From Blastocystis sp. Blastoise (lineage: Eukaryota > Protista > Bigyra: Opalinata), in contig JBBPEB010000032.1 of assembly GCA_039096225.1 (NCBI GenBank), forward strand, positions 310,001 to 374,000: DNA of 64,000 nucleotides. The letters run 5' to 3'. The position numbers were made by a program, and so were the translations under genes. The notes below the pieces were generated by a model. It saw only the letters and a program-made list of their open reading frames with translations. It was not told where the DNA came from and ran no database searches. Of this stretch, positions 1-64,000 are shown one piece after another. How positions within the stretch are numbered: the first letter of the stretch is position 1; every line of letters begins with the position of its first letter.

Positions 1-11745
<11,745 letters not shown>

Positions 11746-13373
11746 CGTCTATTTCACTTGCAGACGTAACTTTCTACTTAGATAATCGAATTTACAACGA
11801 ATAAAGGCTCTTTATCAATTTGTAAACAAACAAATTATTAATGTTTACTCCAACCTCAAATTTTATCAATCATTGAATGAACCAATGAAATCAAACAAAA
11901 ATTTAAGCAGTGTTTCTCTATACAAATCATAGAAAAAAATATTTGTCGTCTGAATATTTTTCTTGCAGAAATATTTCTAATTAAGTCATTATGAAAAGAA
12001 CTGAAATTTTCATCGAGAAGATTCTATTTTTGAAATTCCCGTGATTATAAATTATTGATTTTTATACAATTTTTCCCACGGTTATCTAATTCTAGCTTGA
12101 TCAAGTTTTTAGTACAATAATCATAAACATCAAGTAGGGTTTTTTTTCTGGCTTTATTAATACTTGTCAGAGATTCATTCATCTTTATTAAACATTTCTT
12201 TTTTAAATATTTATTTCTTAATATTTTATGATTGTCTACTGTATCTTATAAGTTATATCTTTTTCTATAATACTTGTGCGAAATTCGCCATGTGTAGGTT
12301 TGTGTACATTTCTAAATTTACTACAAACACTTTAGAAACAATCATATAGACTATCTAGTATCGAACTAACTAGTGTAAAGTGTCTAATTATCATTTAAAC
12401 AATGAATCCTTAGTGTTACTTTTTTTAACTAGAAAAACACAATCTTCGTTTCAGAGATAGAATAACTCTACCGTGAATATCAATATCAACTAATCACTCA
12501 ACATCACATACTGAGATGATCCAAAATACTTCGGCAACACTAAATCTCAAAAAAATTCTGAATCACAAAATTCCAATGACTTGGTTTCAACTTTTTTATC
12601 TGATCATATCGATTTTTTTATTTACTAAAAATAAAAAATATATGATCAAATCACAAAAAGAAAGATAATTCACTTTGTAGATCCTTTATCACAAATCCAA
12701 TTACGTGTTAAGATAACCAATAAGAATAATAAGAATTTATTCGGAATCGAGTTCGTAAAATAGAATGTAGATAATAGGTTGCTTTTGTATCGGATATACT
12801 CGTAAAAACGAAAATAAAGTAGATCATCGAGGCAAATGCAAAAATAATACATCACGAATATCCATCATTTCGCCATATCTAGTCATTATTCGAGTCCACC
12901 TGGCGTGTCTGATAGTTATATCAAAGAAAAAATGAAAATATGAAGTAAATCACAACGTGTTTTATGATATCGTAATACATTCTTTCTAATGTATCCACAT
13001 GTTATGTAATGCCGTATATGAATCATAGAAACACGTTAAGTACCTATATAGCAATAAAGAGAATGAATCGTACTCATTTCCTATTGGCTCATCTTAAAAC
13101 ATGTTTAGAACAATTTTACCATGAATCTGATGATATCACAAGATAAAAGAAGCAAGCAAATAAAGGATCCATACCAAAAAAATAATGAGTGGAATATTTT
13201 TAAAAAAATAGAAGATTCAGCAACAATCAGGTATGACTGATTTGTTCAATTTTTTTTCCAAGGAAATTCAGTGTGTTGACTTTTTATTCTATTTTTTCTT
13301 GTCTCTCGGAGAGTATATTTTATTTTATAAAATTATAATATTATTATAGGTATACAAATAGTAAAGAAATAAA

Positions 13374-13751
13374 ATGTCTATTTTTTTAAAAGGAAGAGTT
13401 GTTATATCATTAGGTAAAAGATATTTTGCTGATGTTGTTTCAAAGTCATCTGTAGAGAAAGTTGGTAAAAAAATAAGTGAAACTGTTGTCAAAGCTGAAG
13501 AAAAGCCTAAAGTTGTGGTGAAAGAAGTAACAAAAGTTGTTGAGAAGACTCCCTTCAATAGAAAACGAAATTGGTTCATTACTGGTTTCGTTCTTACTGC
13601 TGGAACAATGGGTTATTATGTTAATTCTCTTATTGACAAGAAGAATAATCAAATTGAGACTGCTATTAGTCTTCTTAGAGTTGATTTGAAAGAAAAGAAT
13701 TATGAATTTGAACAAAGATTATTAAGATTAGAAAATGCAAAAAATAATTAG
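13374..13751 (+). CDS. Small single-pass membrane protein with coiled coil, probably targeted to the mitochondrion/MRO
   Basis: Intronless 125-aa ORF. Basic, acid-free N-terminus ending in an R-3-like cleavage motif (KRYF/AD), one hydrophobic segment (WFITGFVLTAGTMGYYV) and a C-terminal coiled coil. Confidence 0.7.
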   Translation: MSIFLKGRVVISLGKRYFADVVSKSSVEKVGKKISETVVKAEEKPKVVVKEVTKVVEKTPFNRKRNWFITGFVLTAGTMGYYVNSLIDKKNNQIETAISLLRVDLKEKNYEFEQRLLRLENAKNN

Positions 13752-13982
13752 TTTTTGAATTGTTTTTATTTTTAAAAGTAAAATTATTTTATGAAACATA
13801 TTCTCATTTTCTTTTGTATTTATTTTTATGAAACTATTATAGTGTGTTTTTGTTTAGTATTATATGAGTATCAAAAACAATTTTTGCGATCAATGATTCA
13901 ATTTCTTTTTCGAATTGAATACTTATTTTAGTATTTGTTTGAAGTATCATTGATATGGAGAGTTACGACATATGTGAGTGTG

Positions 13983-14903
13983 TTACCAAAGTTTTGTATT
14001 CTCGGATTCATGTTCTTTAAGTGATGAGAAGAAATCTTCGTTTTCAAGAAAGAAAAAATACCTAAATAAGAGAAAAAAAGTAAAGTATTTATGAAGAGAT
14101 GATTCTTATTGGCTAAAAAGATTTTTTTTAAATACAAAAATAAAAATACTCTAAAGGTGAGTCATCAATATGATATAATTCAACACATCCATGTGTAGGA
14201 AGATTTCCATTCGTTTTCACATAATTTTCTAATGCTGGATATCTAAATAAAAATAGAATATAATGAATATAAACACTGTTTAAAATAAATATTAAAAACA
14301 AAGAATATATACACAACTGAACGTCCAAATGTATAACTTAATAAGTTTTTAAAAGGAAAGCAAGCACTACATAGAAAGAATACAAGATAGTAGACAAAAA
14401 AATAATAGAGATACTGAGCAACACGACTTTTAGGTATTGTTACTATTTGGAATTCTTCACTGTTTTTAGTGATAATTTGATCTAGTAAATCTTGTCTTTC
14501 AATCACGGCAAACACAGACCATTTCATGTAATCTGGAGATTCTACATCTTTATCTGATGTATAATGTATACATCCAAAACTTTTGCAATCGAGATCTTGA
14601 TTAAATTCCTTAAATATTATTATATTTTATAGTTTCCAAGATATAAATATACTTTTTTGAATATGTTACACACTCTTATCATTGCTTTTCCAAAATCAGA
14701 CACAGGACCCACAAAATTATATGTACTAATCAAAATAAAACAATTATTAATGTAAATATTTAGTAATACAGGACTTTTTTCTCTTCAAATACAATTGTTT
14801 CAACTTTGATCTTTTTGTAGAATCCCATGTATACTGCGAACAATACGCAGAATATCATGCATAATATTGCAATTTGCGCGACTAAAAGATAGACTGATAT
14901 CAT
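13983..14903 (-). CDS. TEX264-like membrane-anchored GyrI-domain protein (6 exons)
   Basis: Spliced product MISVYLLVAQIAILCMIFCVLFAVYMGF...ACFPFKNLLSYTFGRSVVYPALENYVK...GCVELYH...EDFFSSL...KLW*. It resembles the TEX264 FP...LS......V.PAL..Y......E.Y pattern. All introns are GT-AG. Confidence 0.6.
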
Positions 14904-15277
14904 GGATAGCAAAGAATAGTTTAAAAAAATAAAAAGTTGTTTTTTCTATAATAATTCACGAGTATGTCTTAAATAATTTTTTTAAAATCATGTATGATTT
15001 CTGATGAGTATTGTATGATCTATGATGAGGTTGTATCCTATGATTATAAACATTCAGTACTTTTTATCAAAATTTGAATTGAGTTACTTTTGCTATTTTT
15101 TATTTAATGTATAAGTCATATTTAGTGTTACTTAAATATATAAAAAATAATGATAATTTGTGTAATCCGATTTGAATCATGATCATTTTTCATAAAAAAA
15201 TAAAGAAATAACAAAACTAGATACTGTTTAAACTATTAATATTTTAAAATTTTACAAAAAAATTGAGTAAGAATAGT

Positions 15278-15638
15278 TTAAGCACTGATAGGAATAAGAC
15301 TAGCGCCTTCTTCAGTTTGAGCATCCGATTTCATATTGTTCTTAGTAATTTTATCATGTCTACATTTCATTACAAGATAAACTACAATGAGAATAATAAC
15401 AACACCTACAACAATAAGTGTAATAATTAAAAATCTATTTTCTTCAGAAGGCTTTTTGTTATTAGGACAACCTAAAGATAATATAGTTATAATAATAATA
15501 GCTATAATAAATATAATAAAAATAAATATAATAATATATAATAATATATACCTTCATTAGAAACAAGAAACATTTCTTCATTAGAAACAATGATATTACC
15601 AGTAGCTAGAAATATTTTTAGTTACAAAAACACAGTTA

Positions 15639-15681
<43 letters not shown>

Positions 15682-16416
15682 CATAGTATTTACTAGCTTC
15701 AGAAATATCTAAAGATCCATCAGTACCAATATGATTAGTTTGACCAATCCAAACACGAGCATCATTATGAGTACAATTGTGATCACTATATACATAAAGT
15801 TTATTACATATATATAGTATATCAATGATTATATTATTGAAATAACATTAAAAATAAAACACAAGAATATATATATACATACCTTAAACTGAATTCATTA
15901 CCAGTAATAGCAGGTGTACATTGATAGAGTTCATTGAAATAAGTAGTATCTTTAATATCAATAGTAACATCAACATATTCAAAGTTGAAAGTAGAACTAG
16001 CTAAAAAATAATAGTATCAATATATATATATTCTAATTTATATTGATTAATCTTATATACAATAATCTTTCATTTCAACACTATAGATATAAAGATAAAA
16101 TATATATTTAAATATTACATTATAAAATGAAATAAAAGAAATTTCACTTAGAAAAATAAATAATAAAAAAAAAATAAAAAAATAAATAAAATAAAAAATA
16201 CTTGTAGTTAAGTGAGTAAATAGGATGTTCACATCTACCTTCATATTGAACTTCAGAAAAATAAAAAGAAGTTAATTTGCTTTCTTTGTCAATCATAAAG
16301 AAATAATCACGACTTTCATCTTGCATGTTCTTACAACCATCATTGAAGTGTCCACAAGGTGTAGCAGAGACAGCGATAGCTAAAGCAACGAAGAAAAATA
16401 CAGAATAAGTATTCAT
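15278..16416 (-). CDS. Cys-patterned type I membrane protein (6 exons)
   Basis: Signal peptide MNTYSVFFFVALAIAVSA, ectodomain with 6 Cys, TM helix FLIITLIVVGVVIILIVVIFVM and tail ...EEGASLIPISA*. GT-AG introns keep the frame. Confidence 0.75.
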
Positions 16417-16950
16417 CGTAAAAAGAATCAAAAGAAAATAATATTAAGAATTAAGGATTTTATTGTCTTGATGAATTCTATGAATGACGTCAAATCAACT
16501 TTGTAATTGGTTAACAAACTGGAAACATGATTATTTATGAAGATAAACGGCAAAAACAGTATATTCTTATGATTTTTTAAGATTCTAGTGAAAGTGTGTT
16601 TTCCTTTGATAAAAGACTTTTTTTTTCTCAGAAGAATAACAATCGTTCACTGATTATTATAAAAAGATCTTATTTGTTTGTTCATATCTTTGCAACAAGT
16701 CTATATTATTTATAGTCTAGTTTTCTAAATGAAATTTATTTTATGTAAAAGGAGAGATGGTTTTTGTGAATGAGTCCCTAGGTATTTGATGATGTATCTT
16801 TCTTAAGAGTATAAAAGAAAATCATTGTAATTCATTGAGATTAATAACAAAACGAGTGAATTCATGATAAAATGTATAAAAGTGAGTTTAATTAACAGAT
16901 TTCTCAATGATGATTGTGATCAAAATGAGATATAAATAGATAAATATAGT

Positions 16951-18044
16951 TTATAATTGAGTTTCAAAGTCAATAGATTCACATGTGAGGTCTTTAAGAT
17001 TAAGGAATGCAGCTGTAGGAATAGAAGAAAAGGAAGGTAATGAAATCAGAAGAATAGAAGCACCTTCTTTGTTTTTATACATTTCAGTTTCAAATTTCTG
17101 TTGATTTCCAACAATAAATATATTCGGTATTTGACTTAACACAAAGGGATCTTTATTTACAAATGGATATGTTTCTAGATAATATAATAATTATTATAAT
17201 ATTTATTAATAATAAAGAAAATAATAATAATAAGGAAAATAATAATAATAAAGAAAATAATAATAATAAAGAAAATAATAATAATAAAGAAAATAATAAT
17301 AAAACATATACCACATGAATTTGGTGCTGTAGGACATAAAATACCCCATTGTAGAATATATTTCATAATAGTTAATGTACTAGGTGTTCCTTCAAGTTGT
17401 CTTTTTAAATCTTCTATAATAAAACCTGAACATAATAATATATGATAACCATATATATCAATTTCACAAGGATTTGTACAAGTATGTAATGAAGAATAAG
17501 AAGAAGCTATATTGAAGAGAATATATATATATATGCTTAGAATGAATAATTATGTAATGAATGATTAAAATAATAAGGAACAAAATATATATATATATAT
17601 AAAAAGAATAAAAGATAAAATTTTATTATATATATATATGTATTTAGGATAATATATATATACTATTAGTAAAGAAGAATGGATGAAGTGGCTGTTGAGG
17701 AAGAAGGACGGATGACGCGTCATTTCGACCTGGAATAATATCTACATCTACTGAAGACACTAACTATATATATAAATAATTGTATAATTTATAATAAATA
17801 ATAACAAATAAAGAAAAAAAATAAATAAATAAATAAAATAATAATAACTATATATACAGGAGAAATAAGTTGATCAAAAAGAGTGATAGGTTCGATCGAA
17901 TTTTCGATTTCCTTATTATCCAATCGGATGCGTCTAAAAGGTTCTCTATTAATATATGTACTATTCCCAACAAATAATACACGAGATATATTACGACATA
18001 ATTGATGATCCTATATATAATAATAAGAATAAATATAGATATAA

Positions 18045-18080
<36 letters not shown>

Positions 18081-18790
18081 GAGTAAATAATAATAATAAT
18101 AATAATAATAACATTAAAACAAATGATAAAATGAAAAACATAATGATTATTATGAATGATACAAAAGTTTAATAATATAATAAAAGATATCACAAAAAAA
18201 TATAAAACTCATAAAAATATTTAAAAAGCATATATATCTATATACTTCCTCACCTCCAAGAATACCTGTAATATAATCTACAAACATTTGTGTTTCGAGG
18301 AGTTTCTCCGTTTTTCCTATATTGACGCCAGAGATAAGAGCTAACGTTGGCGCCAATGTAGACGCGGGAAGAGTAGAGGAAAGAGGAATATGATAGGGTA
18401 TAGAAGGAAAACAAATATCAGTAACAATGAAATACCCATGTTTTTCCATCTAAAAAATATATAAGTAGATATACAGAAATAGAAAAGTATATAAAAAATA
18501 ATGAATTCATAGAATCATCACGACTTATATATATATTATATATATTATATAATATAGAATAGAAGAATGAATTGAGTAAGATAGAATAGTATATACCATG
18601 CCACGAACTGCAATAGTACAACCGTTAACAATAGAATCTGATTTGATATTTCCTGATAGTACAATCTTACTAATCTCATCTTCTAAAGTAATTATATCAT
18701 CTTCAGACGTCAAATGATCCTGAATATTATTCACATTTAAAAATTGAGACTAGAGAAATAATCACATAGTATTTATTAAATAATAGTAAT

Positions 18791-18849
<59 letters not shown>

Positions 18850-19543
18850 ATTAATATAATAATAATAATAAATAATATAATAATAAATAGAATTACTGTT
18901 ATTCATAAAAATATAAAAATATAAAAAAAAAATGAATAACATAAAATATATATGATTCTACATACTCCTATTGTTTGAGGATTGAATTGAACTGATAAAG
19001 ACTATAACAAAATATATATTTGATAAATAATAACAAAATGTATAAAACAAATACTTCATCAAGAATACTTTTATATTTCTTTAAAGTTACACACCTGAAT
19101 AAAAAAATTAATATGAATGCTAATGTATTATAATATAGATACACTGTTCCAACAATAACGGATTCCATATCTGATTTTAACTGACGAATTTCATCTATTC
19201 ACATTTATTACTTTTAATTATTTTATAAAAAAATACCTAATAAAACAACACCAGGCCATTCTAACTGTGAAGCTTGTTTTAAAAAAGGACGCATCTGCTT
19301 TAAACGCTCATTATACAAATTATAATACTATATATTGAAATATTTATAATAATTACATTGAATTTGTGTAGTAAAAATAGCATCGACTAGTTTGAAAGAA
19401 GCACATACTTGTTGAGTAAAGTCCATTTTTGGCACGAGATATTTTGAATTCTTATATTCGATATTATCGTTCTCTCTTTCACAAAGAACTTCTTTATGAT
19501 CATAGTCATCCTTTTGAAAATACTCATTTGCAAAAGAACCCAT
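16951..19543 (-). CDS. POLD2: DNA polymerase delta subunit 2
   Basis: Spliced motifs QQYYNLYNERL, LEDE, VDIIPGRND...LLPQQPLHP, CTNP, CPTAP...YPF...DPF and IFIVGNQ. Ten exons, GT-AG. Confidence 0.93.
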
Positions 19544-19787
19544 ACTATACAGAATTCATTGAGAAAAGTGAAAATCGTTTAATATTCACAAATATATACA
19601 ATATGCTCTTTTCTTCTCCTTCTATTTCCATCTTATAAATATAGAATATTTACGTATATGAATAAAACAAAATGAAGTTTATAAAAAATAAGAAAAACGT
19701 GAAAATATTTAAAAGAACAACGTTAATGCCTCTATTATTCATGTAACTATTCTTTTCTTAAGAAACTTATTCAGTACTCTTCAAACT

Positions 19788-20867
19788 ATGAGATTAGTAT
19801 TACAAAGAGTTGTATCTGCAAGTGTTATTGTTGAAGGAAAAACTATTTCTGAGATTGGAAAGGGTTTATTATGTCTTGTTGGAATCAATGAGAAGGATGA
19901 TCTTGCTGATGGTGGTCTTATCTCAAGTAAAATACTGACAACTCGTCTTTGGGAAGATGATAATGGAAAGGCTTGGAGTAAAAATGTCATGGAAATTGGA
20001 GGAGAGGTTCTTCTTGTCTCAAATTTCACATTGTATGGTGGATTAAAAAGTATTTCTCTTTCAATTGTATTTTTCTTTTCATTCCTTTTTTATTATTAAA
20101 CTTGATATTATTTTTTATTTTTCTATTTATAGAGAAGAAGCCTGATTATCATAGTTCAAGTATATATTCATAATTTAATTATTTATTAAAAAACAAAAAT
20201 TCTGTGAAGTGTTTTTTTGCTTTATTCACTATTATTATTAACATGAATTATATATATTTATTATACAGTGGCTCCAGATCCAGCTAGAAAATTATTTGAA
20301 GAATTTGTGAATTATGTTAAATGTGAATATAATCCTGATAAAGTTAAAGAAGGTGAATTTCAAGCTTATATGACTGTTAATATGGTATTTATATATTTAT
20401 TTATATATTTTATTATATATTTATTTTATTATATATTTATTATATACTTTTTATATATTTATTATATATTTTATTATATATTTTATTATATATTTATTAT
20501 ATATTTATTATATATTTTATTATATATTAATTTCAATATTTATTATATACTATGAATAGGCTGGTGATGGTCCTATTACTCTAGTTGTTGATTCTGAAGA
20601 ATATGATAATGCTACTGGTGAAATTAGAAAGAAATTAGCTAAGAAAATGGAATGTATTTTATTATTATATATATTTTCTTATTATATAGTATATAATTAT
20701 TCATAGTTATTCTTATTCCTATTTTTATTCTTTAAATAGGTGAAGTTAAACATAAAATGAGATTAGAAGCGAATCGCCAAAAACAATTAGCTGAAAAAGA
20801 AGAAAGTCCAGTTCAGCCACTTTCAGAAACACCTTTAGAAACACCTTCAGAAGAAATAAAAGAATAA
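19788..20867 (+). CDS. DTD1: D-aminoacyl-tRNA deacylase with C-terminal extension
   Basis: MRLVLQRV.SASV.V, GLLCLVGI, VSNFTL, KPDYH.SM and DGPIT. Five exons. Confidence 0.92.
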
Positions 20868-21540
20868 ATTAAACATTTCTTTTAAAGAATTGTATTATTT
20901 TGTACTGTTTCTATAAGTTTTCAAAAGTATGAGTATGTATAATAATTTTTGTTCATATTTTAACTTTTATGAGTTGTTTATTATAGATATAGGCATTTAT
21001 CATATATATATAATTTTTTTGAAACACAAAAAAAGGAGTATTTATTTGTTATTTTTTAATATTTAATGTAAATATTTTTAAATATACATTTATGAACATT
21101 ATAGAGTAAAATTATAGATAATGTAGATATTGAGTATAAATATGTGAAAAATATTCTTTGAGAGAAGAGTTCATAAGGAAACATAATAAAAAATGAAACA
21201 AAACAGTGTGATTATATTACATAATAACAATTTATTTATCATATATTATATATTATAGAGACATATAATATAATAAAGGAAAATGAGGAAATACAATGTA
21301 ATTAAACAAAAAAAAAACACAAAATTTCTACATAAAAAAATGTAGAAACCAATGAAAAATAAGAATAATATAAAAATAAAATAAAAAGTGAAAATCAAAT
21401 GTATAGAAAGAATAGAATAGAATACAATATATATATGGTTTATTCTTATATACATATATATACTATATATGTATAAATATAATAACATAGTACAAAGCAT
21501 GAATAAGAGTATATATTATATATATGTATATATATACTTT

Positions 21541-21716
21541 TTATTCTATATAGTTAAAGGAAGGTCCATTTTGAGGAACAAGATAAACAATAGAAGAATG
21601 AATACGTAAAGGAATAACACCCATATAGGCTCCCCGCGGGACTCCAGCCTTAGAATCTGGCATTAATCCCAGAGAATGAGCTATAGAGCGATATCCATCA
21701 CGAGTTGATCTATATA

Positions 21717-21796
<80 letters not shown>

Positions 21797-22070
21797 CGGA
21801 TAGAATATTTTATAGACAGAATTTGTTTTTAATTGTTGTTGAAATGATGGTATCAATTGTATTGTTTTTGCATTCTGTATCGAGTCTATGAACCATTTAT
21901 CATAATTAACCTGGATATATAGAGTATAGATATAGAATATGAATAATAATATATAATATATGAAAATACTTTTTTATATTGATTCATATCAATAGAAGTA
22001 AATTGAACAAACTGTGTATTCAAAACGATAGGCTTTAAATATTGAGAATAAAACCTATATATATATATTA

Positions 22071-22117
<47 letters not shown>

Positions 22118-24472
22118 GGATACTGTGAATTGCTGGATCCGACTTCACCAAATGTATATGTTCGACATATCTATAGACAGTAATGATAATAATAAACTAA
22201 GAGAATAATATATAATCATAATAATAATAATGAATTAAATAGATAATTAATATCATATATATATATATATAGAAATAATAATAAGAATAATAAATAATAA
22301 TTAGAATAATATATATCATATATATAATTATTCAAACAATAATAAATATATACTTATAACTATATAATAAATAATATATAACTATATACTTCAGGTCGAA
22401 TAATAACTCTGTTCTTTCGTATATCTGGTCTTCTTAACCAATCATCCCAATAGGCAGCGGGCCATTTTGGACCCATTTCCCGCCAAATTGTGGAGGTAAA
22501 CATCCATCCTAAACCGGGAAAAAAATCAGATCGAACTAATGTTGCTATATAATATAAATATAAATAAATATACTAATAATAATTAATAAAGTTTCTTTTT
22601 GAAAATAAGTATAATCATTATAAATAATAATAAATATTTATATATACATCAAGTAGAAGAGTATATAATAGATATTTAAAATATATAAATTTATATAAAT
22701 ACCAGGGTTACCAACAAATTCACTAAATCCATTATCATTCCAAGCAGAAGCTGCGAGAATCGTGTTATCTTCCCACAATAGTGGGGAAACCCCAGCGAAA
22801 TATTCAAAGAAATCACATGCAATTAATAGATCATCCTATAGATATATATTTAATAAAAAAAATTATAAAAATTTAATTAAATATGTATATATATATGTAT
22901 GTATAAAAAAAAAAAAGATACTATTGATGACATAATAAGTTATATATATATATTATTAAAATAAATGCACAATATTAATATTAAATACTATTTATTATAT
23001 TACATGTATATATATATAATAATAAATAATAAACTATAATAAACTATAATAAACTATAATAAACTATAATAATATACTTCAATAACAATGACTTGTTCAT
23101 AATGGAATTCATGGATTAATCGATTGAAAGCCCACCCAAAATGGCGGGCTAATTTATGATAAGGAGAATCCCCAGGGGAATATGTCTATATATATATATA
23201 TATATAATAGTAACTAAGGATTATATATATATATATAGATTGAAATGAAATGAAAATAAAAACTCTGTATTTAAAGGCAGATATTTGTATATATATATAA
23301 AGAATATAAATATAGTGAATATAAATAATTCAAAACAAATATATAATTATATATATAATAATATAATTATATATACTTGTTCATGATTCCAATGTTGATA
23401 TAGATGAATAGCTGGTATATTTTGTATTTGTATTTGTATTTGATTGATAATAGATAACATACTAGGTTCATTTCCATCTTGAGAAATAAACATATCTATA
23501 GAATATCGATTCCTTTTATCACGAAGAACGGTGAATAGTGTATTCATTGTCTTTTGAAGGTATTGAGGACGATTATATGTCATAATAACAACAGCAGTTC
23601 GACGATTTCCTATCAACTGATAAGAAGGATTATTATTATTATTGTTATTGTTATCGGAAATATTATTATCTGAGATATTATTATTATTATTATTATTATT
23701 ATTATCTGAGATATTATTATTATTATTATCTGAGATATTATTATTATTATTATTATCAATATCATTATTACCATTATTATTATTCTGAGAAAGTGATTGT
23801 ACAAATTCTTTTTCTTTTTTTTCTTCTTCTTCTATACATATATGAAATAAAAATATAATGATACATAATAATAATCTATATATATATACCTTTATCTTCT
23901 GTATCATGTATATCATTTTCTTGAATATTTTGTTTCAAATATATAGGATTCTCTTTATTAGTCTTCTGATTATGATCTATTTCATTTTCAGAAGTTGAAA
24001 TATCTCCTTTAATTGAATTAGAATCTCCATTCATATTATTTTTATTATCTTCTAACTTTACTTCATCCGTCTCTTGAGATAAATTATTATTTTCTCCAAT
24101 AGATTGAATAGTTTCTTTTGATTCAAGTTTGTTTTCTTGTTTTCTATTATTTGAAAACAAAGTATTTGTTATACCATTCATAGAAATATCGAACTCATCT
24201 TTTGAGAATACCTAGATAATATATTTAAAGTAATAAAACTAATCAAATATGTTTATCTATAAAAAATACTATATTTCTACGTAGATGTCTATCTTCTTGT
24301 ATATCCTCCTAATAGCAATATATAAAACTGCTTAAACAAATACTACACGATAGATTTGAGGTGCCAAATCTTTTATTTCTAATTGAAACACCGAACGATA
24401 AATCTGAAAGATGACACCTAACCAAAGTACCACAATGATACACAAGAAAAATAAATTCCTATAGGATTTCAT
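21541..24472 (-). CDS. MGAT1: Alpha-1,3-mannosyl-glycoprotein beta-1,2-N-acetylglucosaminyltransferase (GnT-I, GT13)
   Basis: N-terminal TM and long Asn-rich stem. Motifs YNRP, ISQDG, YHKLARH, IEDDL, SAWNDNG, RSDFFPGLGWM, WPAAYWDDWLR, RPE.CRT.TFG and GVPRGAY.G. Confidence 0.95.
22055..22123 (-). other. GT-AG intron with a U12-type 5' splice site (GTATCCTTTT)
   Basis: Junction CA|GTATCCTTTT...TATAG|G restores GSSNSQFYSQYL. No U12 branch sequence is visible. Confidence 0.5.
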
Positions 24473-24630
24473 TTCACATTCATTGAAATTCAAATGTTCT
24501 AGAGAAAAATGAAAACCATGGTAAACTAAAGTTATTTTCCATGGGAATTATGTTTTTAGTTAAAACATTCAAATTCTGTGAAGATACTTGATATTATCAA
24601 ATAAGTAGAATTCGTGTTAATTATATACGA

Positions 24631-27654
<3,024 letters not shown>

Positions 27655-28065
27655 CTATTTATACAAATCTATATACTATTATGTTTATTCAGTTTACTGT
27701 TATTGTCAATCATATATCGATAAAAAATATGAATATATTTGAAATATTCACTATTGATATATATAATAATAGATTTCTTATATGCGTATAAAACTACAAC
27801 ATGACAATCCAAAACAAAACAAAACAAATAAAACAAAAGAAACCATTAAGATAACAACATATAAAAACAACAGAAATGACTAAAAATTAGAAAAACAGGA
27901 AAATAATAATAACTAACAATGTAGATATATTCTATGTTAACAAAATAATATACCCCAAAAAGATGAAGGAAGAAAATTCTTTTTAACAATTTTCTATGAC
28001 TATTATACAAAGTATTATATATATATATAAGAAAGATTGATTATATATATAGATAGAAATCTAGA

Positions 28066-29444
28066 TTAAAAGTAAATAGGTCGTATATCTCTTTTACTTC
28101 GAATATTCTTTTTACATTTAGGACAACGTCTATTATCAAAAGGCATCTATATATTTATATATATAGATTATTTATATATATTGATTATTTTATATATAGA
28201 TAAAAAACAATAAATATGTAAAAAATTGTTTTTAAAGAATAATAAAATAAGAAGAGAACGGGAGATAATAAAATATAATATGAAAAATAATATATCAATA
28301 TATATATATATACATAATGAATAGCTTGTTCAATACAATTCTTACAGAATATATGTCCGCAGAGGGTAGTAACAGGTTTAGTAACAGGAGATAAACATAT
28401 AGGACATTCTATTAATGATGCTACACTATATATATATATAATATAATAATAATAATAAAATATATAAATTATAAAAAATAGTAAAAATTTATATATAAAT
28501 GAATTCATACATAGTAAATTATAAAAAAAAACAACTAAATAAAATATATTTCATATAGATATATTGATAAAAAATAATCATAATAATTATAAAAACATAT
28601 ATATATACTTAACATCTGGAGTAGGTGGTTTTACGGGAGTTTCTTGTGGTGTAGCCAATCGTTTTTTGGGGTTTACAGGTTTCTTTGATTTTATTGGACA
28701 TTTAATTTCAATAATATCTTCATCTTCATCATTATCATTATCATTTGTTAAGTCTATTGTTGTATCATTATTAGTAGAAGAATGTATTTCTTGATTACTA
28801 TTTTGTGATAATGATGATATTGTAGGATTCGATTCATCAATGAGTTCAACAATAGGACCATTAGATATATTATTATTCGATATAGAATTAAAAGGTATAT
28901 CCCCGTATAAAGTGGAATGTGGATCATATCTCAGTGGCATACTTAAAGGTATATTTCTAGAAGCGTTTCCTAAATATATATAAAAATTAATTTTTCAAAA
29001 AAAAAAAAAAAAAATTATTTTTATAAATTATACCAGAATTCGTGTTTGTTTGTGAATCATCATTAGTAAGATCTATTTCTGTAAGATCTACAGGCTCCTG
29101 TGGAGACTCAATAACACTTTCATCACTATCAAATTCATGATAATGTGGTTGTTGATCCAACAAATTCATAAGAAACTGAGGAATTGATGAGAGAAAACTA
29201 TGATGATCTGTTTCATTCATGATTCTACGATGTATAGGGTGTACGTGTATTCCAGCCATCGGCAAATATCTTAAATCGTTGTCAACAGCTATATAATAAA
29301 AGGATATAAATACTTCTGCATGATTATTAAATCAAATAAAGCTGTTTACGTACAATTATCTGAAAAAGAAACTTCAGGTGATGAAAATGAGTACTCACTA
29401 TCTCCCATTATGTCGTCATCAATGCTATCATCAATATCTGCCAT
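28066..29444 (-). CDS. RNF4/Slx8-like SUMO-targeted RING E3 ubiquitin ligase
   Basis: Several SIM-like motifs (PVDLTEIDLTND, PIVELID, TIDLTND, DIIEIK). C-terminal C3HC4 RING CPIC...CGH.FC..C...CPKC ending in RPIYF*, like the RNF4 tail. Confidence 0.8.
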
Positions 29445-29677
29445 TTTTTATATTATCTAAAAAAACATTAAATAAAAAAAAAATTTCTTTTTAAAAAGAA
29501 TAGAAGAATTATTCAGTTTGGGTGAATCGCATTTTAAACTATCTTTTTCGGCAGATTTATCCACTGAATAGTTCTGAAAATAGAAATCGAACTAGTATCT
29601 GCAAAATCATTTTATTTGTGTTTAACTAGCTTTTTAAAATAATAAATTGATTCTGGATACTCTTTTCGCATTCTGAA

Positions 29678-30273
29678 ATGAGTTCGAATAGATCATCAAT
29701 ATATTCAGCGTATCCTTATACCGAATCAACTCAATGGAGTGATAATGATTTGAATGTTCATGTTCTTTCATCAAATAAATTAATGAATGGAGTTCCTTAT
29801 AGTTCACATAGTATTCATTCATCATCGGAGTCGTCAATTATTTTTGAAGGTAGTGTTGGTTCTGCCTCTCTCTCTTCGTTTCCTATAACAGAGTCTTCCA
29901 TGTCTGTGAATAGTCATTTTATTCCTCCAGCTAATCAAAATCAATATTCAAAAAATCAAAATCCATTTGTTTTTGGACAAAATATTCCGTCTAGTTATTC
30001 TTATCATGATTCTTATAACCCAAATACTTTAAGTTATTATTCTTATCCAGAAACTATTGAAATATCCTCTCCAAATCATGATTCTCTTCATTCATATCCT
30101 ATTGAAAAATCACCTATTATAAATCATATTCCGATATCCACTGAAAATCAACAAGAAATTCCTTTGAACAATAATGATTCATCTTATGTTTTATCGAATG
30201 ACTTTCATGATTTCTTCTCTAATAATAATGTGAAAAATAATATAAATAATAATAATAAAAATATAAATAATAA

Positions 30274-30304
<31 letters not shown>

Positions 30305-31581
30305 AATAGTAATATGAATAATAATAATAATAATACGAATAATACTAGCAATGCTGATAACATTAATAATAATAATATGGATCAATATATTAAGAATTCC
30401 TTGGATCCCCCTATATATCTTCCTGAAGATACTTATTATACTTCTAGTGTATATTTCGATTCTAATGATATATATGAATATATGGATTATGTAGAAGAAG
30501 AGAAGAAGAAGAAGAAGAAAACAAAACCCTATTCTGATCCTCCTGCTTATTCTTTATTACATTTGAAACCACAACAAGTAGAAGCATGGCTTATCAAACG
30601 AACTATAAAGAAAACACACACCTATCCTGTATTTATATATATCTATTTATATATATAATATATATCTTATTATTATTGTATATTAAAACTTTATAAATAT
30701 TCTATAGTCTATTTCAATGCCAAAACAAGTGGCAGAGAATAGTAAAACATATTTATATATATATAAATATATGTCAACACAAATAATAAAGACATTCTTT
30801 ATTATTACAGACTTATTAAGAGTATTTTATATATTTATAATCTATTCAATAAATATATATATATAGTTATATTTATAATTTATTCAATAAATATATATAT
30901 ATAGTTATATTTATAGTTTATTCAATATATATATATATATAGTTATATTCGACATCTATTCAAAAACTTCAATCTACTTGTTTAGTTCCTCATTTATATT
31001 ATTTTCTTATTCCTCCATCTATTATACATTCTTTATTACGAAATTCAGATGATTTAAGCAGTCTTTCAGTTGTATCTTTAGATTCTATTATGTTTACACA
31101 AGAATTCTCTGTTTATTATGATTTTTATATTCAGAATATGAATGAATTACATAATAAAGAAAATATTATATTGAATACTATTCATAAAATATCTTCTTCT
31201 TCTTCTGTTTATAATACTATAGAAGTTGTTTTAGGTATGGTCAATATGGATCTATCTACAGCTTGTGATATTGAATATTCTCTTATTCTGTATGCTTTTT
31301 ATTTATTTATTATTTATTTTTTTATTATTTATTTTTTATTGATTTTTTATTATTTATTTTTATTATTCATCATTTATTTGTTTTATTATTTATTTGTTAA
31401 AAAAGTATTTTATTATTATAATTTTTATAGAGAGCATCAAAATGATATATCTAGTTTATTTATTGAAAAGAAATCAAAATTACTCAAAACAATTAATGAT
31501 CATAATCTCTTCATATATTATGTATCTCCAGAACTTTTCTCTAATTTATTTCCTTCTTATTATTTCTCTCTCACTCAATAA
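29678..31581 (+). CDS. Hypothetical protein, Ser/Asn-rich N-terminal half (about 4 exons)
   Basis: Long first exon followed by in-frame GT-AG joins (TYP|SISMPK, LLR|LYSTSIQ). No domain recognised. Confidence 0.65.
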
Positions 31582-31945
31582 TTATTCTTTTTTTTTAAAC
31601 AATAATTACTATTGTTTTAAACGTAATCAATATGAATTCTGATGAATTGCTATTTTAAAAATAAATAAATGTATTCAAATATATATAATAAGCTTTAACA
31701 CATAATATAATTTCTAATTATTAACATTTCTTTATGAGACAACTCATAAACATTTTTATTCATTATTAGATGAATGTATAGATATAAAGCAACATTCTAA
31801 AATTAAAAACAATTCATTATGACAACAAAAATTGAATTTAAAAAAAATATATAATAATAAGAAACAATCAGTCAATTTTCAGTCAGAATAATTCTTTTTC
31901 AATTTGAGTCATTTCAATACATTTATTAATAATAAAAATATAGCT

Positions 31946-33581
31946 ATGGAAATTGAGAAGAATTTAAATGATGAAGTGAGCGCTAAAAATGAGAAAGATG
32001 TTCAAGGCTTGCCTTGGGTTGAGAAATATAGACCTACTGAATTCGAAGAGATTGTATCTCATGATGATATCCTTTCTACAATTAATAAATTGATTGAAAA
32101 TAAGAAATTACCACATCTTCTATTTCATGGTCCACCAGGAACAGGAAAAACAACAACTATTTTAGCTTGTGCTCGAAAGATGTATGGTTCAAACTATAAA
32201 TCAATGACTCTAGAATTAAATGCTTCAGATGATCGTGGTATTGATGTTGTTCGTGATCAAATAAAAAACTTCGCAGGAACTCAGAAACTCTTTAGGTATA
32301 TTGAATAGATATTTTTTTTTCTTGAATATATATAAATTTTCTTGATAATATTATATATAGTTCAGGTGTTAAATTGATTATATTAGATGAAGCTGATAAT
32401 ATGACAAATGTAGCACAATTTGCACTTCGTAGAAGTATTTCTATTGTTATTTTTTTTTATTTGTTTTTATTATTTGTTGTTTTTTTTTATTTATTTGTTT
32501 TTATTCTATTTATTTATTTATTCTATTGATTTTATTGACTTTTTTCTTTATTAATCTTTATTATTATATATACTATTATATATATTAGTTATTGAGAAAT
32601 ATAGTCAGAATACTCGTTTTTGTTTAATCTGTAATTATGTGAGTAATATTATTCCTGCACTTCAAAGTCGTTGTACATATCCTTCTCTATATATTATATT
32701 TGAATTTTATTCTGTTTATATATATATTATTTTATTATTATGAATATATTTTATTGAATAATAATTGTCCTTTATTTATTGACTCGCTTCCGTTTCGCAC
32801 CGTTAAATGTCACAAAAATACGATCTCGTGTGGATACAATTATTAATCAAGAACAGTATGAAACTTATAATTCAATTGGCCCTATTTATTTTATTTTTCA
32901 ATATTTATAGTATATATACTATGTTCTATATAGTATAAATATTACAGAAGATGGTATCAACGCGTTATTAGAATTATGTGAAGGAGACATGAGAAAAGTC
33001 ATCAATCTTCTTCAAGTATATATACTTATTATATTTATTATATTTATTATATTTATTATATTTATTATGTTTATAATTATTCTATGTATTATTATTATTA
33101 AACTTATTATTATTAAACTTATTATTATAACCATATATAGGCAACTCACATGGCTTTTCCTATAGTAAATCAAGAGAATGTATATTTATGTTCAGGTTCA
33201 CCTTCTCCCGTGATTATTCAAAGTATTATGGATACTTTATTACAATCCTCTTTCAATGAAGCAATGAAAAAAATATCAGAAATCAAAGAATCACATCAAT
33301 TTGCACTTCAAGATATAGTTCCTTTAATTAGTAAAAAAGTTCAACAATTAGAATTACCTCCTCAAGTTCAAATCTATTTATATAAACAACTAGCAGATCT
33401 AGAGTATATATATATATATTGTTTTATATGTAATTATGTACGAGTATATACATTTTTATACTATTCTATATATTATACTAGATATCGTCTTGCTTCTTCA
33501 TGCCAAGAGTCTATTCAATTAGGCTCTCTAATCAGTATATTTATCCTTTCAAAACCTATGTTAGAAAATAATACACTATAA
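31946..33581 (+). CDS. RFC5: Replication factor C subunit 5 (yeast Rfc3 type)
   Basis: [51 protein letters not shown]|RFRFAPL and GDMRK..N.LQ. Confidence 0.95.
32677..32783 (+). other. U12-type AT-AC intron (107 nt, phase 2)
   Basis: 5' ATATCCTT, branch-like TCCTTTAT at 32768-32775 and 3' GAC. Removal restores the conserved SRCT-RFRF. No AG is available. Confidence 0.92.
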
Positions 33582-34613
33582 ATATGTTGATATTATTATT
33601 CATATGTTTTATTATATATGAATTATGAATTTTTTGTTATATATTGTATATTGATATGAATGAAATGATAACTGATAATAATATATTTTTACTTTCTAAT
33701 TATTAAAGAATATTTCAAAGATTATCATACATATATACAAAAAAAGTGTTCTATAATTATAATCAATAATGAAATATGTTTTTAAAATATTCATTTTATA
33801 GTTATTTAGATTCCTTTCTATACTAATCACAATGTTCTATCTCTTTTAAAAGCAGCAATCACCATTTATGCAAATTTTCACTATAATATGAATATTTTTA
33901 ATCAAAATTTTATGAATTATAAATTATATTATCTATTTAATATTCAAAACAGCAATAATAACGTTCAATACACATAAAAGCACGGATATCATCATATAAA
34001 ATCAGTTATAAATCATTGAATATACATTTATTTGAAACAACTCGTATTTTATCTAAAGATTATATTGAGAAATAAACTTTATATTGATTATATATCACCA
34101 AACTACTCAAAATATGAAAAAAAAATTTTGTGTGAAAAATACAATCTTCACTGTAATCATTTAGAATCCCGTTGGAAATATGTAAAAACATATAAAATTT
34201 ATTTTTCATTTATTATAAACAATAAACACATTTAAAATATTCTGAATCTCTCATTCATATTCTGAATATTAAGTAAATAGAACTGTTATCTTAATTTAGC
34301 AAACAACATAGATTTCATATCTTCCTGTTGAAAATCTGTTTCAATAGCAGCACAAAATATCTAGAAAATTCACATCAGCATATCTATATGTGATAATGTG
34401 GCCCATCTGAATCTGAATATAAGTGACATATGATAATTGAGTATTCAATTCCATTTATCGCTATTTCATTTACATAATCTTATTAAAAATTACATTGAAT
34501 CGCTGCAAACACTCTCAATTCATGATTATACTAATATACATAAAAAAAATATACTGTTTTTTCGATTTCTGAAAAGGGATATATATAATAATGATGATTC
34601 TTTCATTCCTTCA

Positions 34614-36495
34614 ATGTCAGCCTATTATTATGATTCATTTGACAAGATAAAAGGATTTGAATTGGATATACGAGTGTCTGTTCTTTACATTTGTTGTTAA
34701 ATTAACTAATAATATTGTCTATAATGTCGTCAATAGTATATAATTATTTTAAATGAATCTATTATTATCATGTAGATTGTTACTGACATTGAATTACACA
34801 GTCTAGATGAAGCAGCAATTATATTTTGTTTTTATTATTATCACATAAATAGATAAAAATATATTAGTTAAATCAAGAAAGAAAAATATTGAAGAAGAAG
34901 AACGTAAGAAACGTTAATAAATCAAGTATATATATATAAATAGTAAATAAATTATTCATGTAGTTGATAGTAATTCTTCGTCTATTAATTCGTCTCCTAA
35001 GAAATCAGCATGGAATACAGCCTATCATATATGTGTTCTAAGCTATTTATTTGGATTAAAAAGTAATTTATTTCTCTTATTTCCTAAACTATTGTTATTA
35101 ATATTTATATATAAATATAGAAAATAAGAGATATGTTGGTTTGCTTAGTATTTTTGGTTCAATGTTTATGATAGCAGTATATATTGATTTTTTTCATTTA
35201 TTTTATTTATTATTCTTCTTATCATTATTCTTCTTTCTAATATTTATAAACACTTGCTATTTCTATATAATTTATATAATAATAACATAATATGTATATA
35301 TATATAGATATATATTGTATTGACATTCACTGTTGGTTCATGTCCCTTGTCTCTATATACACAATCACATACTTATTTACCTTGTTCTACAAACTATCAA
35401 TGTCAAACGGTATATTATATAGATCAAGATAAAGTAGAAGAAGTTATTTTACCTGAAACTGGAACAGAATATAAATATTGTGACCTTCAAGCAGGTGGAT
35501 ATTGCAGGTATATATTTATCGTGCTCTATATATTGTTATATTGATATTGATACATATTAATTATTATTATATATAATGATAAAAAGAATAAATATATATT
35601 ATTTTAATTAATATTATTCTATTTTATTACTATTATTATTCTATATAGATATAAGAATTATGATTCTATTTGTTCATCAATTTTCTCTACAATCACACTA
35701 GGGGGTCTAGAAACAGGAAATGTATATATGTCTTATAAGAATATAGTTATTTAGATAGTTAAAAATATGTTAGATGTAGTTATATATATTATTTAATAAA
35801 GATATCTATTTCTTTATATATATATTAATGTCTTTTCTTATCATTCGATCACCTTCCTCATTTTATATAGTATTATTATTATTATTCTTTAGACTCCTTC
35901 TCGTCCTCTATCTCTATATACATATTCATGGTACCATTTGAATCTATTTCATATACTCACAAATATTCTATTATATATACCTCTCTCAATATCTATGGAA
36001 TCTATTACTTCAACTCTTCTTTCTATTCCGATTCATCTATGTACAGCTCTCAGTGGATCTCTCTTAATATTAACTCTATATAAATATAATACTGTAGTCA
36101 TTGGATGCAGTGCCATTGTTTATGGATTCATCGGCTTTATTTGTATTTTTAGGGTATTTATTAATGGCTTTTTTATTAATATATTCTTATTTATTAGTAT
36201 TATTCTTATTCATTCATTTACTTTTGATTAATATTATTTTTTATATTGATATATTCTTATTTATGAATATCATTCATATTTATTAATACAATATATATAT
36301 ATTTATTATGAATCACAACCACTATTATATCATCTATTTCATATTATTATAATATTTTTATTTCTATAGTTATTCAACCCTTTATATACAATTCACTATT
36401 TTTTATCGATACTACTATTTATATCTGTTTGTATATCCTTCTTTATTGAGTATTATTATATAACTGGAGTCTCTACAGAAGGTCATGTATATATA

Positions 36496-36544
<49 letters not shown>

Positions 36545-36930
36545 CTTTATATATATATATATAGATTGGTGGATTTATTGGTGGAATTATTCTTGCTTTT
36601 ATGTATACAACAATTGAAGACTATACTAATTGTATATTCAATTATCTATATATAACATATTCATAACTATTATTCTATTTATTTCATATATATATAGTAA
36701 AAAAAGATTATGAACAGTATCAAATGTATTGGATTCCAAAAGTTATTGTGAACTTCCTCCATAAGTATATTAATATATATATAATGATATAACAAATATG
36801 TTGATATACTATATTATAAATGATATATAGAACTAAATGGTATTTTAGATCTCTCGGTTGGCTTTTATTCTTCATTTATTTCTGTGGATTAATATCTTTT
36901 CATTTAGTCTATATTATATATACATATTAA
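34614..36930 (+). CDS. Rhomboid-family intramembrane serine protease
   Basis: HLNLFHILTN (HxxxxHxxxN), VIGCSAIVYG (catalytic Ser) and EGH|IGGFIGG (catalytic His). The 5' exons and start codon are less certain. Confidence 0.8.
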
Positions 36931-37547
36931 ATATTATGTATTTTTCTTAACAATATACGCCTTCTATCTCAAATTAAAGAGGAAAATATAGCAAATTACA
37001 TTTTTTAAATATTCTATTTGCTATTTACATATATATAAACATTGTCATACGTATTTTATGACTTTGTAATTGAATTATATAGTTATTAATCTTTGAAAAC
37101 ATTTTTCAAAAAGGAATACATAAATATTAACGTGAATAACAATATTCCTTAATTTTGTTTTATTCAATCGCTATACAAACAACCTTTGTGATAAGATTAT
37201 CAGCAAATATCATGAAAAGACACCATGAATACTCGAATTATCAAAAATATTTTTTTAAATAAGTGTATACTATAAAATACCATTCCAATCCTTCAATTTC
37301 TCTTTAGACACACTTGCTTCATATACTCAAATAAAACAAATACTATAAAACATAGTAAAAGAACAAAATCTTTAAAGAATCCAGTTATTTAAAAATACTG
37401 AATTTTTTTTGAAAATGACTGTAAATAACGAAATATTCATGGATATTTTGAGAGAAAAATAGAAAAGAAGATAAGAAATAGAAAGTTTTATTCAATAAGT
37501 TTTAAATCGCTATTTGAAATAATTATAAGAATTTAATAAAATTGGAA

Positions 37548-42591
<5,044 letters not shown>

Positions 42592-42836
42592 ATAATATAT
42601 AGTTTATATATATTTATATTTCATATTAATTCATTCATATGTATAATTTGCTATATCTTATTCATTTTTATTTTGTTAATAACATAATGATTATCCAGAC
42701 AAATTTGTTTAGAAAATTAAACTACTCAATTTGCTTAGAAAAATAAATTGTATCAATAATTCCAACAAAATTTTCACATATAAAACAAAATAAAGAATAT
42801 AAAATAAATTCACATTTTATGAAAGCAAAAGACAGT

Positions 42837-43200
42837 TTAATCAGTTTTAGCATCAATCTTCCTCCAAGCAACAGGATTCTTGTTATACATAGGCCAGTCA
42901 ATAACACAAACCTGTAGAAAATAAATTGAAATAGAATATGTCTATCTTATAAGGTTAATCACTAATACAGGTTGAAATACATATAGAATATATACGATAA
43001 AACTAATAGCCAAACCTGTAGCCCATATTAAGAAAGAATAATAAAAACTATCCATTGCTAATCCTACAAAGAATCCAACAACGGAAAAAAGGATTAATAT
43101 AATGAAATATAATTTTTCGGCAAGAGCTTGACCTTTATAATCCTATAAAAATAATCGATTCATAATGTTTAATGCAATTCTATCATATTAAACTTACCAT
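42837..43200 (-). CDS. SPCS1: Signal peptidase complex subunit SPC12
   Basis: M|DYKGQALAEKL, two TM helices, then DWPMYNKNPVAW. Three exons; the first coding exon is ATG only. Not in the ORF track. Confidence 0.88.
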
Positions 43201-43586
43201 AATGACAAAAACAAGACAAAAATGATGAAGAAAACAATAGAATAAAAACTAATCAGATGAAATTCCCATGAAATCTCTAACTTATTTACTGGAAGTTTCT
43301 AAAAAATCACAATTATTTTTTTGATTTTTTCTTTATGTTATGCTTCTTTTCCTGTTTAAAGAAATAATTATAAATATTGTGGTTGATAATTGATATTCAA
43401 GCAAGACTCTGTCTATTATAAAAATAGATAAATCAACAAAGATTAATGATTGTTGTCATTATTCATAGAAGAGTATATAGAGCATTTCTTGTATTATAAA
43501 ATATGGTATATTGAATATATTTTACAAAATAGAAAATATTTCTGTAGTAAGATAAACAAAACAAATGAAAAATATGTAATTATCAT

Positions 43587-44401
43587 TTATTCGTTTTTCT
43601 TTATGTCATTGAATAATTTGATTTCATTCCTATAGCATTGAAATACTTGTTCATATTGTTCAAATAATTCTTCTTTTTTAATTCCTACTAAACCACTTGT
43701 CGATGAACAAACATATATTTTACTAGCTATATATATATTATTATTATGAAAAAGAATAGAATTAGGTATATTATCTTATATTTCTCTTTTTTAATGTCTT
43801 AATATATTACATAACATTTGAAAAAAAAATGGATTTATAAAAATAATAAATTTTATTTATTTTATATATATACTTTTATATGGAAAGTTAATAGGTCTTT
43901 TTTCTTGTAATCCATTTTTCACATTTTTTCGTTCTTTTGGTGTTAATAATGATAGATATTGTCGTTTACCAGCAAATAACACTATTCTTGGTTCACATAA
44001 TGTAATATCATAATCCTGTGGATATTGTTGATCACGACATATTCTTAATAAATGATTATATAACCGCGAATAAAACGTATTTCGTTCATTCTCTAATGTA
44101 GACATAAGAATAGAATCTGCTTTATTTCCGTGGGAAACATCAATATCTACAAAACCTATATATAACATAAATAAATAAATAAAAATGAAAAAGTACATAA
44201 ATTCATTCACATAAAAAATAAATATATATATATACCTATTTTATATTTTTGGGGTAGACTATTTTGAGTATCAATTGTTAATGATGACGGTATGACTCCC
44301 TATATATATGTATAATAGAAACAGAATATATAAAAGTAATTCATTATATATCTTCATTAATTCTTCTTATTATAATAAGAAAAAAAAATTTAAATAATAA
44401 A

Positions 44402-44469
<68 letters not shown>

Positions 44470-45027
44470 GCCTCCGTTATAAAAATTTCCAGTTAATAAT
44501 TTCCACATTCTATTTGATGGATGACTATACATGTTTCCACTTTGCCAAGCATGATCGGAAGGATTATGACCTATTATTAATAGTACTAAACGGTCTTCTT
44601 TGATATGATGACAAATACAACTATGAAAAACAAAAAAAAATGATATATTCCTATATTTCTATTGAGAATGAATGTATATATATATATACGATTTCTTAAA
44701 ACAATTAAAACATGGAGATGAGAATTTTTCACGGTATTTTGCAGGAAAAGGAGCCACAAATGGATCAATATTGTCTGATTTTACAATTGTTGTTGTGTTA
44801 TTTGAAATACTCTTAGTATCACATTTTGATTCTTCACCTGTGGAAGAACCTAAAGATTCTTTTGATTTTTTAAACTCCTTGATAGGAACTTGAACAGAAG
44901 ATATTGTGTACTTTTCTATTATAATATAAAATAAATATAGAAAAATACTTTCACGGTCATATTGAAACTTTTGTAATTGTTGAATAAAATCAGAACAGTC
45001 ATTTTCATCCAAAGATCGTTTACTCAT
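43587..45027 (-). CDS. MUG/TDG-like (family 2) uracil-DNA glycosylase
   Basis: LIIGHNPS...SGNMYSHPSNRMWKLL (GxNP motif), PRIVLFAGKRQY, GLQ and IYVCSSTSG. Six exons. Confidence 0.8.
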
Positions 45028-45257
45028 TTTCTATACACAAATAGTAATTTCATAAAAAAGATGTAATCATTGTATTCAAACATTTATTTAATTGTTTAAA
45101 ATTCAAACTAAGGTCTTCTGTGCTAGAAATGATTAAACTAATATTTGTATTCTTTTGACTGGAAATATCTGAAAAAAAAATAGTAAAGCTACAAACCGAT
45201 TCAGAAATAATTTTCAGAAACGAAAATTTTTTTATTTAATTAACGCTTTTTGGCAAC

Positions 45258-46207
45258 ATGAATTATGATTCTGAATCAATTAAGTATTTAGAAGAATGTG
45301 GGTATGCTGTGAAATATTTTATGAAATCTTCAACGAAACCCAAACAAGAAATAGCTCCTCATAAACCAAATCTACCAAGTATTTCTATATATGATGATTT
45401 AGATATATCTTTAAATAATGGTTTATCATGGAATATGAATGATGATTCTGTTCCTCTGGAGTATAAAACGAATATGAGTCAAAATGGAACTTCAAATCAA
45501 TATATAGATATTCCTATGACTCCAGAAGAAGAAGAAGAAGCAAGAAAGTTAGAAGAAATAGCCAAACGTGCCGAAAGTCGTCATCAAATAAAAAATGACA
45601 CTATTGAAAATCAAAAAGATAATAAAAATATTGAAAAGAAAACTGAACATTCTCAAACAGAGGAAAAACAATTTGATATAAATGATAATAATGATAATAG
45701 TTCGTCACTACATAATAAAGTTGCTCATGAACTTGGATTACAATGCACGTGTCCCGTTTGTTGTCCATTAGTTGGAAATGAAACAGATGTATATTGTCAA
45801 TTATGTAAGGTATGTATATAGTTGTTATTATATAATATTTCTACTTTATAGGTATTTATTATTATTTTTTTTTATTTATAAATCTATTAATCATTATGAA
45901 AATATAATATATATATTTCTATTTATTTATATATTCTTATAATATATTATATATATATAGATGAAAGTACCTCCAAAAGAATGGATGGATCATATATATA
46001 GTATATCTCATCAATATAATCAAAATCAGAATATTCATGTATCACCTATTGAAATATCTTCTACTAATAAAGGATATCAATTATTAGAGAAGTTAGGATG
46101 GAATAAAGACAAAGGATTAGGTAAAGAAGGAGAAGGACGAATGGAGCCAGTTCCAACAAGGTTAAAATTAAATCGACTTGGTGTTGGAAGTCAATTTGAA
46201 GCGTATA

Positions 46208-46247
<40 letters not shown>

Positions 46248-46728
46248 TTATTTTCATATGTTTTATATTTGTTTTTTATGTTTTGTTTTTTATATTTTAT
46301 TTTTTATATTTTGTTTTTTATATTTTGTTTTTTATATTTTGTTTTTTAATAATATATACTATTCTATAATCTATATAGTCCCTTAAGAGTAACACATTTT
46401 CCTGCTTATAATGAACAAGAAGTATTAAGAAAAGGATATTGTCAAGCAGAAGTCATGCAATATGTATATATTATTATATATTATTATTACTATTATATAT
46501 TTATTATTATTATTATTATTATTATATATTTATATCTATATTTATATTATTACTATTGCCTTTATACCCAATTATATACAATATCTTATCATCTATTTAT
46601 AGGGTAAGAATACAGTGGAACATAGTAAAATAATGAAGAAATTACAGAAAGAAAAAGAACAAAAAGAGCAAAGAAAAAGAATTCAACGAGAAAATTGGCT
46701 AAAAGATGAATTTCGTCAATGGAAATAG
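45258..46728 (+). CDS. G-patch domain protein with a C2H2-like finger (GPANK1-like C-terminus, no ankyrin repeats)
   Basis: YCQLCK...H..SISH, NKGYQLLEKLGW...GLGKEGEGR.EPV and RVTHF. Confidence 0.8.
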
Positions 46729-46964
46729 ATTTAAAAATATTTCAAATTCTTTTTTTTTATTGTTTTTTTATTATTTTATTTTTCATTTTGAAAATATTTA
46801 AATAATCTATTCATTTTTGAAATTAAAAAACATAATTATTATTTTATCTAATAAAAATTATTTTAATAAAAAAGAATAGATTTAATAAATAGGACAAAAC
46901 AACTATACACACTAGACAGAGGAAATAATGAATAATGGCATTAATATATATTTTAAAAAGGAAT

Positions 46965-47360
46965 TTATTCGCTTTGAATGATAGGTTGACGAATTACAGC
47001 AAAATGGAATTCAGTACCAGGTCGAATTAGAATATCTTTCTTTGTACTTCTTAATTGAATGAATTCAACAGGATCCTAAAGAATAGTATTTGATAATGAT
47101 TATTGACTATGAATTGTTTATTAGAAACATACATTTTGTAAATATTCTTTTGATGATTCAGCAAAAACAGTCAATTGCTAAAAAACAATATTATATATAA
47201 TTAACCATATAATTCATACTTTGAATACAAGTGTAGCAAGAGGTCTTACTTCATCATCAGATAAATTAGAACTGACAACATTACCTTCTTTGTTTAAAAT
47301 AATATATCCATCAACACCTTTATAGTTGCTAATTCTCTTTAAAGTTTCATCAAGTTCCAT
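46965..47360 (-). CDS. DYNLRB: Dynein light chain roadblock/LC7
   Basis: MELDETLKRISNYKGVDGYIILNKEG...FIQLRSTKKDILIRP. Three exons. Not in the ORF track. Confidence 0.8.
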
Positions 47361-47648
47361 TTTCAGGGATTCTTATAATTCTATGTTCAGATAATCTTTT
47401 TTTTTACAAAGAAAACTTTTTAATATATTCAGACACACTAAGATCAATCTGATTATTTGAGAATAGCATATCAAATCCCTCCCCCTAAAAAAAGGAAAAA
47501 AAATCACGATTTTATTCTTCGGGAAAAGGAGAATTTCCTAAATAATCAAAATGATCTTAAAATTATTACTAATTCTTTTTATTGTAGTTTATTACTATCT
47601 TTACTTATATTATAAAAACACTATTAAATAAATAGTAGGATACGTAAT

Positions 47649-51815
<4,167 letters not shown>

Positions 51816-52599
51816 TTTATATATATATATTATTTTTCTTTTATTATTTATCTAAAAAAAATTACTTTCTTTTCTTTTTAGTGTATTTATTCTTTTTTAT
51901 ATTTATGTCTCTATTATTTACTATAAGTTTTCATTCACAAATAACTATTTGAATTCTTGTTTTTGTTATTATTTAAATAACTTGATATTTTTTCATTTTT
52001 AAAAAAAGTTTTATTTAAAGTTGATTCAATACTGACATATCTTTTTTTATTTAAATCTATTTTTAAGAATCATAATCTACTTTATCATCTGAAAAAACAA
52101 AATACCTGCGACGCTTTTAATCCATTCTAATAAAACCTAATGTTGTTTTATTTCATTCGTTAAAACGTTCGCTTTACATACCCAGATAAATTTTTATAAA
52201 ACAATTATTTTATTACAAATAGATCTACCTAATGTGTCAAATGATTAAAGGAAACAATAAAAAAACTCTACAAAAATCATAGTTCTCCAAAAAATATTAT
52301 ATTTATGGAAATTTCTTAGAATTCTCTACGAATGCCACTAGAATCGTGGTAATCAAGTTACATATGATTTGTATGGAAAAAGGGTTCAGTATTACTCGAC
52401 ACTTAATACTTTATTAATATCTGATTATCTCTTCATAATAGCAGTAAATATTTACTACAATCTTTTACCTGTCGATCATTAGAGTATATATATGTATTAA
52501 TAAACCATTCTTAAATACAAATGTGTCATTAAATCTTGTTTTGATATTCTATATCTTGCTTTCGCTATCTGTTTTCACTTCTCATCTAAATACATAGGC

Positions 52600-55235
52600 A
52601 TGAATCAGAATTTTCCTAATTATTATCCTCAATCTCAGCAACAAATAATTACAAAGCTATTTGTAGGTGGTTTATCGTATCAAACAAAAGATGGTATGTC
52701 TTAGCTATTATTGTTTTTCGTTGTTTCAAAATTTTTAATTGACTATTTTTTAATTTACTACGTTTCATAGAAACATTTTTACAATATTTTGCTCGATTTG
52801 GCTTTGTTAAAAAAGCTGTTATCATGAAATCTGCTGATCAATCTTCAAGAGGATTCGGATTTGTTATATTTGAAGATCCTTACGTAGCTAATTATGTTGT
52901 CAATCTCAAAGATCATATTATCGATGGTCGTCGAGTATTTTATTTTATTTATTCATATTCTATATGCTTTTAAATGTTACAAAAATGTTTATTTTATCCT
53001 ATATTCTTTTAGGTAGATATAAGATGGGCATTATCAAAAGATCAAGCTCCACCTCCACAACAACCAGGTATATAAATATCATTAATGATAATTATATATG
53101 TATATATTCTAATTTATTATTATTTTTGTTAATCCTATAGATAATATTTTATTATTATTTTTGTTAATCCTATAGATGATATTTTATTACTATTTTTGTT
53201 AATCCTATAGATAATATTGCCAGAATAACGGTAAATAAATTATTTGTTGGAGGTCTTCATTTTCAAGTTACAAAAAGTATATTTTTTATTTTATTATTAT
53301 TTTTTATTTTATTATTATTATTTCTTTTTTATTTTTGTTTTAATAACAATAATTTATGTATATATACTGATTATATTCCATGATAAATAGATGATTTATA
53401 TCAATATTTCCGTCAATTTGGTGAAATAGATAGTTGTGCCGTTATGATTCATCATGACAGTAATAAAAGTCGTGGATTCGGATTCGTTATATATAAAGAA
53501 GAAGAAAGTGTAAGGCGTGTATTAAGTATATCGAATCATAGTATTATGGATAGAAAGGTATTTATTATTATGTTTATTATGTTTATTATTATGTTTATTA
53601 TGTTTATTATTATGTTTATTATTATTATAATTATTATTATTATTATTATGTTTATTATTATTTTTATGTTTATTATGTTTATTATGTTTATTATGTTTAT
53701 TATTATAGATTGAAGTCAAGTTAGCTGTTCCTAAGTCAAATATCCCTACTCCAAATTCAACAGATATTATTACTGATACTAAAATAGATAGTCCTTCTAC
53801 TACTACTAATGATAATAATAATAATAGTACTACTACTAATGATAATACTAATAATACTGATAATAATACTAAGAATAATACTAATGATAATAATTCAAAT
53901 AATGGTACTACTAATTCTGATACTGTTGTAACTATTCTTAATACTATAACTACTACTGCTGCTACTACTACTGATAATAATAATAATACTTCATCTCAAG
54001 ATAATTCTATTATAAATTCACCAACTTTATCAAATAAATCGATACATTCTGTTAAATCATCAGAGAATACTATTCCACAAACTAATGAGCAATCAGAATT
54101 ACCACCGTATTTATATTTATATTATTCTATATATACTATATCCCATATTTTTATACATAATTTTATATCTATTATTCTCTATAGTCCACTTCCGTCCCGT
54201 GATTATATGGTATCCCCATCAGATCATTCTTTTGGATCCCCTCCATTTCATTCATACTCTCTCTCACCTATTCCTTCTATGAATATAAATAATAATAATA
54301 ATAATAATGATACTAATTATCATAATATATCTATTAATAAAATGAGAAATCCAATTAAAAGTCTTAATAACTTATCACCTCCTCCTTCAACTATTCCTTC
54401 TACATCTATATCTATAAATAATAATTATAATAATAATAACTATAATTATAACTCTATTCGTAGATTATCTTCTAATCAAAACACTCGTTATTCATCACAA
54501 TTCGAATCATTATCACCTGCTCCCACAAATAGTGGGAATACTATTTCTATGTCACATGCCAGTCCTCTCTCTCCTCCTCTTTATCAACAGCGTCATATTT
54601 CACTCCCTCCCAAGCTAAATCAAGAAGATATTCATAGATATACGTCATCTTCTGATATATATAATCAATCTTATGAATATGATTCTATATATAATAATAA
54701 TATTCAATATCATACAAATACTATATATGAAAATGATCTTATTGCTCGTGATAATTATTATGATTCTATATCAAGAAACTCTATTCCTAACTCTAGAAAC
54801 ACAATTGATTTAAGTGAATCAACACGTCGATTTAGTTATATAAATTCGAATCCATTAAATAATTCATTTTCAGAACTTAATACTCCACCACCAGAAAGTA
54901 ATACTATTTCACATTCCGTTAACATTAGTCCAATGAGTGACTTCATTTCTGCGTCTCCTATTCCTGTTCGAACTGGCTCTATTCCTAATTCTTCTATAGA
55001 AAATAATACTAATGAAGTTATTGAAGAACATGATATATATATGAATAATTCAACAGAGACAGAAAACACCAATATAAAAACTAATGTTATAGCTACTGAA
55101 ACATCTGTATATATATATATTTTTTTTTTTGTTTTGTTTTTTTTATTTTTTTTTTTTTTTTTTTTGATTTATTGTTTTTTCATTGTTATTTATTTGTTAT
55201 ATATAATAGTTTTTATTATTTGTTTTTCATTTTTG

Positions 55236-55285
<50 letters not shown>

Positions 55286-56296
55286 TCTTTTATTTCTTAT
55301 TTAGTAATTAATTTCTAAATATTTTTTTATATCTATTTTAAATCCATATTTATTCAATATATATAGTTAAACAAAACAGAATCTCTTCCTCCTCCACTTC
55401 CCCCGCGGGAATGTTGTTATAATCCATTATTATCTCCTATTTCTCAACGATCTCAAGATACTTCTAGTTCTTCCCTTCAATTTAAATCGATGTCTCCTCC
55501 TCTTAAAATACAATTATCTCATCTTTCTTCATCATCTTCTTCTTCGAATATATCAGCTTCTAGTATTCTTGTTAGCTCATTAAGTAAGAATAATAATATT
55601 ATTGATAATAATATTAATAATAATATAATAGTTAATTCACAATCTTCTTCTTCTACTAATACTACTACTACATCTAATTCAAATACTATCAATAATAATG
55701 ATTCATATAACAATATTATTTCTTCTTCTCATTTATCTATGTCTCCTTCTTTAACTACTTCTTATCCTCTTTCTAATTCTCGTAAAACTACTTCTTTATC
55801 TTCTTCAATAGATCTGAATCTTTCGAATCATCTTTCTTCTTCTTCTTTATATAAACCAAGAATACAAAGTTTAGAAGACCTCCGTAAACAACATCCTTAT
55901 AACTATAGTTATATGGATAATCGATATTCTTTCGAAGGATATGCATATGATCAATATCCAATCAATCAATCAGGAATTGATCAAGAACCAATCATTAAGG
56001 ATTCTCTTACTATAAACGATGAACTTCCGTATTATAATTATCAACAAGAGAATAACCATGATTATAACGATATACATTATAATAAATCATTAAATAATTC
56101 TCTATATAATTCTTTATATACTCGAAATTCATCATCAAATTATGATTCTGACCTATCGAATTCTATAGGGAATACTGTTCCAATGAGACCGAAATACAAT
56201 AGTGCACAATATGAATCATTAAATTATGCTTCTCATCCTGAAACACAATCATCACTTTATAGTTCTTTCGAAGATTCTAATTCTCTTAAAAAATAA
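52600..56296 (+). CDS. Two-RRM RNA-binding protein (Musashi/DAZAP1/Hrp1-like) with a long Ser/Asn-rich disordered tail
   Basis: KLFVGGL and SRGFGFV each occur twice, plus DGRRVD and DRKIEVK.A.PK. In-frame GT-AG joins continue to the stop at 56296. Confidence 0.88.
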
Positions 56297-58037
56297 GAAA
56301 ATTAATAATTAAAAGAATATATATATATACCTAGATATATAAAATAGATTTATAGTCATCTTATTTCAGTTTACTGTCGATAGTCTTTAGAATAATAGTA
56401 TATTACTTTTTTATTTTTTGGTTATTATTATTTTTTAATCTTTATTTATATATATAATCACACTTTTCCGCAAAATATTTTTAAAATATAATATTTTAAT
56501 TGGTTTTTATTTGTTTTTTTTTATTTGGATTTTATATATAATATATTATTAATAATAATAGTTTTATATATATAAATAGTATTAGTATTATTTATCTTTA
56601 ATTCATGTTTTCTTTTATATTCATAATTGTTTTTTTTTTGTGTGTTGTCTCTTTTAATAGATTTTTATTTTAGTGACGTTTTCTTTTCATTATATATATA
56701 AATATGTATATTTATATATTTATATATTTATATTTATATTTCACTATGAATTCCTTTAAACTTTTTGATACATATGATTGGCTATTTATACTTTTTACTC
56801 CAATTACTTTTCTTAACACACGCAAAATACTTCATAGTGTTTTATATATTTTATTTTTCACTTATTATATATATATATTCATACAGCTTCTGTACTTATA
56901 TTTTTTTTTTTATTTAATCTCTTTTATATAGAAGCACATATATATAAAAGTAGCTTTCTTTCGTTTTGTTTTTGTATTTATTTTGTATTTTTATTGTTGT
57001 TATCATTATAGTATATTATTTTTTTTATTGCATATATATATGATTAAATAGATTTTTATGGTTGATTTTTGTTTAATTTAAAATTTGTTTGAGAGTATTT
57101 AAATTGATAATATATAAACAATTTTTTTTTTTTTATTGACTGTATGAAACCAATATGTTTATTCGACATTAATTAATCTACACCTTCATTCACTACATAA
57201 AACACAATATCTACATTATAACAAAATACTATTATTATAGTAACAGCCATTTGACCAATATCCCAAACACAATAATAATACTTTCATCATAAAAATACCA
57301 TATTTTCATAGAAATAGCATAAAAGATCAGTTCTAAGGAAGTGTTTTGTTGTGGTCCATCTTTTCACAAATATTTGAATATACAATAATAATCATTTTTT
57401 AATGATCACACACTTAGTGCTAGCATTTCGTCAATTAGTATCCAGACTAACATTTTTTTCCTTATGATACTGATTTACTTTGTTCTATCTCATATAACAG
57501 TAATTCTTTTATAATATATGAACTACAGAAAAATATCTACAAAAAAAAATACTTTAGTTTAAAAAAATAGAATTTTTCAAGGCATCAGATTTTCTAAAAA
57601 AACGATGATTGGATTAAAATATGGGAATACCCTATTATCTGCTTTAAAATGTTTATATTTCCTTAAAGAGATATACTTTAAAGAAACGCAAAGAAATTAA
57701 ACCAATTATAGAGAGTTAATTGAGGTTTCATATGTACAGTGATCACAATATATATGAAATATATAAGATAAACAAACAAAGTAAATAGTCATTTATTCGT
57801 GGAAATCTTTTAGTAGTCTGGCATAAATCTATCTTTTTTCATGATTATCGTCATTTAACCTAGAGTCAATATGAATACCCAATCAAGTAGTTTTTTTAAA
57901 AAAAGGAGAAGGATTCTCATATTTATAGAATCACGGGAATTTGTTTTAAAAAACCGGAAAAAGAAGTTTTTATCATTTGGCTTCATGATTGCATTTTTTT
58001 TTGTCTTTTGATAATACTCTTTATATTAATCATCTAA

Positions 58038-59340
58038 ATGGGAAATATCTGTATTCATAGTGTCTCAGATATCCAAGAGCATCTTTCTATCGGTGGAAAT
58101 GTCGATGAACAAGGTGCTGAACAAAGTGACAATAAGTCGGTTAGTATGGTGTATATATCATTTATTTATATTCTTAGATAAAGATGAACGTTCGGTGAGT
58201 CCAACAGATAGTCCAGAAACACGATTATTCTCACATTCAATTCATACAACAGGCATGATGCCTTCCAGTTTGGACAAGAATAACAAATTGTATTATTTCT
58301 ACGTTTTTTTTTTAAATAGTATTTGTCTTTATTGATTCATTAATATAGTGTCGAGAAGAAAGATGGAATTGAAATCGATTTATCTGTTTTATATCCTTTA
58401 AGTGACATTCGTGCATCTATCCAATGTCCCCAGCAATATAGTGTCAATCAGTATTTATTATTATTTTTTAGTTATAAAATTAAAATATATTATTTGTTTA
58501 GATGGATTTATATTCAAACAAAAGAGTTTATTGAAGAAATTAAATTAATCTATGAATCGTAAATATTAATATTTTTTTTTTCTTTTTTTTTTATATTATT
58601 TTTTTTTATTATATAAATGTTATATATATATAGTATATCTTCTGTATGTACCTTAACCAGTTGCCCTGAAATGACTGCAGGACCTCATTTCACATATTTA
58701 TGGACTGATAAGAACTTAAAGACTTCTATTAGAGTATATATTATATGTTTATTATGTTTATTATTATATGTTTATTATGTTTATTATTATTATTATATTT
58801 ATTATTATATGTTTATTATTATGTTTATTATTATGTTGTTTATTATTATGTTGTTTATTATTACATATATATATATATATATATATAGACATCTGCTTGT
58901 GATTATATAAATATGTTATTTACCTGGATTGGTGAAAATATGGATACTAAAGAATATATGAATTGTGTGAATGATAATGTATTTCCCCAGGATTATATGG
59001 ATTTGATGAAGATTATATATAAACGTTTATTTCGTGTTTTAGCACATATCTATCATCATCATCTTGATGTATATATATATATTTATATATATTTATATAT
59101 TTATATATATTTATATATTTATATATTTATATATATTTATATATATATTCTTATTATTAATATATATGTTTATTATTATTTCTATCTAATATAGCGCTTT
59201 AAGATAGAGCATGCTGAAAAACATTTGAATACAACTTTCATTCGATTCGATTTATTTGGAAAAGAATATAATTTATTATCCACAAAAGAAGAATATCCTC
59301 TTAAAAAACTTATTCGAGAGTAGATATATTTATATATATA

Positions 59341-59384
<44 letters not shown>

Positions 59385-59477
59385 TATAGGATATTAGCTA
59401 TAGGATCACAAGAAGCAGATGTTTCGTTAGATCGAAATAAAACGATGAAATCAGTTTCATTAGATGCTGATGATTAA
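58038..59477 (+). CDS. MOB kinase activator family protein with N-terminal extension
   Basis: CT..SCPEMTAGP...YLW, SA.DYI..L..WI, KRLFRV.AHIYHHH and HLNT.F. Eight exons. Confidence 0.92.
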
Positions 59478-60417
59478 TACATATATATATATAATATCAA
59501 TTCTATTTTATCTTTTACTCTCCATGAAAAAATATATATTTTTATTTTATTTTATTATATTTATATATATATATCTTTTTTTATTTCCTGCTTTATAGCT
59601 ATTATTTTGTGTCTATCTACAATTGTTTCTCTAAACACAATGCTATGTATATTATATATATTATATACTTTACATATTATATATATTTATATGTATGAAT
59701 ATACATTGATTTAAAATTATATTTAGTTAATCATTTTCTCTATATATATTTTTCTATACTATATATACATATAAATACATTTCTTTTCTCTCTCTTTTTT
59801 TTTTTTGTTATTTTTTATTTTGTTTTTTTTTAAGTATCACTCTTATTAATAAACATAACAATCACTTTTCTTCTTATTTTTGAATATTTTTTATAAATAT
59901 ATTTGTTAGAATGAATAATAGATATATATAATAGTGTCTATTACTTCACTAGTTATTTTTTTATGTATAAAGATATTCTCTTTTTTTATATACTTATGAT
60001 CAAATATATAAATATATATTTCTTATTCTTTAGTAGTTGAAAAAACTATTTCTTATTCTTTATATCTTTACCCTTTTTCAATACTTTTTTTCAAAGAATT
60101 CAATAGTTTTATTTATAATGTTTTCATTGTTTTGTTTGTAGTATTTTTTTTAGGAGTATTCCAAATTTTTTTTATGAATACATTATTATCAATAAATATA
60201 TTATAATAATAATAATAATAATAATAGTGTTCCTACTATATTATTTTCGACTAAACAAATAGAATAGCAAAAATATATTCATTCAAAAGTAATAAGATTT
60301 AAAAGAGAAAAATATTTCAGGATAATATGACAGAGTTATAGTTATATATCTAAAATAAAAAAGAAATAAATGAAATAATAATTATTATAAGTATAATTAA
60401 AACAAGGATAAAATGTA

Positions 60418-61550
60418 TTATGAGTGTCTTTCTACTCTATTCATTAAGAAACGAATACAATTAGCAATACCAAATAAAAGTAAATAAGAAATAATAAGGC
60501 CTATCATAAATGCAAGAATAGAAAGTAGTGTCGTCCATAAATAATTGGATTCTGAATTACTTATAATACAACCAGAATTCGATAAATAGGAAAGTGAAGA
60601 TTCAGAAAAAAATGGAGGATATACAGAAAGAGAATTTAATATATTATCTATATATATATAATAGTGATTAAAAAAGAGAAAACTATTTTTATAACATTAA
60701 AATCTTTATATTTCTTTTATAAACTATTTTTACACAAGTATAGAATATAAAATATAATATAATATATATAATATATAATATATAATATATAATATATAAT
60801 ATATAATATATAATATATAATATATAATATATAATATATAATATATAATATATAATATATAATATATAATATAATATATATAATATATAATATATTATAT
60901 ATTATATATTATATATAATATATAATATATAATATATAATATATAATATATAATATATAATATATAATATACTTTGAATTTTTATGCTAAATTTTTTGTT
61001 GAGATGTTTATTACATATTTCTTTATATAAATTCACATTTTCATTTCCTTTTAAACAATCTAATTGATGAAAATTATATCGTTGATGAATAGATAATGAA
61101 CACGAATAATCAAAATCAAATAAAGATAATGATGATGGTTCTGTAGAATAGAAATAATATAAACCTTCACACGACTGTATTGTATATTGTATATAATTAT
61201 CTATAGAGGAATAAAGTTAGAACAATAATTTTAAAACGTTACCATTCATAATTTGTGGATTACTCAAGATTAATGTGAAGTTTTGAGTATAAATTAAATT
61301 CACAGAGGAGCATGCAGTCTTATAGTGATTCAGACTCATCTTTAATTTGCTTGGATAGTCACCATCTAGCTTACTTAAGGTGATTTTCTTTGTGAAATAT
61401 CTTTTCTTTGTATCATCTATTGTGTAACATTTATTCTGATATGACCCACAATCTACAATATTTAGCATACATTTAATATATACTACTTGTAGCTACTGTT
61501 GTCTGAAATATATAAACTAAAATTAGTACGACTATAGCAATCCTAGTCAT
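60418..61550 (-). CDS. Cys-patterned type I membrane protein (4 exons), probable distant paralog of 15278-16416
   Basis: Signal peptide MTRIAIVVLILVYIFQTTVA, then CGSYQNKC...SNSGC, a TM helix and a short tail. GT-AG introns keep the frame. Confidence 0.7.
60770..60970. repeat. Intronic (ATATA)n pentanucleotide satellite
   Basis: About 200 nt of 5-mer repeat. Confidence 0.9.
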
Positions 61551-61933
61551 GAAAATGCAAAGAAAACATAGGTTGGACTGAAAACATTTCCAGTTGTTAT
61601 TTCTATTTTAGTTCACTTTCATGTGAAAGCTGAAATTGTATGAAATTCATCATAATCCTTTTTCTTTTATCAAATCACGATAAAAAATGATAAGGTCTGT
61701 AGTTTGATATAGTGGATGAATCCATACATTAAAGAAAACGTTTCAAATAACTACAATAAAGTGAATTGAAAAAATGGTGAATTATATATAACTTTATAAT
61801 ATTCTTCAATATTTCTACTTAGTGTTTTGAATATAGATAAAATGAAAAAGAAAAACTGACTAGACCATTAGAATGATTGAAAAATAATGAATTAATTACA
61901 AAAAAAATGATATAAGAAATAGTTATATATAGT

Positions 61934-62910
61934 TTAAGCATAATATTGAAGACCTGATTTCTTCTTTGATGCAACCTATATGTTTAGATATATAGAATTA
62001 TTATTATGTTTATATCTAATTATTATTATTATGTTTATATATATGATAACATTATTTTAAAATAATAGTATATAATAATAATAATAAGATAAATATATAT
62101 ATATATACTTGTGAAATAGCTTCCATATAATCTTCATGTTCAACAATGGAACTGTCTCTACGTAAGGCTAACATACCTGCTTCTACACATACTGCCTTCA
62201 TCATAGCACCACTGAAATCCTCAGTTGAACGAGCTATCTCCTCAAAATTAACACCTATATATATATATAAAGAATAATATAAATATTATAAATATATTTA
62301 TAATTAAAAATAGATTTATAAAAATATATATTTTCTTTTTAAATGAAATAAAAGTATTAAATATTAGTATAATTTATATAATAATGAGATAGATATAATA
62401 TATATATGTTGTATAAAAATAGAATATATATAATATATAATATAATATAATATAATATAATATAATATATAAGATACATATACACAATATAATATTATAC
62501 ATATATATATATATACCTTCTTTATCATAGGTCATTCCTCTACTGTGTATCTCTAATATACGCATACGTCCTTCCTCATTTGGATTGGGTAATTCGATTT
62601 TACGATCTAAACGGCCTGAACGTAATAACGCGGGATCTAAAATATCTGGACGATTTGTAGCGGCAATTACTTTTAGAGATATATAATTATAATATATATA
62701 TACATATTGTATTCATAGAAAGAGTTTAAAGAATGATTATATATAGAAAAAAATTATATATATATATATATATTATGTTAGATTTAATATATACTTTAAT
62801 TCTAGTATCTGAACTAAATCCATCTAATTGATTTAATAGTTCTAATAGAGTTCTTTGAACTTCACGACTACCACCTCCCTCGTTACCTCTCTTTACACCT
62901 ACGGCATCTA

Positions 62911-62957
<47 letters not shown>

Positions 62958-63096
62958 TTAATAATATACTTCATCAATAAATATAATAGCACCTTTAAAA
63001 TGATCTTTTTCAATCTTTTCTTTAGCTAAATCAAAACAATCACGTACCATCTATACATATATATATATAATTGTACATAGAATAATAGGATGTAGG

Positions 63097-63133
<37 letters not shown>

Positions 63134-63301
63134 TCTTGCTCCTTCACCTATATACATTTGTGATAATTGTGTTGCGGACAACTTTATAAAAGCAGCTTCT
63201 GTTTCTTTAGCGCATGCACGTGCAAGGAGGGTCTTGCCCGTGCCTGGGGGACCATATAATAATACACCTAGATAATTACATAATAATAATAAATATTAAT
63301 G

Positions 63302-63346
<45 letters not shown>

Positions 63347-63473
63347 TATATATATATATATACCTTTAGGTGCGCGAATACCAATTTTTACATATAATTC
63401 CCCGTGGGAAATTGGTAAAACAACAGCTTCTTTTAATTCCTGAATTTGTTTATCAAGACCACCAATATCACAG

Positions 63474-63514
<41 letters not shown>

Positions 63515-63583
63515 ATTATTACTATTAAATGAATGTAAAATAAATATAATATTCAATAAAAAAAAAGAATATAAAGAGAATAA

Positions 63584-63616
<33 letters not shown>

Positions 63617-64000
63617 TATATACTCATCATCAGGTTTTTCATCTAAATACATCGATTTTACACGAGTATCATATTCATTAGGTAATTTCTCATATATAAT
63701 ATAGGTATCTTTATTTACTCCAATTAATTCCCCTGGGGATAATTCGCTTTTAGGGATGAGACCCGTATTGGGTAAAAAGATAGACTATATTTAACAGAAT
63801 AATAAATAATAATAATTAAAAGAATAATTAAAAGAATAATAATTAAAAGAATAATAAATAAAGAATAATAATTAAAAGAATAATAAATAAATAATAATTA
63901 AAATAATAATTAAAAGAATAATAATTAAAAAAACAATAATAACTTTAAAACATACATGTCTATCTGTTGTTTTCACTACAGAACAATTTATAGTTTTCTT
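61934..64000 (-). CDS. RPT5: 26S proteasome regulatory ATPase subunit 6A (5' end beyond the window)
   Basis: [72 protein letters not shown] and C-terminal HbYX ...LQYYA*. Confidence 0.96.

Follow-up and report, generated by a model that had tools for sequence, protein, structure and literature searches.

We find that the RFC5 gene of Blastocystis sp. Blastoise is very probably interrupted by a genuine U12-dependent AT-AC intron (positions 32677-32783), which sits in one of three near-identical copies of this gene. Judged from the DNA, the intron answers to the definition of the U12-type AT-AC class, and the machinery that would remove it appears to be present in the genome. We base this reading on the anatomy of the intron, on homology across the junction, on the minor snRNA genes and on the occurrence of the junction in the deposited model of a paralog. 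Counting against it, the model deposited for this very copy (WA158_005238) keeps the intron, the branch motif TCCTTTAT carries two mismatches, its predicted pairing bulges a U, the U12 and U4atac candidates score below threshold, and U6atac carries a GCCG stretch. Coordinates without a prefix refer to the window, the whole 64,000-nucleotide stretch analysed here (~22% GC), from an assembly of 33.3 Mb in 34 contigs. Judging by its size, this "Blastoise" genome is probably that of Rus-B, an isolate from a Russian tortoise that Lind et al. 2025 describe with 33.3 Mb, 33 scaffolds and 23.1% GC (PMC12129017).

By sequence similarity, the host gene is the ortholog of human RFC5 and yeast Rfc3, a small subunit of the clamp loader. 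Its protein matches the solved structures of human RFC5 (317 bits) and yeast Rfc3 (285 bits) best, whereas RFC4 and RFC2 reach at most 191 bits, which bears out the name RFC5 given in the preliminary description. Walker A, Walker B (DEAD) and the SRC arginine finger are all found in the translation, and the precomputed Pfam matches include PF00004, PF13177 and PF08542. The gene is built as follows:

31946-33581, plus strand: RFC5 gene model from ATG 31946 to TAA 33581, seven exons, 1029 nt, 342 aa
31946-32295, plus strand: exon 1, ATG at 31946, Walker A GPPGTGKT
32296-32360, plus strand: intron 1, GT-AG, 65 nt, junction used in WA158_005238 and WA158_005168
32361-32434, plus strand: exon 2, Walker B DEAD
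32435-32588, plus strand: intron 2, GT-AG, 154 nt, at the ancient position RR|xIEK
32589-32676, plus strand: exon 3, ending in ALQSRC and AC, bases 1-2 of a Thr codon
32677-32783, plus strand: intron 3, candidate U12-type AT-AC intron, 107 nt, phase 2, 13% GC
32784-32855, plus strand: exon 4, T followed by RFRFAPLNVTKIRSRVDTIINQE and CA
32856-32933, plus strand: intron 4, GT-AG, 78 nt, at an ancient position
32934-33015, plus strand: exon 5, INITEDGINALLELCEGDMRKVINLLQ, sensor-2 region, homologous to the Blastocystis ST3 protein
33016-33140, plus strand: intron 5, GT-AG, 125 nt, low-complexity repeat
33141-33403, plus strand: exon 6, Rep_fac_C domain
33404-33481, plus strand: intron 6, GT-AG, 78 nt
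33482-33581, plus strand: exon 7, TAA stop

The exons have 28-38% GC, against 8-19% in the introns. Of the six introns, five belong to the ordinary GT-AG class and have donors of the GTAT type (GTATAT, GTATTT, GTATGA); intron 3 differs. Introns 2 and 5 are associated with low-complexity AT-rich tandem stretches (32436-32612 and 33021-33129, respectively) that match ~130 other places in the genome at 75-90% identity, in agreement with the low-complexity content of 12% reported for the tortoise isolates.

A similarity search of the genome located three RFC5 copies that are 94-97% identical, introns included:

C21:341946-343581, plus strand: the window copy
C21:92562-94127, minus strand: copy 2, a 95% identical paralog
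C4:1487066-1488712, plus strand: copy 3

Such identity, which extends through the introns, identifies the copies as recent segmental duplications. Copies 2 and 3 diverge from the window gene in the first 17 nt and the last five codons. The AT-AC intron is present in each of the three genes, at 107, 107 and 109 nt and with the same splice signals, and its copies differ by only two substitutions and one 2-nt indel, all of them interior.

The intron starts with ATATCCTTCT and ends in ...TTGTCCTTTATTTATTGAC, exon 3 closing with CAA AGT CGT TGT AC at 32676 and exon 4 opening with T CGC TTC CGT TTC at 32784. Excision of exactly 32677-32783 yields QSRC-T-RFRFAPL in phase 2, so that the Thr codon after the SRC arginine finger is split between the exons, while the unspliced reading from exon 3 meets a stop within the intron. 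The motif QSRCTRFRF varies little or not at all across ten orthologs or relatives, and together with the sequence it places the split of SRCT-RFRF at 32676/32784, to the base where the preliminary description had put it. From 32667 to 32849, that is, in the whole intron and 66 nt downstream, there is no AG, the nearest ones lying at 32666 and 32850. Hence, no GT-AG solution keeps RFRF, as had also been claimed. The splice signals are instead these:

32677-32684, plus strand: U12-type 5' splice site ATATCCTT, matching the consensus at 8/8 positions
32768-32775, plus strand: branch-site-like motif TCCTTTAT, with 32774 (position -10) as the putative branch A
32782-32783, plus strand: 3' terminal AC, which with AT at 32677-32678 gives AT-AC termini

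The 5' splice site ATATCCTT falls exactly at the boundary set by the protein alignment, with /[AG]TATCCTT at +1. RTATCCTT has 13 matches against 11.1 expected, so this 8-mer is not rare in AT-rich DNA such as this, and the motif alone proves nothing; what matters is its placement where the alignment demands it. Per site, the 8-mer has a frequency of 7.8e-5 and TCCTT, which is found 16 nt from the 3' end of the intron, one of 1.1e-3; the joint chance that both occur at the places demanded by the alignment is roughly 1e-6 to 1e-5. Exon 3 and the intron both close with AC, so that shifts of 0, -1 and -2 nt yield identical mRNA; of these three registers we chose AT-AC, the only one that belongs to a known splice-site class.

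The branch motif agrees with the consensus TCCTTAAC at six of eight positions, the mismatches being at positions 6 and 8, and it lies within the roughly 8-20 nt of the 3' splice site where a U12-complementary branch sequence is expected. Nine nucleotides follow the putative branch A to the 3' end of the intron, a distance at the short end of the functional U12 range but not outside it. The preliminary description was right about this distance, but the label "variant" that it attached to the branch site calls for correction: the motif is two mismatches off consensus and its spacing is not aberrant. Its assignment of the intron to the U12-type class is upheld by the 5' splice site, the AT-AC ends and the U12-complementary branch motif, all of which were found. 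For TCCTTTAT and the U12 candidate, ViennaRNA predicts a duplex of -10.2 kcal/mol with 13 pairs and one bulged base. In this minimum the U before the A is bulged, not the A, and pairing is extended via UUUAUU to U12 AAUGAG. By analogy, a pairing of the canonical type would join UCCUU to U12 AAGGA, pass over a U-U mismatch, bulge A32774 and close with a final U-G wobble.

The same analogy suggests how the intron might be removed. The U11/U12 di-snRNP would bind the 5' splice site ATATCCTT via the U11 5' end AUAAAGGGC, and the branch motif UCCUUUAU would be recognised through U12 GUAAGGAA, with the sole A of the motif, at -10, as the presumed nucleophile. U11 would then be displaced by U4atac/U6atac.U5, and cutting after the terminal AC would join AC|T in the Thr codon behind the SRC arginine finger.

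That the organism keeps U11, U12, U4atac and U6atac had been proposed from the intron, and a search of the whole genome with Rfam models, with a relaxed threshold for U4atac, indeed found loci for all four, those of U12 and of the U4atac candidate below the cut-off. The U11 candidate (62.9 bits) and U6atac (63.8 bits) score above the Rfam cut-off. The U12 candidate is full length and reaches 46.8 bits, under the cut-off of 53; its 5' region GCCUCAAACUAAUGAGUAAGGAAAC retains the branch-site-binding GUAAGGAA, and AAACUAAUGAGUAAGGAAA is conserved. At 29.7 bits, the U4atac candidate lies below the Rfam gathering threshold, but its 5' end CGUCCUUAUCG shows exact complementarity to CGAUAAGGACG in the U6atac of this genome. 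Stem II of the two RNAs has a predicted energy of -28.9 kcal/mol against -10.2 ± 2.6 for shuffled sequences, and none of 500 shuffles reaches it. Stem I has 8 pairs; a K-turn-like AUGA...GUGAG and an Sm-like site were recognised by eye. A U4atac pattern that assumes TGCTAAC matched nothing, the candidate having TGCTGAC and with it a G-U pair. In the U11, U12, U6atac and U4atac candidates alike, a box ACTTCTAATCA is found ~55-65 nt upstream of the RNA start:

L001:1441-1452: (A)ACTTCTAATCA box upstream of U12
L002 about 1672-1683, minus strand: (A)ACTTCTAATCA box upstream of U6atac
L003 about 1680-1690, minus strand: (A)ACTTCTAATCA box upstream of U11
L013 about 1686-1697, minus strand: (A)ACTTCTAATCA box upstream of the U4atac candidate

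Genome-wide, we counted 26 copies of the 12-mer AACTTCTAATCA, compared with 6 in the control, one of the 26 being upstream of a major-U6-like sequence (C21:551558); the box is probably a proximal promoter element of snRNA genes in this lineage. We accept the sub-threshold U12 and U4atac on account of their conserved functional sequences, the U4atac/U6atac complementarity and the common upstream box. On this reading the genome encodes U11, U12 and U6atac together with a U4atac candidate of low score. Some 440 nt upstream of this candidate lies a tRNA gene (66.7 bits; L013:2078-2149, minus strand).

The one U6atac of the genome deserves separate treatment:

C21:544821-544937 (= L002:1501-1617), minus strand: sole U6atac

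It reads UUGAGCCGAGAGAAGG where the Rfam consensus has aUGAAAGGAGAGAAGG, with GCCG in place of AAGG, in the stretch through which U6atac base-pairs to the CC of the donor. As such, a canonical helix between U6atac and the 5' splice site would not obviously be available, and U6atac of the tortoise clade may lack the canonical 5' splice site pairing box. Despite the GCCG, the RFC5 donor is still ATATCCTT, so that no co-variation is visible. No second U6atac came up in a search with the core AGAGAAGGTTAGCA. The extension CCUUCUCU of the 5' splice site is complementary to AGAGAAGG in U6atac (-12.5 kcal/mol), which we judged coincidental since this segment is expected to bind U12 and the extension is missing from the other candidate donors.

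Among the proteins, a C-terminal match to PDCD7 (59K) reaches 25.3 bits in Pfam, just under the 27-bit cut-off, and the best PDB match of this PDCD7-like protein is the human PDCD7 C-terminus (E 0.044). A CHHC zinc finger protein (PF05253 match, locus L006) is ambiguous between U11-48K and GTSF1; a second PF05253 match (locus L005), considered as U11-48K, is TRM13. For Blastocystis ST1, all four minor snRNAs and the full set of seven minor-spliceosome-specific proteins, namely 20K, 25K, 31K, 35K, 48K, 59K and 65K, are on record (PMC5608401).

Two deposited proteins, both 100% identical to the translation of exon 1, bear on the use of the junction. WA158_005238 (192 aa), deposited for the window copy, continues into the AT-AC intron to a stop, the mis-modelling that had been foreseen for standard predictors. 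WA158_005168 (312 aa) corresponds exactly, exon by exon and down to its distinct C-terminus, to the paralog at C21:92562-94127 and reads ...QSRCTRFRFAPL..., thus splicing SRCT|RFRF at the AT-AC junction. In the depositors' pipeline, RNA-seq reads were aligned with STAR, at least three reads were required per junction, and Mikado was tuned to "strictly RNA-seq-supported introns" (PMC12129017). Taken together, the paralog model with the AT-AC junction and the requirement for junction reads amount to indirect RNA support for the junction. An RNA run contains a fraction of 0.28 of the words sampled from a 3.5-kb stretch whose exon fraction is 0.29 (1029/3501 nt), which fits spliced RNA and is uninformative on the AT-AC junction itself. 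No full-length transcript-derived ORF of 342 aa occurred among the matches of exon 1, WA158_005238 and WA158_005168 or among the cluster representatives, and a scan of metagenome contigs for the pattern of the exon 3 3' end gave 0 matches. WA158_005168 also joins INITED|VNQENV by an alternative GT-AG junction (window 32954-33165 by homology), which drops 30 conserved sensor-2 residues, GINALLELCEGDMRKVINLLQATHMAFPI; this junction stems either from a minor isoform or from another error in the gene models.

The retention of the intron in WA158_005238 may reflect inefficient splicing of the window copy or reads that are unassignable among the copies, whose intron regions are 98% identical. It could mean that the window copy is a redundant paralog from which the intron is poorly or not removed, giving a truncated 192-aa product while the other two copies supply RFC5. 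We regard this as unlikely. Three copies do exist, minor introns are often spliced inefficiently, and the model that enters the intron matches the window copy specifically (IFEFY, against IFESY or IYEFY predicted in the others). However, the splice signals are the same in all three copies, with changes in the interior only, and all downstream exons of the window copy are intact and open. Moreover, reads are not reliably assigned to copies at 94-98% identity, so that the annotation pipeline may have produced the retained model as an artefact.

Very improbable, in our view, is removal of the AT-AC intron by the major (U2-type) spliceosome. AT-AC introns of the U2 type do occur, rarely, in animals, and the imperfect branch motif and the divergent 5' splice site box of U6atac would suit such a route. 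Yet U2-type AT-AC introns carry ATAAGT-like donors, whereas the donor here, ATATCCTT, agrees with the U12 consensus in full and differs from the GTATAT, GTATTT and GTATGA of the five neighbouring introns; TCCTT stands at a U12-typical distance from the 3' end, and minor snRNAs are present. Finally, that there is no intron at all, but an assembly or insertion artefact or the disruption of a pseudogene, is hardly conceivable: the truncated deposited model speaks for it and nothing else does, while the same insertion recurs at three independent loci with intact flanking frames and is excised exactly in a deposited, RNA-supported paralog model. We thus retain the U12-dependent AT-AC intron as the best explanation.

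Signals resembling those of the RFC5 intron recur elsewhere. In the 264 kb scanned, a near-identical 3' end follows an RTATC donor at three other places, which came from an ORF-constrained scan; the shared 3' motif was defined after these three candidates had been seen:

window 49315-49476, plus strand: SPX-EXS candidate intron, donor GTATCTGT
window 49461: 3' element of the SPX-EXS candidate, TCCTTAATTTATTCAT
L020 5316: candidate 3' element TTCTTAATTAATTTAC
L025 333, minus strand: candidate 3' element TTCTTAATTTATTTAC

The SPX-EXS candidate ends in TTCCTTAATTTATTCAT, almost the same 16-nt element as the TCCTTTATTTATTGAC of RFC5, but with AT and not AC. A Pfam search of the flanks of the three candidate introns gave no match. 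A motif-only census of AT-AC introns in the 264 kb counted 10 against 9 in a reversed-sequence control and, being no better than the control, yields no density estimate. The common 3' signature of the candidates is therefore to be taken as a lead, not a result; the tortoise clade may have a signature TYCTTWAT-TWATT-NAY, with the branch A fixed at -10 and extended U12 pairing. Another intron in the window (22055-22123, minus strand) has a GTATCCTT donor, an AT-rich ...TATATAG 3' end and no TCCTT. With normal donors here being GTAT-rich, it is probably a U2-type intron with a donor that is U12-like by chance.

As to the origin of the RFC5 intron, we mapped nine orthologs or relatives onto their genomic loci and compared intron positions. 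The sample comprises Blastocystis ST3 strain NMH, a relative from a Logan contig, Phytophthora fragariae, Capsaspora owczarzaki, Basidiobolus meristosporus, Rhizopus microsporus, Diaphorina citri, Balamuthia mandrillaris and Ectocarpus sp. An RFC5-like model from Centruroides is without the SRC region and hence uninformative. None of the nine has an intron at SRC|T-RFRF. Most share the intron upstream (RR|xIEK), the one downstream (...EK|) or both, which correspond to window introns 2 and 4; that at RR|xIEK is found in ST3, Basidiobolus, Capsaspora, Balamuthia, Ectocarpus and Diaphorina. The ST3 NMH gene (L012:1501-2668) has six introns, all ~30 nt. Four of these are at the positions of window introns 2, 4, 5 and 6 and two are absent from the tortoise gene, while window introns 1 and 3 are missing from ST3. 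Among the sampled orthologs, an ancestral exon of ~53 codons thus appears to be split in the tortoise isolate only.

A single gain accounts for this pattern more parsimoniously than six or more losses would, and it points to the AT-AC intron as a lineage-specific and fairly recent minor-intron gain, a possibility that we rate at somewhat below even odds. This reading is tempered by the reach of the sample, which extends to no vertebrate, plant, Proteromonas or further tortoise isolate, and by the fact that minor-intron loss is common; of 12 ST1 minor introns, 11 are counted as losses in B. hominis (PMC10639083). In the genome, the AT-AC intron has matches to the two paralogs and to low-complexity AT-rich sequence only, and to no repeat or transposon family.

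AT-AC minor introns have been known in Blastocystis since 2017, and the RFC5 intron adds another; it leaves knowledge of the existence of a minor spliceosome in the genus unchanged. In the literature searched, no paper links RFC5 with a minor intron, and the position is apparently undescribed. By term search, U12 introns are absent from the main text of PMC12129017, where "spliceosom-" occurs once. For curation, it matters that an essential replication gene is deposited truncated (WA158_005238) and that its paralog model falls short of 30 sensor-2 residues. If AT-AC introns are mishandled genome-wide, hundreds of models in the three tortoise-isolate genomes are probably hit, and ortholog-based comparisons built on these models would suffer. 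The intron is also a clean, datable case that bears on whether the unusual minor introns of Blastocystis, which are rich in AT-AC and show no bias away from phase 0, were recently gained or retained, its host exon being ancestrally uninterrupted.

In the canonical U12-type introns of animals and plants, the consensus is /ATATCCTT...TCCTTAAC and the 3' splice site follows after some 10-15 nt (Hall & Padgett 1994; Tarn & Steitz 1996; both cited in PMC10639083). The RFC5 intron shares with these introns the 8/8 match at the 5' end, the AT-AC termini and a motif complementary to GUAAGGAA near the 3' end. Unlike them, its branch motif TCCTTTAT scores 6/8 with a single A at -10, and its T-rich spacer TTATTGAC could extend the pairing to U12 AAUGAG by G-U pairs. 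Physarum polycephalum, for which PMC10639083 refers to a minor-intron expansion (its reference 20), resembles our case in the possible lineage-specific creation of minor introns, against the usual picture of loss only. It differs in that a single intron was examined here and that no repeat or transposon family matches it. If the gain is true, tortoise-clade Blastocystis would be the second system after Physarum that creates U12 introns. The closest comparison is Blastocystis ST1, with 346 U12 introns, typically AT-AC (Gentekaki et al. 2017, PMC5608401), or, in a later survey, 253 minor introns, of which 77% are AT-AC and 49% in phase 0, with a median of 39 bp (Larue & Roy 2023, PMC10639083). 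The RFC5 intron departs from these in its length (107 nt against that median), its phase 2 and its setting in a tortoise-clade genome of 23% GC. It agrees with them in genus, in AT-AC subtype and in the presence of a minor snRNA set, and its absence from the ST3 ortholog parallels the rapid turnover of minor introns between subtypes.
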